From Candidatus Omnitrophota bacterium (GTDB lineage Bacteria; Omnitrophota; Gorgyraeia; Gygaellales; Profunditerraquicolaceae): 64,000 nucleotides of DNA. The first letter of the stretch is position 1; every line of letters begins with the position of its first letter. The stretch lies in the NCBI GenBank assembly GCA_042570405.1, contig JBHPGR010000004.1, forward strand, positions 4,474 to 68,473, read 5' to 3'. This document shows positions 1 through 64,000 of this stretch, one piece after another. A program made the position numbers and the translations under genes. The notes beneath the pieces are model-generated. The model searched no databases. It had not been told where the DNA came from and saw only the letters and a program-made list of their open reading frames with translations.

Positions 1-789
1 CGGAATAATCATTTCACCTTCTTTACTTTTGACTTTTGTGGTTATAAAATCTATTGATTCTACTTGACCAGATATTGAATCAAACGCTATTGTATCGCCT
101 TTTGTATAGATTCTCCTCAGTGCTCCACCTGCCAATACGCTTGCAATTATATCCCTACCTCCAACAACCAAAATCAAAGAAATAATCAAAGGTATTATTC
201 CAAAAATAACTACTCCATACTGAGCAATAAGAGTTGTTGCTACACCTAAGTATTCTAATGCTAACAGTATAGCTAAACCGATGATTACATATCTAGCCAA
301 TTTGCTTATCATACTATAAAAGGGTATATTCGCAAGACGAGCTGAAGTTTGAATAAATTTGCCGATAAACTGACTTAGGAATATACCGAGCCAAAGAAGG
401 ACTAGAGCAACAACGAGCTTTGGAATATAAAAAAGAGTCTGTTGTAAAAATTGAGAGGCTACTTTAAGCTCTAAGGTATTAAATACAATTGCCAAAGTGC
501 TAAAAATAATAATCCAATAAAAAACTAAACCAACCATAGAAGAAGGCTTTTTCTGGATACCTCCCCTTTCCAAAAAATGGGTTAAGCTTGTTTTCTCTAA
601 TAAAACATCCAATCCCAGGGCTTTTAAGATTTTTGAAATAATTTTCTTAAGTAAAAGAGCGCATATCCAACCGATTAACAAAATAATTATAGAAAGGACC
701 ATCTTGGGTGTGAACTGTATGGCAAATTGATGTATATCTTTAAGGGCTTTAACAACTAAATTCTCAAAAATTTCGGCGAAATTAGACAT
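1..789 (-). CDS. Mechanosensitive-channel-like membrane protein (MscS-like / conserved-TM-helix repeat type), 3' end runs off the window
   Basis: Not in the ORF track because it is truncated by the window edge. Reverse-strand ATG at 787-789 is preceded by AGGAGGG. My translation MSNFAEIFENLVVKALKD...LLIGWICALLLKKII... shows several TM helices followed by GDTIAFDSISGQVESIDFITTKV, typical of the MscS beta-domain entry. Confidence 0.55.
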   Translation of the reverse strand, partial: MSNFAEIFENLVVKALKDIHQFAIQFTPKMVLSIIILLIGWICALLLKKIISKILKALGLDVLLEKTSLTHFLERGGIQKKPSSMVGLVFYWIIIFSTLAIVFNTLELKVASQFLQQTLFYIPKLVVALVLLWLGIFLSQFIGKFIQTSARLANIPFYSMISKLARYVIIGLAILLALEYLGVATTLIAQYGVVIFGIIPLIISLILVVGGRDIIASVLAGGALRRIYTKGDTIAFDSISGQVESIDFITTKVKSKEGEMIIP

Positions 790-806
790 AATAATTCCCT
801 CCTTAT

Positions 807-2333
807 TTAATCATCGCTTTTTAAGAAATCTTTAAATTTGTTTAAAGGCTTTTTGATGATATCTTTGCCCTTATCTAATATCTTTTCAATTTTCTCTTCT
901 GACTTATCTGCTATCTCATCTGTAACTCTGTCTACTTCCTTTAGAATACCCTCTCCTCTTTTAAGCTCTACCATCACAAAATCAGTCGAGCTGGCAATAC
1001 CCGTCTGGAGATTAAGATCATTTTTTAACTGCATAATTACTGCAACAGGCGTAGAAGCAGCTGGCTCCCTGACTTTTAGAATAAAAAAGACAGTGAGTAT
1101 TTGCAACGCAGATGAAATAAGAAATATAAGGTGCAGATTCGATACGTTGTAAGTCAAAACTGTGAGATTAAATCCTTCAAATATTTTTGATAGGCCGCCT
1201 CCGACAATTGGTGCTATTGCTCCCACAAAACCTACAATAGCAGCAAATAAAGCCAAATACACCGAGCGGCCTTCTTTAGGAGACAGTTTTATCAAGATGT
1301 TAAACTGAGAAAGTGAAGCTCCTGCCATGAAAGCACCAGAAAGAATATGTGCAATTAAGACGGGTAAAAAATATTTACCGGGTAAAGCTAGAATCCAAAA
1401 AAACGGAATAATAATGAGGATCCATCCAGAGACAATAATTACTGGTTTATTGCCCAATTTATCCGAAATCGGTCCCCATATTTTCATCATAAAAAGAGTA
1501 GCAAAAGTGGCGAAGGCCCCAAAGATAGTTATGGTAGAGAAATCTATCTTCAAGTTTTCAATCATAAACACTCCGTAAAACGGAGCGGCGATCTGAATAG
1601 CAAACATCCAGGCTGAAACGAAAAGAATTAGTGTTAGGAAATTTTTATCTTTTAAGGGTTGGAGGAATACTGAGAAATTAAATCTTGTCTCTTTTTGCTT
1701 TTTTACACTTTCAACTTCCGGGATACGTGATAAAAACCAGGTAGCTGCAAGGCCAGCTATTAATCCTAATGCAAAAAGTATAATAAAGCCATGCGGGCTG
1801 CTTTCTGAAAAACGGCTTTCCCACATAGTGATAAGTTTACCGCCTAATAGAATTGCTATCATACCGCAGGCAGAGGCAATCATATTACGCTTACCGAAAT
1901 AGGTTCCTCGAATATCTTCGGGTACCAAATCGCTCATCCATGCAAGCCAAGCCACCCCTGATAATGAGCCGAATAGGCTCGAAAGAGCAATCACTATAAC
2001 TAAGACCCAAACCCGCAAATCCTGCAATGTAGAAAATATTGCCAGTGGAAGCATTATAATCAAGACCCAAAGCACGCGGCTTGCAACAACACAAAGAAAA
2101 CAAAGTATCTTTTTCTTGCCAGTCCTCTCGATAATGTATGAGCCGAAGATCTGTATAAGATTTGCAAACATAGGAAGCGCAGCTAATATTCCTATTTGTT
2201 GCGGTTGGGCTCCCAAAATTTTTAAGGCAAACCCCATCAAGAATATCCCACCGGCAAGAGAACCCATAATTGCAGAAAGGGCTCCGTCAATAACCGAAAA
2301 CTGCAGGGCTTTTGCTTGAGCTCTATTATCCAT
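807..2333 (-). CDS. MFS-type transporter with charged C-terminal extension
   Basis: 508-aa ORF with about 12 hydrophobic segments and an MFS-like loop (ERTGKKK after TM2). The C-terminal 70 aa are K/E/D-rich and soluble. Confidence 0.65.
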   Translation of the reverse strand: MDNRAQAKALQFSVIDGALSAIMGSLAGGIFLMGFALKILGAQPQQIGILAALPMFANLIQIFGSYIIERTGKKKILCFLCVVASRVLWVLIIMLPLAIFSTLQDLRVWVLVIVIALSSLFGSLSGVAWLAWMSDLVPEDIRGTYFGKRNMIASACGMIAILLGGKLITMWESRFSESSPHGFIILFALGLIAGLAATWFLSRIPEVESVKKQKETRFNFSVFLQPLKDKNFLTLILFVSAWMFAIQIAAPFYGVFMIENLKIDFSTITIFGAFATFATLFMMKIWGPISDKLGNKPVIIVSGWILIIIPFFWILALPGKYFLPVLIAHILSGAFMAGASLSQFNILIKLSPKEGRSVYLALFAAIVGFVGAIAPIVGGGLSKIFEGFNLTVLTYNVSNLHLIFLISSALQILTVFFILKVREPAASTPVAVIMQLKNDLNLQTGIASSTDFVMVELKRGEGILKEVDRVTDEIADKSEEKIEKILDKGKDIIKKPLNKFKDFLKSDD

Positions 2334-2336
2334 TGA

Positions 2337-3059
2337 TTATCCAGGAACTACACAAAGTTTCTTTCTTATATCTTCCAGCTTCCCAAAACACACAAGTTTA
2401 TCACCTAAAACGACTTTCATATCAGCTGACGGATTTGGGATAGTTGTTTCTTTCCTCTCAATAACCAAAATCGTAATATCAAGATTGCGCAAGTTTGCTT
2501 CACGAAGGGTCTTATCCAATATGGGGCTATCTTTACAGACCTCAATGCTTGAGACACCGTATCCCCCGGTTGAGACTACCAATTCTTCAAAGGACACGGA
2601 TCTAATGATATCTTTCTTTATCAACCGCCCCCTTAAGCTACGAGACAACTTTTTAACAAATTTTGCATTTGTAAAAACTTTATAAGTTGCAAATACAAAA
2701 ATCACGATAATTATTAGATTTATCAGAGGTAATAACCGCGATGGAAAAACTAAATGCACAAAGGGGATAGTAAATTGAGGCATAATGATAGCTGGTCTCA
2801 ATGAATTAGCGAATGTTGCGATAAGAGTAACAAGGCCTGCATGGCCAAAAACTATAAGTACCGAGGCGATACGTCGTCTTTGGGGACTGCCGGTAATCAA
2901 CTCAGCCTCTTTTGTCGTGAATCCTGTTCCCGTAAAACAAGACAGAGCCTGGAATTTAGCCAAGGACCATTCAAGACCTGTCAATTCAAACGCAATTGCT
3001 CCAATCCTTACCGCTATAAATGAAACCACGAGCGCCATAATGAACAATAATATATTCAT
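2337..3059 (-). CDS. TrkA-C (RCK_C) domain-containing membrane protein, putative cation channel/transport protein
   Basis: N-terminal TM helices with a pore-like SCFTGTGFTT segment. The C-terminal VCKDSPILDKTLREANLRNLDITILVIER...GDKLVCFG resembles the TrkA-C fold. Confidence 0.5.
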   Translation of the reverse strand: MNILLFIMALVVSFIAVRIGAIAFELTGLEWSLAKFQALSCFTGTGFTTKEAELITGSPQRRRIASVLIVFGHAGLVTLIATFANSLRPAIIMPQFTIPFVHLVFPSRLLPLINLIIIVIFVFATYKVFTNAKFVKKLSRSLRGRLIKKDIIRSVSFEELVVSTGGYGVSSIEVCKDSPILDKTLREANLRNLDITILVIERKETTIPNPSADMKVVLGDKLVCFGKLEDIRKKLCVVPG

Positions 3060-3079
3060 ACAACCTCCTTAATTTTTCT

Positions 3080-3277
3080 TTATTCCGAGCCCTTCTTGAT
3101 AAAAGAAATAATTAAGCCTATAATCATACCGGTAAAGAGTGATGAAAATATAATAATCGCTCTGCTTGTTGCAAACGACCAGAATAAAAGTTGCACTTTC
3201 ACTGTATCATGGTTTTGCAATGTAAAAATAAGCAATAACAGCAATAATATAAGTACAACTATCCATTTCCAATTCAT
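3080..3277 (-). CDS. LapA-domain (DUF1049-like) small inner-membrane protein
   Basis: Sequence LQNHDTVKVQLLFWSFATSRAIIIFSSLFTGMIIG matches the LapA-domain pattern. I moved the start to the internal ATG (MNWKWIVV) because it is preceded by GGGGAGG. Confidence 0.55.
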   Translation of the reverse strand: MNWKWIVVLILLLLLLIFTLQNHDTVKVQLLFWSFATSRAIIIFSSLFTGMIIGLIISFIKKGSE

Positions 3278-3301
3278 TTTCACGCCTCCCCGCACTATGT
3301 C

Positions 3302-4384
3302 TTAAAACCACCGTTTCCTTTTAAAATAAATCACCATCGTCAATACGATACTAAGCATTACTCCCCATGCAAATATATAGCCGAATTTCCAGTTTAGTTC
3401 AGGCATGTTTAAAAAAGATACATTGGGATTGAAATTCATTCCATATATCCCTGCAATAAAGGTAATGGGAATAAATATTGTCGCAATTATAGTAAGCACT
3501 TTCATCACTTCGTTCATTCTATTACTTACACTTGAAAGATAGATGTCAAGTATTCCCGACACCATGTCCCTGAACGTTTCGATAGTATCGATTACCTGAA
3601 TGGTATGATCGTATACATCGCGCAAAAAGATATGAGTAGTCTTTTTGATTAATTTCGATTCTCCGCGTTCCATGCCACTAATAACTTCTCTCAAAGGCCA
3701 AACTGACTTACGCAGGAAAATAGTATCTCTTTTTAAAATGTGTATTATTTGCAAGGTTTGGGGAATGGGATTTTTCACTAATTCTTCTTCTATGCCTTCT
3801 ATCTTTTCTCCGAGTCTTTCAAGAATTAGAAAGTAATTATCTACAATAGCATCGATTAATGAATATGCAAGATAATCGGCTCCCATTTTTCTTATTCGAC
3901 CTTTGGCATTTTTAATCCGTTCTCTAATTGGATTAAAAACATCTCCTTCTTTTTCCTGAAAGGATATTACGAAATTATTACCAAAAAGTAGGCTAACCTG
4001 CTCTGCTTTTATTTCTTTATCTTTTTCATCAAAATAAAGCATTTTCAAAACAATAAAGATATGGTCTTCAAAATCTTCATATTTTGGACGCTGCCCGGTA
4101 TTGAGTATGTCTTCCAAAACAAGAGGGTGTATGTCAAACTTTTTACCAATTTTTTCGATAATTTCAATATTATGAAGACCGTCAACGTTTACCCATGTAA
4201 CTGTTGGCGTATCTTTAAAAGGGAAACAATCCTCTGCTGTCTTTGCCATCTTTTCTTGAAACTGGCTTTCATCATAGTCAATAATTGTAATTCTCACTTT
4301 CTCATCTCTTTTTTCCCCCACATGAACAAGGGCCCCTGGAGCAAAACCAGCTGTCTTTGACATTTTCTTAATAAGTTTCGACAT
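3302..4384 (-). CDS. corA: Magnesium/cobalt transporter CorA
   Basis: 360 aa with a soluble N-terminal domain and two C-terminal TM helices carrying the CorA signature YGMNF. Confidence 0.85.
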   Translation of the reverse strand: MSKLIKKMSKTAGFAPGALVHVGEKRDEKVRITIIDYDESQFQEKMAKTAEDCFPFKDTPTVTWVNVDGLHNIEIIEKIGKKFDIHPLVLEDILNTGQRPKYEDFEDHIFIVLKMLYFDEKDKEIKAEQVSLLFGNNFVISFQEKEGDVFNPIRERIKNAKGRIRKMGADYLAYSLIDAIVDNYFLILERLGEKIEGIEEELVKNPIPQTLQIIHILKRDTIFLRKSVWPLREVISGMERGESKLIKKTTHIFLRDVYDHTIQVIDTIETFRDMVSGILDIYLSSVSNRMNEVMKVLTIIATIFIPITFIAGIYGMNFNPNVSFLNMPELNWKFGYIFAWGVMLSIVLTMVIYFKRKRWF

Positions 4385-4437
4385 ATTTAACTACCTCCGA
4401 AAAGTTATAATTTATTAAACTCTAAAATATAAGGTTA

Positions 4438-4617
4438 TTACCTTCTTTTCATTTTTGTTGTATTTTTCATCCACTCATCAATCTCTTCTTTCTTAAAACG
4501 CCAAAGATTACCTATCTTAGATGCAGGCATTTCGCCTTTTTGAGCAAGGCGGTAAATGGAATCCTTACTGACTTTTAGATATTGTGCTACTTCTTCTAAT
4601 GTCATCCACGCGTCCAT
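4438..4617 (-). CDS. Excisionase-family (MerR-superfamily) helix-turn-helix DNA-binding protein, 59 aa
   Basis: Below the ORF-track size cut-off; I translated it by hand: MDAWMTLEEVAQYLKVSKDSIYRLAQKGEMPASKIGNLWRFKKEEIDEWMKNTTKMKRR. This is the classic excisionase-type HTH_17 pattern (LT..E.A..L.vs...iy.l...g..p..kiG..wrf....i..wl). Confidence 0.6.
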   Translation of the reverse strand: MDAWMTLEEVAQYLKVSKDSIYRLAQKGEMPASKIGNLWRFKKEEIDEWMKNTTKMKRR

Positions 4618-4790
4618 ATCAACAACCTCTTTTCATAATACAAATATTGCCTAATACTGCCTAATTCTGCATAGCTTAGCATATTGCCAACCCAGTATCA
4701 AGGAAATTTTTCCTCTCTTAAGGGGAATCAGGCACACAAAGGGCGCTGCGGATTTGCCAACCACCTCTGCCACCATGAAAGATTCGGCTT

Positions 4791-4822
4791 CCCGCCTGCA
4801 GCCTGAGAAAGCTGCAGGCGGG
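4791..4822. other. Perfect 12-bp GC-rich hairpin (cccgcctgcagc / 8-nt loop / gctgcaggcggg) in a 272-nt intergenic region
   Basis: Read directly from the sequence. Neither side has a U-tract, so it is not a canonical intrinsic terminator. Confidence 0.5.
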
Positions 4823-4889
4823 GCGGGACCTTATAATTCATTTGATCTGAAAGAACGAAGAAAGAACATTGTAAAGCCTAAATATAAGG

Positions 4890-5192
4890 TCAGCCAAATG
4901 TCTGCATGTAAACTGTTGGGCATTGCTTCTTTTCTTCATATCGATTCACCAATTCTTCCTTCTGTTTTCTGTTCAACCTCTTAATTCTCTTATCCTCAAG
5001 AAATGCGGGTCTAAAATTCATATATTCCTTGCACCAGACCAGCTTCACAGGTCGCCTGTCTCTGGTATACTTTGCCCCCTTGCCCTGATTATGTTTTTCA
5101 ATTCGTTTCTCTAAGTTATTTGTATATCCGGTATAATACGTTCCATTCCTGCATTCAACCATATATACCCAATAATGCGCCCTAGGTTTCAT
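4890..5192 (-). CDS. GIY-YIG nuclease family protein (UPF0213-like)
   Basis: HYWVYMVECRNGTYYTGYTNNLEKRIEKHNQGKGAKYTR contains the GIY-YIG core (YxxG...YxG...R...H N). Confidence 0.8.
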   Translation of the reverse strand: MKPRAHYWVYMVECRNGTYYTGYTNNLEKRIEKHNQGKGAKYTRDRRPVKLVWCKEYMNFRPAFLEDKRIKRLNRKQKEELVNRYEEKKQCPTVYMQTFG

Positions 5193-5650
5193 TTTGTAAA
5201 GAACCGGCGGCTATCGGGAGGGGCTTTTTCGGTTAAAACTTTCTTTGAAAGATGAATCAGATAGATCGAAGCGCCGATTATAGCCGCTAAACCAAAAAAT
5301 AACACAAACTTCTCTATTGCGGGGTGCTTGGCAACATCTTCTACATAAGCGTATCGGGCAATATAGCCTAAATAAACGTACATCAGTGAAGTCGGCATCC
5401 TTCCGATAGCGGAAGCGACCACAAAATCCTTGAATTTCATCTTTGTTATTCCGCAAATATAATTAAGCAGCATGCTGTTGACTACTGGGACATTCCTTAA
5501 GATCATCAGCATCTTCCATCCGTCCTTTTCGATGATCTGATCGATCGCCTTTAACTTATCGTTTCGCTCGATCTTCCTGGTAATGCTCTCACGCAGGAGG
5601 TAGCGCGCCAAAAGAAACTTACTCGCAGAGGAGACCGTTGAGCCGATCAC
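5189..5650 (-). pseudogene. 5'-truncated copy of the DedA/TVP38-TMEM64 family gene found intact at 9109-9843
   Basis: It aligns with the C-terminal roughly half of the 9109-9843 product (KF.LARYLLRESITRKIERNDKLKAIDQIIEKDGWK...). It lacks the N-terminal TM helices, begins at a GTG with no SD, and contains a 77-nt block identical to 9452-9528. Confidence 0.6.
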
Positions 5651-5696
5651 TACAACTACAAGTCCCCCTGCCTAAATTATGTTCTTTGATCCGTTT

Positions 5697-5778
5697 TATA
5701 AATTGTTTGTGTATCCGGTGTAATATGTCCCATTTTTACATTCAACCATATATACGCAAAAATGTGCCCTACTTTCAT
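5697..5778 (-). pseudogene. Decayed N-terminal remnant of a second GIY-YIG gene
   Basis: The DNA aligns with 5106-5192 (ATGAAA-GTAGGGCACATTTTTGCGTATATATGGTTGAATGTAAAAATGGGACATATTACACCGGATACACAAAC...). It carries a 1-nt deletion after codon 2 and an in-frame TAA where the intact gene has GAG. Confidence 0.55.
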
Positions 5779-5827
5779 CATTATTATGTTAAAAGTTTTT
5801 TTACGATATACTTTTGACCTGATGGTA

Positions 5828-7633
5828 TTATAAATTTTTTATCGTTGAAGCGTCACTCCAGTTATAATTAGTTTCAAGAAGCAGGATCGTCTGTATTAAT
5901 GCCATATGCGAGTACCCCTGCGGAAAATTGCCCGTTAATCTGCCTGAATTTATTTCAATATCCTCTGCAAGCAGATTAAATCTGTTCAGGCAGCGCAAAA
6001 TGTTTGAGAGCATCTCTCTGCTCTTATCTTCTTCTCCGGTCAGATAAAGCGCATTTATCATCCAGAATGTGCAAACGATAAAAGCATTTTCCGGCCGGCC
6101 GAATCCGTCATCGCATAGATAACGGAAAGTAAAACCTTCTTTTGTCAATTCTTCATGTGTCCTACGCACAGTGTTTATCATCATCGGATCATCCCGGCTG
6201 AGAAATCCGTAATGAAGCATCAAAAGATTTGCTGCATCCAGCTCTGAAGAACCGTAATACATCACGAAAGACTTCCGCTTTTCATTCCAGCCGTTCTTAA
6301 GGATATCCTCCCTTATTTGCGAAGCTACTTTCTTCCACCTCTCCTCATTAGCGGGTTTTTTTATAAAAGTGGCTATTTTAGCGGCCCTGTCCATTGCAAC
6401 CCAGCTCATTAGCTTGGAGTGGACATAGTGCTCGGGGTTACCCCTGCGCTCCCATATCCCGTTATCCGGCTCCCTCCATTTCTTGATCACATTATTGGCA
6501 AGGTCTCTGACTACCGTCCATATCTCCTCGTCGATCACTGCGCTGCCCCTGCGGCTGACGATAAGGAATGTGTATATCGCCTCTATGAGATGGCCATAAA
6601 TGTCATTCTGTATCTGCTTATAGGCATTGTTGCCGATGCGTACCGGCTTAGAGCCCTGGTAACCTGCAAGATGGCCCAATATCTTTTCTTCCAACAATCT
6701 CTCACCGTTTATCCCGTACATGACAGAGATGTTTTCGTGTTTCAGTAATCTCCTGTTCAAGACAAAATTCATATAACGGCTTGCCGAACGCAAATGATTC
6801 ATCCTGGTGTAAAGATCCACGATCATTGAGGCATCGCGGATCCAGCAGTACCTGTAGTCCCAATTACGCTCTCTTCCTATGATCTCCGGCAGGGATGCCG
6901 TTGGCGCGGCGATAACAGCTCCTGAGCGCTGATATGTCAGCAGCTTTAGGGTTATAGCAGAGCGGATAAGCAGGTCTTTGTATCTGGAGGGGGCTCTTGT
7001 CCGGTATGCCCAGTCTAACCAGTATGTCTTCGTCTTTTCGTATTCGATGTATATTTTATCTGTATCGATGTCCTGTAATTTTTCATGGTAAGAAAAAAGG
7101 AGAAAGGAAGTACCCTTTAATTCGATAGGCTCGCCCCTGACTATTTTATTGACATCCAGATTACTGTATAAATAAAAACTTACATATTCCCCTGTCTTTG
7201 AGACGATCTTTAGAAGGTTTTGCTCAAATAAAAATTCCCCTTCGCTTGACGCATAGTTCGGCTTTGGTTTTAATTCGATTATTATCTTAGGGTTGCCGGA
7301 AATAAGAAGTATATCCCGATGCACTTCAGGAGGACAATAATATTCCTCCCGCGAAGTAAGAAAGCGAGGCATATAATCCCTTACTTCAAAAACCCCCTCT
7401 TTAGTCGTAAATACCGTCCTCAGTATCGGGGTATGGACCACATAATTCTGCTCTATCTTTATTATTTTCTCAGCGGATATCTTAAAATGCCCCCCGATAC
7501 CCGTATCCAGCATCTTTGCAAAAACCGAAGGCGAATCAAAAAAGGGAAGGCAAAGCCAATCAATGCTGCACTCCGATGAAATCAATGCTGCGCTGGTGCA
7601 GTTTCCTATAACCGCGTAATCATAATTTTTCAT
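5828..7633 (-). CDS. Glycoside hydrolase family 15 (glucoamylase/glucodextranase-like)
   Basis: 601 aa with GH15 catalytic-domain motifs NWDYRYCWIRDAS and EPDNGIWE. Confidence 0.85.
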   Translation of the reverse strand: MKNYDYAVIGNCTSAALISSECSIDWLCLPFFDSPSVFAKMLDTGIGGHFKISAEKIIKIEQNYVVHTPILRTVFTTKEGVFEVRDYMPRFLTSREEYYCPPEVHRDILLISGNPKIIIELKPKPNYASSEGEFLFEQNLLKIVSKTGEYVSFYLYSNLDVNKIVRGEPIELKGTSFLLFSYHEKLQDIDTDKIYIEYEKTKTYWLDWAYRTRAPSRYKDLLIRSAITLKLLTYQRSGAVIAAPTASLPEIIGRERNWDYRYCWIRDASMIVDLYTRMNHLRSASRYMNFVLNRRLLKHENISVMYGINGERLLEEKILGHLAGYQGSKPVRIGNNAYKQIQNDIYGHLIEAIYTFLIVSRRGSAVIDEEIWTVVRDLANNVIKKWREPDNGIWERRGNPEHYVHSKLMSWVAMDRAAKIATFIKKPANEERWKKVASQIREDILKNGWNEKRKSFVMYYGSSELDAANLLMLHYGFLSRDDPMMINTVRRTHEELTKEGFTFRYLCDDGFGRPENAFIVCTFWMINALYLTGEEDKSREMLSNILRCLNRFNLLAEDIEINSGRLTGNFPQGYSHMALIQTILLLETNYNWSDASTIKNL

Positions 7634-7657
7634 CTTGGTTTTATGCTCCTTAAAATA

Positions 7658-9064
7658 CTAGCCTGCCTTAAGATAGACCACCTCGTCCTTAGCGGGGATC
7701 TTTGGCTTTAGGTTAAGCTCGCGGCGCAGGTTCACCCTTAGCTCCTCTGCCTGCTCCGGCTCCCCATGTACGATAAAGACCTGCCTGAGCCCTTGCCGGA
7801 AACTACGGCAGTAATCTACAAGGCCGTTCTTATCCGCATGAGAGCTGAAAGCGTTGATCACCACTACTTCGGCGTTTAGATCATAAGGCCGGCCGAAGAT
7901 GCGTACCTGCCTGTTTTTCTCCACTATCCTTCTTCCCAGGGTATGCTTGGCCATAAAGCCGATGACGATGATAGCATTCTTCGGGTTTTCGATATTATTC
8001 TTAAGATGGTGCAGGATACGCCCGTTCTCGCACATCCCGGAGGCGGAGATTATTATTGCCGGCCTCGCGGAATCATTAAGCCTTTTTGATTCATCGGGAT
8101 TCTTTATGTAGGTTATATTATCGTAACCCAGGGGGTCGGTATGGTTAAGAAAGGCCGCCTGGGTGATATCGTCGAAATAATGGGCGTTATTCCGGAACAC
8201 CTCGGTGAGGTTGACGGCCAGGGGCCCGTCAACATAAATGGGAATCCTTTTAATCTTCTTTCTTTTTATCAGCTCGCTGATGAAAAAAACGATCAGCTGG
8301 GTCCTCTCCAGGGCAAAAGAGGGGATGATCACTTTACCCCCGCGCCTCTGCGTACGGTTGATCGCATCGGCAAGCTCCTTCTCAGCTTCTTTGATATCCG
8401 AATGCGCCCTTGAGCCGTATGTGCTCTCAATAATAAGATAATCGACATCCTCAGGGTTCTCGGGATCCCTTAATAAAGGCATGCCGAACCTTCCTAGATC
8501 GACCGCGTAGGCGATCCTTAAGTTGCCCTTTGCGGTCTTTATATCCAGCGCAGGGACCGTTGAGCCGAGGATATGGCCCGCTTCATAAAATGTAAGGAGT
8601 ATATCCTTGGCTATCTTAAACGGCTTGTGGTAATCTACCGGCCTGAAATATTTGAGGGATTTTTCCGCCTCAATTTTTGTATAAAGCGGTGAGCGCGGGG
8701 GGAGCCCTTTACGGCGGTTGATCTTATTTACGTATTTGACATCCTCTTCCTGGATATACCCCGAATCAGGAAGCATGTAATGGCAGAAATCCCGTGTTGT
8801 AGGGGTAGAGTAGATATTCGCCCGGAAGCCCTTCTTTATCAGCAAAGGGATATTCCCGCTATGGTCTATATGGGCATGCGAGAGGACGCAGGCATCAATT
8901 TTCTGGGGCACAAAAGAAAAATTCGAGTTCACCTCATAATATTCATCGCGCCGCCCCTGGAAAAGACCGCAATCCAGGATTATATCGGAGCGGTCCGTAG
9001 AGACCAGGTGCGTTGAGCCGGTCACTGTCCTGGCTGCTCCGCAGAATTTAATTGCCACAGTCAA
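7658..9064 (-). CDS. MBL-fold beta-CASP family RNA-metabolising hydrolase
   Basis: HAHIDHSG metallo-beta-lactamase motif, with beta-CASP-like motifs further on (ESTYG, SSHAD). Confidence 0.8.
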   Translation of the reverse strand: MTVAIKFCGAARTVTGSTHLVSTDRSDIILDCGLFQGRRDEYYEVNSNFSFVPQKIDACVLSHAHIDHSGNIPLLIKKGFRANIYSTPTTRDFCHYMLPDSGYIQEEDVKYVNKINRRKGLPPRSPLYTKIEAEKSLKYFRPVDYHKPFKIAKDILLTFYEAGHILGSTVPALDIKTAKGNLRIAYAVDLGRFGMPLLRDPENPEDVDYLIIESTYGSRAHSDIKEAEKELADAINRTQRRGGKVIIPSFALERTQLIVFFISELIKRKKIKRIPIYVDGPLAVNLTEVFRNNAHYFDDITQAAFLNHTDPLGYDNITYIKNPDESKRLNDSARPAIIISASGMCENGRILHHLKNNIENPKNAIIVIGFMAKHTLGRRIVEKNRQVRIFGRPYDLNAEVVVINAFSSHADKNGLVDYCRSFRQGLRQVFIVHGEPEQAEELRVNLRRELNLKPKIPAKDEVVYLKAG

Positions 9065-9108
9065 CTTCTATCTCCTTAGTCTCTTAGCTGATCGCGATCT
9101 GAAGATAC

Positions 9109-9843
9109 CTATTCAGCGCTCGCCTGCGCGACTACCGAAGGAGCCCTTCTGGCCAAAACTTTTCTGGAAAGATGGATTAGATAAACAGTGGCAGCGGTTA
9201 CAGCCGCTAATCCTATCAAAAGCGCGGCTTTCTCTACTACCGGATGCTTCATGCCATGCGCGGATAACTCTGTTATATAAGCATACCTTGCAACATATCC
9301 CAGATAAACACAAACCGCTGATAAAGGCAATCTTCCGATTACCGATGCTACCGTGAAATCCATGAACTTCATCCTGGTTATCCCACAGATATAATTAAGC
9401 AGCATGCTGTTGACCACGGGGACATTTCTTAGAATCAGCAGTATCTTCCAGCCGTCCTTTTCGATGATCTGATCGATCGCCTTTAACTTATCGTTTCGCT
9501 CGATCTTCCTGGTAATGCTCTCACGCAGCAGGTAGCGCGCCAGAAAAAACTTGATCGACGAAGAGACTGCCGAGCCGACAGTCACGATCATCATCCCCCA
9601 AAATATCCCGAATAATGTACCGGTAATAATATTCAGGATGACGGCCGGGATCACGACACCCGATATCAGGATATATATCAGGGTAAAAAACACCGGGGCC
9701 CAGAAACCAAGCCGCTCAACATACTGTAAGACTTGCGGGATGACCTCGCTTCCGCGCAAATACTTTCCGCTGATAAAAATTATGCCGACGATCAAAAGAA
9801 ATACTAGGGATTTGACTATTGCCTTTTTTTTAGAATTCTGCAT
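9109..9843 (-). CDS. TVP38/TMEM64 (DedA/SNARE-associated) family membrane protein
   Basis: Multi-TM protein with RYLLR...VPVVNSMLNYICG, typical of the family. I moved the start to the internal ATG (MQNSKKKAIV), which overlaps the upstream stop by 14 nt; the long N-terminal extension in the track has no support. Confidence 0.75.
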   Translation of the reverse strand: MQNSKKKAIVKSLVFLLIVGIIFISGKYLRGSEVIPQVLQYVERLGFWAPVFFTLIYILISGVVIPAVILNIITGTLFGIFWGMMIVTVGSAVSSSIKFFLARYLLRESITRKIERNDKLKAIDQIIEKDGWKILLILRNVPVVNSMLLNYICGITRMKFMDFTVASVIGRLPLSAVCVYLGYVARYAYITELSAHGMKHPVVEKAALLIGLAAVTAATVYLIHLSRKVLARRAPSVVAQASAE

Positions 9844-10672
9844 CCAATCCGCCTGATTCCGTATAGACGTCGAAGCCTTTTTTATGCTTGGACTCTGCAT
9901 ATTGCCTCTGTTTCCTCTGCAGATAGGCTTTGGCCAGTTCATAATCGCTTGCCTTGTCGACATCAACGCCCATCTCAGCATAGGGAGAAACGAAGACCTT
10001 AACCTTTGTCGATAATCTACTTGATAATTCGCTCTCGATCCCCGGAATATCTTTATCCTCGCAACCGATGTACTGGAGGATCTTCCCTGGCTCTTTGCGG
10101 TATTTACGTACTAAGCTTATCTCATTAAGTAGGCGCAACAATTTGGTAAAACTCTTTATGTAATAAATGACTGAGCCGGTATAGTGTTTTCCTGCCACGA
10201 GCATAAAACTACGGTTCTCCACCGGATGCCCGGCCCTGGAGATAGTCTCCTTTTGCACGTAATGCAGGGCGATCTCCGGATCGGATTCCGCTATATTCTT
10301 CAGCGTCGCGTCGATCACGCCGGTAGTCAAAAGAGCGGCATCGCAAAAAGAGACCACGTATCCGTTGTGATCACCGGCAAACCTGTATATCATTGCCTTG
10401 ATATAGAGGGCGGCAAAAAAGAGGTTCTGCGCAAATGAGTTTCGTTCAGACAGATGCTTGCGCGCCAGGCGTATCGAGTCAAGCTGGTTGAGCCCCTTTG
10501 GGCCGATTACAACGATATTATCGATGAATTTAGAACCGTGGAAGGCCTCTATTACCCGGGCAAGCATCGGCTTCCCCATGATCGGCAGGAAGGATTTCTT
10601 ATTAAACCCGTAATGCTGGCACCAGGCCTCCTCTTCCCCGCCGGCAAGGATGATAACGTTGTATTTCTTCAT
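9830..10672 (-). CDS. Nucleotidyltransferase (MobA-like NTP-transferase / GT-A fold) family protein
   Basis: MKKYNVIILAGGEEE... is the canonical N-terminal nucleotide-binding loop. I chose the start at 10672 (a TAATG junction with the upstream small ORF). Confidence 0.5.
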   Translation of the reverse strand: MKKYNVIILAGGEEEAWCQHYGFNKKSFLPIMGKPMLARVIEAFHGSKFIDNIVVIGPKGLNQLDSIRLARKHLSERNSFAQNLFFAALYIKAMIYRFAGDHNGYVVSFCDAALLTTGVIDATLKNIAESDPEIALHYVQKETISRAGHPVENRSFMLVAGKHYTGSVIYYIKSFTKLLRLLNEISLVRKYRKEPGKILQYIGCEDKDIPGIESELSSRLSTKVKVFVSPYAEMGVDVDKASDYELAKAYLQRKQRQYAESKHKKGFDVYTESGGLDAEF

Positions 10673-10806
10673 TATAGCCCTAGCATGCTCCATTGCCTTG
10701 CCTTTGACATTACGATAAAGGGGAGGTAGTGGTCCGGTCCGAAAAGCGTATGCAGAAAGCCGATACTCAAAGCCGTACCCGTCAAGATCACCATCTCCTT
10801 CGGCAT
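10672..10806 (-). pseudogene. 44-codon ORF resembling the N-terminus of a NicO/UreH-like metal transporter (possible gene remnant)
   Basis: Hand translation: MPKEMVILTGTALSIGFLHTLFGPDHYLPFIVMSKARQWSMLGL. The H-x4-PDH motif after a first TM helix is typical of that family, whose members are several-fold longer. Confidence 0.3.
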
Positions 10807-10822
10807 GATTCTTCCCCTGTTT

Positions 10823-12517
10823 TTATTGGCCTGATTCTAATAAATCCGCCTTTTTCTGCAGCTCAATGATCTTCGTAGAAATAGATTTATTAAAAGCCCT
10901 TCTTTCTATGAAACCGACAGTCCTGCCTTCTTTTGTCAGGACAGGCAAATATTCAATGCCCTGCCTGTCGAATATCTCCTTGACAGAAAAGAGCGGCGCT
11001 TCCGGGTTCACCGAGGCATGGGCCGGCTCCATCACGTCAACCGCCAAAAGCAAATTATCCAGGCCGGTCTCCATAAGAGTGTTTTTGATATTGTCGACTG
11101 TGATTATGCCTAAAAGCTGCTTCCGGGCATCCACTACCGGATAATATAGATTATTGCTCTGGCTGAATGTCTTTATGATCTTATCAAGATGCATATCGTT
11201 GTATATAAACGGGGGGTTTTGGTCCATGATCTCTTTTACCTGCATCTCCTGGAGCAGGTCTTCTTCGGTGATATTCAGGCCTAATTCCTGCGCCCTTGTT
11301 ACCGCGAACTTTGTAAAAGGAGGGCCGATGATCTGCAGTATAAAAGTAGTCGTAGTTATTACTACGACCAGGATATTTCCTAGTTCTCCTGGAAAGTACT
11401 GCGCTGCCAGTATGGAAAGGCCGATAGCTACTCCAGCCTGGCTAAAAAGGCTGAAAGGCAGATATCTCTGAACGCTCTTTGGCGCACCGCAGATGCGCGC
11501 CCCGAATAGCGAACCGGCGAACTTCCCGGCCATGGTGCCGAAAAGATAGATACCGATCAATATGAAGGTAGACGGCAGCATGTGGCGCAGGTTAAGCTTG
11601 GCGCCGATGAGCACAAAGAACAAAACATAGATCGGCGGAGTGAAAGCGCCGATCAATTTAAATACCTCTTTGCTCTTCTGGGTCATGTAATTGACTACGA
11701 CGATCCCCGCGGTCATGGTCACAAGCAGTAATTCCACGTTCAAAGCTAAAGAGATCCCTACGGCGATCAGGATACCTCCCAGGGAAAAAGCCAGCAATCT
11801 CTCTTTTTCCGAATACCGCTTAAGTATGGCGCTCAGTAGAAAACCTATTGCAGCTCCTACAATAAGCGAGCCAGTTATTTCAAGGACCGGGTGAATAAGG
11901 TTCTTTAAAATCCCGTGATTGGCCTTGCCGATTAGGACCCCGGCAACGCTGGAAGCGATAGCAAAAAGCATCAGCGCCAGGCCATCGTCCAGGGCAACGA
12001 TACCGGTTGCAGTTGTAGTCAGCGGCCCTTTAGTCCTATACTCCCTGAACACCTCGGTAGTGGTGGCAGGATCCGTAGCAGAGGCGATCGCCCCGAATAA
12101 CAGCCCCAACGACCAGGCAAGCCGCCAATCAAAAAAGAAGCTGCCGATGAATCCGGTCAATACGCTGACGAGCAAAAACGGCGTGACTCCCTCGCATAAA
12201 AGAATGGCCATAAACTGCCTGCCGTATTTTTTAAAAATACTTTTATGCAGCTCTCCCCCGACCATAAAGCCGATCAGCCCCAGGGCAAAATAATTAAAGG
12301 GCTGCAGCATCTGGATCACCTGCTGGTCTACAACCCTCAGCCCCGACTCTCCGATAAAAACCCCTATGGCGATATATCCGACGACTTGCGGGATCTTCAG
12401 CTTCTGGAAGAGGCGCCCGCCGACGGTACCGCCGAAAAGCGCTAAGCCCAAAAGCAAAAGCACGTTAAGATGCGGGATATGTACCCTGGTTAAAAAAACC
12501 CCTACTTGCTCGGTCAT
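10823..12517 (-). CDS. Cation:proton antiporter (CPA2-type Na+/H+ exchanger domain) with C-terminal CBS pair
   Basis: About 400 aa of TM helices are followed by two CBS-like repeats (VKEIMDQNPPFIY..., YYPVVDARKQLLGIITVDNI, YLPVLTKEGRTVGFIER). Confidence 0.8.
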   Translation of the reverse strand: MTEQVGVFLTRVHIPHLNVLLLLGLALFGGTVGGRLFQKLKIPQVVGYIAIGVFIGESGLRVVDQQVIQMLQPFNYFALGLIGFMVGGELHKSIFKKYGRQFMAILLCEGVTPFLLVSVLTGFIGSFFFDWRLAWSLGLLFGAIASATDPATTTEVFREYRTKGPLTTTATGIVALDDGLALMLFAIASSVAGVLIGKANHGILKNLIHPVLEITGSLIVGAAIGFLLSAILKRYSEKERLLAFSLGGILIAVGISLALNVELLLVTMTAGIVVVNYMTQKSKEVFKLIGAFTPPIYVLFFVLIGAKLNLRHMLPSTFILIGIYLFGTMAGKFAGSLFGARICGAPKSVQRYLPFSLFSQAGVAIGLSILAAQYFPGELGNILVVVITTTTFILQIIGPPFTKFAVTRAQELGLNITEEDLLQEMQVKEIMDQNPPFIYNDMHLDKIIKTFSQSNNLYYPVVDARKQLLGIITVDNIKNTLMETGLDNLLLAVDVMEPAHASVNPEAPLFSVKEIFDRQGIEYLPVLTKEGRTVGFIERRAFNKSISTKIIELQKKADLLESGQ

Positions 12518-12536
12518 TTTTCTAAGATGCTTTCGG

Positions 12537-13016
12537 TTATTTACCCTTTAATCCCTTTTTTAAACCCTGACCGCGCTGCTTTGCGTTTTCAATTCCTGTC
12601 TGCTTTGCCGCCTTTTCAACCTTTTCCTTTCTTTCTCTGACCTCTTCTCTGGCCCTTTGCTTAGCCCTTTCGGCTTTCTTCTCTGCTTTCTCCGCCTCTT
12701 TCTCTGCCAGGGCCTTTGCTTTCTCGGCCTCTTTCTCCGCTTTGACCTTTCCTTTTTCTTTCTGCGCCTTCTTCGCTTCTTGCTCTGCGCGCTTTGCTGC
12801 TCTGGACGCCTTACGCTCTTCCAAAGTCTTGGCTTTTTCCTCTCCGGACTTTCCTACCGTGGCAAACCAGTCAGAGACACGGTTGAATACCGCATTCTCA
12901 CTTGCATGCTCATAGCCTTGAGCGCTTGCTCCCTTCTTGTCCTTTGGCGCAGCAAATACCGAAGAACAAATCATCAAAAAAGAAAATGCTAACAATAAAA
13001 TGGTGAATCTTTTCAT
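12537..13016 (-). CDS. Secreted K/E/A-rich low-complexity protein
   Basis: Start moved to MKRFTILLLAFSFLMICSSVFA (a signal peptide) preceded by AAAGGAGGG. The mature part is dominated by KAEKEAEKAK-type repeats. Confidence 0.5.
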   Translation of the reverse strand: MKRFTILLLAFSFLMICSSVFAAPKDKKGASAQGYEHASENAVFNRVSDWFATVGKSGEEKAKTLEERKASRAAKRAEQEAKKAQKEKGKVKAEKEAEKAKALAEKEAEKAEKKAERAKQRAREEVRERKEKVEKAAKQTGIENAKQRGQGLKKGLKGK

Positions 13017-13062
13017 CCCTGCCCTCCTTTCAAGGTTATCTTTAAAAAATATTAAACCGCTA

Positions 13063-13674
13063 TTACCTGCTGAAGTGTTTTTTAATGTATTCGTTAAGAA
13101 GTAGATTGGCGTCATCCTTACACTGCCCGCACACCGTGCTGACCTTAGTCTTCTCCTGAAGCTCGATGAAGGTGCGCGCCCCGTCTAAAACCGCATGCTC
13201 GATCTCATGGTCGGTTACGTTCATGCACTGGCAGACTATGCGTACCTTCTCCTTTTTGATCTTATCCTGCATCCCGTTGCGGGTATAATAATCGTTTATT
13301 GCTGCGCGCAAGGCTTTATCACCTAACACCGAACAATGGATCTTGTGCTCCGGCAGGCCGCCAAGTTCTTTAGCCAGGTCCTTCGGAGAAAGATGATAGG
13401 CATCCTCCACCTTCATACCCTTGACCATCTCAGAGAGTATCGATGTGCTGGCGATGGCACTTGCACAACCATAGGTCTTCCATTTGCAGTCGCTGATTGT
13501 GCCCTTCTCCCTATCGACCTTGATCACAACGATCATCTCATCCCCGCATTTTATGTTGCCGACCACACCTTTACCGTCATGCGGGAAACCATCTATATCA
13601 TCAAGCACGTTGCGCGGATGGATGAAATGTTCCTTTAATTTATCTGAATAAACCCAGCGACCTTTAGTATCCAT
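13063..13674 (-). CDS. nifU: NifU-type Fe-S cluster scaffold (IscU-like N-domain plus BFD-like [2Fe-2S] domain)
   Basis: GNIKCGDEM...YGCASAIASTS carries the three scaffold Cys. CQCMNVTDHEIEHAV...CGQCKDD is the BFD-like domain. Confidence 0.8.
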   Translation of the reverse strand: MDTKGRWVYSDKLKEHFIHPRNVLDDIDGFPHDGKGVVGNIKCGDEMIVVIKVDREKGTISDCKWKTYGCASAIASTSILSEMVKGMKVEDAYHLSPKDLAKELGGLPEHKIHCSVLGDKALRAAINDYYTRNGMQDKIKKEKVRIVCQCMNVTDHEIEHAVLDGARTFIELQEKTKVSTVCGQCKDDANLLLNEYIKKHFSR

Positions 13675-14862
13675 TTATTTTGCCTTTTCTACGTAGGCCG
13701 AGGACATCCCCCGCAGCCTCTTCATCACCTTGGCAAGCGCCTTTACGGTGTATTTTACATCTACGAAAGTATTATCGCGTCCTAAGCTCATGCGTATCGA
13801 ACCATGTGCTTCCTCTGCCGGCAGGCCTGTAGCAAGCAGCACATGCGAAGGGTCAAGTGAACCTGAGGCGCAGGCAGAGCCGGTTGAAACCGCGATCCCC
13901 TCCAGGTCAAGATACAATAAAATAGCTTCACCTTCGGCTCCCCGGAAAGAAACATTCAGTGTCCCGGCCAGGCAATCTGTGGGATGGCCGTTAAATCTGA
14001 TGTCAGGAATATTCTCCTCTATGCCCTCCCGCAGCGCCGCCTTAAGCTTGAGCAGGCGCTTCTCTTCAGCCTTCATCTCCTTGGCGCGCATCTCGATCGC
14101 CTTACCCAGTCCGGTTATTCCGATCGTGTTCTCCGTCCCGGCGCGCCTGCCCCTCTCCTGATGCCCGCCGCGGATAAAAGGGCAAAAGGGCGTCCCTTTC
14201 TTGACATACAATGCGCCGATACCCTTAGGGCCGTAGATCTTATGCCCTGAAAGCGAAAGAAAATCTATGCCCAGATCCTTTACATCTACCGGGATCTTGC
14301 CGACCCCCTGGACAGCATCAGTATGAAACAACCCGCCGCGCTCATGCACAATCGCCGAGATCTTCTTAATATCCTGTGTCGTACCGATCTCGTTATTCGC
14401 CATCATCACCGATACAAGGCTGGACTTCTTCATCGGCATCTCTTTTAACTGGTCAAGTTTTAACTTACCGTACCGGTCTACATCAAGATAGCTGACGTTG
14501 ATACCCCTGTCCGTGAGGCATTTGGAAGTCTCCATAATGCAGGGATGCTCTATCTTGGTAGTGATCACATCCGCCCCGCCGCACTTATGCCCGCACTTCG
14601 TTGAATCGCATTGAAGGACATTGAGCACGGCATTATTCGCCTCAGAGCCGCTGCCGACAAAAATGATCTCTTCGGGGGATGCGCCGATAAATGATGCCAC
14701 CCTCTCCCGCGCCTCCTCCACCATCTGTTTCGCCCGCCTGCCAAAATCATGCAGGCTCGATGGGTTGCCAAACTCCTCCATAGCCGCAGATATCGCCTTC
14801 TTTACCTGCGGATGAAGCGGCGTGGTCGCGTTATGGTCTAAATATATGTGTTTCTTTGCCAT
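13675..14862 (-). CDS. nifS: Cysteine desulfurase NifS (class V aminotransferase)
   Basis: SLSGHKIYGPKGIGALYV is the PLP-Lys motif and STGSACASG is the active-site Cys loop. Confidence 0.85.
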   Translation of the reverse strand: MAKKHIYLDHNATTPLHPQVKKAISAAMEEFGNPSSLHDFGRRAKQMVEEARERVASFIGASPEEIIFVGSGSEANNAVLNVLQCDSTKCGHKCGGADVITTKIEHPCIMETSKCLTDRGINVSYLDVDRYGKLKLDQLKEMPMKKSSLVSVMMANNEIGTTQDIKKISAIVHERGGLFHTDAVQGVGKIPVDVKDLGIDFLSLSGHKIYGPKGIGALYVKKGTPFCPFIRGGHQERGRRAGTENTIGITGLGKAIEMRAKEMKAEEKRLLKLKAALREGIEENIPDIRFNGHPTDCLAGTLNVSFRGAEGEAILLYLDLEGIAVSTGSACASGSLDPSHVLLATGLPAEEAHGSIRMSLGRDNTFVDVKYTVKALAKVMKRLRGMSSAYVEKAK

Positions 14863-14888
14863 AAATATCTCCTGATTACTAGAATATA

Positions 14889-14897
14889 ATTATACCA
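14889..14897 (-). promoter_or_regulatory. Extended -10 promoter candidate (TGgTATAAT) for nifS-nifU
   Basis: The reverse strand reads TGGTATAAT about 27 nt upstream of the nifS ATG and its AGGAG SD. Confidence 0.4.
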
Positions 14898-14904
14898 CTG
14901 AAAT

Positions 14905-14928
14905 CAAAAAAATAAACCCCTTACGGGG
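14905..14928 (-). terminator. Weak intrinsic terminator candidate after the pilus operon
   Basis: The reverse strand reads GCCCCGTAAGGGGTTTATTTTTTTG: a short GC stem followed by a T-run, downstream of the 15035 stop. Confidence 0.35.
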
Positions 14929-15034
14929 CTTCTCTTATCAGGCTTAGGCACTTTCCCGATTGGCGCCAGAAACGTTTATACTTTTCCGCCGTAGGCGGAT
15001 CCGCCTTCGGCTCAGGAGTGAGAAACGCTTTGGA

Positions 15035-15481
15035 TTATTGCTTGAGGATTAAGTTATCCTTGCCGTCGTTTAAGATCACTTTATTCTGCTGTATTTCTAC
15101 TACGCTGTAACCTCCGATTTGATCTCCGACGCCGACTATGCGGGCATTGATCAACGCCTGCGGGTTTAATTCATCCCAAACTATGCCGCTAAGTTTTAGA
15201 TCTAAAGAGTCTGTTTCGCTGGCATAGATCTTGCCTGAGAACGGACAGCGCATCCAGTTGAGGCCTTTCACTTCCTGCTCAGCGGCTTTTACGGTATCGA
15301 CAGCGCTTACTGCAAGAGATCCCTCAACAGCACCCACAGGAACTGATACCGCTGCTGATGGTTGCGGCGCCGGCCGGGCCCTTCTTCTGATCATGCCGAT
15401 CGTCCTGGCCCAGGCAAGGATAAAAATCACTCCCAGGACCGAAGTTATGAGTATCTCAATACGCTTCTTATCCATATTCAT
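15035..15481 (-). CDS. PilP/GspC-like pilus assembly protein (membrane-anchored)
   Basis: It has an N-terminal TM anchor, then a Pro/Ala linker. The C-terminal ALINARIVGVGDQIGGYSVVEIQQNKVILNDG resembles the PilP/GspC beta-domain, and the gene sits directly after pilO. Confidence 0.4.
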   Translation of the reverse strand: MNMDKKRIEILITSVLGVIFILAWARTIGMIRRRARPAPQPSAAVSVPVGAVEGSLAVSAVDTVKAAEQEVKGLNWMRCPFSGKIYASETDSLDLKLSGIVWDELNPQALINARIVGVGDQIGGYSVVEIQQNKVILNDGKDNLILKQ

Positions 15482-15483
15482 CT

Positions 15484-16035
15484 TTAGTCGGCCAGATATG
15501 CAGAAAGATCCAACAATGCCTCTAATCGGGGATGCCCCTTGCCCTTACCCTCAAGCTCAAGCTGCCTGACTCTGATCAACACCGGAAAATCATTTCTTAG
15601 CATCTCCAGATACTTTCCTAAATCACTGAACTCGCAGACCAGCTTCATCGATACCGGAAGCTCATATACCGTATATCCGGCGACCTGACTATCAAGCTTC
15701 TGCTTAGCAGAGGGAGTTATACCCCTGACGTTAATATTTAATTTTCTTGCCTCTTCAGATAAATACGATATCACATCTTCATCCTCTGACAATAAAGTCT
15801 GCGAAATCCGGTTAAACTCTATACTAAGATCCTTCAATGTTTCAGGAAGCTCTTTCCCGCGCATGATCGCATCAATCTCTGAGATCTCTGCCTCTGCAGA
15901 CTGCAGCTCGTTCTTTATCAAAAGCAGCCTCCTGTTCTGCGGGGTATAGACCACCACCCAGAAGATGATCAAAAAGGCAACCACCGTTACGCTGATATAA
16001 ATGATCTTCTTCTGCTCCTTAGTTATCTTTATCAT
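15484..16035 (-). CDS. pilO: PilO-like pilus assembly protein
   Basis: Single TM helix, coiled-coil and C-terminal alpha/beta domain. The gene lies after the PilM-N fusion with a 4-nt overlap. Confidence 0.55.
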   Translation of the reverse strand: MIKITKEQKKIIYISVTVVAFLIIFWVVVYTPQNRRLLLIKNELQSAEAEISEIDAIMRGKELPETLKDLSIEFNRISQTLLSEDEDVISYLSEEARKLNINVRGITPSAKQKLDSQVAGYTVYELPVSMKLVCEFSDLGKYLEMLRNDFPVLIRVRQLELEGKGKGHPRLEALLDLSAYLAD

Positions 16036-17753
16036 GGCAGCTTAAAGGTTATATTAAACTGGACGACATCAAGCGTCTCTTTACCGTCTCTCTCAACCGA
16101 GGAAATGTTAACATCGGTAAAATAACTTGACCTCTCCATCATCCTGATAAAGCCGGTCAATACCGCATCCGAGTTCTGCGACTCACTCCTGGTGTAGCCC
16201 TTGATCTTACCGCTCCTGGATCCAAGATCTAGCAAGAGGCCCCTGATAAAGAGACCTGCTGGGGCGATATTGCTTAACTTCTTAAACATCGCTCCCAAAG
16301 GAGATTCCTTCTTCCTAACCTGCGCGATAAAACTGTTTATCCCGTCTGCCTTTACCTTGACCTCCCTGACATTGCTTAATGATTCCAGATGGAAGAGTGT
16401 GCTATCTAAGCGTTTCTGATAAGCAGCGATCCCGCCCATGGCCAGAAGATAGGATACTACCAGAAGCAAAGAGACGATGATCGCGATCCAGCGCAGAGAA
16501 ACTTTCTCAAGCTGCTCAAACTTCTCTGTCCGGAATTCATGAGGCAGGAGGTTTATGCCCCTTTCATAACCGATTGCCAATCCTAAAGTAGAAACATATT
16601 CAGAAAAACTCTTCGCGTCAGTGCCTGCTGGCAACTGGATCTTATCCGGCAGCGTGATATTAGAAAACTCAAGTGACAGCTGCTGCTTCAGGAAGCCATC
16701 CAGGCCCGGGATCATCGATGCCAGCCCTCCGATAATGATCTTCCTCACCTGTCCTCCGGAAAATTGCGAATCATAATAGGCAAAGGAGCGTTTTATCTCG
16801 ACAGCCAAGCGCTCCAGGACAGGGCGCAGCATCGAGATGATCTGGGTAGAGCTGAGTTTATCCTTGTAGCCGACTCCCTCCTTCGGCACTCCAATATTAA
16901 AAAGGACCTCATCCGCCTCTTGCGGTGATAATTCGATCCTCCCCTTATCTGAAACAAGCACCCCCTTGAGGGATTCCCTTAATTTATCTACTGAGACCGG
17001 CAGTTCGCGGTAAAACTGCAAGTTACTCTCCTTAAAGATCGTAAAATAACAGATCTCTCCTTCCATGTGCAGAATACCCACCGGCGCCACCTTATCCTGC
17101 TGGGTGAGGTAGCGCTCCATTAAATTGGTGTAACCAAAGGGAAGAAGATTTACCGAGAGACAAGTCAAGCCAGCCTCTTTTAAAAGCAGGACCTGCCTGC
17201 TGACCTCCTCCTCCAGGGCAGCCACAGAGATGACATCCTGCTCCTTTGAGCCGTCTTCTTTAGTCGTCTTCTTGATCACCGCAAAATCGATCACCGCATG
17301 CGACAGGTCAAAAGAGGCCTCCTCCTTAAGCTGCCATTTAACCGCCTCCAGGAGCTCCTCCCTGGGCACGAGATGCATAGTCAACCTCTTGATCAACGCA
17401 GATTTAAGGGATGGCTTCAGGATGGCATTCTTGTGCTCGATCTTATTCTCCTGGATAAAACTGCGCAGGGCCGCTAAAACCGATTCCTCTTTTTTATCGG
17501 GGGGTAACTTGACTGTTTTTGCGGCAGTGACCTTGATCTCGCCATTGAGTTCAACGTTTACGAGCCTTAAGGATGATCCGATATCGACGATGATCAGTGC
17601 ATCCGCCTTCTTTGCGCCGAACTTAAAGGCATTAAGCTTCAGGGCGCTAAGCTTCAACTCCTTAGGGAACTTAAACTTAGCAAGCTTCTCCTTGGCGGTA
17701 TTAATTTTCTCTAATATGCTATGTGTATCCATTTTTCTAATTATATCATACAA
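16032..17753 (-). CDS. Fused PilM (actin-like ATPase fold) and PilN pilus assembly protein
   Basis: The N-terminal roughly 400 aa are PilM-like (IIVDIGSSLRLVNVE...). They are followed by INLLPHEFR plus a TM helix and a PilN-like periplasmic part in one 573-aa ORF. Confidence 0.7.
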   Translation of the reverse strand: MYDIIRKMDTHSILEKINTAKEKLAKFKFPKELKLSALKLNAFKFGAKKADALIIVDIGSSLRLVNVELNGEIKVTAAKTVKLPPDKKEESVLAALRSFIQENKIEHKNAILKPSLKSALIKRLTMHLVPREELLEAVKWQLKEEASFDLSHAVIDFAVIKKTTKEDGSKEQDVISVAALEEEVSRQVLLLKEAGLTCLSVNLLPFGYTNLMERYLTQQDKVAPVGILHMEGEICYFTIFKESNLQFYRELPVSVDKLRESLKGVLVSDKGRIELSPQEADEVLFNIGVPKEGVGYKDKLSSTQIISMLRPVLERLAVEIKRSFAYYDSQFSGGQVRKIIIGGLASMIPGLDGFLKQQLSLEFSNITLPDKIQLPAGTDAKSFSEYVSTLGLAIGYERGINLLPHEFRTEKFEQLEKVSLRWIAIIVSLLLVVSYLLAMGGIAAYQKRLDSTLFHLESLSNVREVKVKADGINSFIAQVRKKESPLGAMFKKLSNIAPAGLFIRGLLLDLGSRSGKIKGYTRSESQNSDAVLTGFIRMMERSSYFTDVNISSVERDGKETLDVVQFNITFKLP

Positions 17754-17788
17754 GAATAATTAACATATCTTTTTTATTCAACCTGCGG

Positions 17789-18400
17789 CTAAAAACCCTT
17801 GATCTCAACGCTTGAAGTGATATCAGTAAAACCCTCAAAATTAGAGAAGCTGCCCGTGCCGCTAGTGAAACTAATACCCAGGATCAGGCGCCGGATGGCG
17901 GTAAGCGGATCGACTCCCGGGGTCCAATCTGAATCATCGGCTCTTTTATAGGTAAAGATAACTGAAGCGGCGTCTTTACCATCGATAGTAATAGAAGACG
18001 GCATATAATAAGGAACCACTGACCCTGAGGACCAGCTCGACCCGCCGTCAGTGCTGGTGCTGCGGTAAATATGTTTATCTGTCGCATCCCAGCGGAATCT
18101 TACTGACAGCTGATTAGCTACGGCAGGATAACCGTAGGTATATGAATACTGCGTGGCATCAGCATCGAGCACCTGGCGGCTATACCTTGCCCCGCGCACG
18201 TTTTCATCCCCCTCGATGATTATGTTGGCAAGCTCCTGGGCAATCTTCTGGGTATCCAGCTTGCGCGGGCCGTACATAAAAAGCTGGGCAAAGTAAAGTA
18301 CAGTCCCTGATATAGTGGCGCCGATAATCGCCAGCACCAGGATCATAATGATCAACTCTATTAAGGTAGCGCCCTTCTTGTGATCAGCAGGATTTACCAT
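17789..18400 (-). CDS. Prepilin-type N-terminal cleavage/methylation domain protein (minor pseudopilin)
   Basis: KKGATLIELIIMILVLAIIG is a class III signal peptide. Confidence 0.65.
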   Translation of the reverse strand: MVNPADHKKGATLIELIIMILVLAIIGATISGTVLYFAQLFMYGPRKLDTQKIAQELANIIIEGDENVRGARYSRQVLDADATQYSYTYGYPAVANQLSVRFRWDATDKHIYRSTSTDGGSSWSSGSVVPYYMPSSITIDGKDAASVIFTYKRADDSDWTPGVDPLTAIRRLILGISFTSGTGSFSNFEGFTDITSSVEIKGF

Positions 18401-19170
18401 AAATAGCCTTCTGTCTCCGAGGCATCGCTCATAATAAAGACCAGATCAGTAACCGCGCTGACATTCTTGCTAAACTCAAAGAGCCCTGCGTTAGTATAAA
18501 CTGTATTGCCGGTAAGGGTAAAGCTGGTATCTAAGGTTACGCTGGCCCCTGAAGCAACGTTCCCACTCCACCTTTCCACTGAGTCGATGGTGATTTTTTT
18601 AAGCTTTATGCCCGGCCCGCCGCTAAAGCTGATCCTTACCCCGGTAATAATTATGTTATTAGCTATAATATTCTCTAAGGTAATGTCTTGCAGGTTTTTT
18701 CCCGAGATGCTTCCCCCTGATGCTACCAGGTAATCCGCATCCCCGCCGCTCAATTTGCCGCCTGCACTCCCCGGGCCAAAGGAGGCATCAGCTATATAGG
18801 TGGATATATTGACTAAATGAGTGGCCGTCTCTCCGGCAAGATAGGCCCTGACCTGGACCTTCTTTAAGTTATTGTTCCACCCGGGGACGTAATTAACTGT
18901 GCGCCGTAGATCATAAGCATACCCCTCATAATTACTATAGGTATCGTCATCCCCGTCCTCTAAAGTACTGTGGTTATAGTCTAAGTTGCTGATCTTGGCC
19001 AGCTCTGTCTTAGCCAGGCCTTCAGCAACAGCTAGATCACGCGAATAGACTATCCCGCGCATATACTCCATAGAGATCAGGCCTAAAGGGATCATCACAA
19101 TCCCCATGATCACGATCGTGACGATCAACTCGATCAAAGTAAAACCTCTTCGCCGATCTCCTCTTCTCAT
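18394..19170 (-). CDS. Prepilin-type N-terminal cleavage/methylation domain protein (minor pseudopilin)
   Basis: RRGFTLIELIVTIVIMGIV. Start moved to the internal ATG (MRRGDRRRGFTLIEL) so that it no longer overlaps the upstream gene. Confidence 0.65.
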   Translation of the reverse strand: MRRGDRRRGFTLIELIVTIVIMGIVMIPLGLISMEYMRGIVYSRDLAVAEGLAKTELAKISNLDYNHSTLEDGDDDTYSNYEGYAYDLRRTVNYVPGWNNNLKKVQVRAYLAGETATHLVNISTYIADASFGPGSAGGKLSGGDADYLVASGGSISGKNLQDITLENIIANNIIITGVRISFSGGPGIKLKKITIDSVERWSGNVASGASVTLDTSFTLTGNTVYTNAGLFEFSKNVSAVTDLVFIMSDASETEGYLW

Positions 19171-19174
19171 CGCA

Positions 19175-19942
19175 TTATAGATGGTCCTGTGACTCCTCCC
19201 AGGAGATGATCTCGTTCGTCCCAACATCATAGCCGGCCTTGAGGGTGCGGATATATGTAAAGGGTGTTACTGCCTCGCCGGTGGAGGTGATGATGATCGC
19301 GTTGACGCTGCCTGCGCCTTCATCTAAGAGCATGATCTCGACCCCACTATTATCACTAAAGGTGATCATCGCGCTGATCGTCATAGGAAGTATATTACTG
19401 CCTATTTCCCAATCCAGCCAGACATCATTCTCGGTTACGCCCGCCGGTATCGTAAAATCACTCATATCTATATTAGTACCGCTGGAGGCAGAACCCGTCC
19501 ACTCGACAACGCCGCGCCCCAGGTCTATGCTGGTCAGATTCTCTCCCCCATCCGGGGTCCAGCTCACCTCCATATGGGTTATCGTGATATCATCTGCACT
19601 GTTAAGATTAGTCATGCTGATATCCTTTAACTTCCTGCCGGCGATTATCCTGGGGTTACTGCAATCGGCAAGAAAGAACATCCCTGAACCGCCTATTGAG
19701 AAAGAGAGATTATCCGCTAAGGAAACATCAGCCGCCTCGGTGATGCTCCCGTTATTGGCGTAATCCACGATCGCCTGCATCAGGCCTGCCTGGGCAGCGT
19801 AAAAGGCCTGGTCCCGGCCAAGGTTCATCACGTTAAAGCGAAGGCCTTCGCTGATATAAAAGACGATCCCAAAGGCGACGATCGCCAGAAGAACAATGAC
19901 CATGATCAATGCGATTAATACGATGCCCCGGTTACTCCTCAT
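19175..19942 (-). CDS. PilX/GspK-like pseudopilin lacking Glu5
   Basis: MRSNRGIVLIALIMVIVLLAIVAFG is a hydrophobic N-terminal helix without the conserved Glu, as in PilX-N-domain proteins. Confidence 0.5.
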   Translation of the reverse strand: MRSNRGIVLIALIMVIVLLAIVAFGIVFYISEGLRFNVMNLGRDQAFYAAQAGLMQAIVDYANNGSITEAADVSLADNLSFSIGGSGMFFLADCSNPRIIAGRKLKDISMTNLNSADDITITHMEVSWTPDGGENLTSIDLGRGVVEWTGSASSGTNIDMSDFTIPAGVTENDVWLDWEIGSNILPMTISAMITFSDNSGVEIMLLDEGAGSVNAIIITSTGEAVTPFTYIRTLKAGYDVGTNEIISWEESQDHL

Positions 19943-21410
19943 CCATCTCCTCCAATGCCTTTCGCGCAGGAAAATATTGCGCATCCACCTTCAGCGCCTC
20001 ATTATAGCACATTTTGGCCTGCTTGAGATCACCGATTTCTCTGTAAACCATGCCTAAATTGCACCAGATATGCGGCTGTTTGGGGTTGATCATCAGATTG
20101 ATCCAGGAGTAGCTTATTGCCTGGTCAAACCTACCTGAGGCGTAGTATGTACCGGCCAGATTATTGTAAGCCATATAGCCTTCGGGGAAATTATTGATGT
20201 TCGTCTCCCAGAAGGTAAAGAGATCCCGGTAATCCCGGTTGCGCATCACAGTAGATACGGCATAAGAAGACAAAAACAGGATCAGTACCGCAACCGCTAT
20301 TGGGCGGATCAGCTTCCTGCCTTTGCTCTTTCTATTTATGATCTCCCAGACCCTGACAAAGAAATAAGCCAGGATAATCGAGAAACCCACTGTCGGCAGA
20401 TAAACGTATCTCTCTGAGATTATATTACACACCGGGATGATATTGGAATACGGCAGATAGGTGGCGAAGAACCAGGCAATACCAAATGACAAAGGTTTAG
20501 CGCTCTTGCGGCAGCGCAAAAATGTTACAATCGATACGGCAATAATGAATAGGGAGACAAAAAAAGCCGGGGTGATCTTATCTGCATCAAGAGTATTGTA
20601 AGCAAAAGGATGATACAGGCCCCGGGCGACCGGCAGATAGATGATCTTCAGGTAATAGGTAAAAGCCTTCACTGCCACGATCAAATAACCTGGACTCCTG
20701 TATGAAAAGATAGTATGGACCAGTTCATTCCTTGCGGCGAAAAACATTGCACTTACACTGGCCACAATTAGAATAACGAAAGATAGAATGATGCGCCTTA
20801 ATCTGATCAGGGATATTTTGTCTGCCTCGCCCTTTCTTCTGAAAAATAAATCATAAACTGCAAAGATTATCGGCAGGGCAACGACAGTATTATTAGTCAA
20901 TAGGCAGAGAGAAAAGAAGAAAATTGAGAGCGCAAGATTTACAATCGTCCGGTCAGCTTTAATGTAGAATATTACCGCAAGCAGAAACCAAAAACTTGAG
21001 AACACATACGGCCCTGCGGAGATCCAGCTCACTGCCTCGGTATGGATCGGGTGTACTGCGAAGATAAGGCCGGCTAAAAATGAGATCGCCCTGTTGCCGA
21101 ATATGAGATTGCAGAGGATAAAAATCAGCAGAACGCAGGAGGCATGCAGTAATACGCTGAATAGATGAAAGGCAAAAGGCTTCCCCGCTCCTATCTGCCA
21201 GATAAGGGCGCGCGTTAATTCGGTGAGGATGCCCGGCCTGATGCTGAAATCCTGGGTAAAGAAGGTCTTTAAATCATGGATCTTCTCGTTCTTTAATATC
21301 CCGGTATAATCATCGATCAAGAACTCCCCCCATAAGGAGTTTATATAGACCGCAAGGCTTACCGCGATCAGAAATGAGATCAAAATCAGGTTTAATTTCT
21401 TTGCCCCCAT
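19932..21410 (-). CDS. Polytopic membrane protein with C-terminal TPR repeats (TMTC / GT-C-like putative glycosyltransferase)
   Basis: At least 10 TM helices; the N-terminal GEFLIDDY loop resembles GT-C/TMTC-type enzymes; the C-terminal TPR repeats read AYNNLAGTYYASGRFDQAISYS, NLGMVYREIGDLKQAKMCYNEAL. Start placed at ATG 21410, which has GAGGT 6 nt upstream. The track start is a TTG inside the pilin terminator. Confidence 0.55.
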   Translation of the reverse strand: MGAKKLNLILISFLIAVSLAVYINSLWGEFLIDDYTGILKNEKIHDLKTFFTQDFSIRPGILTELTRALIWQIGAGKPFAFHLFSVLLHASCVLLIFILCNLIFGNRAISFLAGLIFAVHPIHTEAVSWISAGPYVFSSFWFLLAVIFYIKADRTIVNLALSIFFFSLCLLTNNTVVALPIIFAVYDLFFRRKGEADKISLIRLRRIILSFVILIVASVSAMFFAARNELVHTIFSYRSPGYLIVAVKAFTYYLKIIYLPVARGLYHPFAYNTLDADKITPAFFVSLFIIAVSIVTFLRCRKSAKPLSFGIAWFFATYLPYSNIIPVCNIISERYVYLPTVGFSIILAYFFVRVWEIINRKSKGRKLIRPIAVAVLILFLSSYAVSTVMRNRDYRDLFTFWETNINNFPEGYMAYNNLAGTYYASGRFDQAISYSWINLMINPKQPHIWCNLGMVYREIGDLKQAKMCYNEALKVDAQYFPARKALEEMDEE

Positions 21411-21422
21411 CAGATACCTCAT

Positions 21423-21444
21423 AAAAAAAGAAAGCCGGCTTTTC
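21423..21444 (-). terminator. Intrinsic terminator/attenuator candidate after the pilin gene
   Basis: The reverse strand reads GAAAAGCCGGCTTTC followed by TTTTTTT. The stem is short and AU-rich. Confidence 0.4.
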
Positions 21445-21495
21445 AATAGTGATCGATAATGAAAAGTCAGCTTTCTTCTATAATCACGCTAACGA

Positions 21496-21900
21496 TTAAT
21501 ACCCGGAACCCTGTGTCTCCGGAGCTGAGCTCCAGATCATACCGGTGCCGCTATCATAGATCCAGCCGGCAGCTGAATTGCCGGTCTCTGAGGTGCCGCT
21601 TACGATATCGTTTGAGCCGGTGTATGGGTTTTCGGGAATGCCTAAATTCATCGGTCCGCCCGGAGAAGACTCCATCTCTGCTAATGTCGGATAAGACGCA
21701 CTCCCGGAAGATGCTGTCTTGGCATACCAGATACCGACCCCGCTGCGCAGGCCCCCCAGAGCACCCTGAACAGCTGCCCTCCTGGCATCAGCCTGCAGAT
21801 TAAAGAATGTCGGTATGGCAACTGCCGACAAAATTCCCAAGATCACGATCACCATCACCAATTCGATCAATGTAAAGCCGCCTATCCTTCTCTTTTCCAC
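21496..21900 (-). CDS. Type IV pilin / T2SS GspG-like major pilin
   Basis: IGGFTLIELVMVIVILGILSAVAIPTF is a prepilin leader with Glu5. Confidence 0.75.
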   Translation of the reverse strand: MEKRRIGGFTLIELVMVIVILGILSAVAIPTFFNLQADARRAAVQGALGGLRSGVGIWYAKTASSGSASYPTLAEMESSPGGPMNLGIPENPYTGSNDIVSGTSETGNSAAGWIYDSGTGMIWSSAPETQGSGY

Positions 21901-21967
21901 ACCCGCCCCCTTCTACTCCGTTTTCATAACCTTTAGTAGATGAACTTACTGTACCATTATTGCTTTC

Positions 21968-21996
21968 ATAATAATATCTATTACGGAAAGTGTCAA
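21968..21996 (-). promoter_or_regulatory. Sigma70-type promoter candidate TTGACA-N17-TATTAT for the pilin gene
   Basis: Hexamers read on the reverse strand: -35 at 21991-21996 and -10 at 21968-21973, about 65 nt upstream of the pilin ATG. Confidence 0.45.
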
Positions 21997-22036
21997 GCAG
22001 ATTTTCCTTATTATTCCCCCTACGGGTACCGAGGAT

Positions 22037-23251
22037 CTAGGACGGATTAAACACCTTGATCAGATTCCACATCGGCATAAATATCCCCAATGCCATCAAC
22101 AGGACCATCATCCCAAGGACAAAGATCAATACCGGCTCGATGTAAGTAGTCAGATTCTTGATCATATAGCCGCTCTCGCGGTCATAGTAATCAGCAACGC
22201 TAAAGAGCAGTTCATCGACCTTCCCGGTCTGCTCACCGATAGCGACCATCTGCACCACTACCGGAGGAAAAAGAGCAGTCACTTTCATCGGCTCAGAGAT
22301 ACCTTTACCCTGGCTGACGCTGGAGCGGATATTAGCGACCGCCCTGGCGATGATCACGTTCCCTAAGGTTCTACCCACCAAATCAAAGACCTCCAGTATC
22401 GGGATGCCGCTTTTGATCAACATCGCGGTGATCCTGGTAAAGCGAGCCATAATAAACATCGATAGCAGCGGGCCCAAGACAGGCAGCTTTAGTTTAAAGT
22501 TATCCCAGACCGGCCGGCCGAACTGCGAATGAATAAAATGGATGAAGGCATAGCTGGATACGCCTAGCGCGATAAAAAATATGTACCAAAACCTGCTGAT
22601 CACTATATTTAAACCGATCAAGATCCGCGTAGGCAGCGGCAGCACAGCATTAAATTGTCCGTAAAGCGCTGCAAAGCGCGGAATCACAAAGGTGACGACG
22701 ATCAAGAAACCAGCGCACAAGACAAAGAATGCAATTAACGGATACCTGGTAGCTGCCTTGATCTGCTGCTGCGTATCGATCTCCTGTTCGATCAACCCGT
22801 TCAGGCGCTCTAAGACCCCGACCATCGCCCCTCCCCGCTCTGCAGCGGCGATCATATTAGTGTAGATCTCGTCAAATACCTGCGGGTGCTTCTTAAGGGC
22901 ATCCGAAAAACTTAACCCTCCCCTGACATCACGGGCGATCTCCTCGATCACCAGTTTAAAATATGCGTTATTCATCTGTCCGGCTATGGCCTGAAAACTG
23001 GAGAGCAGCGGCACTCCGGCTTTTTGCATAGAATACAACTGGCGGGTAAAGGCATTGAGATCCTGCGGCTTTACACGTTTGAGCTTTCGCAGGAACTTCT
23101 CTGCACCGATCTCCTTAGCCTGCGAGATAGAGACCGGGGTATAATCCATACTTTTAAGCTTCTTTGCCGCATCATCCTTATCCTTAGCAACAATGGTGCC
23201 GGATACTGCTTTTGCGAATTTATCGCGTGCCTTATATTTAAAATTTGCCAT
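22037..23251 (-). CDS. pilC: Type IV pilus / T2SS platform protein (GspF/PilC family)
   Basis: 404 aa with two T2SSF repeats and three TM helices. Confidence 0.85.
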   Translation of the reverse strand: MANFKYKARDKFAKAVSGTIVAKDKDDAAKKLKSMDYTPVSISQAKEIGAEKFLRKLKRVKPQDLNAFTRQLYSMQKAGVPLLSSFQAIAGQMNNAYFKLVIEEIARDVRGGLSFSDALKKHPQVFDEIYTNMIAAAERGGAMVGVLERLNGLIEQEIDTQQQIKAATRYPLIAFFVLCAGFLIVVTFVIPRFAALYGQFNAVLPLPTRILIGLNIVISRFWYIFFIALGVSSYAFIHFIHSQFGRPVWDNFKLKLPVLGPLLSMFIMARFTRITAMLIKSGIPILEVFDLVGRTLGNVIIARAVANIRSSVSQGKGISEPMKVTALFPPVVVQMVAIGEQTGKVDELLFSVADYYDRESGYMIKNLTTYIEPVLIFVLGMMVLLMALGIFMPMWNLIKVFNPS

Positions 23252-23257
23252 CTTATC

Positions 23258-24925
23258 CTATGCCTCTTCAGTCACCCGCAAGACTTCATCTATAGTAGTG
23301 ATCCCGCTCTTGACCTTCTCTACTCCGTCAGTATAAAGCAGGCGCATCCCTGACTCAATTCCCTTTTTCTTGATCTCTTCAGCAGAGCGCTTTGCCGTGA
23401 CCATATTTTTGACTTCATCATCGATCAGGAGCAGTTCATAGATGCCGATCCTGCCCCCAAAGCCTGTATTCCTGCACTTCTGGCAACCCTTACCGCGGTA
23501 GAACTCTACTTTTTCTGTCAATTGAAGGTTTTTAAGCACTTCATCGGAGGGAGTATATTTATCCTTGCACTTCGGGCAGATCACCCGTACCAGCCGCTGC
23601 GCAAGGATCGCAATCACTGAACTTGAGATAAGGTACGGCTCGATCCCCATATCCAGAAGCCTGGTCAAGGCGCTTGCCGCATCATTAGTGTGCAGGGTCG
23701 AAAAGACCAGATGACCGGTAAGCGATGCCTGGATCGCGATCTCTGCAGTCTCCTTATCGCGGATCTCACCCACCATTACCATATCCGGATCCTGACGCAG
23801 GATACTGCGCAGGCCATTGGCAAAAGTAAGCCCGGCCTTAGGATTGACCTGTGTCTGGCGTATTAAAGGGATCTGGTATTCAACGGGATCCTCAATGGTG
23901 ATGATGTTCTTCTCTATAGAGTTTATCGCGGATAAAGCCGCGTATAAAGTGGTGGTCTTTCCGGAGCCGGTCGGTCCGGTGACCAGGACTATCCCGTTGG
24001 GATTTCTGATGATCTTATCAAACCCCTTAAGGGTTTGCTCTGAAAAACCCAGCTCAGCTAATCCCAGGATCACCGAAGACTTATCCAGGATCCTCAAGAC
24101 CAGGTTCTCCCCATGCACGGTGGGAAATGATGAAACCCTCAGGTCCAGGTTCTTACTCTCCATCTTCAGCTGTATCCTGCCGTCCTGGGGGAGACGTGTC
24201 TCAGAGATATCCATCTTTGACATCACCTTGATTCTTGAAGCCAGGGCGCTCTGCAGATGCTTGGGTATCTCCTGTACTTCATGCAGGATACCGTCTACGC
24301 GGTAACGAATCAACACTTTATCCTCCCCGGGCTCGATATGGATATCACTGGAGCGTTCCTTTACTGCCTGCATAATGATCAGATTCACCAGTTTGATTAC
24401 CGGCGCCTCCTCCGCGACCTCGGCTAAACCTTTAGCGTCCTTCGCCTCCATTTTCTCCTTAGTCAGCCCCTTTACCAGCTCTTTAGCATCGCCGATCGCC
24501 CCGTAATACTGTTCGATCGTCTTCTTGATCATCTCCGCAGTGGATAATACCGGCTCGATCGTCCCGACCTTACTTTTATCTCTGATGTCATCGATTGCAT
24601 TGATATCCTGAGGATCTTCCATAGCCACGGTAAGGCTATCGCCGATCTTAAATAAAGGCACAGCCCTGTGCTTCTTTGCCACCGCTTCCGGGATAAGCTT
24701 GATCACCTCTGCATCGATCAGATAATCCGTAAGGTCCATAAAGGGGACGCCTATTGACTCGGCCACTGCCTGGGTGATATCGTTTTCAGAGATAAAACCT
24801 AACTTCTCCAGGGCCTTTTCAACAGGCATCCCGGTCTTATTAGCCTCCTGCTGGGCTTGGGCGAGCTGATCAGGGGTGATGATCCCTTTTTTTATCAGTA
24901 AATCAAGATTTGACCTTTTAGCCAT
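23258..24925 (-). CDS. pilB: Type IV pilus / T2SS assembly ATPase (GspE/PilB family)
   Basis: Walker A GPTGSGKTT, Asp/His boxes, and a tetracysteine motif CPKC...CQKC. Confidence 0.9.
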   Translation of the reverse strand: MAKRSNLDLLIKKGIITPDQLAQAQQEANKTGMPVEKALEKLGFISENDITQAVAESIGVPFMDLTDYLIDAEVIKLIPEAVAKKHRAVPLFKIGDSLTVAMEDPQDINAIDDIRDKSKVGTIEPVLSTAEMIKKTIEQYYGAIGDAKELVKGLTKEKMEAKDAKGLAEVAEEAPVIKLVNLIIMQAVKERSSDIHIEPGEDKVLIRYRVDGILHEVQEIPKHLQSALASRIKVMSKMDISETRLPQDGRIQLKMESKNLDLRVSSFPTVHGENLVLRILDKSSVILGLAELGFSEQTLKGFDKIIRNPNGIVLVTGPTGSGKTTTLYAALSAINSIEKNIITIEDPVEYQIPLIRQTQVNPKAGLTFANGLRSILRQDPDMVMVGEIRDKETAEIAIQASLTGHLVFSTLHTNDAASALTRLLDMGIEPYLISSSVIAILAQRLVRVICPKCKDKYTPSDEVLKNLQLTEKVEFYRGKGCQKCRNTGFGGRIGIYELLLIDDEVKNMVTAKRSAEEIKKKGIESGMRLLYTDGVEKVKSGITTIDEVLRVTEEA

Positions 24926-25013
24926 AGCCTCTTTATTCTTAAGAGCGTTTACCTCTTAAATCCTTAGGTAAACTTACGATAAACCTGCTCCCCTTGCCTA
25001 CCTCCGTATTTAG

Positions 25014-25379
25014 CTACCCGAGCAACTCCTTGATCCTAGAGACCAATTCCCCCGAGTCGCAGGGTTTTCTTAGCGCATAGTTTACGCCCAGATCCAGACA
25101 CTTCTTTTCAAAGTTTACCGACCCCGAACCGCTTAAAACAATGATTGGAATTTTATTTAGCTCGCGGCTTGCCTTCATCGTCCTGATGATAGCATAACCG
25201 TCAATCTTGGGAAGAATCAGATCTAGAATGACTAAATCCGGCTTCTGGTTAGTCAGCTTATCCAGCCCCTCCTCGCCGTCCTCGGCTGAAATGAACTCTA
25301 ATCCCTCCTTCTCAAACCTTATCCTGTACATATCCACCAGCTCTGGTTCATCTTCGATGAACAGCACCTTCTTGCCCAT
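25014..25379 (-). CDS. Single-domain response regulator (CheY-like receiver)
   Basis: KVLFIEDE...DLVILDLILPKIDG...LSGS...KP. Confidence 0.85.
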   Translation of the reverse strand: MGKKVLFIEDEPELVDMYRIRFEKEGLEFISAEDGEEGLDKLTNQKPDLVILDLILPKIDGYAIIRTMKASRELNKIPIIVLSGSGSVNFEKKCLDLGVNYALRKPCDSGELVSRIKELLG

Positions 25380-25380
25380 A

Positions 25381-27726
25381 TCAGCCTCCTGTCAAAATTA
25401 ATATCTTCTTATATAACTCCTCTTCGTTTTCACCGTCATCAGGAAATGTGACAAAATGGACCTCTGATTTGACCTTATCGGCTATTTGCTGCTCTGCAAA
25501 AAATCTATCTAGCGCCTTTGCAAACCCCTTCTTTACCGCAAGCATGTTTCCCTTGTCGCAATCCTCAAGGATCACCAGGCACTGATTAGCGCCCTCTGCC
25601 GTCAGGTCCTCTCTTTTGCCCAAGGTATTCCTGACGACCTTCTTAAGCTCTGTCAATACAGAGCTTAACTTTATCCGGGGGATCTGCTTACGTATTTTAT
25701 CAAGCCCGCTGAAGGAGATGATCACTGCTGACATCTTTGAATCAGTAGTCTGCGCCAGCTTTATGCCTTTAGCGATGATCTGCTTAAAGAGTGTTTCCCA
25801 TGGATGTTTAGAGAGAGTAAAGCTGATCTTTGTGCCTTTACCTAATTCACTCTCTGCCTGAATTTTTCCTCCGTGCATCTGGATGATCCCCTTGGAGATG
25901 GAAAGGCCCAGGCCGGTACCCTTCTCTCCGGGGCCGGCGGTGCGGCCAAACTGTTGAAACTTACCAAAAAGCTTCGGTATATCCTCTTTAGAGATTCCTA
26001 TTCCGCTATCTACGACAGAACAGGTTACCTCGCCAGGCGCATCCTGCAGCGAGACCTCGACATACCCTTCTTTTGTAAATTTCATGGCGTTGCTGAGCAG
26101 ATTCGTCAAGACCTGAACTATTCTGTCCTTATCAATGAATACCACTACCGGATTAAGGGGCAAGTTGCTGCGCAATCTAATGCCCTTCTGCTTAAAGCGT
26201 ACATCAAAGGAAAGAATCACGACTCTTAACAGTTCTTTTAAGTCAGCCATATCTCTTTCAAGTTCGATCCTCCCGGCCTCGATCTTGGAGACATCAAGGA
26301 GATCATTAATAATCCGCGCTAATCTATCGATACTACTTCTAGCCGTACTTAAAATATTCTGCTGCTTCTCATTTACCTCTCCGGGGACACCATCTAAGAT
26401 CAGGCTAATGCCTTCCTTGGTGATAGCCAGCGGAGTGCGTAGCTCATGGGAGACTACGCTGATAAATTCACTCTTTAATTCATCGATCTTCCTCAACTGC
26501 TTATTCTTACCTTCCAACTCTTTATTCAAAAGCCTGATCCCAGCATTTGCCTTCTTCAGGCCCAAGGTCTGGTTCTCTAGTTCCCTCCTTGTCTGCTCCA
26601 ATATATTCTCTGCCCTCTTCCGATTAGTAATATCCCTGATGATATGCACGGAAGCCACCACCTTACCTTGCTCGTTAAGCACAGGTGAAGTGCTCACGTC
26701 AAGAAAAGGCCCCGAATCCGAAACCGCAAGTTCCGCCGTAGATACCTTTTTATTCCTCAGCGTTTGCCTGTGCGGACACAGGTCTATCGGCCCATTTGTT
26801 TTATGGACAAGCTTATAGCACTTCTTGCCGATTATCTCTTCAGGCTTAAGCTTCAGGAAATCAGCAAAAGCCCTGTTCACCCTGATAATATTAAAATTCT
26901 TATCCATAATTGAAACACAATCGACTATGGAATCAAATGTCCGGCTCCATTCTTTGGCCGCCTCACCGATCCGCAGCTCTGACTCTTTTTGCAGGGTGAT
27001 GTCTCGGACCGTTGCCTGCAAAAGATTAGCATCCTCGAATTCCATCCGGGTCAACAGAACCGTAGCCGGAAATTCAGTGCCATCGGTTCGCTTATGCCTC
27101 CATTCAAAATAGTGTGAACCTTTCTTCATGGCAATCGCCATCATCTTTCTAGCCTTTTCTGAGGATAGCTTACCGTCACTCTGATACCTAGGGGATAATC
27201 GTGCCGGAGTATGTCTTATAAAGTCTGCTTCATCCTTGCAAGCGAACAGCTTTATCGTCGCAGGATTTCCGGAGATAAACCTTCCTTGAGGAATAAGGAC
27301 CATTATCGCATCCCGGGAAGTATCGTAGAGCCCCCTATATTTTCTCTCGCTCACACGCAGTTCATCTTCAATAATCTTTTGTTCGGTAACTTCTAAACCA
27401 TAGATATTGACATATTGCCCCTCCGGAACAGGGATAAAGTTATAGGCAAAGACTTTACCGCCTATGATTACCTCTTGATTACGAAAAGAGAATTTATTCT
27501 TTATACTCTGCGATATTATTTGTTTGCTGTTACGGGGAAGGATCCCAAAAATACTCCTCGCCGATAATCCGCTTCTCTTCAAGAGAAGATCGGCTGCTGG
27601 GTTCTTATAAAGAACCTCGCCGTTTTTCCGTATCCTTAAAACCGGGTTAGGGTTCTCCGAAGGGAATCTGGAGAGGTTGACTGTCTCTTCTTCTGAATTC
27701 TTTTGAATATTCTTCTTACTCGTCAT
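25381..27726 (-). CDS. Multi-PAS sensor histidine kinase with extra C-terminal domain (degenerate GGDEF-like)
   Basis: PAS repeats, an H-box (SHELRTPL) and HATPase_c motifs (N, G1, G2 boxes). About 135 further residues have GGDEF-like topology but lack the GGDEF motif. Confidence 0.85.
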   Translation of the reverse strand: MTSKKNIQKNSEEETVNLSRFPSENPNPVLRIRKNGEVLYKNPAADLLLKRSGLSARSIFGILPRNSKQIISQSIKNKFSFRNQEVIIGGKVFAYNFIPVPEGQYVNIYGLEVTEQKIIEDELRVSERKYRGLYDTSRDAIMVLIPQGRFISGNPATIKLFACKDEADFIRHTPARLSPRYQSDGKLSSEKARKMMAIAMKKGSHYFEWRHKRTDGTEFPATVLLTRMEFEDANLLQATVRDITLQKESELRIGEAAKEWSRTFDSIVDCVSIMDKNFNIIRVNRAFADFLKLKPEEIIGKKCYKLVHKTNGPIDLCPHRQTLRNKKVSTAELAVSDSGPFLDVSTSPVLNEQGKVVASVHIIRDITNRKRAENILEQTRRELENQTLGLKKANAGIRLLNKELEGKNKQLRKIDELKSEFISVVSHELRTPLAITKEGISLILDGVPGEVNEKQQNILSTARSSIDRLARIINDLLDVSKIEAGRIELERDMADLKELLRVVILSFDVRFKQKGIRLRSNLPLNPVVVFIDKDRIVQVLTNLLSNAMKFTKEGYVEVSLQDAPGEVTCSVVDSGIGISKEDIPKLFGKFQQFGRTAGPGEKGTGLGLSISKGIIQMHGGKIQAESELGKGTKISFTLSKHPWETLFKQIIAKGIKLAQTTDSKMSAVIISFSGLDKIRKQIPRIKLSSVLTELKKVVRNTLGKREDLTAEGANQCLVILEDCDKGNMLAVKKGFAKALDRFFAEQQIADKVKSEVHFVTFPDDGENEEELYKKILILTGG

Positions 27727-27842
27727 ATCTTCTTTATCACCTCAAGTATGTGGAGAAGATCGTCGGTATTCACGCAATAGTCATCCGCGCCCATCTCCAT
27801 CGCCTTTACCGCATCTATGCCATCGATTGAGCCGATGCAGAC
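27723..27842 (-). pseudogene. C-terminal remnant of a response-regulator receiver gene
   Basis: Hand translation after an in-frame TAG: VCIGSIDGIDAVKAMEMGADDYCVNTDDLLHILEVIKKI*. The GADDY block is typical of the receiver alpha4-beta5 region. Its stop overlaps the kinase ATG (ATGA). Confidence 0.4.
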
Positions 27843-27899
27843 CTAAAAAGCATCGAAGTCAGGACTTAAACCTGCTCCTTAGCTCAAAAGGTAAGGCCT

Positions 27900-29456
27900 T
27901 CATCTAGTCCTGCGCTCAGCAATCGGCAATATAAAACTGAAGGTAGACCCTTTACCTAACTGCGAATCGGCCCAGATCTTTCCATTGTGGCCCTCGACGA
28001 TCTCCTTAGAGATCGCCAGGCCCAATCCGATTCCCTTTTGGCCCAGCTGCTGCTTGCGTTCCAGCTGCTCAAATTCTTTAAAAAGTCTTCCTTGCTCTGG
28101 CAAACTGATCCCGCTCCCCGTATCCCTTACGCTTACCTTGAGAGAATTATCTCCTTTTGCACTGCTGATCGTAATAATCCCCTTGCTTGTAAATTTTAAC
28201 GCGTTATTTATTAAATTGACGATCACCTGAATAATTTTTTCCTTATCAAATATGATCCTGGGAAGGTCCTTCTCCAGATCTAACTTGAAATCTAAACCCT
28301 TCTGCTCTGCCAGTGAATGCATCGTGTTGTAGACTTCGATGAGCGTTTCATTGATATCGTTTTCCACAAGATCAAAACGCACCCTTCCGGAATTCAATTT
28401 TTGAAAATCCAGTATATCCCCTACCAGGTGTCCCAGCCTGTCTGCGCTCTTCTTCGATAAAGCTAAATATTCCCTTTGTTTTTCGTTAATCTCTCCATAA
28501 TTTCCTTCTAAAAGAACATTTAGGCCTTCCCGTATAGTGGCTAAAGGCGTCCTTATCTCGTGTGAAGCCTCAGCGAGAAACTTCGACTTTAAATCTACCT
28601 GCTCCTTTAGATCTTTCTCTGTCTTCGTGCGTTCGCTGAATGACTTTCGGATTAAGGAAAGTATCATCTGATAATCACGGCTAACGAAAAATATCAATAT
28701 TAAATAGCCTGCAAAACGCATGGAATGCCAGATCCACCATTCATCACACCAGATAGTAGAATACTTGAGGGTCAGGCCAGGGAAGGCAAATAATAAAAAT
28801 AGGCAGCCAAATATAAAATCCTCAACGTGAAGATGGCGATGAAAAGTAATGATAAATCGTAGTGTAGCCAACGAAAATAAAACGCTGGCGAGCAGATTGA
28901 TGTTTGCCGCCAACAAGCTGAACTCAGTACCGGTTACCATATTAGGCAGCGACTCCGGGTAAACCAAGGCCCAGACCCCGACTAATAGGCTAAATAACGC
29001 TGTATTCCATAACATCCAAGCATTGCTTGTTACATTGCCCTTGGGGCGGGCCACCAAAAGAGAGCTGAAAAAAAACGCACCTGTGAGCATAGCCAGGCTA
29101 TGCAAGAATACGAAACCATCTCCTCCCGGCGGGGATACCGCATGAAAGCCATCGAGTATCCCCATATTGATAAAGCCCAACGCTAATAGAAAAATATGGT
29201 TATTGTTATCCCTAAGGGACCTTTGAAAAAAGATTATCCCTATGAACAAGGCCATAAACGACCCGAATGCCTCCAGGCCCGCATGAAAAGCAATATTCAC
29301 CCATAAATAATGAGGAAATACAGCAAAAATGCTGCGTTCCAATATTAAAAAAACGGGCAAGGCGGCAAGCAAAAAAAATGTCAGATAATACAACCAGAGC
29401 TTCTTCCTGTGCGCAGCGATATACCTTCTGATTCTCTTTACCATCCCATCCTCCAA
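27900..29456 (-). CDS. Sensor histidine kinase with polytopic N-terminal membrane sensor domain
   Basis: Roughly 7 TM helices, then an H-box (SHEIRTPL) and HATPase_c. Confidence 0.8.
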
Positions 29457-29537
29457 AACGTTTCTGGAGCCAAAGCCCGCCTTGCCGAAAGGTAAACAAG
29501 AATGTCGGCGAGGCAGGCAAGAACGTTTCTCATGTTA

Positions 29538-29927
29538 TTATTCCGCAAGCTTTACGCGGGGGGATTTTCTACGTTCGCGTCCGGCAATAAACGTTTCGAT
29601 CTTCTTAACGTAATCTGCCGGCGGATTCAAAAATTTAAAACCGCACCTGTATTTTAAGGTTCCGGCGCTCCTTGAATAACGTACCTCTCCCCTTAACTCC
29701 ATCGTCTTCTCTATGCCAAGAGGCGCTCCGTTTATCTCAAGCAGCAAGATCAGCCCTTTGGGGAGGAAATATTTGGAAAGAAGCCCAAGGCCTGTAATGC
29801 TGATATCCGTGGCAGTGACCTCGAAATCATCTTTCTCTGCCAGGCTGAATTTCTGCTCCGAGTCCTCGGGTATCCTGGCGAGGACCTTTAGATCTATCTG
29901 TTTTCGGGGGGCTAATCTTGTTTCCAT
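29538..29927 (-). CDS. PilZ domain protein
   Basis: RLAPRK (RxxxR) and DISITGLGL (DxSxxG). Confidence 0.6.
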   Translation of the reverse strand: METRLAPRKQIDLKVLARIPEDSEQKFSLAEKDDFEVTATDISITGLGLLSKYFLPKGLILLLEINGAPLGIEKTMELRGEVRYSRSAGTLKYRCGFKFLNPPADYVKKIETFIAGRERRKSPRVKLAE

Positions 29928-30253
29928 AAGTTGATAAGCACCAGGCGCACCGCATGCCTGCGTTCGATTCTCGACATAAACTTCTCTAATCCCTGCTTCT
30001 GCTTCCCGGTAAGAGAGGTAAATCCCACACCTAGCCTGAATTTATAGGTCTTTCTGTGCCTGGGGGAGGCAGCTACTACCCTGCCCTTCATCGGCAGGAG
30101 GATCTTTTTGTGCGTGATGATCTCGATCTTCGTGTCCTTGCCGACCTTGTGGGAGCAGGCGATACTCATCCCGCCCCTGCTGATATCAAGGATATAGCCG
30201 GTGGCACGCTTATCCCTGCCGTATTTGAGATCCAAATAATAGATGTTTGTCAT
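29912..30253 (-). CDS. PilZ domain protein
   Basis: GRDKRA and DISRGGMSI (DxSxxG). It overlaps the next PilZ gene by 16 nt. Confidence 0.6.
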   Translation of the reverse strand: MTNIYYLDLKYGRDKRATGYILDISRGGMSIACSHKVGKDTKIEIITHKKILLPMKGRVVAASPRHRKTYKFRLGVGFTSLTGKQKQGLEKFMSRIERRHAVRLVLINLWKQD

Positions 30254-30258
30254 CGCAA

Positions 30259-31206
30259 TCAGCTATAAGCGAATCCGAAAATGTAAAAGATGTAGCCTGC
30301 ATATATAAGTAAAAGGACTGACCCCTCGGCCCTGGTTAATCTGAATCCTGAACGCGCGAATAATAGCACTAATGCCCCGATTAAAAGCACAACCGGCATA
30401 GTAAATGATAAAGTCTGGAAATCAACATTTAAGGACCTGATCATCGAAGCGCCCCCTAACACCCAAAGTATATTCAAGATATTGGCGCCGATTACGTTGC
30501 CGACTGCCAATTCCCCCATCTTCTTAAAGCTTGCCACCCCGGCAGCAGCCAGCTCAGGAAGCGAAGTTCCCAGAGCGACTATTGAGAGGCCGATCACGAT
30601 CTCCGGAACGCCCAAAAAATGGGCGATGTTGATGCCAGATGGAATTATAGCATATTTAGCGGATAATACAACTCCTGCTGCACCGGCAAGAAATTTAATC
30701 GCGCAGGCTCTGATATTGATATCCCTTAACCTCTCCTGGTCGCTGCCTTCTCTTGCCTTCAGCTCCCTTTTAATTATAAATACAAAAAAGGCTGCCAGTA
30801 AAAGAATAAGCAACAGGCCCTCCCAGCGAGCCAGCCTTCCGTCTAATATAAACAGATACAAAATCAGCACTGAACTGATAAAAAAGATTATCTCCGGCTT
30901 TACCGAGCGCGACTTAAGGCGCAGGGGACTGATCAGCGCGGCGACAGCCAGGATCAAGGCCATATTGCAGATACATGAACCAAGCGCATTACCGATCGCC
31001 ATCCCTGATGAACCCATATAGGAAGATATTGAGGATACGGTAAATTCGGGGAAGGTAGTTGCAAGACTGACGATAGTAAGGCCGATGACGAGGCGCGGGA
31101 TGTGAAAGGCGGCGGCAATCCCTTCAGCGCCCTCCGTGAAGAAATCAGCGCTCTTGATGATCACCGCAAACCCAATAATAAAAATCAAGACTTCTTTATA
31201 TATCAT
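30259..31206 (-). CDS. Ca2+/Na+ antiporter (CaCA / YrbG family)
   Basis: Two alpha-repeat motifs (GLTIVSLATTFPEF and GLSIVALGTSLPEL). Start moved to ATG 31206 (MIYKEV), outside the palindrome. Confidence 0.8.
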   Translation of the reverse strand: MIYKEVLIFIIGFAVIIKSADFFTEGAEGIAAAFHIPRLVIGLTIVSLATTFPEFTVSSISSYMGSSGMAIGNALGSCICNMALILAVAALISPLRLKSRSVKPEIIFFISSVLILYLFILDGRLARWEGLLLILLLAAFFVFIIKRELKAREGSDQERLRDINIRACAIKFLAGAAGVVLSAKYAIIPSGINIAHFLGVPEIVIGLSIVALGTSLPELAAAGVASFKKMGELAVGNVIGANILNILWVLGGASMIRSLNVDFQTLSFTMPVVLLIGALVLLFARSGFRLTRAEGSVLLLIYAGYIFYIFGFAYS

Positions 31207-31212
31207 TATACA

Positions 31213-31296
31213 GGGACACCCAATCAACTAATCGGGAGGGTGTCCCCCTCCCCCTTATATAGGGGACACCCCCAGCTTCAACTGATTGGGTGTCCC
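31213..31296. repeat. Nested palindrome built from four copies of GGGACACCC/GGGTGTCCC
   Basis: The outer 14-bp inverted repeat is gggacacccaatca (31213-31226) / tgattgggtgtccc (31283-31296). The inner 10-bp inverted repeat is gggtgtcccc (31238-31247) / ggggacaccc (31262-31271). Confidence 0.7.
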
Positions 31297-33155
31297 TAAT
31301 CCCTGCGGCGTTCGGCAAGAAGGACGAGGTGGCGCAACTCATCCACGTTCTTTGCCGCAAGCCACTCCTTATCAAAGTCCGGGTGTTGGGTGATCTGGGC
31401 GATCGCTGCCAGGGTCTTCAGGTGGAAATTACGCTGGTCAGCTGATCCGACGAGGATAAATATCGCATGCGCCACCTGATCGTTAGGAAAGATGATCCCG
31501 GCCTTTGCCCTTACGATCAGCAATTTAAAGATCCCCTCCCCGTCGATAACGATGTGCGGGATGGCCAGGCCGTGGCGTAAGACCGTACTGGTCTCCTTCT
31601 CCCTCTCCATCAGCCTCTTAACTAAGATCTCAGGCCAAAGCCCCAGATCCTCACCCAGCGCCTCGGAGATCTTCTTGAAGAAATACTCTGCCTCGTGCGG
31701 CTCCTCCATATCGATAATCTGGCACTGCTCAACCAGCTTATGGAACCTGTCTTCGATCATATCGTCGCGCTTAACCACGATCTCCCTTAACTCCGAAAGC
31801 AGATTATCCGATGCTAATGCCTTATCCTTTGCGATCATCCTCTCCAATACATAGATCAGCGCCGAATCCTGCCCGGCCCTTTTCTGGGCGTAGATCTTGT
31901 ACCAGATAAAGCCAAAAAGCAGAAAGATCGCAGTCATCAGAATGATCAATGAGCCCATCTCGACCAGAAGAAAAAGACCACCAAGGATGCCGACGACCTG
32001 CATATAGGGATATAATGGCGAGCGGAACTTAGGCCGGTAGCTTAAGATCTTACTCTCTCTGAATAAGATCACCGTAAGGTTTGCAAAGATAAAAAGCAGG
32101 ATCAGGACGCTGGAGGCGATCTTGACCAGCAACTCCAGAGGCAGAAATAATATCGCACCGATCATAAAGCCGCCGGTAAAAAGAATTGAGACATAAGGCG
32201 TCTTGAGATGCTTGCCGATCCTCTGAAAGACCTTGGGCAAGAGTTTATCCCGGCTCATCCCAAAGGGGTAGCGTGAGGCAGACATGATCCCGGCGTTTGC
32301 CGTGGAGATAAAGGCAAGGAAGGCGGCGACACTGATCAGGATCTTAAGGTTAGCACCGCCGAAAACACCTGCGGCGTCAGAGATCGGGGTAAGCGATCCT
32401 CCCAGGCTCTGCGGGCTGGAGACGCCGACGGTGACAAAGATCACCAGTCCGTAGAGGATCGAAGTGACAGCCAGTGATAGGATCATCCCCAGCGGTAAGA
32501 CTCTCCCCGGATCCTTTACCTCCTCGGCTAAAGATGCCACCTTAGTCAGGCCGCCGTAAGAGATAAAGACAAAACTGGCTGTGGCAAATAGAGAGCCGGC
32601 ACCGCGAGGCAGAAATGGCGAGAAGTTCACCAGCGCGACTGATCTTATACCGATTGCGATATAAGCCAGGAGTATCCCAATAAGCCCGACGACAAGAAAA
32701 ACCTGGAATCTGCCCGCCTTCTTTACCCCGACTAGATTCAAGAGGATGAAAAAAAGACACAGACATAGTGCGATCATATTAAGCGGCAGGTCAGTGAGTA
32801 GGCGCAGATACGCCCCCATACCAATAAGCGCAAAGGCTCCCTTTAAACTCAAAGAAAACCATGAGCTAAAACCCGCCATCGTCCCGACCAAGGTGCCAAA
32901 TCCGCGCATGATGTAGAAATAATCACCTCCGGCCTTAGGCATGGCAGTGGTAAGCTCGGCCTTACTTAAAAGCGTAGGGATACAAAGTACTGCAGCCAGA
33001 AGATACGATAAGATCACTGCAGGGCCTGCCTTGGCGAATGCCAGGCCGGGTAATATAAATAAACCGGAGCTGATCATCGCTCCGGTAGCCACACAAAAAA
33101 CATCCAAAAGACCGAGTTCTTTCTTCAGGTCCTTCATCCTAAAGGGTCCCCCCAA
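31296..33155 (-). CDS. APC-family amino acid/polyamine permease fused to a C-terminal PTS EIIA(Ntr/Fru)-type domain
   Basis: About 12 TM helices are followed by a soluble domain with VLRHGLAIPH, the EIIA type-2 active-site His context. Confidence 0.7.
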   Translation of the reverse strand: MGGPFRMKDLKKELGLLDVFCVATGAMISSGLFILPGLAFAKAGPAVILSYLLAAVLCIPTLLSKAELTTAMPKAGGDYFYIMRGFGTLVGTMAGFSSWFSLSLKGAFALIGMGAYLRLLTDLPLNMIALCLCLFFILLNLVGVKKAGRFQVFLVVGLIGILLAYIAIGIRSVALVNFSPFLPRGAGSLFATASFVFISYGGLTKVASLAEEVKDPGRVLPLGMILSLAVTSILYGLVIFVTVGVSSPQSLGGSLTPISDAAGVFGGANLKILISVAAFLAFISTANAGIMSASRYPFGMSRDKLLPKVFQRIGKHLKTPYVSILFTGGFMIGAILFLPLELLVKIASSVLILLFIFANLTVILFRESKILSYRPKFRSPLYPYMQVVGILGGLFLLVEMGSLIILMTAIFLLFGFIWYKIYAQKRAGQDSALIYVLERMIAKDKALASDNLLSELREIVVKRDDMIEDRFHKLVEQCQIIDMEEPHEAEYFFKKISEALGEDLGLWPEILVKRLMEREKETSTVLRHGLAIPHIVIDGEGIFKLLIVRAKAGIIFPNDQVAHAIFILVGSADQRNFHLKTLAAIAQITQHPDFDKEWLAAKNVDELRHLVLLAERRRD

Positions 33156-33224
33156 TTCAGCCTAACCCAAACTTAAAACTAGGGTTATATTATCATAAGG
33201 GAAGGCCGAAAACAAACATTTTTA

Positions 33225-33260
33225 AAAAGAAAAACCCGGTATCCAGAACCGGATACCGGG
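33225..33260 (-). terminator. Rho-independent terminator
   Basis: 10-bp stem cccggtatcc / ggataccggg with a 6-nt loop, followed on the reverse strand by TTTTTCTTTT. Confidence 0.65.
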
Positions 33261-33296
33261 CTCAAAACTTCACTAAACAGTGCAGTAATCCTTCTT

Positions 33297-33455
33297 TTAT
33301 TTCAGCGCAATCGCAAAAAGCAGTAATAACGCTGCGCCACCTACTAAGGCACGCGCCTCGATGCCGGATAAGGGTGTAAGAGTCAACCTGGAATAAACCG
33401 CTAATACTGCAAGTACTGCCGCTGCACCTACTAAAACCTTGCCAATATTCTTCAT
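33297..33455 (-). CDS. 52-aa hydrophobic two-helix membrane peptide
   Basis: Alternative frame to track ORF 33262-33462. An ATG is preceded by AAAGGAGGTGGAGT. Translation: MKNIGKVLVGAAAVLAVLAVYSRLTLTPLSGIEARALVGGAALLLLFAIALK. It has its own promoter-like hexamers and terminator. Confidence 0.5.
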   Translation of the reverse strand: MKNIGKVLVGAAAVLAVLAVYSRLTLTPLSGIEARALVGGAALLLLFAIALK

Positions 33456-33510
33456 ACTCCACCTCCTTTTTTAAAATTTACCCTTTTTATAAGTCCTAAA
33501 TTCTAGTTAT

Positions 33511-33538
33511 ATTTTATATCAACCTGCCCCTTTGTCAA
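33511..33538 (-). promoter_or_regulatory. Promoter candidate TTGACA-N16-TAAAAT for the small membrane peptide gene
   Basis: Hexamers read on the reverse strand. Confidence 0.35.
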
Positions 33539-33555
33539 TGATTCTTTTCATAGAT

Positions 33556-35076
33556 CTAAAAATCTTCAAATTGCCGATTATAACTTGAAACAGGATTTAC
33601 AAATACCGGATTACTGATTATTATCCTCCTGGGCGAGTAGATCTCCAGGCGGTAAAAAGTCTTTTTCCCGACGGTAGAATGTCCGTCCTGGTATTCGATC
33701 TCAAAGGGGCTTTCGGCCTCAAACTCTTTGATCACTACCCCCTCCCTGATCAGCTTGATCTTCAATGCGCCTTCAGCCTCACCCTGGGCGCCTGAAAGAT
33801 GCCCCCTGACCTTAATCACGGGATCGCCCTCTAAATCTATCTGATCGCCCATACCGGCTTCAGCATCTGAAAGGCTATCCTTGACCGTAAATTCATCCAG
33901 TATCAGCTCTAACTCTCCTCCCCCCGTAACGACATACATCTTACCCTGCCCTAATGCCTTTATTACCTCTTTCTTGCCCAGCCGGGGGACTAAGATCATA
34001 GTACGCAGGTCTTTGATGTATTCGGCAAGGTCCCCCTGCTGGTCAAAACCCAATCCGCCGATCGCCCATACCGGCTTCTTTCTTTCTCCCCGGCAGTATT
34101 CCTTAAGGGCCTGGTCCCATATACCTGCGGGGATGCCGACCCTGCTATAGCCCCCGTAGTGTACAGTGTAGCCCGTATAACCACGGGTCTCTAAAAGCAG
34201 ATGCTGGTATGGCTTTGTCTCTATAGCTACCCTACCCTGCCTTCTTATGTTCTCCACCTCCGGATGGGCCCAAAAGACCATCCCTCCCTTCTTGCCCACA
34301 TAATCAATAAGGTCCTGGTAAGGCCCCTTTCCCTGATCTGCGTGATACTGGTCGTATTTTAAGGAACGGAAAGGAAAATTATTAAAGAAAAATATCAGGC
34401 CGATCGCGGTCAGGATGATTCCTAATACGCGCCAGACCCTTGAATAAGGGCCCAGTGCATGCCCGGCAAGGTCTCTATAATGAAAACTCCTCTTCCTCAG
34501 CGACAGGAAACCTGCCACTAATAACAGGGCAGGAACCAGGATCAGATAAAAATCCCCCTTGAAATCAAATCGGGAGAGCGGACTGTGCCTGTTGGCGACA
34601 GAGGGCAGCCCCCTATAGTCGCTTACCCCTTCCAAACCGATGATCAGAAGATGCCTGTGCCAATCATTTATCCGAAAATCATCTCCGAAAGGGCTACCGC
34701 TCCAGTAATAAAACGGCGCAGATTCTACCCCCGCAATCAAAACCATGTCCGGATTATCTTTCCCTGCCCGCTCTATACTTTTTAGATAATTCTTTATCCC
34801 GTAGGTGGCGATCGAATTTGCCTCAACCGTCTTCTTGACTACTTTACGCAGAGGCAAGAGCCCGTATTCCCAGCGCATATAATCGCGCTCATTCAGAATC
34901 AGGACCTTGATCCCGCTCTTCCTGGCGATATCGATTATCTGCTGGATAGAATGCTTCCCGTCGCTGACTATAGAACTGACCTGTATGGCAGCCGGAGCCT
35001 GGATCAATTCTTCGGCCGGAGAGATCCCAAAAGATAGGATCAGAATAAGCAATGACAGGCTAAGTACTCTGATCAA
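33556..35076 (-). CDS. Exported/membrane protein with degenerate PHP (CehA/McbA-like) domain
   Basis: Signal peptide. IQVSSIVSDGKHSIQQIIDIARKSGIKVLILNERD follows the PHP motif-1 pattern (HxHS..SDG......A...G......TDH), but the His positions are substituted. Later FWAHPE is present, plus an internal TM pair. Confidence 0.35.
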   Translation of the reverse strand: MIRVLSLSLLILILSFGISPAEELIQAPAAIQVSSIVSDGKHSIQQIIDIARKSGIKVLILNERDYMRWEYGLLPLRKVVKKTVEANSIATYGIKNYLKSIERAGKDNPDMVLIAGVESAPFYYWSGSPFGDDFRINDWHRHLLIIGLEGVSDYRGLPSVANRHSPLSRFDFKGDFYLILVPALLLVAGFLSLRKRSFHYRDLAGHALGPYSRVWRVLGIILTAIGLIFFFNNFPFRSLKYDQYHADQGKGPYQDLIDYVGKKGGMVFWAHPEVENIRRQGRVAIETKPYQHLLLETRGYTGYTVHYGGYSRVGIPAGIWDQALKEYCRGERKKPVWAIGGLGFDQQGDLAEYIKDLRTMILVPRLGKKEVIKALGQGKMYVVTGGGELELILDEFTVKDSLSDAEAGMGDQIDLEGDPVIKVRGHLSGAQGEAEGALKIKLIREGVVIKEFEAESPFEIEYQDGHSTVGKKTFYRLEIYSPRRIIISNPVFVNPVSSYNRQFEDF

Positions 35077-36496
35077 AATCGATTTCCTTTCCTGGCGGCG
35101 TGACGGCCTCAGGCGCAGAAGTCTCGGCGGGTTTATCCAATCTGGGGATCATCATCACTATCGCAGCCAGAAACCAGAAAGGCTCCATGATCCGCACGAT
35201 AATAAAGCTTGCGGCGCCGATACTGTGCACCAGGAGCCCGATCAGCCCGGCCAAAAATCCTAGGGTCAGCCCGCTCCACCACTCGTCTTCAGTATCCTTA
35301 TAGATCCTAAGCGCTCCCTTTAAGATTACCGTGATCAGCCAGAAGAACACCCAAAGGCCGACCAGGCCGGTCTCGGCCAGGACGAGAGGATATTGGGCAT
35401 CAACTACGCCCAATGACGATACTCCGTATCCGATCAGGGGACTTTCCTTCCATTTATCCATGATCGTTTTCCAGCCCTCGATCCTTTCCGAAGTAGAGGT
35501 ATCAAGGTAATACTTACGGCCTAAGGTTTCATATTCTACGCCGGGGACGAATGTGAACTTCACCCTTTCCATAACCCTATCAGGCATCAGGGGGATGACT
35601 ATGAAGAGACTTAATATTAAAACCGAGATGAAAAAAAGCCTCCTCCTCTTAGTCAGGATGATCAATGCCAGGCAAATAGGCATAAAAGCTAAGTAGCTTG
35701 TGCGCGAAAGTGTCTGCAGCAGAACAATAAAGGTGAGGCAGCTTAAGGCTGCGCTGAAGAAACGCCAGGGCCTTGAAGAGAGGTTTAATAAAAGAGCGGT
35801 GGAAAATGCAAATAAAAAAATCACATAGCCACCAAGGGTATTGGGTTCAGCCTGACTCCCCTCGAAGGGTGCTGTCGCCCTCCCCATGGGCCCGCTAGTT
35901 AGTAACGCATATGCACAGGTCAAGGCACAGGTAATAAAAAATGCTGCGATAAAGAACTTCACCTGCCTTTTACTGCGCAGGTTATTTGTCACCAGAAAAT
36001 AAAGCATAAAATACTCTATATATTTAAGAAGATAAAAAAAACTCCCTAATGCGCGCACCCGGCCGACGATTATCCCTATGGCGGTAGCGGATACGCAAAC
36101 CAGAATGTACAAGCTTATAATGGAATTAATGCGGGTGTAGCGGAATAGCCCCAGCTGCTTATTTATCGCCAGTTTAGCCAACCAGCTGAAGAATATCACG
36201 ATCAGCAGGATATCGTCTATGCGCACCACCACCGCCCTCTGGGGGGTGCCGGCTAGCTCTATCTCCGGGGAGAGAAGCATCGAGAAGATCAAAATGATCA
36301 GCGCGATATCCGTATTGATAAAGGTGATCGTAAATGTGATCGCCATCAGGACAAAAATGAAGAAACGGGTCTGCGGGAAGGCTCTGGAGACGCTGATCGC
36401 TGCGATAAAGGCGATAAATAAAACAGGAATTAAAATACTGGCAACAGACTGCCCCTTTTCTTTGAGTCTAAACATAGGCCGCTCTTTCGGAGTCAA
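35060..36496 (-). CDS. O-antigen ligase/polymerase family (Wzy_C) membrane protein
   Basis: At least 10 TM helices with a central LLQTLSRTSYLAF loop, typical of Wzy_C. Confidence 0.7.
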   Translation of the reverse strand: MTPKERPMFRLKEKGQSVASILIPVLFIAFIAAISVSRAFPQTRFFIFVLMAITFTITFINTDIALIILIFSMLLSPEIELAGTPQRAVVVRIDDILLIVIFFSWLAKLAINKQLGLFRYTRINSIISLYILVCVSATAIGIIVGRVRALGSFFYLLKYIEYFMLYFLVTNNLRSKRQVKFFIAAFFITCALTCAYALLTSGPMGRATAPFEGSQAEPNTLGGYVIFLFAFSTALLLNLSSRPWRFFSAALSCLTFIVLLQTLSRTSYLAFMPICLALIILTKRRRLFFISVLILSLFIVIPLMPDRVMERVKFTFVPGVEYETLGRKYYLDTSTSERIEGWKTIMDKWKESPLIGYGVSSLGVVDAQYPLVLAETGLVGLWVFFWLITVILKGALRIYKDTEDEWWSGLTLGFLAGLIGLLVHSIGAASFIIVRIMEPFWFLAAIVMMIPRLDKPAETSAPEAVTPPGKEIDFDQST

Positions 36497-36549
36497 GATC
36501 TTGGGATTGGATATTTGTTGGTGACACAGTGAAGTTACCGCTTGCCTGA

Positions 36550-38469
36550 TCAGCCCTTCTTTGACTTATTATTCTTGGAACCTTCTGCCTCTTCGCGGTA
36601 ATATCTATACTTGTATTTGTGGTAATACGGATAAGGCGACAGCGTCTCGCTCTGAGGGGCAATATGGTTCAGGACTACCCCCAGCATCTTAGCGCCTACC
36701 GTCTGTAATTGCATTTTGGCGCGTAAAAGGGCATCCCGGGAGGTCCTGCCCATCTCGTAGCACAAAACTACACCGTCAAGCTTAGGGGCGAGCAGGCTGG
36801 CATCGGTCACCGGAAGTATCGGCGGGGAATCAAAAAAGACAAAATCAAAACGCTTCTTAAGTTCTTCGATCATGCCATGCATCTTCTCCGATTCTAAGAT
36901 CTCTGCGGGGTTATTCGGCAGCTGCCCGCTGGGAAGGACCGAGATATTGCCAAGGCCCGGGGACTTGATTATATGATCTACCCCGAGACTGCCCAGCATG
37001 ATATCCGTAACATTCCTTAAGGCATCCTCCAGCTTTACCGCTCCGATCAAGGCTTCACTAAGCCCGGGCTCCCTTTCTATGCCGAAAGTCTTAGCCAGGG
37101 CAGGCCGCCTGAGGTCAGTAGATACCAGGAGGGTCTTTGCCCCGGTTTGGGCAACGGTCAGCCCCAGGTTTACCAAGACCGTAGTCTTACCCTCACGGGG
37201 TGCGGCGCTGGTAACAAGGATGCTCCTTCTCGTTGGGCCAAGTTTAAGATTGGTGCGGATGTTCCGGAAGGCCTCAGACACGGGAGATGCAGACTCGTAA
37301 TGCGAGATCATGCGCACATAAATCTCGTCCTCAGGGTCTTTCTGCGAGGGGAAAAATCTATTTTTGACCCTGGTAAAGATATTACTTCCTCTGGCAATTT
37401 TATGGATTATGGAGGGAACTATCCCCAGGACCGGCAACTTTACTAATCCCTCTACATCTTCTATCGTACCGATCGATGTATCCATACTCTCCCTGACAAA
37501 GGCCAAAGCTATCCCCAGGATCAGCCCTAACAATGCTCCGATCATCATCCCGGTCTCTTTCTGGGTACCTATCGGCCCGCCGGGAAATACCGCAGGATTG
37601 ACTATAGAGACATCATTGATCCTCTGCGCTTCGGTTATCCGCGCCTCTTCCAGCTTCTCCTTAAGCATCATGTAAAGTTTCTTATTTACCTCTGCCTCGC
37701 GGCTAAGGCGCGAATACTCCAGCTCATTCCCTGAAAAACCCTTAAGCTGCATCTCCAGATCCTTGATCTGTCCGCTGACCTTCTTGACCAGGGGGTGCTT
37801 TTTAGTATACCTCTGTAAATAAGCAAGCAATTCGAATTGCAGATCCATCAATTTATCCTGGATCGCAGGAGTGATCCGGATATCTTCCACCTCATTACTT
37901 AAGGCCCTGAGCCTCTCCTCTACCTCCTTTAGCCTCCCCTCAAGAGACAATAGCTGCTCCTCGATGAATATACGTACAGTCCTGGACTCTTTATTCCTCT
38001 CCAGAAGATTCTCCTCTACATAGACCTCTGCCACGGTATTGGCCAGAAGCATCGCCCTCTCGGGGTCATTACTTACAGCCGTGATCCCGATGATATTAGT
38101 ATTCTTGACCGGCGTGGCGCTTATACCGCCAAGTCCCGCCACGGCAGCCTGGATTTTAGAGATAGGGTCGCCCTCTTCGGCCAGGCCTAAACGAAAGGCG
38201 ACTTTCTTTAGCACCGGGAATCCGGTGATCAGGGCGGACGCAGAATGCATTACATTCCCGGGGATATACATGATTGATTCGGTCAGCAGGCCGGCGATAG
38301 TCTTACGCTCCGCTATCTTGATCGTGGCCCTGGCTTCATACATCGGGATCTGGCGCGAAGAATAACGATAACTCAAAACGGCGATCACCACAAAGGTAAA
38401 CAAGATCACCAGCTTTCTCTTGCGGAGAATACGTACGTAATCCTTTAAATTCAACTCATACTGCGCCAA
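36550..38469 (-). CDS. Polysaccharide co-polymerase (Wzz domain) fused to BY-kinase (tyrosine autokinase)
   Basis: N-terminal Wzz/GNVR region, coiled-coil and a second TM helix. Walker A is SAAPREGKTT, and the C-terminal tail is Tyr-rich (YPYYHKYKYRYY). Confidence 0.85.
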   Translation of the reverse strand: MAQYELNLKDYVRILRKRKLVILFTFVVIAVLSYRYSSRQIPMYEARATIKIAERKTIAGLLTESIMYIPGNVMHSASALITGFPVLKKVAFRLGLAEEGDPISKIQAAVAGLGGISATPVKNTNIIGITAVSNDPERAMLLANTVAEVYVEENLLERNKESRTVRIFIEEQLLSLEGRLKEVEERLRALSNEVEDIRITPAIQDKLMDLQFELLAYLQRYTKKHPLVKKVSGQIKDLEMQLKGFSGNELEYSRLSREAEVNKKLYMMLKEKLEEARITEAQRINDVSIVNPAVFPGGPIGTQKETGMMIGALLGLILGIALAFVRESMDTSIGTIEDVEGLVKLPVLGIVPSIIHKIARGSNIFTRVKNRFFPSQKDPEDEIYVRMISHYESASPVSEAFRNIRTNLKLGPTRRSILVTSAAPREGKTTVLVNLGLTVAQTGAKTLLVSTDLRRPALAKTFGIEREPGLSEALIGAVKLEDALRNVTDIMLGSLGVDHIIKSPGLGNISVLPSGQLPNNPAEILESEKMHGMIEELKKRFDFVFFDSPPILPVTDASLLAPKLDGVVLCYEMGRTSRDALLRAKMQLQTVGAKMLGVVLNHIAPQSETLSPYPYYHKYKYRYYREEAEGSKNNKSKKG

Positions 38470-38498
38470 TGAGAACCTCTTCTTTTTTTACGGTTATC

Positions 38499-39458
38499 CT
38501 ACCAGCGCTGATCCCTTAACCCCTGCAAAGTATAAGTATCCTGCGCGCCGCTGGATATCGGGCTGATCACCTGACTTATAAAATAATTCAGATTGGCGAT
38601 GAACTTCTTAGGCACGTAGACTATATCCTGTGCATTCAAAACCAGGTTCTGGGACATATCCGCCCTCATGATCGCCCGGTTTAAGTTCACCCTCACTCCC
38701 TTAGGCTCTCTAAGCCCGCCCTGGATGACGATCACGCTGGAGAGCACCGCATCGTCAGTAAAGCCTCCTGCCAGGGCGATCGCCTCCAAAACCGTGGGAC
38801 GGCCGGGAAGAGAATACGCCGCCGGAAAATTCACCTCGCCCAGGATCACTACCTTCAGGCCGCCGAATTTCTTGATCAATACCGATACCTCAGGATACTT
38901 GATATATTCTTTCAGCCTTTCGGTGAGCTCTAGATCTAATCGGGTCAGGGTCGATCCCGCAGCTACCAGATCCCCCACTAACGGAAAAGAGATCACCCCG
39001 TCCGGACGCACGATCACTTCCTCATCCAGCTCCTCCTGCCAGACAGAAATATCCAAAACATCGCCTGGGCCGATGACGTATTCTAAGACCTTCGGGACCT
39101 CGGGGGCATCGGTGTCTTCTTCGCTGATCAGTTTTGGTTTTTCTGTTTCCGGTATGCTCTTAGGATTGGTTTCGGGTGCGGCCTGCCCGGAGATCTGCTC
39201 ATCCTGGCCTCTGGAGGCAGCGGAAAGGGTGGCTTCCTGTAATTTACCCCGCACCTCGCTCTCTAATTGAGCCGAATTCCCGCCCGACTGGGAGAGTACC
39301 GAGAGTGACTTCTTAAACTCCCGTTCTGCTTTTTTATACTCTCCCTGATTATAGAAGCGCTGCCCCCTTTCATAGTAACGGTCTGCATCGGAGGGAAGCT
39401 CCTGGCTGAATCCCGGTACGCGCAGGCAAAGGAGAAAAGATAAAAGCAAAAGGATCAA
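38499..39458 (-). CDS. Polysaccharide export protein (Wza-like Poly_export plus SLBB) with N-terminal TPR-like segment
   Basis: YVIGPGDVLDISVW...VRPDG.ISFPLVG is the Poly_export signature. The start is uncertain: TTG in the track, or an in-frame ATC at 39486-39488 five nt after GGAGG. Confidence 0.75.
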   Translation of the reverse strand: MILLLLSFLLCLRVPGFSQELPSDADRYYERGQRFYNQGEYKKAEREFKKSLSVLSQSGGNSAQLESEVRGKLQEATLSAASRGQDEQISGQAAPETNPKSIPETEKPKLISEEDTDAPEVPKVLEYVIGPGDVLDISVWQEELDEEVIVRPDGVISFPLVGDLVAAGSTLTRLDLELTERLKEYIKYPEVSVLIKKFGGLKVVILGEVNFPAAYSLPGRPTVLEAIALAGGFTDDAVLSSVIVIQGGLREPKGVRVNLNRAIMRADMSQNLVLNAQDIVYVPKKFIANLNYFISQVISPISSGAQDTYTLQGLRDQRW

Positions 39459-39553
39459 GAAAATTCGCCTTGTATGCGGATTTTCGATATTAACCTCCGT
39501 TTTGTTAAAACCCTGCTAAGACATTGCCAAAGTTAAAGTTATACTTTATATAT

Positions 39554-39582
39554 ATAATAAAAGATTAACCCGTAAATGTCAA
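39554..39582 (-). promoter_or_regulatory. Sigma70-type promoter candidate TTGACA-N17-TATTAT for the Wza/BY-kinase operon
   Basis: Hexamers read on the reverse strand: -35 at 39577-39582 and -10 at 39554-39559. Confidence 0.4.
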
Positions 39583-39605
39583 GGATTAAGCTCAAGCTTT
39601 TCCCT

Positions 39606-41384
39606 TCACCGCAACTGCGCCTCTTCTCTGCTAAAGATCCCCTCCTGGCCGCTGAAAAGCCGGCTAAATTCGCTGTTTTTCCCCTTTAGATCCTGCGGCT
39701 TACCCACGATCATCTCGCCCGGCCTGAAGAAGCAATAGGCCAGGCCTGCTTTCATCACCGTAGATAAGCGGTGGGATACGGTAATTAATGTTAGAGCTTC
39801 TTGCGAACTCTTTATATTGGAGATAATCTTCTCCTCGCTAGCAGAATCCATCGAAGACATCGCTTCATCAAGGATCAGGATCTTGGGCTGTTTGATCAGG
39901 GCGCGGGCGATGGCGATCTTCTGCTTCTGCCCTTCAGAGATCTTACAGGCATCTTCACCGATCACGGTCTGATAGCCTTGCGGCAGAATCCGGGTGAATT
40001 CATCTACGCCTGCTATCTCTGCTACCTTGAGTATCTCGTCTTTCGTGGCTCTGGGTTTGGCGTAGCTGATATTATTCTCTATAGTATCGTTCCACAGTAA
40101 TGCCTCCTGTAGGGCAAAGCCTATTTGGCCCTTTAGGCAACGAAACTTTAAATCCTTGATATTATGCCCGTCGATTAAAATCTCACCCTCCCAGGGGTCA
40201 TAGAGCCTGGCGATTAAATTCAAAAGCGTGGTCTTGCCGCAACCCGAAGGCCCGGCAATAGCAATATGGCTTCCTCCCTCAATAGAAAAAGACATCTTCT
40301 TTAAGATCAGTTCTTGGGGCTTATACCCGAAATTGACATTACTAAAGGATACCTGTCCTTTTGTAAAGAGTATATTTTTTGCTCCCTTTGCCTCTCTGAC
40401 CTTGGGCTTCTGGTCTAAAACCTCAGCAATCCTGCGGCAGGAGACCAAACCGATGGTAACGGTATGGAAGAAAGAGGCGAATTGGTTCTGCAGGCCGATT
40501 AACTGATACAAGTAAATCATAATCGCTGCCAGGCTGCCTATGGTTAGTTGCCCCTTGATCACCTGATATCCGCCGTAAAGGCTGAGCAGGCCGATAATCG
40601 CCTTGGTAGTTACTTGGATGATCGTCGAATTAATCATCCCCATCCTAACCGTCTTGACATTTATGCGTATATTTACAATTACCTTCTTAAGATACTCCCT
40701 GATACTACTGATCTCTTTTCCGAAGACCTTGATTAATTTGATGTGTGAAAGCGTCTCATCTAAATTAGTGAATATGCTCTCGGAATTTCTCAAAAGGCTC
40801 TCATAGACCTTTTTTATCTTTCGGCTAAAATAGTAAGGCGGGATATATAAAACCGGAGCCAGGCACAAGGCAACCAGAGCCATCCTCCACTGAAGATAAA
40901 ATACGATGACTAAAATAAAGAGCAACTTGGTGAATATAAAAAACGCCTGGGGCAAAGTATTAGTGATAAATCCGGTGATCGCGCTTAAATCGTTCTCTAT
41001 CTTATAGATCTGTTCTCCGGTGGATTGCTCGAGAAACCAACTAAAGGAGAGATTCTGGGTATGCTTAAACAACTTTTTCTGTAGGTCAAAATTTACCCTT
41101 CTTTTGATATACTGCTCTAAAAATTGCTTTGTCACCGCCAGCAGCTCGTTGATTAAAAAAATACCTCCTGCAATAAGGCCGAGTAAAATAAATCTTCTTA
41201 AGTCTTTATTCAGGAACCCTTGGTCAATCACGAGTTTGGTTAGATACGGATTAAGCAGGGCAAGCAGGGCCGTAGCATTACTTAAGATAATTATCACCAG
41301 CCACTTTTTGCGGTAGGGGAAAAGGTGCTTGAGAAACCTAAGGATCAAATTGATCTGCGCCTTAAACATCTGTTTTCTTTTCAA
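39606..41384 (-). CDS. ABC exporter, fused permease and ATPase (MsbA/bacteriocin-exporter type), no C39 peptidase domain
   Basis: Six TM helices, then Walker A GPSGCGKTT, signature ISEGQKQKIAIARAL and Walker B ILILDEA. Confidence 0.85.
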   Translation of the reverse strand: MKRKQMFKAQINLILRFLKHLFPYRKKWLVIIILSNATALLALLNPYLTKLVIDQGFLNKDLRRFILLGLIAGGIFLINELLAVTKQFLEQYIKRRVNFDLQKKLFKHTQNLSFSWFLEQSTGEQIYKIENDLSAITGFITNTLPQAFFIFTKLLFILVIVFYLQWRMALVALCLAPVLYIPPYYFSRKIKKVYESLLRNSESIFTNLDETLSHIKLIKVFGKEISSIREYLKKVIVNIRINVKTVRMGMINSTIIQVTTKAIIGLLSLYGGYQVIKGQLTIGSLAAIMIYLYQLIGLQNQFASFFHTVTIGLVSCRRIAEVLDQKPKVREAKGAKNILFTKGQVSFSNVNFGYKPQELILKKMSFSIEGGSHIAIAGPSGCGKTTLLNLIARLYDPWEGEILIDGHNIKDLKFRCLKGQIGFALQEALLWNDTIENNISYAKPRATKDEILKVAEIAGVDEFTRILPQGYQTVIGEDACKISEGQKQKIAIARALIKQPKILILDEAMSSMDSASEEKIISNIKSSQEALTLITVSHRLSTVMKAGLAYCFFRPGEMIVGKPQDLKGKNSEFSRLFSGQEGIFSREEAQLR

Positions 41385-42432
41385 TCATCCTCTGCAGCCG
41401 GGCCAATTCACAGTAATATTCTATGGGCTCCTCCTCTTTATCCTTCTCTAGATATGCCCTTCCCGGACACCAATTACATAATCTCTTTAGACTACAATCC
41501 CTGCATGCCGAATCGGTTAAAAAGCTCTTTTCTCTTACCTGAGATATTAATCCATCTAAAGCATATCCCAGATCCGTTTTAAGCAGATTAAAATCCGTTT
41601 TGCGCATCAGGTTGCAAAGGAAGATATTCCCCAAAGGGTCGATATGAAAACCATCCCCGCCTCCGATGGCGCAGGTAAATAAGTTAACGGTGGGGGGGTG
41701 GGGGTTGGAATCCTGTAATCGCCAATCATCGCAAGCTGATAGCCGTCTATCATCTGCGTCTAAACCCAAAATCTCTTTTGGTGAAATCCTTAAATTACAG
41801 GGAGTTTTGTCGCCGTTAAGCCGCGGATACAAAATATGGCTGGGCCTAAACTCTAAGCCTAAACCCTCGACAAGCTTCTTGATCTTAGTCAACTCTTCTA
41901 AATTATCCTTGGTGACCTGGGTCTTGATTTTCAAGGGGATTCTTTCTTTTATAAGCAAATTAATCCCCTTCATGAGCCTTAAAAAAGAACCTTTAACCCC
42001 GGAGATCTTCTCATATAGTTGCTCGGTAACCGCGTTCAAGGTCAGCTCAATCACAAAGGGAGGTTTGCTTTTCAAAAATTTAACTATTTTCTTATCTAAT
42101 AAATAGCCGCTGGTAAAGACACTGACAATAAAACCTTTTTGCTTAGCATAAGAATAGATCTCCAAGAAATCAGCCCGCGCCAGGGGATCCCCTCCGGTCA
42201 GGCAGAGCCAGATTACCCCGGCCTGATAAACCTTATCTAAAATAGTTTTTACTTCCTGAGTCTTAAGTTCTTCTTTAAAATAGGCAGGCTGATTATAGCA
42301 ACCTGTGTAGCAATGTCGGCAGTACAGGGGGCATCTAAAGGTCAGCTCAAACTGGCAGACATTGGATCTTTTGATGCGCAAGTTTTTCTTATGCGTCCTT
42401 AAACTAAAAATTCTATATTGGATTTCTTTCAT
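41362..42432 (-). CDS. Radical SAM/SPASM domain peptide-maturase-like enzyme (paralog 3)
   Basis: FRCPLYCRHCY is the CxxxCxxC motif and the C-terminal Cys cluster is CRDCSLKRLCNWCPGRA. Start moved to MKEIQY, which gives the same N-terminal length as the two paralogs and removes a 104-nt overlap. Confidence 0.8.
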   Translation of the reverse strand: MKEIQYRIFSLRTHKKNLRIKRSNVCQFELTFRCPLYCRHCYTGCYNQPAYFKEELKTQEVKTILDKVYQAGVIWLCLTGGDPLARADFLEIYSYAKQKGFIVSVFTSGYLLDKKIVKFLKSKPPFVIELTLNAVTEQLYEKISGVKGSFLRLMKGINLLIKERIPLKIKTQVTKDNLEELTKIKKLVEGLGLEFRPSHILYPRLNGDKTPCNLRISPKEILGLDADDRRLSACDDWRLQDSNPHPPTVNLFTCAIGGGDGFHIDPLGNIFLCNLMRKTDFNLLKTDLGYALDGLISQVREKSFLTDSACRDCSLKRLCNWCPGRAYLEKDKEEEPIEYYCELARLQRMIEKKTDV

Positions 42433-42445
42433 ATTCACAGGGCTT

Positions 42446-44065
42446 TTATAAAAGTGGCTTGCTTCTCGGGATGAGGTCCGGGGGTTGCTGGCCAACAATG
42501 TCAACAATTGTTCTATGTTTTTTAAAGGAATATTCAAGGATTTTATCATAAATTTTAAGCATCTTTATCGCTTTAGGTTTATCTATATTTCCCAGGGTAT
42601 GTTTAAACGGATAAAAAAATCTGAAGGGCAGTCTTTTATCATAAATAATCTCTATACCATAATTTCCCGGGTTTAAGAATGCGGGGTTTTTAGGGACCTG
42701 ATAATATACATTGAAGATGCCGCAATCTGTGTTTAGTGCTTTTGAATGGTTTGCCAGGAAAGAAATCGTATCAAATGCCTCTTCAACAGTTTCAGAGGGC
42801 AGGGCGATTATCGATTGAAAATAAACATTTAATTTCAAATTACGGCTATCTTTTATAATCCTTTTGATCACCTCTACCCTGGTTCCCTTGCCTATAAAAT
42901 CAAGGACCCTTTGGTTTATGGATTCCAAACCAAATCCCAGCATCGAACAGCCTGCCCGCTTGGCTAAGCTAAGGGTCTCTTTATCAAATCCATCGTCAAA
43001 ACGCGCCCAGGCCCACCAAGATAGCTTTATCTTTTCTTTTAAGATTTTCTTTGATATTTGCCTCATTTGTGATGGAGAAAATACGGCATTTGATATCATC
43101 AGATGTCTTATCCGATATTTTCTAATGAGTTTTTTTATATCTTTTATAACCAGGCCCGGCGATTTCTCCCTGTATCTTGATTTAGGCAGCGGCAAATCCA
43201 CGCAAAATATGCATTTATTCCAGTAACAACCGCGTGAAGTTTCAAAGGAAGCGGTTAGTTTTCTTTTTGAATTAAAGTATTTTCTAAGATTTAAGCCGTC
43301 GAAGTCCGGGGCGGGAAGCATGTCCATATCTTCTTGGGTGATTCTTGAGCTAAGCTTCCAACTCCCCTTATCTTGATAGATGAGATTTGGGACCCTGGAT
43401 AACGCCTTATTATTTCTAATCGCATTTATCAGCTTAAATAGCGGTGTTTCGCCTTCAAAATAAATAAGGTAGTCATAAAAACTATTAAAATCATTTCTTT
43501 TTTGAAGTTCTTCGCGATAGTAGGAAACCCACTGCCCTCCAATGACTATTTTTGTTTCGGGGAAATATTTCTTAATCAAATATCCGAAGGTGAAGCTCGC
43601 CATGACCTGAGAAGGGCAGATTATTGAAAATCCTATAAGAGAAAAATCTTGCTTTTTTATTTTTAGGAAAACCTGTTTATAAAAAAAATCAACAAAGGGG
43701 TTTTCTTTTTGATCAGCGATGTAACGATGCAGAAATTTTGCTGAAAGCATCATTTCCGTAAAGGCAAAAGACGAGCCCGGATTAACCTCGAAATCATAAT
43801 CAGACGAAATTTCTGCTCCTTTATATTGTAAGATTTTATGATAATAAACCTTTTTTTTAATTTTATTCTTCCTATATCCTGAAGTAAATATCTTCTCCAG
43901 CCTATTTTTTTTTATATAATCAAAATAACATATATTAAGATCGCCCTGCGCTACATTTATTCCTTTTGACTTTAAAAAACCGGCAAGGGCAGGAGTCCCT
44001 AAGGGCGGAACAGCTCTGTCGTAAGTAGGGGGAATAAATAGAGCTATTTTTTCTTCTTTGGCCAT
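42446..44065 (-). CDS. B12-binding domain radical SAM protein
   Basis: N-terminal Rossmann-like B12-binding region plus RGCYWNKCIFC (CxxxCxxC). Confidence 0.8.
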   Translation of the reverse strand: MAKEEKIALFIPPTYDRAVPPLGTPALAGFLKSKGINVAQGDLNICYFDYIKKNRLEKIFTSGYRKNKIKKKVYYHKILQYKGAEISSDYDFEVNPGSSFAFTEMMLSAKFLHRYIADQKENPFVDFFYKQVFLKIKKQDFSLIGFSIICPSQVMASFTFGYLIKKYFPETKIVIGGQWVSYYREELQKRNDFNSFYDYLIYFEGETPLFKLINAIRNNKALSRVPNLIYQDKGSWKLSSRITQEDMDMLPAPDFDGLNLRKYFNSKRKLTASFETSRGCYWNKCIFCVDLPLPKSRYREKSPGLVIKDIKKLIRKYRIRHLMISNAVFSPSQMRQISKKILKEKIKLSWWAWARFDDGFDKETLSLAKRAGCSMLGFGLESINQRVLDFIGKGTRVEVIKRIIKDSRNLKLNVYFQSIIALPSETVEEAFDTISFLANHSKALNTDCGIFNVYYQVPKNPAFLNPGNYGIEIIYDKRLPFRFFYPFKHTLGNIDKPKAIKMLKIYDKILEYSFKKHRTIVDIVGQQPPDLIPRSKPLL

Positions 44066-44075
44066 TATTTTCTTA

Positions 44076-45005
44076 TCAGAGCTTTCTTACAAAACTTATA
44101 ATCTTTTTATTATTCAGAAACCCCAGATTATAACAGTTTACTTCTTTAAGCAAATCCTGACAAAAGGAAACTATATTCTCTAAATTCTGCTTATCCCAGA
44201 AAGTAGGAAAAAGTGCAGGATAAAGCTGATTAAAGGCCGCTTTTTGAGAGATCTGTCTTGTATTATTATTTGGGGAGTGGTGAATAAAAAACAGTCTTTC
44301 AAGCGGGGCTGCCTCCATCTTTGAGTAAAGATAATCGCTGAAATCACCGTACCAGGGACAACCATAGATAAAATATCTGCCGTTAAGCCTGCGCACAATA
44401 ATCCGGTCGTCATTTAAGATCATTGCCCGGCTGAACCGGTTCCAGATCCTGGCAGTGGTAGATTTTCCTGCGCCGGATTTCCCGGCGAAGAGCAGGCCCC
44501 TGCCGTTAATATCTTTTAATCCTATCCCGTGCACAATGATCCCCTTTTTGTGCAGGGCTAAATAGCTGATTAAAAGCACCTGGATAAAATCATAAATCAG
44601 ATCATCCGGCCTCCAGGCCTTGCCTTTTTCATCCTTAGGTATAAGATAGGCAGTTACTCGGTCAAAATTTTTATTTACCAGCATCAGTTGTTGCTTGCTT
44701 TTTAAAGGACTTTTATAGATGTAGCTATCGCGTTTTTTAAGTAAGCGCCAGTTTTCGTTGCCGTCCTGAAAGTGTCGGGTAATGAATATCGGCTTTGCAT
44801 TCTGTACTTTGGGTAATTGATCCACTATCTTTACCTTGATTCTGATCTGCGGTCTTGCTCTGCCGTGATAGAAAAAGTTTTTAAAACGCTCGGGGATACG
44901 CTGCCTCTCTTCCTTTTTGGTGTAGGGCTTGAGCCTAAACTTACTTTGCATCCGGATGATGATATCGGAAATCTTCAGCCTCACTGTCACATTCTTCATT
45001 TTCAT
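44076..45005 (-). CDS. HPr kinase-related P-loop protein (HprK C-terminal-domain-like)
   Basis: GIIVHGIGLKDINGRGLLFAGKSGAGKSTTA. Start moved to MKMKNV because the 17 upstream codons in the track are the heptamer repeat array. Confidence 0.6.
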   Translation of the reverse strand: MKMKNVTVRLKISDIIIRMQSKFRLKPYTKKEERQRIPERFKNFFYHGRARPQIRIKVKIVDQLPKVQNAKPIFITRHFQDGNENWRLLKKRDSYIYKSPLKSKQQLMLVNKNFDRVTAYLIPKDEKGKAWRPDDLIYDFIQVLLISYLALHKKGIIVHGIGLKDINGRGLLFAGKSGAGKSTTARIWNRFSRAMILNDDRIIVRRLNGRYFIYGCPWYGDFSDYLYSKMEAAPLERLFFIHHSPNNNTRQISQKAAFNQLYPALFPTFWDKQNLENIVSFCQDLLKEVNCYNLGFLNNKKIISFVRKL

Positions 45006-45014
45006 ATGCCTTAT

Positions 45015-45045
45015 ACTTACGACTGAAAACTTACGACTTACGACT
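45015..45045. repeat. Heptamer array A (acttacg act gaaa acttacg acttacg act), solo arm
   Basis: Read directly from the sequence. It overlaps the last codons (SRKS*) of the 45031-46083 gene. Confidence 0.8.
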
Positions 45046-46083
45046 GAATAAGTCACTCACTAGCTGCGCCTTAGCGCGGCTCTCAGGTGCACAGGAAGTA
45101 AAGCTGCGGTTATAAAGCCAACTCCTTGCCGGGCAACGTTTACAATAAGCTTTCAGGCTGCAACTGCTGCATTGATAATCCTTATCTAGCGCGATACCTC
45201 TCTGGAATCTATTTAATCTCTGCCAGCATTCTTTTAAAGAAGACTCCAATATATTATATCTGGGATGATCGATCATCAGGCATAGCTTCAATTCTCCCTG
45301 AGGGGTAATTGCTGCCTGGGTCAAACCTGCCCCACAGGCAAATAGATTGCCGTTATTATTTTCGTAGCCTGTGATTTTTAAATCACAAGCGTCAGAAAAA
45401 TCCTCTTTCAGCCCTGATTGTTTTACCATTCTGGCTATAGTCTTGCCTCTATAACGATACGGCTCTTCAGAACCATCCAGGCGCCGGAAAAGTGAATCAT
45501 CCAATCGGTGCGGGGCGCCTAAGGAGGTAGAAAAATCTTCGATTTCTTTGATCTCGGATGCGTTATCTTTCAAGACGCAGGTCTTAAACCCTAAATTGAC
45601 CCTGTTTTTGTGTAAAATATCAATGGTTTTAAATACACGATTACGGGAACCTGCGACACCGCTAATACGTTCAAAACTCTTTTTTCTCATTGCCGGAATA
45701 GTAATATCCAGCTTATTTATTTTTAAGCGATGTAACTCTTGAGCGATCCCTTGATTAATCAGTGAGCCATTAGTATATACGATCATCTGGAAGCCCTTTT
45801 CTCTGGCATAGCGCAATATCTCTATTATATCATTTCTAATAAAGGGTTCGCCTCCGGTAAAACCTAAATAAAAACAACCTATATCTTTCAACTGGTCTAA
45901 AATAGAGAATATCTCCTTAGTCTTAAGTCCTCCTTTTCTTCTATAGCTTTGCGGCAGATAACAGTGTTTACACTTAAAATTACACCTGTAGGTGAGCTCA
46001 AACATTACCCGCAGCGGGAAGTTTTCTTCCTTTGCGGAATCGTGGATCTGCTTCCAGAAACTATTATACGATCGAGTTCTCAT
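45031..46083 (-). CDS. Radical SAM/SPASM domain peptide-maturase-like enzyme (paralog 2)
   Basis: YRCNFKCKHCY, and C-terminal CSSCSLKAYCKRCPARS. Confidence 0.8.
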   Translation of the reverse strand: MRTRSYNSFWKQIHDSAKEENFPLRVMFELTYRCNFKCKHCYLPQSYRRKGGLKTKEIFSILDQLKDIGCFYLGFTGGEPFIRNDIIEILRYAREKGFQMIVYTNGSLINQGIAQELHRLKINKLDITIPAMRKKSFERISGVAGSRNRVFKTIDILHKNRVNLGFKTCVLKDNASEIKEIEDFSTSLGAPHRLDDSLFRRLDGSEEPYRYRGKTIARMVKQSGLKEDFSDACDLKITGYENNNGNLFACGAGLTQAAITPQGELKLCLMIDHPRYNILESSLKECWQRLNRFQRGIALDKDYQCSSCSLKAYCKRCPARSWLYNRSFTSCAPESRAKAQLVSDLFSRKS

Positions 46084-46089
46084 TATTTT

Positions 46090-46120
46090 AGTCGTAAGTT
46101 ATAAGTCGTAAGTTGTAAGT
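46090..46120. repeat. Heptamer array B (agt cgtaagt tataagt cgtaagt tgtaagt), inverted partner of array C
   Basis: Read directly from the sequence. By hand alignment 27 of 31 positions match the reverse complement of 46471-46501. Confidence 0.85.
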
Positions 46121-46464
46121 TTCTTCTGAAATCCAAAAAGCATTCTTCCTATCTCATCGCACATCTCATTTAAGTTCTTGGAATCTCCTTCTTTAAGATA
46201 GCCTAAATCTTTGGCAAGCAGGATATGATATTTAGTCTCCTCTAAAGATCCGTCGGCTATACTGATAAAATATGCATACTCTTTTTTACTTTTCCTTTTA
46301 AAGCCTTCGACTACATTTGTCGGTATTGAGGCGGCTGACCTTCTTATGTTTGCTACAAGGCCGAATCTTTCTTCTCTTGGAAAATCTTTAGTGACTTTAT
46401 AAATCTCAAGAACCAATCCGTGTGCTTTTTGCCAAACCTTTAAATCCCTAAAAGTTTTTATCAT
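46099..46464 (-). CDS. Four-helix-bundle protein of the 23S rRNA intervening-sequence (IVS) protein family
   Basis: FRDLKVWQKAHGLVLEIYKVTKDFPREERFGLVANIRRSAASIPTNVVEGF.R.S.KEY..F..IA.GSL.E is the family signature. Confidence 0.8.
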   Translation of the reverse strand: MIKTFRDLKVWQKAHGLVLEIYKVTKDFPREERFGLVANIRRSAASIPTNVVEGFKRKSKKEYAYFISIADGSLEETKYHILLAKDLGYLKEGDSKNLNEMCDEIGRMLFGFQKKLTTYDL

Positions 46465-46470
46465 CTTTTT

Positions 46471-46501
46471 ACTTACGACTTACCACTTACGACTTACGAC
46501 T
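46471..46501. repeat. Heptamer array C (acttacg acttacc acttacg acttacg act), inverted partner of array B
   Basis: Read directly from the sequence. It overlaps the last codons (SRKS*) of the 46487-47560 gene. Confidence 0.85.
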
Positions 46502-47560
46502 CATCTCTTTAGCCGTCGCCTCAGCCAGCTGGCAATAATAGGGGACCGGCGCCTCTTGATCCCCAGTCTCTAGATACGCCCTTGCCGGGCAGTAATAACA
46601 GAGCGGCCGCAGGCGGCAGGTCCTGCATTTAGAATCAGTTTTAAAGCGCGCATTTAAAACTTGGGGAAATACCTTATAGAAGCCTTTTTTAAAGGATTGG
46701 ATCTTTAAATCAACGCTGAATCTATCGGATAAATCACAGAATCTTAACCGGCCGTAAGGATTGATAAAAAATTCCTGCCGCCAGGCAGTGCAGTTATAGA
46801 GGTAATCAGCTCTTCTTTTCAAGCGGGGAAACTTACAATCAAGGCTACTTTTATACTCCTCCCAAAAATCCGGGTCCTGCTTTTTTACTTTTAATATTTC
46901 GCTAAAGGACAGCCTGTAATTTGTAGGCGTTTTATCCCGGTTAAACTTAGGATAGATCAGCGGGTCGTATTTAAAATGATACTTGCCGTTTTGCTTACCT
47001 AAAAAATCATCAGCAAAGGCCTTGATCTTGCCGATCTCATGCTTGTTCTGCTTAAGGCAATTAGATTTCAGGATCAAAGGGAGTTTTTTCTCCTTTAAGG
47101 CCTGAATCGCCTTCATCGCTTTTAAAAAAGAGCCGGGAACCCGTGTAATCGATTCGTAGGTTTTTTTAGTGATACCATTTAAAGTGATCTCTATAGAAAA
47201 GGGGGGGAATTTTAGTAAAAAATCGATGACTTCGCTCGTCAATGCCTGAGCGTTAGTAAAAAGAGTGACCATAAAACCCTTTTTTTTGGCATAGGCATAA
47301 ATCTCTAAAAAATCATCTCTTACCAGCGGCTCTCCGCCGGTAAAGCATAAACTAAAGCATCCCTGTTTTTGCAGTAAATCAAGGATCCTTTTCCATTCGC
47401 TGGTACTTAATTCCTTTTCTTTTTCCTCCAGCCCTTTAGAATAGCAATGGATGCAGTTTAAGTTGCATCTATAGGTAAGCTCAATATGGCCGGAAAAAGG
47501 ATGGCTTTCTCTTTTATTCAGCAGCCGGTAAAAAAAACGGCCCGATTGTAGCTTTTTCAT
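46487..47560 (-). CDS. Radical SAM/SPASM domain peptide-maturase-like enzyme (paralog 1)
   Basis: YRCNLNCIHCY, and C-terminal CRTCRLRPLCYYCPARA. Confidence 0.8.
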   Translation of the reverse strand: MKKLQSGRFFYRLLNKRESHPFSGHIELTYRCNLNCIHCYSKGLEEKEKELSTSEWKRILDLLQKQGCFSLCFTGGEPLVRDDFLEIYAYAKKKGFMVTLFTNAQALTSEVIDFLLKFPPFSIEITLNGITKKTYESITRVPGSFLKAMKAIQALKEKKLPLILKSNCLKQNKHEIGKIKAFADDFLGKQNGKYHFKYDPLIYPKFNRDKTPTNYRLSFSEILKVKKQDPDFWEEYKSSLDCKFPRLKRRADYLYNCTAWRQEFFINPYGRLRFCDLSDRFSVDLKIQSFKKGFYKVFPQVLNARFKTDSKCRTCRLRPLCYYCPARAYLETGDQEAPVPYYCQLAEATAKEMSRKS

Positions 47561-47578
47561 TTCATACCGCTGATACTG

Positions 47579-47839
47579 CTAAGTTTGTGTCCCTGAGGAA
47601 ACTGCCAGATAGCCGACACTCCCTGAGCTGCCGCAGGCATCAATCAAGGTCCTCGCTGACTCCACACCAGGTTTTACAGCTTCCATACAATAAGTTGGTA
47701 AATTTAGAAATCTTCCTTTCCGGTTACCAGCCAGCCAAACCCAACCGTGATTTCCAAAACACTCACAGGCTAATACTGCCTGTTCAGGGTTAAGTCTTAT
47801 GCGGGCGATCTCTGGTCTAAATCTTGGTTTTCTTGGCAT
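47579..47839 (-). CDS. Candidate RiPP precursor peptide (86 aa, 4 Cys, Ser/Gly/Thr-rich C-terminal tail)
   Basis: It lies between the PqqD-like gene and the first SPASM maturase. It has a strong SD (AAGGAGGAGAA-ATG), no recognisable enzyme motifs, and the sequence MPRKPRFRPEIARIRLNPEQAVLACECFGNHGW...CGSSGSVGYLAVSSGTQT. Confidence 0.5.
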   Translation of the reverse strand: MPRKPRFRPEIARIRLNPEQAVLACECFGNHGWVWLAGNRKGRFLNLPTYCMEAVKPGVESARTLIDACGSSGSVGYLAVSSGTQT

Positions 47840-47856
47840 TTCTCCTCCTTTTTTTC

Positions 47857-47935
47857 AGTTGTAAGTCGTACGTCGTAAGTCGTAAGTAAAAGCAGATACA
47901 TACCACTTACGACTTACTACTTACCACTTACGACT
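47857..47935. repeat. Heptamer arrays D1/D2 forming a 31-bp imperfect hairpin with a 17-nt loop
   Basis: D1 is 47857-47887 (agt tgtaagt cgtacgt cgtaagt cgtaagt) and D2 is 47905-47935 (acttacg acttact acttacc acttacg act). 27 of 31 positions are complementary by hand alignment. Confidence 0.85.
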
Positions 47936-48216
47936 TAAACTACCGCTTTAATCTCTTTTAGGTCCTTAAGTAACTTTTCCAGCTCCTTATCCGCTTGCCT
48001 TGGCGTCGTGTCAAACTCCTTAAGCACCTGCTTCTTGACTTGGGATAGCGGTTTTTTCCCGTCAAACATCTCCCAGACGCGCGCTGCGACTTTATTCAGG
48101 GAATAGATACAGCTTATATCATCGGATGTCTTATAAATAGGCACCAGTATCCTTTCATCGCCGATTACGCGGGTGACCATATTAGGGTTTTTGCGAATTA
48201 CAGCACTTGCCTCCAT
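47935..48216 (-). CDS. PqqD-family peptide chaperone (RiPP recognition element)
   Basis: 93 aa with the PqqD pattern: RVIGDERILV...IYSLNKVAARVWEMFDGKKPLSQVKKQVLKEFD...ADKELEKLLKDL. Confidence 0.8.
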   Translation of the reverse strand: MEASAVIRKNPNMVTRVIGDERILVPIYKTSDDISCIYSLNKVAARVWEMFDGKKPLSQVKKQVLKEFDTTPRQADKELEKLLKDLKEIKAVV

Positions 48217-49697
48217 CAGTATTTACCTCCTTTCAGCTGTTTTTCCAAAATTAACATCTTCTTCTTAAGACTAATTAGCCTACTCTTCCCCTCTTGCTTT
48301 AAGTGTAATTTATTTAAGCGGTTTAATCGCCTTTTAAAGAATTTATAATGAATCCTTACATATTTGATCATTTCGTCTTTATCAGCAATCTTTCTGGAAA
48401 CCCGCAAAAGGCCGATCAGCGGTTCTAACGTGCCCCAACCTAATCTTAAGGTATCTTTGTAAAAAATAGCGGCTTGAGAAAATTCTCCCTCCTTTTCAAA
48501 AATTCTGCCTAAAAGATAGTAGCCTTCAGGGTCTAAAGGTACCCTTCGCCTGTAAGAAAGCAGCCTTTCTTTGGCGCTTTTAAAATCTCCTGAATTGAAT
48601 TCTGCCTTTGCCAGGTTGAATAAAACCTGCGGTTTTACTTTTTTAAATGCCCCATTATTACCGCAGTAGTTTAATGCTGAACCTAAGAGATTTTTTGCCT
48701 TCTTAAGTTCTCTTCTTCCTAAGGCAATCGTCCCTAAGCCTGAAAGCGCTCCGGGATTATTTTTATCTACCCTTAAAATCCGAAAGAACTCTTTTTGCGC
48801 CAAAGAAAACTTCCTGAGCGACAGATAAAGCGCTCCATAATTGTTATCCTGGCTGCGGTAGGCAGGGTTAAGCCTGGCGGCTTTCTGGTAGTAAGCCTTG
48901 CTTCCTGTTGATTCAAAGAGATTGAAATATTTTGCTGCGCGATGACTGATTGCAAGTCTGCCTTTGAATTTGGAGTGCGAGAAACAAGCAGCGACCTCAT
49001 CCCCTAGATACCTGTATTTCATCGGCGTGAAACCACCGTTGACTGAATAGGCGATGGTAGTAATCTTAGGGGATTTAATCTTTTTCTTGAGGATACTTGT
49101 TAAATCTTTTGGTGAAATCCAGACCCTTCTCTTGCTGATATTCCGGGTATTCTCTGCGCTCAAAAGGCTGTCAATCACTAGAAAATCAGTATCGATATCA
49201 AGGAGTACATCCCTGCCTAAAACTGGTAGACTATCCAGAGTGCAGACCACAAAATTCCTCCCCAGGCACCTCATAGAGATCGAATCATTACTACTTTCTT
49301 TTAAAATAACCTTGCCGTTATTCTGAGGCCTAGTTAATCTTTTTAGAGTATTTTTGATTATCTTCCGGGATTTTTTGAACTCCTTGGCGCCTCCGGGGAT
49401 AACCCAGTAAAAATTATTAACTATCCCCTCCTCCATCGCCGGGTAGATGTAATTGCCGATGTTAGTCTGTTTATTGAAATCCTTTTCGTAGTGTAAGAAA
49501 TTAAGCGAATGTTCTAATTTTGCCTTTAGCTCTTTAATACTTCTTGCTTCGCTGACAACCTTTTCTATTGGCCTGGCCGGATAAACCACAAAATCAATGT
49601 GGGCATCCAGGTGTACCAAATCTAACCCCAAAACCTTGTGTCTGCGCCAGATCTTTAGAACCTCATCGTGATCTTCTACCAGAAATACATTCTTCAT
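48216..49697 (-). CDS. UPF0489-like (arginase/deacetylase-fold-like) N-domain fused to TPR repeats
   Basis: N-terminal VFLVEDHDEVLKIWRR...LVHLDAHIDF resembles the UPF0489 signature. The C-terminal half has several TPR-like repeats (YYQKAARLNPAY, ALYLSLRKFSLAQKEF, LLGRIFEKEGEFSQAAIFYKDTL). Confidence 0.45.
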   Translation of the reverse strand: MKNVFLVEDHDEVLKIWRRHKVLGLDLVHLDAHIDFVVYPARPIEKVVSEARSIKELKAKLEHSLNFLHYEKDFNKQTNIGNYIYPAMEEGIVNNFYWVIPGGAKEFKKSRKIIKNTLKRLTRPQNNGKVILKESSNDSISMRCLGRNFVVCTLDSLPVLGRDVLLDIDTDFLVIDSLLSAENTRNISKRRVWISPKDLTSILKKKIKSPKITTIAYSVNGGFTPMKYRYLGDEVAACFSHSKFKGRLAISHRAAKYFNLFESTGSKAYYQKAARLNPAYRSQDNNYGALYLSLRKFSLAQKEFFRILRVDKNNPGALSGLGTIALGRRELKKAKNLLGSALNYCGNNGAFKKVKPQVLFNLAKAEFNSGDFKSAKERLLSYRRRVPLDPEGYYLLGRIFEKEGEFSQAAIFYKDTLRLGWGTLEPLIGLLRVSRKIADKDEMIKYVRIHYKFFKRRLNRLNKLHLKQEGKSRLISLKKKMLILEKQLKGGKY

Positions 49698-50125
49698 TTT
49701 CTTACAAATAAGAATTGATAGGCCTTAATGACCAAGCGCCATAAAGGCAAAATAAGTAAAATAATGCGATTGATCAACCTCTGCCCTACTCCATCAACAT
49801 AGGCTATCCTATTTTCTTTCATCACGCCGATGACCTTGCCTAAAACTCTCTCCTGATTTATGGCTTCCGGCTGACTCCAAGATGCATCTCCCCGGGTATA
49901 GATCGAACATTGGCCGTTTGATTTGCTCTTTCTGACCAGACGGTGGCAGACTAATGAGCTATTGGACCTATGCAATACCAGGTCTCCTACTTCCAATCGA
50001 GATAAAGGCGTTTTTTTAACAAGCAGTTTATCCCTTTCCTTTAGAAATGGCCACATGCTAAAACCCCGGGCCTCAAAAAAAGACAGGTCTTGAGCTTGCT
50101 CTGCAACTTTAATCGCCTGATCCAT
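49694..50125 (-). CDS. S24/S26-family (signal-peptidase-I/LexA-like) serine peptidase
   Basis: ARGFSMWPFLKERDKLLV (GxSMxP), GDLVLHRS, HRLV, RGDAS. Confidence 0.6.
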   Translation of the reverse strand: MDQAIKVAEQAQDLSFFEARGFSMWPFLKERDKLLVKKTPLSRLEVGDLVLHRSNSSLVCHRLVRKSKSNGQCSIYTRGDASWSQPEAINQERVLGKVIGVMKENRIAYVDGVGQRLINRIILLILPLWRLVIKAYQFLFVRK

Positions 50126-50151
50126 TTTTTTGCTCTAAGAAAATACCGAGG

Positions 50152-51303
50152 TTAAGATTTAAAAAAAATATGCACTAATCGCCTGTAATAATGGCCGCTG
50201 TTTATCTGGGATAAAGGAAGCGTGAGTTTATGCGCCATTATATCAGGCGGCGGAAAAACTGTCCTTGCGATAAATCTTAATTTGCCAAAAAACCATCCCT
50301 GCATCGAAAGATAGGTCAAATAGGAAAGCTTCTGCGAACGTATACCGCGGCTAATAAAATAACTGAGCATTCTCTCGAAGAGGCTGAAGTGAACCGGCCT
50401 TAGCCTATTTAAAGCAGGAATATCGTAATCCAGAAGCCTTGAGGTAAGCCTCAGGGAACAATACAAAATCTGGGACAGGTTAAAACGCTGCGCTTCCTGG
50501 ATCACCAGATCCCAATCAAGTTGTTCTTGATATGTCCTTAAAACCTGCGCAATATCATAGATCAGGATCAATCTTTTAAAGCCGTGGGCAAAAGCGTGTT
50601 GACAGAGGTAAATCAATTGGTGCTCGGGTAAAAGCTTCCAGGTATTGCTCCCCTCTATTTTCAATGGCAGGGCAGCAGACCAGATCCTTTGCATATCGAT
50701 TGCGCTCACCAGACGGCCCAGGGGCCAGGTAGTATTGATCAGGTGCCAGTGCAGATGGATGAAGAAAGTAGCGGTGCGGCCTCCTCCATAAACAAGGGTA
50801 TTGATAGAAGAATCAGGGGAACTGACAAGAGAATCTTCGTAGTTTGCCGGGGAAAGATATCCTAAGGAGATCAAAACTTGATTTGCCGCAGGAAGATCCT
50901 CTCTTCTAACCAGAATATCGATATCATCCATGGGGCGTAAGGCTATGTTGGGGTAAACCGTATGGGCTAAGGCTATGCCCTTAAGCAAAATTAGCTTGAT
51001 TCCTGCCTGGTTAAAGGCGCTTAAAAGCTTCTTTAATTGTTCACTCAGCAGGCTGTTGCGGGCAGCAACCGTATAATAAAAACTCTTCATTTGTTTCCGG
51101 GTCTCTTCAGGAATAAGGCGATCGGCTGACTCTATCCGGGAGAGATTATTAAAGGCTAGCGCAAGGACTCCCTCTCTGCGGGCCTGATTAAAAAAATAAG
51201 CCCAGTCTAACTCTGGGCCTATCTCTTCCACAAGGTGCTTAAGAGAATCCGGCGTAATATCAGCACTCGCCAGGCAGCGCAATAACCGGTCCTGATTCTG
51301 CAT
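50152..51303 (-). CDS. Uncharacterised nucleotidyltransferase family protein (NTP_transf_5-like)
   Basis: LLKGIALAHTVYPNIALRPMDDIDILVRREDLPAANQVLISLGY is the family core. Confidence 0.65.
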   Translation of the reverse strand: MQNQDRLLRCLASADITPDSLKHLVEEIGPELDWAYFFNQARREGVLALAFNNLSRIESADRLIPEETRKQMKSFYYTVAARNSLLSEQLKKLLSAFNQAGIKLILLKGIALAHTVYPNIALRPMDDIDILVRREDLPAANQVLISLGYLSPANYEDSLVSSPDSSINTLVYGGGRTATFFIHLHWHLINTTWPLGRLVSAIDMQRIWSAALPLKIEGSNTWKLLPEHQLIYLCQHAFAHGFKRLILIYDIAQVLRTYQEQLDWDLVIQEAQRFNLSQILYCSLRLTSRLLDYDIPALNRLRPVHFSLFERMLSYFISRGIRSQKLSYLTYLSMQGWFFGKLRFIARTVFPPPDIMAHKLTLPLSQINSGHYYRRLVHIFFKS

Positions 51304-51330
51304 ATTTATTTTCTATTATACGGTTATTAT

Positions 51331-52377
51331 CTATTCCTCTTTATCCTGCAGAATTTTTTCGATAGAGGCAGTGGGATTTTGGGCCAGGTCGACTACTTTG
51401 GCATCTTTTAACTTACGGCCATAGATATCATGAGTCAATTCGACCACCGGCCTCATAGAATTTACAAGATTTCTGCCTATAATTCTGCCTCTCTCTCCTG
51501 AAGTCAGTTTCACATGGGTGCCGAGGCAATACGGACAGCCGAACCGCTGGATCAGGATCTTGATTATATCTTTGGCAAAGTCGGTCTTTTCCTTTAACAG
51601 CTGCCTAAGAGATTCCAGCGGATCGATCCTTCCCCGATAGGGCCTGGCATGAGTCATTGCCTCGAATACGTCCGAGATCCCGATTATCTGGGCGAATTTA
51701 TCTATATTGCTGCCCTTTAAACCGCGGGGATAACCGGAGCCTCTGAGCCTCTCATGCTCCTGGGCGACGATAGCAGAAAATCTTTTATCTATGTTTTTAA
51801 ACTTCTGCAGGATCTGGGCGCTGAGTGCGGGGTGATTCTTTATCTGATCATATTCTTCGGCGGTGAGGATACCCTTTTTGGAATATATCCCGCGGAATTT
51901 CACCATGCCGATATCATGCAGGATCGCTACTGTGGCTAATTCGATCATTTGCCCGCGCTCTAACTTCAGGCCGATGCCTATCTCGATACTGATAATGCAT
52001 ACATTTACCACATGCTCATATATGTAGTTGTTGGCTTCATCCTTTTGATCTGTGATAAACTTAAGGATATTATCATTTGCAAGCAGCTGCTGATCGACAA
52101 ACTTCTCTACGCAGGCCGTGATCCTTCCTACCCCGTCAATAAGCTCCTGGTTATTTTGCGCCCGGTCATAGATATCCTTTACCAGGGCCAGGGCATCTGC
52201 GTATAACTTCAGGCACTGCTCTGAATCGAATGACCTGACCCCCATTGATACAAATTTAGAGACCTCGATCCCGCCCTCTGCCTGCTGATCCTGCTTAGGC
52301 GAAGCAGAATCACCTGAGCCCGGCTGATCTACCGGGTCAGTATTATCTTTATTTAATATATCCGATATGCTAACCAC
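51331..52377 (-). CDS. HD-GYP domain protein (putative c-di-GMP phosphodiesterase)
   Basis: HDIGM, EHERLRGSGYPRGL (HHExxDGxGYP-like) and ISDVFEAMTHARPYR. Confidence 0.75.
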   Translation of the reverse strand: MVSISDILNKDNTDPVDQPGSGDSASPKQDQQAEGGIEVSKFVSMGVRSFDSEQCLKLYADALALVKDIYDRAQNNQELIDGVGRITACVEKFVDQQLLANDNILKFITDQKDEANNYIYEHVVNVCIISIEIGIGLKLERGQMIELATVAILHDIGMVKFRGIYSKKGILTAEEYDQIKNHPALSAQILQKFKNIDKRFSAIVAQEHERLRGSGYPRGLKGSNIDKFAQIIGISDVFEAMTHARPYRGRIDPLESLRQLLKEKTDFAKDIIKILIQRFGCPYCLGTHVKLTSGERGRIIGRNLVNSMRPVVELTHDIYGRKLKDAKVVDLAQNPTASIEKILQDKEE

Positions 52378-53215
52378 TGGCCAGGGCCTCTTCTTCTAGG
52401 TCTGTCTCTAGCGGTGACTCTTCCATGTCCTGCGCGACTTTCCAGATCACCTCTTGAGTGATCCGCTCCTTCTTCTCTCCGTAGCCCACCAACAAAGCCA
52501 TATCACAGATATTATTTATCCTGCGGGGAATACCTGCTGAAAACCTGTAGATCTCGCCAAAGGAATCCTCGGAGAATATCTCCTCCTGCGCCCCGGCTAC
52601 CAAGAGGCGGTGCTGGACATAAGCCTTTACCTGGTCTGCGGCAAGGCCGATGAGATGATACCTGATCGCCAGCCTCTGCCTTAACTGAGGCATCTTATTT
52701 ATCCTCTCTCTTAATTCAGGCTGACCTAAAAGTATCAGGCTCAAAAGGAAACTTTCGTCCAATTGAAAGTTTAAGAGCAGGCGTAATTCCTCGAAGCTCT
52801 CCTCTGATAGCGATTGCGATTCATCTACCATGATCACGGTGCTTTTGTTCTCACTCCTGTTCCTGATCAGGACATCATTCAGGTAATGCAGTAAATCGAT
52901 CTTGGAAGATAAAAAAGAGGCATCCCTGCCCAACTGATAAATGATCTCCTTGATCAGCTCCAGCGGCGGAAGGGTAGGATTAAAGACCAGTGCGGTCTTA
53001 TATTGCTCCCTAGAAAGCTCCTTCAGGAGTACCCGGCTAAGAAGAGTCTTTCCGCTGCCGTATTCTCCGGTCAGGACAGCTCCGCCCTTTTGCTCCCGCA
53101 CTACGTAAAGCATCCTCGAGAGCGCCTCATCGTGTTTTTTGGAATGATAGATGAAACGCGGGTTAGGAGCATTTTCAAAGGGCTTCTCCAGCAACTTCCA
53201 GTATTCTCTATACAT
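52370..53215 (-). CDS. ExeA/MshM-like AAA ATPase (T2SS protein A / PEP-CTERM-locus ATPase type)
   Basis: FENAPNPRFIYHSKKHDEAL..., Walker A GEYGSGKT, Walker B VIMVDESQ, and LILLGQPEL. Confidence 0.75.
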   Translation of the reverse strand: MYREYWKLLEKPFENAPNPRFIYHSKKHDEALSRMLYVVREQKGGAVLTGEYGSGKTLLSRVLLKELSREQYKTALVFNPTLPPLELIKEIIYQLGRDASFLSSKIDLLHYLNDVLIRNRSENKSTVIMVDESQSLSEESFEELRLLLNFQLDESFLLSLILLGQPELRERINKMPQLRQRLAIRYHLIGLAADQVKAYVQHRLLVAGAQEEIFSEDSFGEIYRFSAGIPRRINNICDMALLVGYGEKKERITQEVIWKVAQDMEESPLETDLEEEALASG

Positions 53216-53217
53216 GG

Positions 53218-53454
53218 CTAATCTATCCTCCCTCCGTTAATGACCTTTTTGATCTCAAGAAGAGTCATACCCTTGGACTGAAGCGTTTTTATCCTTTTGA
53301 TCCGCTTAAATACATCCTCTTTGTAAAGCCGGTGCCCCGCAGGCGTACGCCGGGCCTCATTGATCAGGCCCAACTGCGTATAATAATGCACCATCTGCCG
53401 GGATAAGCCGGAATTCTCGATCAGCTCGCCGACCTTAAACAACTTCCTTATCAT
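53218..53454 (-). CDS. MerR-family HTH transcriptional regulator (short, 78 aa)
   Basis: KVGELIENSGLSRQMVHYYTQLGLI...RTPAGHRLY. Confidence 0.75.
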   Translation of the reverse strand: MIRKLFKVGELIENSGLSRQMVHYYTQLGLINEARRTPAGHRLYKEDVFKRIKRIKTLQSKGMTLLEIKKVINGGRID

Positions 53455-53537
53455 GACCTCTTCCCCTTAACTGATACTCAAAATCTTAAGATACTGCCCT
53501 CAAGTACTTACAACAAAGTATAAAGTACATTTTATAT

Positions 53538-53565
53538 AGTATATTATAGAATATGTATCTGTCAA
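53538..53565 (-). promoter_or_regulatory. Promoter candidate TTGACA-N16-TATACT upstream of the MerR gene
   Basis: Hexamers read on the reverse strand in an AT-rich 217-nt intergenic region. Confidence 0.35.
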
Positions 53566-53589
53566 GCATTTAATTTTTACTCTTCCCAA

Positions 53590-53630
53590 TAAAAAACCCA
53601 GCATCAAAATCTTTTTACTTAATGCTGGGC
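53590..53630 (-). terminator. Rho-independent terminator candidate
   Basis: 8-bp stem cccagcat / atgctggg with a 17-nt loop, followed on the reverse strand by TTTTTTATT. Confidence 0.55.
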
Positions 53631-53671
53631 GGAATTCTGGATTGTTTATCTTGCGCTAACTCTTCCTTTAC

Positions 53672-54469
53672 CTACAAGCGCTCCCTTCTTCTTTTGCCGA
53701 TCTTACCTATCTCGCCGCTGGTCAGCGACCTGGTAATATAGATCACCTTATTCCCGTTTGTCACAAGGTCCACTTCCTTGGCTTCCTTTAAATATTCTCC
53801 GTCCCTGTCCATGATCACCTTGACCTTAGGCCTAAGCATGGAGTCCTTATTGATCTGGGCAACGCGTCCGATCTCCTTGCTGGAAAGCTGTACCCAACTC
53901 CCCTCAGGATAAAGACTTACCTCATCTAAAAGGATCTTTAACAAGTCCCGGTCAAAGGAAGGATCAGTATTTATCATCGAAGATATTGCATCATAAGCTG
54001 TCATCTCGATTCTGTAGGATGGAGGATGGGTCATCGAATCGTAGATATCCGCCAACCCCACTACCCTTTCGATCTCCTGGTCCAACTCTTTCCCCCCGGA
54101 AAGCTTAATACGAAACTTAGCGTCTCCCTTGGCATGACTCAAGGCTTTCAGCCCCAGAGACTTAAGGCGCTTATTTTCAAAATCAAGCTTTAAGCCGATC
54201 TTTATGGATATAATAGTAACGTTAAGCGAGTGGGCAAAGATATAGTCTTTTTCAAAGACCTTACTGGTATAAAGCAGGAGGGGATTATCTTTCTTAGAGA
54301 GGGTATCAATAATAAAATCCACAAGACTGCTTGCGAAATCAAAAGCCGGACCTTCCCCTGCTATACCGGAAAGCTCTTTTACCTTCGTAAACAGGCCATC
54401 ATAGATCTCTTCGATCTTCTGCGCTTGTTCCTGGCTCATGATCGTCTCATGGTGATCGTATCCGGTCAT
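53672..54469 (-). CDS. Degenerate HD-GYP-like domain protein
   Basis: It aligns with the 51331-52377 protein (AHSLNV..., LADIYDSMTHPPSYR, C-terminal YPEGSWVQLSS.EIGRV). However, the HD dyad reads HA and the GYP segment is absent. Confidence 0.55.
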   Translation of the reverse strand: MTGYDHHETIMSQEQAQKIEEIYDGLFTKVKELSGIAGEGPAFDFASSLVDFIIDTLSKKDNPLLLYTSKVFEKDYIFAHSLNVTIISIKIGLKLDFENKRLKSLGLKALSHAKGDAKFRIKLSGGKELDQEIERVVGLADIYDSMTHPPSYRIEMTAYDAISSMINTDPSFDRDLLKILLDEVSLYPEGSWVQLSSKEIGRVAQINKDSMLRPKVKVIMDRDGEYLKEAKEVDLVTNGNKVIYITRSLTSGEIGKIGKRRRERL

Positions 54470-54837
54470 TTATTCAGCGCCCCGTCTACCTTGGTTACCA
54501 GCTCTTTCATGTCAGAGGACTTCTTGAAATAATCTACGACATTTAAGTTCCGCGTCAGGACCTGCGCGTCATCGTCTTCGATTCCCGTGCACATAATGAT
54601 CGGTATCTTGCTCGTAGCAGGCGATGCCTTAAGCTTAAACGCAGTGGCGATACCGTCTAGTTCTGGCATCTTGATATCCAGGACTATAATATCCGGAAGT
54701 GATACCTTTGCCTGCTCAATGCATTGCTTCCCGTTAAAAGCGATATCAACGCTGTAACCGGCGCTCTTGAGCCGGTAAGAGACCATTTTAGCGAATTCCG
54801 GCTCGTCGTCTACGGCCAAAACCCTACCCTTAGACAT
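54466..54837 (-). CDS. Single-domain response regulator (receiver)
   Basis: RVLAVDDE...DIIVLDIKMPELDG...TG. A 4-nt ATGA overlap joins it to the degenerate HD-GYP gene. Confidence 0.85.
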   Translation of the reverse strand: MSKGRVLAVDDEPEFAKMVSYRLKSAGYSVDIAFNGKQCIEQAKVSLPDIIVLDIKMPELDGIATAFKLKASPATSKIPIIMCTGIEDDDAQVLTRNLNVVDYFKKSSDMKELVTKVDGALNK

Positions 54838-54942
54838 ACTCCTTCACCCCTCCAGCTAGATAGTCCAAGACCATTCTACTCAACTACGTATTGTACCACA
54901 ATTAATTAAGAATAAATAGATTTATTTTCCGGCACCCTAATA

Positions 54943-56022
54943 TTACCTGGAAGCAATCTTCCTGTATCTCCTGAGGGTCACCGTCCTTCTCTCGATAAAA
55001 CCTATCGCTCTTACTGCCAGGTATATTCCGATCCCCAAAAGTAATAATAATAATAGGGCGTATTGATTGGGGATCAGCACGAAGAGGAAAGCGATGATCC
55101 CAAAATATACCGCTGCCATATAAAGGGCGGATACTATCTGTCTCTGGGTAAGGCCGAGGTCCAGCAGCCGGTGATGCAGATGTTTTTTATCAGCGATGAA
55201 TATCGAACCCTTGCGGATCAGCCTGCGGTATATCACCAGGAAGACATCGGATATTGGTATGGCCAGGGCGCAGATCGGGATGATCAGGGCTGTGGCGGTG
55301 ACTATCTTATATTGCAGGCCGGCAAGTCCGGTCACCGCCAGAATAAACCCCAGGAACATACTTCCGGTATCACCCAGGAAGATCTTTGCCGGGGGAAAAT
55401 TATAATAAAGGAACCCCAGCGTACTCCCGCAGAGGATACTTAGGATCGTCACGCTGACCAGCGTCTTAAGATAAAGCCCCACGAATAAAAGGCTGGCTGC
55501 GGATATGAAGACGATCCCCGGGGCAAGGCCGTCTATCCCGTCGATCAGGTTTATGGCGTTGATCATCCCCAGCACCCAGAAGACAGAAAAGAACATACTT
55601 AACAAAAACGGTATCTGCACCTCCTGGCCGTTAAAGGGGTTAGTCAATAGCTCTATGCGGAAACCATAGTGGAAAAGGACCAGGGCAACGACCATCTGCC
55701 CGGAGAGCTTGATCAGCGGCCTTATCCCCTTTATGTCATCCCAAAGCCCCAGGATGATCAGTAAAATCAGCGCGATCAGGACCCCGGAGAAACGGGGGGA
55801 AAAAAGTTCGTAAAAATCGCGGTAAAAGAACATCGCATAAGATAAGACCGCCATAAAAGAGATGATCACTGCTATACCCCCCAGGCGGGGCAGGGGTTTT
55901 TTATGGATCTTGCGCCTTTGCGGATTATCAAGGAAACCGAACTTAAGGCAGAATCTGCGCGTCAGTGGAGTAAGAAGAAAGGAAAGGATAAAGCCAAATA
56001 AGAACAAGAATATTACATTCAT
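54943..56022 (-). CDS. Glycosyltransferase family 4 polyprenyl-phosphate HexNAc-1-phosphate transferase (WecA/MraY family)
   Basis: About 11 TM helices with motifs DD.KG, NAINLIDGIDGLA and FLGDTGS. Confidence 0.85.
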   Translation of the reverse strand: MNVIFLFLFGFILSFLLTPLTRRFCLKFGFLDNPQRRKIHKKPLPRLGGIAVIISFMAVLSYAMFFYRDFYELFSPRFSGVLIALILLIILGLWDDIKGIRPLIKLSGQMVVALVLFHYGFRIELLTNPFNGQEVQIPFLLSMFFSVFWVLGMINAINLIDGIDGLAPGIVFISAASLLFVGLYLKTLVSVTILSILCGSTLGFLYYNFPPAKIFLGDTGSMFLGFILAVTGLAGLQYKIVTATALIIPICALAIPISDVFLVIYRRLIRKGSIFIADKKHLHHRLLDLGLTQRQIVSALYMAAVYFGIIAFLFVLIPNQYALLLLLLLGIGIYLAVRAIGFIERRTVTLRRYRKIASR

Positions 56023-57176
56023 CCCGCAGCCCCTTTCGCCTTTAATAGATCCCCGTAAACTTCCTCGACCTTCTCGACCATGCGCGACACCGAAAACTCC
56101 TCCCCTATATGATGCCTGGCCGCTTCCCCCAATCTTTTTGCCATGGCGCTATCAGTGAGCAGCCTGATTATAGCCAAAGCCAAAGCATCACTGTCTGCAG
56201 GCTCGATCAGCAGGCCGGTTTCGTTATCCTTGACGATCTCGACGATCCCTCCGACCTTCGTTGCCACTACAGGCCTGCCCATGATCTGGGCCTCAAGCAG
56301 GACCCTGCCCATACCTTCGAATAACGAAGGAAGGCAGGCGATATCAAAAATGGAAGTGATCTCCGGGATATCTTCCCTGAAACCGGTAAAGATCACATGG
56401 TCAAGGACCCCTAATTCCTCTGCCTGTTCCTTTAGATTATCGCGCAGATATCCGTCGCCTACAAGCATAAATCTTACCCTGGGGACCCTCTGGATGATCT
56501 TTACTGCCGCCTGCAGGAGGTATTTATGCCCCTTCCCCTCCCAGAGCTTAGAGACCATCCCTACGACTAGCTCATCATCCTCGATCCCGAATCCTCTCCT
56601 GATCTTCTCCCGGTCAAAATCCCTGCGGAATTTATCGAATTCTATACCGTCATAATTTATTACGTACTTTCCCGGGTCCCCGATCCCCTCGCTTAACCCC
56701 CATTCCCTTAAGGGCTTTGAGATAATCAGCAGTTTATCGGTAAGGCCAGCGGTAAACCTCTCGATGGATTTAAAGAGCCAGCGCCTGAAGGGGCTTTCAA
56801 AGCGGTGAAAGGAAAAGCCGTGGAAGGTATGTATGATTATCGGGACACCGCTGATCTTTGCCGCGAGCCTGCCGATCACTCCTGCCTTGGAATTATGCGT
56901 ATGGACTATGGTGTATTTACGGCGGCGGGTCAACAAGACCATCTCGATCAGGGCCAGAATGTCTTTGATTATATGGACCTCCTGTACAAAATGCTTTACC
57001 GGCCTCACCGTGATCCCGGTCGAAGCGATTTTCTCTATCAATGGCCCGCCCGGTGCACAGGCAAACTCTACATCATACTTATCCTTATCCAGCCCTTTGA
57101 TCATATAGTAGACCGCAAGCCCGGAGCCGCTGACTACCGGCAATGTATGTACGAAGAGTACTTTGATCTTATCCAT
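56019..57176 (-). CDS. Glycosyltransferase, GT4 family (GT-B fold)
   Basis: The C-terminal half has PSLFEGMGRVLLEAQIMGRPVVAT..GG..E (EX7E region). Confidence 0.8.
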   Translation of the reverse strand: MDKIKVLFVHTLPVVSGSGLAVYYMIKGLDKDKYDVEFACAPGGPLIEKIASTGITVRPVKHFVQEVHIIKDILALIEMVLLTRRRKYTIVHTHNSKAGVIGRLAAKISGVPIIIHTFHGFSFHRFESPFRRWLFKSIERFTAGLTDKLLIISKPLREWGLSEGIGDPGKYVINYDGIEFDKFRRDFDREKIRRGFGIEDDELVVGMVSKLWEGKGHKYLLQAAVKIIQRVPRVRFMLVGDGYLRDNLKEQAEELGVLDHVIFTGFREDIPEITSIFDIACLPSLFEGMGRVLLEAQIMGRPVVATKVGGIVEIVKDNETGLLIEPADSDALALAIIRLLTDSAMAKRLGEAARHHIGEEFSVSRMVEKVEEVYGDLLKAKGAAG

Positions 57177-58248
57177 TTTTTTTAAGTAAGCTCTGCGCTG
57201 CTCTCAGGACTTCATCCGTCGAGATCTCTTCCATGCAGCGCATATCGCTACAGCGCCTCCTGTAGCAGGGGCTGCACCTGACGTCCTTTTTTATCACCCT
57301 GAAATTTTCGGCATCGCCGTAGGGGAAATACCTGCTGGGCGCAGGCCCGAAGACCGCGACCAGTGGTGTGCCGACTGCGGCTGCGATGTGCATCGGCCCT
57401 GCGTCAGTCGAGATATAAAGACCGCACCTTTTTATCAGGGCGACTAGTTGCGGGATAGTCAAAAGGCCGGCACTGATCACTGGCTCAGACTTCATGAACG
57501 AGGCTATCTTCTCACAGGGCCCTTTATCCTTCAGCGAACCGGTAATGATTATCTTCGCCCCGTATTTGTCAACCAGCGCATCCGCCACCTCTGCAAAGCG
57601 CCCCGGGCGCCATCTGCGCGTCAGCCTCCAGGCTGAACCGGGATTTATGCCTACCAGAAGGTCCTTAGCGCCGATATTGCGCTCTGAAAGAAAACCGGCA
57701 ATAAAATCCAGGTCCTTCCTTTCGGTCTCCAGGAATAAAGCGTCGCTATCCGCCTCTGCCCCGATCGCGCGCGCTAAACGCAGATTGCTTGCTACCTCAT
57801 GATCGTCTCTTTTGTCTGACTCTGCGGACCGAAGATCAAAGAAGAATCCCCTGCCCTGCGTATTCCTGCCGGCGGTAAACCCGACACCCGCTGCCTTAAG
57901 CAACAGCCAGACCCTAAACGCCCCACTTAAAGAAAATAGCTGAAGCAGGTTCACGGCCAGATCAAACTTCTGATTACGTAAATCCCTGATCGTCGACCAA
58001 TTGCTCCGGCTAAAGAAGAGGCCGGGGCTTAGTCTTCCGCCGTAATCCAGGCTGTAGATACTATCCAGATCCTGTGAGTTTTCCAGTAGACCTTTAGCCC
58101 TTGCGCTAGTAAGCAGGGCGATCTGCGCCTCGGGAAAGTGCTGCCTTATCGCCTTGATCGCCGGCGTAGCCATGACTAAATCACCTATGCCGGCTAACTG
58201 TACAAGCAGGATCTTGTCAATCTTATCCGGTAACGGATTGTTTTTCAT
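57169..58248 (-). CDS. Glycosyltransferase family 9 (heptosyltransferase-like)
   Basis: ILLVQLAGIGDLVMATPAIKAIRQHFPEA and C-terminal DAGPMHIAAAVGTPLVAVFGP. Confidence 0.8.
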   Translation of the reverse strand: MKNNPLPDKIDKILLVQLAGIGDLVMATPAIKAIRQHFPEAQIALLTSARAKGLLENSQDLDSIYSLDYGGRLSPGLFFSRSNWSTIRDLRNQKFDLAVNLLQLFSLSGAFRVWLLLKAAGVGFTAGRNTQGRGFFFDLRSAESDKRDDHEVASNLRLARAIGAEADSDALFLETERKDLDFIAGFLSERNIGAKDLLVGINPGSAWRLTRRWRPGRFAEVADALVDKYGAKIIITGSLKDKGPCEKIASFMKSEPVISAGLLTIPQLVALIKRCGLYISTDAGPMHIAAAVGTPLVAVFGPAPSRYFPYGDAENFRVIKKDVRCSPCYRRRCSDMRCMEEISTDEVLRAAQSLLKKNG

Positions 58249-58260
58249 CTTTACCCTGGC

Positions 58261-59394
58261 CTATTGTCCTTGCAAAATATTATCGTAGATACCCTCTGCC
58301 TTGACAATCATTTGTTCAACCCTATAATCCCGTTCAACCAGCTTGCGGCCGGACCCACCGATCGCTTCCCGCCTTTGGGGAGCTTCTAATAAGCCTTTAA
58401 CCGCTCTGGCAATTGCCGAGGCATCACCCGGAGCAACTAAAAGTCCGTTCTTTCCATCCTCGATCAACTCGGTTACGCCCCCGATGCGAGTGGCTACAAT
58501 CGCCTTGCGCATAGCCATCGCCTCCAGTAAGATCAATGGGAAACCTTCTGAAAAGGAAGGCAAAACCAAGACTTCTAAAAGGGCAAGCAGCTGCGGCACA
58601 TCCTTTCTATTCCCGAGAAATCTACAATTTCCGGATATGCCCAGCTGACCAGCTAGACTTTCAAGCCGCAAGCGCATCGGCCCGTCGCCGACGATCAGGC
58701 ATACAAGATGCGGAAAGGAAACTGATAATTCTTTGACTGCCCGCAGGAGGTACCGGTGGCCTTTATGCTCTGCCAATCTGCAGATCGCCCCGATCACCGG
58801 CTGCGAATCCAATTCTAACTCTTTTCTTAAATTGTCAGCAATCTGCACAGAGGAAAATCTATCCAGATCTATACCGTTTTGAATCACCGTGATCTTCTTT
58901 GGATCTAAGGAGGCCTTAGCGGTTAATTCTTGCGCTAACGCGCCAGAGACGCAGATGATCTTATCACACAGACGCAGGCTCAGGTTATCTAATAAAAGAT
59001 AAAACCATTTGATCCAGCCTGCTGTCGGATACCGGTAAAGTGAGATGTGAATCGTTGAAATAATTACCGGGGTCTTGGCCCACTTACCTGCAAGCCGGCC
59101 GTAAAATCCCAGACGGTGGCCGTGGGTATGTATTATATCGATCCGATTATCCCTGAGAAATCTCTTAAGTTGCAGCAACACCTTGAATTTAAATTTTGTC
59201 TTCATCCTTAAGACCAGGGGGTTAAAACCCCGCTTTCTTAACTCTCCGGAAAATTCGGCTTCGTAAGGGCAGGCAAAAAAGAGGTTATATTTGTCTTTAT
59301 CCAGCCGATCCGCTAAATATAGCAGGTGTTCCTCACCGCCCCCGACGCCGGCAGTAGAGATTATAATAAGGATGTTTGTCTTATTCATTATCAA
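58261..59394 (-). CDS. Glycosyltransferase, GT4 family
   Basis: PSFSEGFPLILLEAMAMRKAIVATRIGGVTELI. Confidence 0.8.
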   Translation of the reverse strand: MIMNKTNILIIISTAGVGGGEEHLLYLADRLDKDKYNLFFACPYEAEFSGELRKRGFNPLVLRMKTKFKFKVLLQLKRFLRDNRIDIIHTHGHRLGFYGRLAGKWAKTPVIISTIHISLYRYPTAGWIKWFYLLLDNLSLRLCDKIICVSGALAQELTAKASLDPKKITVIQNGIDLDRFSSVQIADNLRKELELDSQPVIGAICRLAEHKGHRYLLRAVKELSVSFPHLVCLIVGDGPMRLRLESLAGQLGISGNCRFLGNRKDVPQLLALLEVLVLPSFSEGFPLILLEAMAMRKAIVATRIGGVTELIEDGKNGLLVAPGDASAIARAVKGLLEAPQRREAIGGSGRKLVERDYRVEQMIVKAEGIYDNILQGQ

Positions 59395-59401
59395 AAATAG
59401 C

Positions 59402-60184
59402 CTATTTTCCGGCGCTTAAAATCAGGGAGCGCGCAAAATAATCATCCAGAATAGTAGGTATCTCCAAAAGATCGTCTCTTAACCTGATCCTCCGGCCGAA
59501 AAGCTTTCTAACCGGGCAAAAGAGCATAAAGTGATAAAAATCATGTAAAAAAGATGTGCTGAGGATCCGGCAGTCTTTAAGCCTTAGGCTTTCTGCTAGA
59601 CCTGACAATTCCCGCCGCGAAAAAGGAATCTCTAAACCCACCTTCCAATAACCTAACCATTGGGCGAGTATCTTGAATATCCTATAGGGCAGGCACCAGG
59701 CATTAGGCACGCCGATCAAAAGCATCCCGCCTTCTTTTATCAGCGAATAATGGACTTGGAATATTCTGCGCCGCTTAGGATAGCGGAAATGTTCAGCAAG
59801 CCCGTAAGACATCGCAATGTCAAAACGCTCAAGCAAGTCCTGCGGAAGATTAAATATATCGCATTGCAAGAATGTGGCCTTAAGATTAAAATAGCGAAAG
59901 AATGATTCTGCCTCTTCTAGGGCCTTGGTGCTATAGTCTACAACCGTAACCTCTGCTCCCTCCCGGGCAAAAAGCAAAGACTTTTCTGCCATCCCGCAGC
60001 CGATCTCCACTGTCTTCAGTCCCCTGAATGCGCCGAATTTACTCAATACCCTCGTCTTTATCTTCTTCCAGCCTACAGAAACAAGGTCCTCTCTAGTAAT
60101 CCTTTCGTAACCTTGCGGTGAAAAATCTCCCTTTTGCCAAAAATCTTCCCAGAGCGCTTCTTTATTATTCAAGGATTCCTTCAC
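59402..60184 (-). CDS. Class I SAM-dependent methyltransferase
   Basis: VEIGCGMAEKSLLFAREGAEVTVVDYS (motif I, post-I). Confidence 0.75.
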   Translation of the reverse strand: MKESLNNKEALWEDFWQKGDFSPQGYERITREDLVSVGWKKIKTRVLSKFGAFRGLKTVEIGCGMAEKSLLFAREGAEVTVVDYSTKALEEAESFFRYFNLKATFLQCDIFNLPQDLLERFDIAMSYGLAEHFRYPKRRRIFQVHYSLIKEGGMLLIGVPNAWCLPYRIFKILAQWLGYWKVGLEIPFSRRELSGLAESLRLKDCRILSTSFLHDFYHFMLFCPVRKLFGRRIRLRDDLLEIPTILDDYFARSLILSAGK

Positions 60185-61212
60185 TCAAGTGCCTCTTTAA
60201 TAAAATCGGCCAATATCCCGGCGGCATGACTATGCCCTTCTTTAGTCCAATGTATATCCTTCAGATAATAAAACCCCATGACCTCCTCTTGATTTAGTTT
60301 TTCGTAATGATCTAAAAAATCCAGATAGGGAATATTATTATCCCGGCAAAAATCTTTAATTATCTGATTAGGATTCCTGTAATAATATTTGCGCTTATCA
60401 AAAAGTTCCCTTTTGAATACCTGCGGCTTATCGGGGATATTTATAAGCAGCATCTTGATATTGTTTTCTTTGCAGATGGTAAGCAGTGACTCCAGGCAAT
60501 TTAGCTGGGAAGCCACAGCAGATCTTTCTAATTCGGGCAATGCTTTTAGATATATCGCTTTATTACTATACCTTATATTGCAGCGGAAGAGTAAGTCGTC
60601 TATGTAATCGATCTGGATCAAGCGGTTCCAGATAAAGTCCAGGAAGTAGATCTTTTTAGAGAGGCTTTGTTTGACCGTATCGATCCCGGGTAACTGCCCC
60701 CGGAATCCTGGGTCGGTATAGGCGAGTGCGTCATAAAAATCATTACCGATAAATGTTTGTACGATTATCGCATCCGGCTCAAGGCCTATGCCTTTCTGGA
60801 TCAGGAAATCGCGATTCTTGCAAGCCGATGTCGGCCCTCCCGCGTTGATCAGGCTAAACCTCAGCCTGACACCGTTATGCTCATTCAGCAACTCCTCGGT
60901 AAGCGTAACGAATGCATCATCGATATCGACACCCAGGCCAAAGGTATAGGAATCCCCCAGGCAGAGGATCCTGAATTCATTATCTCTTTTGGCGCTGATC
61001 TCATCGTCTCTGATATTAAGGCTATTTGTGTATACTAGCGTCTTAAACTCAAGATCATCCAACCTGTACATGGAGTTTGGTCCGGGAGACTTTCGGTAGC
61101 GGGGAAAATTATACACTGTAAGCCTCAAGGTCAATTCGAGCGCAAGAAAGACCAACGCTAAGGCAAAAAAGATAAGGGAAATATTTATAATAATACTTTT
61201 ATTGAGGCGCAT
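60181..61212 (-). CDS. SGNH/GDSL-type hydrolase or acyltransferase family protein (membrane-anchored)
   Basis: N-terminal TM helix, ILCLGDSYTFG (block I) and DIHWT..GH near the C-terminus. Confidence 0.6.
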   Translation of the reverse strand: MRLNKSIIINISLIFFALALVFLALELTLRLTVYNFPRYRKSPGPNSMYRLDDLEFKTLVYTNSLNIRDDEISAKRDNEFRILCLGDSYTFGLGVDIDDAFVTLTEELLNEHNGVRLRFSLINAGGPTSACKNRDFLIQKGIGLEPDAIIVQTFIGNDFYDALAYTDPGFRGQLPGIDTVKQSLSKKIYFLDFIWNRLIQIDYIDDLLFRCNIRYSNKAIYLKALPELERSAVASQLNCLESLLTICKENNIKMLLINIPDKPQVFKRELFDKRKYYYRNPNQIIKDFCRDNNIPYLDFLDHYEKLNQEEVMGFYYLKDIHWTKEGHSHAAGILADFIKEALE

Positions 61213-62383
61213 CTCTCTTTCTACTGGCCATTATATTCTCATTTAGAGCGATAATTTTGTCTTTAAATTTATCCCAACCAAAAGACTTCTCAACCCTTGC
61301 CCGCGCCCTTTTACCCATTGTTGCGGCCAGTTCTTTATCCCTGAGTAATTTTAAAATCGCTGCCGCAACTTCATCCGGATCAAGCGGGTCATTGATTAAA
61401 ATCCCGGTGCTGCCGTCCTCTACGCTCTCTATAACGCCTCCGGATCTGCCTCCGATAACCGGCTTCTTGAAAGCCGCTGCCTCAAGGAAAACCAGCGCAA
61501 ATCCTTCCACATCTCCTCGCTCCGGGATCTCGCGGTTGACCATAATAAATATATCCGCAAGATTATAATAATTGTGTATTTCCCCCAGGGGTATCTCACC
61601 TGTAAAAATAACCTGCTGCTTCAAGCCCAACTCTTCGATCAACATCCTTAATTTTTTCTCGGTGGGGCCGCTTCCCGTTATTACATAGGCACAATTAGGG
61701 AATTCTTCTAAAACCCTCGGCAGGGCCCTAAGCACAACCTGGTGGTTTTTTCTTTCCGCTAGTCTTGCTACGGTAAGCAAAACCACTTTGCCCTCAAGCC
61801 CAAGCTGTTCTTTAGTGACTGCATCCTTGTCCGCGCGGAACTCCTTTAAATCAACTCCCGGGGGTATCTTGAATATTTTTTCTCTTTCCACTCCCAGGCC
61901 AACGAGCATATTTACCGTATAATCGCATATCGATATGACTGCCTCGGCGTTTCTCAAAACCTTAGCAATAATGAATCTTTTCAAGCGGCTTCTATTAAAA
62001 TGGCCGATTTCTTCCGCAAAGGTATAAACGATATAGGGCATACCGAAAAACTTCTTGATGATCAATGCGCACTCACCAGAGGGATGCACCGTCCCGCAAT
62101 GCAGGATATCCGGCTTTTGCTTAAAGATCTGCCTGATAACGCCGCAGAGAAGCCAAAAGGGACCGATGATGCTGGTAGGATGTAATAGAGAAAAAGATTT
62201 CTCCCATATCCAATGCCGGCTGATCTTAATTTTCTGTTTTTTATCGAACTCTTCGCTGCCGGGTCTTTTCATGGTATAGACTGCGACCTCATGAGAGCCC
62301 ATCCGGCTATAGAGATTGTATAGATGAAAAGCCGCGCCGCCGACTAAGGGTGGGAATTGCTCTGTAATCAACAGGAATTTCAT
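61199..62383 (-). CDS. Glycosyltransferase, GT4 family
   Basis: EGFALVFLEAAAFKKPVIGGRSGGVIESV. Confidence 0.8.
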   Translation of the reverse strand: MKFLLITEQFPPLVGGAAFHLYNLYSRMGSHEVAVYTMKRPGSEEFDKKQKIKISRHWIWEKSFSLLHPTSIIGPFWLLCGVIRQIFKQKPDILHCGTVHPSGECALIIKKFFGMPYIVYTFAEEIGHFNRSRLKRFIIAKVLRNAEAVISICDYTVNMLVGLGVEREKIFKIPPGVDLKEFRADKDAVTKEQLGLEGKVVLLTVARLAERKNHQVVLRALPRVLEEFPNCAYVITGSGPTEKKLRMLIEELGLKQQVIFTGEIPLGEIHNYYNLADIFIMVNREIPERGDVEGFALVFLEAAAFKKPVIGGRSGGVIESVEDGSTGILINDPLDPDEVAAAILKLLRDKELAATMGKRARARVEKSFGWDKFKDKIIALNENIMASRKRDAPQ

Positions 62384-62389
62384 CTCTAT

Positions 62390-63820
62390 TTACCTCGGTA
62401 TTAAGATACGCTTTACTTTTCGCAGGGCTATTTTTATAAAAGGGACGTATACTAACTTATTCCGTACCAGATCTGTTGCCGCTAGAAAACTGACCAGCTC
62501 CCCAAAGAGGCCATAGCGCCTTAAAATCCTGCGGTAGTATCTTTGAGTTACCCTCCTAGAGATGAGATCAGCGTAGGCTAGCGCCTTTCTTCTCTGCCTG
62601 AGCGGTAATTCCGGAGTTACAAATACCGGCCTTCTGTCATTGACGCGGGAAAAATTCAGATAGCGCGCTGGGGGCACGATAAAAAGATTGTTCTCTTTTA
62701 TCCAATCAAATAATTCGCTATTCGGAATAGGTAAGATATTATACATCCTTGCCTGATAGATAGGATAACGTAAGGCCAGCCTGAAGGAAGCATTTAAGTC
62801 TTCCCAGGTCTCATAGGGAGAGCCGATCAAAAAAAATAAAGTCACCTGATAACCTAATTCGCAGGCGTCTTTTATAGCTGATTCTATTTGAAGAACTGTC
62901 TCCTGCTTCTTCAACACTTTCAATATCTTATCGGAGCCGGATTCCACACCGAAAGCGAGCGCTTTAAAACCGACCTCCCTCATCCTCGCCAGCAATTTCC
63001 TGTCTACTCTATCCGCCCGCACCCCATTGGTACACCTGAATTCAAGTTTGTTTAGGCCCCTTTTTTGAATCTCTGCGCAGATCAAATATACCCTCTCGAC
63101 ATCAAGAGTAAAGTTGTCATCTAAGAAATCAAAAACAGAACGTCCGCGGTTATGCCAATACTCAATCTCATCTGCTACGTCTTCTGCGCTGCGCGCATAA
63201 AACCTGTTGCCGTATGCAATCCGGGATATACAAAAGGTGCATTGGCTTGGGCAGCCTCTTGAGGAAACAATCGCTACCGGAACATCTAAAGCAAACCAAT
63301 ATTTACTCAACTCAAACCCATTATACTTGGGAAAGGAGTAGTTTTGAATTTTATATATACCTTCAACGTTAAATATGATTTTGTTATTTTCTCGATAAAT
63401 AAGTCCTTCAATCTCTTCAAATGGCCTTCCTCTACACAGCCCGGTAATGGGCTCCTCTCCATACATGATTATACCGTAATCGATATCCCGGCATTCCTCT
63501 AATACCCCTTTCTTTAGAGTCGAAAGGTGCGGTCCGCCGGCGGCAATTTTTAGAGAAGGAAAACATCTCTTAATATAATTTATTAGCTGATATCTTTTTT
63601 TGTGACCTAAGGTCTGCAGGGAGATCCCCACCAGATCCGGCTTAAAACTTCTGATCCTGGATCTAATATCGCGCCGATTATATCCTAAGGACATGTCCAG
63701 AACTTGATATTCTATGCCGGCACCCAAGAGAGCCTGGGCAATATAGGCTAGGCCGATAGGAAGAAAGGGATCAGGAGATCCGTATGATGGATTGATTAGT
63801 AATACCCGCGAAAACCTCAT
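62390..63820 (-). CDS. B12-binding domain radical SAM protein
   Basis: N-terminal B12-binding-like region plus SRGCPSQCTFC. Confidence 0.75.
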   Translation of the reverse strand: MRFSRVLLINPSYGSPDPFLPIGLAYIAQALLGAGIEYQVLDMSLGYNRRDIRSRIRSFKPDLVGISLQTLGHKKRYQLINYIKRCFPSLKIAAGGPHLSTLKKGVLEECRDIDYGIIMYGEEPITGLCRGRPFEEIEGLIYRENNKIIFNVEGIYKIQNYSFPKYNGFELSKYWFALDVPVAIVSSRGCPSQCTFCISRIAYGNRFYARSAEDVADEIEYWHNRGRSVFDFLDDNFTLDVERVYLICAEIQKRGLNKLEFRCTNGVRADRVDRKLLARMREVGFKALAFGVESGSDKILKVLKKQETVLQIESAIKDACELGYQVTLFFLIGSPYETWEDLNASFRLALRYPIYQARMYNILPIPNSELFDWIKENNLFIVPPARYLNFSRVNDRRPVFVTPELPLRQRRKALAYADLISRRVTQRYYRRILRRYGLFGELVSFLAATDLVRNKLVYVPFIKIALRKVKRILIPR

Positions 63821-64000
63821 CTTCGATCTTCCTTTTCCCTGATCATTTCTCTGATCATATCCGCTAACCTTTTCGTCGCCCTTCCGTCAAAGTGCTGGAT
63901 ATGTTCTGGAATAAACTTTTCCCGTGCGGCTTTTAACCTCTGCTGAAGGGATTTATTATTTAAAATATCCCTTACGGCAATGGCGATATCCTCCTGCCTG
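63817..64000 (-). CDS. 3' end of a CDS entering from outside the window (possibly glycosyltransferase/epimerase C-terminus)
   Basis: Hand translation: ...RQEDIAIAVRDILNNKSLQQRLKAAREKFIPEHIQHFDGRATKRLADMIREMIREKEDRR*. Its stop overlaps the next ATG (ATGA). The function is not determinable from 60 aa. Confidence 0.35.
   Translation of the reverse strand, partial: RQEDIAIAVRDILNNKSLQQRLKAAREKFIPEHIQHFDGRATKRLADMIREMIREKEDRR

Follow-up and report, generated by a model that had tools for sequence, protein, structure and literature searches.

What is a long hairpin built from tandem heptamers doing between the gene for a RiPP recognition protein and the gene for the putative precursor peptide? The question is raised by a stretch of 64,000 nucleotides from a Candidatus Omnitrophota bacterium, here called the window, in which two inverted heptamer arrays face each other with no gene in between and a second pair of the same arrays brackets a gene in the same operon. 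The original prediction for this site offered two explanations: an empty or excised site of the gene-carrying cassette, which would point to mobility, or a purpose-made element for the processing or stabilization of the RNA, which would let the precursor transcript accumulate independently of the upstream tailoring genes. It also proposed that the RNA be folded and homologous loci be compared, and it named a lack of conservation in close relatives as an outcome that would speak against it. Our answer, to which we assign a probability of about 0.7, is that the hairpin is a cargo-less copy of a palindromic heptamer-array element, the full form of which carries a four-helix-bundle (4HB) gene of the family PF05635, and that this copy resides in the junction in some lineages only and is dispensable there. 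It is probably not a purpose-built regulator.

Heptamer arrays in the RiPP operon

Every gene between 39.6 and 53 kb is located on the minus strand. In the order of transcription, a gene for an FlmR/OhkR-like TPR protein and the PqqD gene are followed by the hairpin, an 86-aa ORF, a radical SAM gene, array C, the 4HB gene, array B, a radical SAM/SPASM gene, array A, an ScmC/HprK-like gene, two further radical SAM genes and an ABC exporter (Table 1). The 86-aa ORF plausibly encodes the RiPP precursor, as judged from the 13 sequences of its family, in which the leader is invariant and the Cys-containing core is hypervariable.

The operon contains five arrays of the heptamer AGTCGTA, which reads ACTTACG on the opposite strand; each has a length of about 31 nt and 4.4 units, and there are none elsewhere in the 64 kb. 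A search with the 16-mer GTCGTAAGTCGTAAGT, allowing for at most three mismatches, gave 16 matches, as compared to 0.15 expected, and all of these were placed within the five arrays, for which TRF consistently reported a period of 7 and 4.4-5.3 copies. The ORFs of PqqD and of the two radical SAM proteins terminate in or at an array, and both of these radical SAM proteins end with SRKS*. The arms of the hairpin belong to the same repeat family as the cassette arms B and C (direct-repeat families D1 and D3; inverted pairs I2-I6), and the sequence and the repeat calls bear out the original prediction that arrays D1 and D2 have the orientation and the 31-nt heptamer design of arrays B and C. The fifth array, A, stands alone and did not figure in that prediction.

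Table 1. Features of the RiPP operon in the window, in the order of transcription, followed by array features at two other loci (L168 and L169, positions in their own coordinates).
Feature	Position	Strand	Remarks
PqqD-family RiPP recognition protein	47935-48216	-	stop codon 47935-47937 adjoins the first repeat unit
Array D2, 5' arm of the hairpin in the transcript	47905-47937	-	AGTCGTA AGTGGTA AGTAGTA AGTCGTA AGT; overlaps the PqqD stop codon
Hairpin loop, 17 nt	47888-47904	-	GGUAUGUAUCUGCUUUU; first 7 nt are a degenerate further unit
Array D1, 3' arm of the hairpin in the transcript	47857-47887	-	ACTTACG ACTTACG ACGTACG ACTTACA ACT; no stop codons
SD of the putative precursor, GGAGGAG	47842-47848	-	outside the stem, 8 nt 3' of it; unpaired in the predicted fold
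Putative RiPP precursor, 86 aa	47579-47839	-	ATG 47837-47839; leader MPRKPKFRP..KLNPEQAVLAC.C
Radical SAM gene	46487-47560	-	last residues and stop (SRKS*) encoded by array C
Array C, 5' arm of the occupied cassette	46471-46501	-	31 nt, 4.4 units
4HB cargo gene	46099-46464	-	PF05635 23S_rRNA_IVP, TIGR02436; bAvd-like; E = 2.8e-40
Array B, 3' arm of the occupied cassette	46090-46120	-	31 nt, 4.4 units; encodes the 4HB C-terminus TTYDL*
Radical SAM/SPASM gene	45031-46083	-	last residues and stop (SRKS*) encoded by array A
Array A, solo 5'-type	45015-45045	-	ends 9 nt before the ScmC/HprK-like ATG; no local partner arm
L169, gene-less hairpins	3413-3500, 4812-4903, 5389-5438, 15510-15620		
L169, frameshifted 4HB pseudogene	4058-4386		intact arrays on both sides
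L168, solo array	6456-6487		

Sequence, geometry and predicted fold of the hairpin

On the plus strand, D1 (47857-47887) reads AGTTGTAAGTCGTACGTCGTAAGTCGTAAGT and D2 (47905-47935) reads ACTTACGACTTACTACTTACCACTTACGACT. The two arrays are inverted and convergent, and pairing of the arms by hand confirmed the 17-nt gap and the complementarity at 27 of the 31 positions that had been claimed for them; the inverted-repeat call I5 gives arms of 35 nt with 86% complementarity. The coordinates also agree with the claim that the hairpin runs from the PqqD stop codon to 17 nt before the ATG of the putative precursor, ahead of its SD. Counted along the 5' arm, the stem mismatches fall on positions 4, 11, 15 and 18; in three of these four cases it is the variable fourth base of AGTNGTA that is affected. 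The copy numbers estimated by TRF differ between the arrays (4.4 for D1 and 5.3 for D2) because an extra degenerate unit at 47898-47904 permits a second register, and pairing in the second register (inverted-repeat call I7) leaves a loop of 8 nt.

The folding of the RNA that the original prediction had called for yielded a stem with a predicted energy of -36.8 kcal/mol for the sense strand (z = -5.45), in which the SD is free. The antisense RNA is predicted to be about as stable (-33.3 kcal/mol, z = -6.8), and the DNA strand is comparable. As read from the sequence, D2, which is the arm that ribosomes encounter first, contains a TAA every 7 nt and therefore stops in all three frames, so that the upstream ORF is terminated there. 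The second arm, D1, is free of stops, with the SD and then the ATG downstream of it. As far as sequence and predicted fold can tell, the element is a tolerable, self-contained spacer module that closes the upstream ORF, forms a stem and keeps the downstream ribosome binding site free. No Rfam family was identified at the hairpin and no rRNA match in its vicinity.

Comparison of the PqqD-precursor junction

We compared the junction in eight lineages of the RiPP cluster family, including the window, the clusters of which are 60-76% identical. In the window, GTTTAA is followed by the 78-nt hairpin and by GAAAAAAAGGAGGAGAAATG, and since the native A-rich/SD/ATG segment follows the stem in unpaired form, the gap between PqqD and the putative precursor gene amounts to 95 nt, as compared to 1-17 nt in most relatives. 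The closest orthologue (L170/171; radical SAM protein 76% identical, synteny with the upstream HD/AAA genes kept) has a junction of 17 nt without the hairpin, in which GCATAA is followed by TCAAAAAAGGAGGCCATATG and an SD-equivalent, AAAAAAGGAGG, is located directly after the PqqD stop. The hairpin is also absent from L175 (radical SAM 68%; 14 nt), from L159/160 and L162/163 (60-61%; 1 nt) and from L161 (61%; 35 nt), and L176 (64%) contains a 1.7-kb AbiEi/AbiEii insertion with no heptamer array. Only L172-174 (71%) has a copy, which is decayed (TGA-t-AGTCGTAAGTGG-18 nt-TTACAACTTATAACTTACGACT-gaagagaaaGGAG) with a 5' arm that in L172 is reduced to 12 nt. In total, the junction is without a heptamer array in six of the eight lineages, five with a spacer of 1-35 nt and one with the AbiE genes.

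The 78 nt in the window fit exactly between TAA and GAAAAAAAGGAGG. The exact fit and the absence or decay of the hairpin in the relatives lead us to conclude that it is dispensable for the cluster and free to decay. Thus, the comparison of homologous loci that had been proposed showed that the presence of the hairpin varies, and its lack of conservation is the outcome that was said at the outset to speak against the original prediction. Under the topology ((window, L170), L172), two gains explain the pattern as parsimoniously as a single gain combined with a loss.

We observed no flanking direct repeat or target-site duplication when the hairpin was compared to the empty junction in L170, no transposase or other mobility machinery in the cluster of the window, and no near-identical pair of filled and empty alleles; the term "insertion" therefore rests on the comparison of clusters that are 60-76% identical. 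What stands of the proposal of an empty cassette site is the kinship with the cassette arms and a history of gain and loss, in that gene-less and gene-carrying versions coexist and orthologous clusters differ in the hairpin, rather than excision or mobility as such. Mobilization of the REP/RAYT or IS200 type was considered and rejected, since the Y1 transposase in the L172 cluster is flanked by unrelated GC-rich hairpins and not by heptamers. In L170, which has neither the second radical SAM gene nor the 4HB gene, a two-unit remnant, GTAAGTGGTAAGTC, is located between its radical SAM gene and ScmC; such a state would be expected if arrays C and A, which point in the same direction, had recombined.

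Array-flanked 4HB genes in other genomes

The closest solved structure to the 121-aa 4HB protein of the window is XCC0516 of Xanthomonas (PDB 2gsc, E = 2.2e-20), which has been described as a homopentamer (PMC4990558). The protein also matches bAvd-like profiles. A homologue search identified more than 1000 close homologues and an identical protein recorded from a Candidatus Omnitrophota MAG; exact-sequence look-ups of the 4HB and putative precursor proteins returned no record, and none of the PADLOC defence models matched the 4HB protein.

We studied 38 genomic loci with 4HB relatives in the Omnitrophota, Auribacterota, Patescibacteria, Bacteroidota, Acidobacteriota, Planctomycetota, Chlorobiota, Proteobacteria and others. 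Inverted tandem arrays of 6-9-mers, mostly heptamers, were found to bracket the 4HB ORF in 32 of 39 genes from many phyla, using a pairing score of at least 12 for the arms, and nearly all of the 32 exceeded the best of 30 shuffles. The unit is lineage-specific (for example AAGGATT/AATCCTT, GGGATAA/TTATCCC, TAAGATT/AATCTTA and GGTTGTC/GACAACC), and the distances between paired arrays are bimodal, about 350-470 nt with an ORF and less than 25 nt without an ORF. On contigs carrying 4HB relatives, we also observed a PDDEXK_3 gene between inverted arrays of 8-9-mers.

Arrays of AGTCGTA as in the window also flank 4HB genes in L002, L003, L164 and L168. Homologues that are 74-80% identical to the 4HB protein of the window are encoded on the host strand in three unrelated operons, namely between exbB and exbD in L164 and between a tRNA synthetase gene and macB in L168, both with the same 31-nt arrays as in the window, and as two copies among cheB, cheA and cheC in L169, where the heptamers are related (AGTCGTA-like, AGTCGTG/AGTCTTG). 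The first arm tends to be richer in stop triplets than the second (18 versus 7 cassettes across phyla, p = 0.04), a modest trend that is clear for the AGTCGTA family. The non-Watson-Crick positions in the 32 cassette stems comprise 42 G.U and 55 A.C on the sense strand. With no excess of G.U over A.C, and with both strands folding equally well, there is nothing to show selection on the structure of the sense RNA.

Gene-less hairpins with the same layout as in the window (stop, arm, short loop, arm, A-rich/SD, ATG) were identified in L169, L001, L164 and L033, and gene-less hairpins of the GTAAGT family that share this layout are located between same-direction genes on the metagenome contigs L048, L057, L061, L079 and L130, among others. 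Gene-less and 4HB-carrying array pairs coexist in many genomes. The frameshifted 4HB pseudogene in L169 (Table 1) shows that the cargo decays in place. A pattern scan of metagenomes with GTAAGTNRTAAGTNRTAAGTNRTAAGT gave 120 loci, most of which were microsatellite-like noise, some beside CCCTAA-type (telomere-like) repeats, and a partner arm was present in only about 16 of the 120, which is why the scan should not be read as a census. In this sample, loops of 7-48 nt were observed in about 10 loci with the repeat family of the window, versus loops of about 385-416 nt in 2.

Relation to known elements

The 4HB cassettes resemble the ORF-containing intervening sequences (IVSs) in 23S rRNA genes (Leptospira, Coxiella burnetii, Xanthomonas-type S23p/4HB), in which terminal inverted repeats enclose a PF05635 ORF and pair in a stem of about 28-31 bp, and ORF decay is shared between these IVSs and the 4HB array elements. 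These IVSs are located at the tips of rRNA helices, whereas the hairpin is located in the spacer of a protein-coding operon and has no ORF; because it lacks an ORF and is not within rRNA, it does not strictly qualify as an IVS. The IVSs in helix 25 and helix 45 of Salmonella are short, cargo-less extended stem-loops. Such ORF-less IVSs are similar to the hairpin in being short stem-loops without cargo that exist beside ORF-carrying versions at comparable sites, although their host is rRNA rather than mRNA. In the CPR, rRNA genes have ORF-containing and ORF-less insertions at common sites (bioRxiv 10.1101/2024.02.27.582315). The 23S IVS in Coxiella has a 28-bp terminal stem with tandem GACAGAT heptamers, the number of which varies by strain, and a decaying ORF, and RNase III cleaves at the first repeat (PMC4990558). 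Among the IVS and 4HB papers that we compared, it is only in this study that heptamers were noted. A 23S_rRNA_IVP gene inserted between cmr3 and cmr2 among the cas genes was noticed earlier, with no mention of repeats (PMC3936711).

Another set of relatives are the heptameric arrays in Xanthomonas (GGGAATC), cyanobacteria (STRR/GGGGATT) and Beggiatoaceae (TAACTGA), which like the hairpin have a 7-nt unit in about 4 copies and are located between same-direction ORFs, at stop codons or before start codons, and which like the arrays in the window occur both solo and as convergent pairs. In Xanthomonas, four units are preferred, the arrays are transcribed, are placed between aligned ORFs and overlap stop codons, and there are 70-75 convergent pairs per genome (PMC4692102). 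The Beggiatoaceae arrays contain stops in all three frames and are located upstream of start codons (MacGregor, PMC4679880). The units in Xanthomonas and Nostoc are G-rich and have been studied as G-quadruplexes, whereas the unit AGTCGTA has no G-tract and no GGG run and does not qualify as a G-quadruplex; furthermore, the Beggiatoa arrays are almost all solo, in contrast to the inverted pair in the hairpin. In descriptive terms, the hairpin belongs to the Xanthomonas-type class of heptameric repeats described by Rehm et al. (2015) in every respect except for G-richness. The two papers on heptamer repeats (PMC4692102, PMC4679880) contain no mention of S23p/4HB proteins, and XCC0516 is not mentioned in PMC4692102. 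The link between 4HB genes and heptamer repeats, which may be noted elsewhere, thus seems to be under-described.

Like the hairpin, the Correia/CREE, ERIC and REP/BIME elements and MITEs are inverted repeats that are scattered over intergenic regions and fold in the mRNA, but the arms of the hairpin are tandem heptamers rather than unique terminal inverted repeats, and the hairpin has no target-site duplication, no IHF site and no known transposase partner. Because of the missing target-site duplication and the tandem repeats in its arms, we do not consider it a MITE or REP element; moreover, the full-length heptamer element carries a 4HB gene and not a transposase gene, in contrast to MITE-type elements. 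RiPP attenuators, for example in lantibiotic operons, are leaky terminators located 3' of the precursor gene and conserved with the operon. They share with the hairpin the position of a stem-loop beside the precursor gene in a polycistronic biosynthetic operon, but the hairpin is located 5' of the putative precursor gene, lacks a U-tail and is missing from most of the orthologous operons.

Origin and possible roles of the hairpin

We hypothesize that the element entered, or stayed in, the junction between the PqqD stop and the ribosome binding site of the putative precursor gene in only some lineages of the RiPP cluster. By analogy with the IVS stem in Coxiella and the Correia elements, RNase III may cut the long imperfect duplex in the polycistronic mRNA, for which a stem with 27 pairs in 31 positions is a plausible substrate. 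Cleavage would part the upstream from the downstream half of the transcript, and any effect on the level of the putative precursor would then be a side effect and not the reason why the hairpin exists. The arrays may also double as recombination substrates inside the cluster. A purely neutral element does not, on the other hand, account for the strict length of 31 nt and 4.4 units across genomes.

Could the hairpin instead be the footprint of a full 4HB cassette that was once present at this very junction and later lost the ORF between its arms? DNA with palindromes and tandem repeats is prone to deletion, the L169 pseudogene between intact arrays is an example of decay in place, the hairpin at the corresponding junction in L172 has decayed further, and L170 resembles a deletion product between the same-orientation arrays C and A. 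However, inspection by eye revealed no recognizable remnant of a 4HB start or end in the 17-nt loop, and the excess of gene-less over filled copies in the metagenome sample means that a local loss need not be invoked for each of them. We regard a local loss as somewhat unlikely. That the hairpin was recruited to process or stabilize the transcript of the precursor and the radical SAM gene independently of the upstream tailoring genes, as in the second of the two original explanations, would fit with the strength of the stem and its location directly 5' of a free SD, as well as with the Correia hairpins in Neisseria, which bind RNase III, are cleaved or protected, and change the expression of adjacent genes (PMC2649163). 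This explanation is nevertheless unlikely, given that the hairpin is missing in the closest orthologue and in five more lineages, four of which have spacers of 1-35 nt, is decayed in L172 and has no terminator-like tail. Identical modules are found in unrelated operons, the sense strand has no wobble-pair signature, and neither a hairpin nor a terminator follows the putative precursor gene, the downstream side being the usual place of a RiPP attenuator. A selected role in the stoichiometry of the precursor is thus not supported. An intrinsic terminator or attenuator is highly improbable, and so is an origin by chance slippage without any relation to the cassette: the hairpin is an intergenic stem-loop and slippage can create tandem repeats, but the stem on the sense strand is followed by GAAAAAAAGG rather than by a U-run, the only T-run on the plus strand precedes the stem, and a consensus scan of 47857-47937 found nothing terminator-like and no promoter at the site. 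Slippage would also have to explain five arrays of one rare heptamer within 3 kb, against the 0.15 matches expected in 64 kb, and neither process sits well with a design that recurs in other genomes.

A different idea is that the array is a binding site for protein, in which five AGT/TAAGT cores with a 7-nt spacing would be the putative target of the pentameric 4HB protein encoded by the neighboring gene, and a 4HB-based post-transcriptional or DNA-level network would use the gene-less hairpins and solo arrays as trans-acting sites. The 4HB relatives are homopentameric (closest structure 2gsc; PMC4990558) and the bAvd-like profiles match, the length is fixed at 4.4 units, that is five cores, in the window, L002, L164 and L168, and the arrays in Xanthomonas favor four units. 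In addition, the variation is concentrated to one position of the unit, with the GTAAGT core kept despite the mismatches in the stem, and a repeat-binding regulator has been proposed by MacGregor for the TAACTGA arrays upstream of start codons (PMC4679880). Yet, the arrays in other lineages span from 3 to more than 30 units, the presence of several heptamers in one locus (L001, L164) would require several cognate proteins, and a 72% identical 4HB protein (L001) has a different flanking heptamer, all of which make us consider a binding site quite unlikely. In an even broader and decidedly improbable scenario, all of these would be one system, in which the pentameric PF05635 protein recognizes five cores spaced by 7 nt on single-stranded RNA or DNA, the arrays with cargo are autonomous and the gene-less hairpins and solo arrays are dispersed sites. 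A single protein-guided element would then underlie both the ORF-containing rRNA IVSs and the heptamer repeats in Xanthomonas, cyanobacteria, Beggiatoaceae, Bacteroidota and Omnitrophota, and would spread in transcribed regions, possibly via an RNA intermediate, given that the 4HB protein is kin to the DGR accessory protein Avd. If so, the RiPP precursor in this operon would be under the control of the 4HB protein.

Implications

For the locus itself, our preferred reading of the hairpin as a cargo-less copy means that the regulatory story loses support, and that the hairpin is an add-on without which the relatives of the cluster manage. More broadly, the comparison joins two literatures that, in the papers we compared, do not cite each other, one about the 30-year-old puzzle of ORF-containing rRNA IVSs and their 4HB proteins, and the other about the unexplained excess of tandem heptamers between bacterial genes. 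If the link holds genome-wide, both puzzles would gain a testable handle in the form of protein-repeat binding, RNase III cutting and the origin of the copies. It would also bear on the annotation of operons in uncultured phyla, where modules of this type extend the C-termini of proteins, divide operons and favor deletions.

Repeat arrays and protein termini

Because arrays A and C supply the coding sequence for SRKS and the following stop, the end shared by both radical SAM proteins, and array B encodes the C-terminus TTYDL* of the four-helix-bundle (4HB) protein, repeat insertions have in all probability changed the C-termini of three window proteins, two radical SAM and one 4HB. The ATG of the ScmC/HprK-like gene begins 9 nt past the end of array A, and the listed GTG-start ORF is an over-extension running through this array (MTYSVVSRKFSVVS...).

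Arrays were also observed within coding regions. In L172, nine TAAGTCG units stand in frame directly past the CxxxCxxC motif of a radical SAM protein and add about 20 residues, the in-frame stop being gone because one unit mutated from TAA to TAT. The cheA gene of L169 also contains an array.

Coordinates of the features discussed. L159, L161, L170 (closest orthologue), L172 and L176 carry homologous RiPP clusters; L001 and L169 carry relatives of the window 4HB gene.
Locus	Positions	Feature	Remark
Window	41362-49697	RiPP cluster	compared with L159, L170, L172
Window	44076-45056	GTG-start ORF	
Window	45015-45045	array A	solo, 5'-type, without partner arm
Window	45031-45045; 46487-46501	SRKS + stop	
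L170	7050-7100	array remnant	between radical SAM stop and ScmC start
L172	6140-6204	TAAGTCG array	
L172	8845-9306	IS200-type Y1 transposase	between radical SAM genes
L176	1925-3617	AbiEi/AbiEii module	PqqD-precursor junction
L161	1-4559	gyrB and gyrA, both with inteins	adjoining homologous cluster
L169	4058-4386	4HB pseudogene	che operon
L169	5820-6410	PDDEXK_3 gene	
L169	8720-8770	array in cheA	
L001	1527-1612; 3358-3437	gene-less hairpins	

Cassette decay and cargo

The 4HB pseudogene of L169, frameshifted and still showing RRSSRSVCANLAEGW, is enclosed by inverted GACGAGA/TCGTCTA arrays and is a cassette in the process of decay. Furthermore, a PDDEXK_3 (PF13366) gene in L169 lies between inverted tandem 8-9-mers (gacgcggat.../...atccgcg), which suggests a second cargo type for this kind of repeat-armed cassette. 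In L001, two hairpins with differing heptamers (AGCAGTA/GCTTACA and AATAAGC/GCTTATC) are located less than 2.5 kb from a 4HB cassette, the arms of which use a third heptamer, AAGGATT. Since the L001 4HB protein is 72% identical to that of the window, yet is flanked by a different heptamer, arm sequence and cargo are not closely coupled.

Inserts in the cluster family

In Omnitrophota the window cluster is one of many related clusters, forming a large family in which 816 homologues of radical SAM proteins score E <= 1e-40 and the precursor leader MPRKPKFRP..KLNPEQAVLAC.C is invariant. It resembles the SynChlorMet cassette in its ScmC/D/E/F-like matches, and includes one TPR protein that is FlmR/OhkR-type and peptide-arginase-like. 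In the L170 cluster neither a 4HB gene nor a second radical SAM gene is present, and a two-unit array remnant, GTAAGTGGTAAGTC, is retained, a pattern consistent with deletion through recombination of same-orientation arrays.

Beside the homologous cluster of L161, gyrB and gyrA each carry an intein (Intein_splicing, LAGLIDADG_3). Within the clusters, the AbiEi/AbiEii module of L176 occupies the junction at which the window has its hairpin, and L172 holds the transposase. The spacers of this RiPP cluster family seem to draw several sorts of selfish insert.
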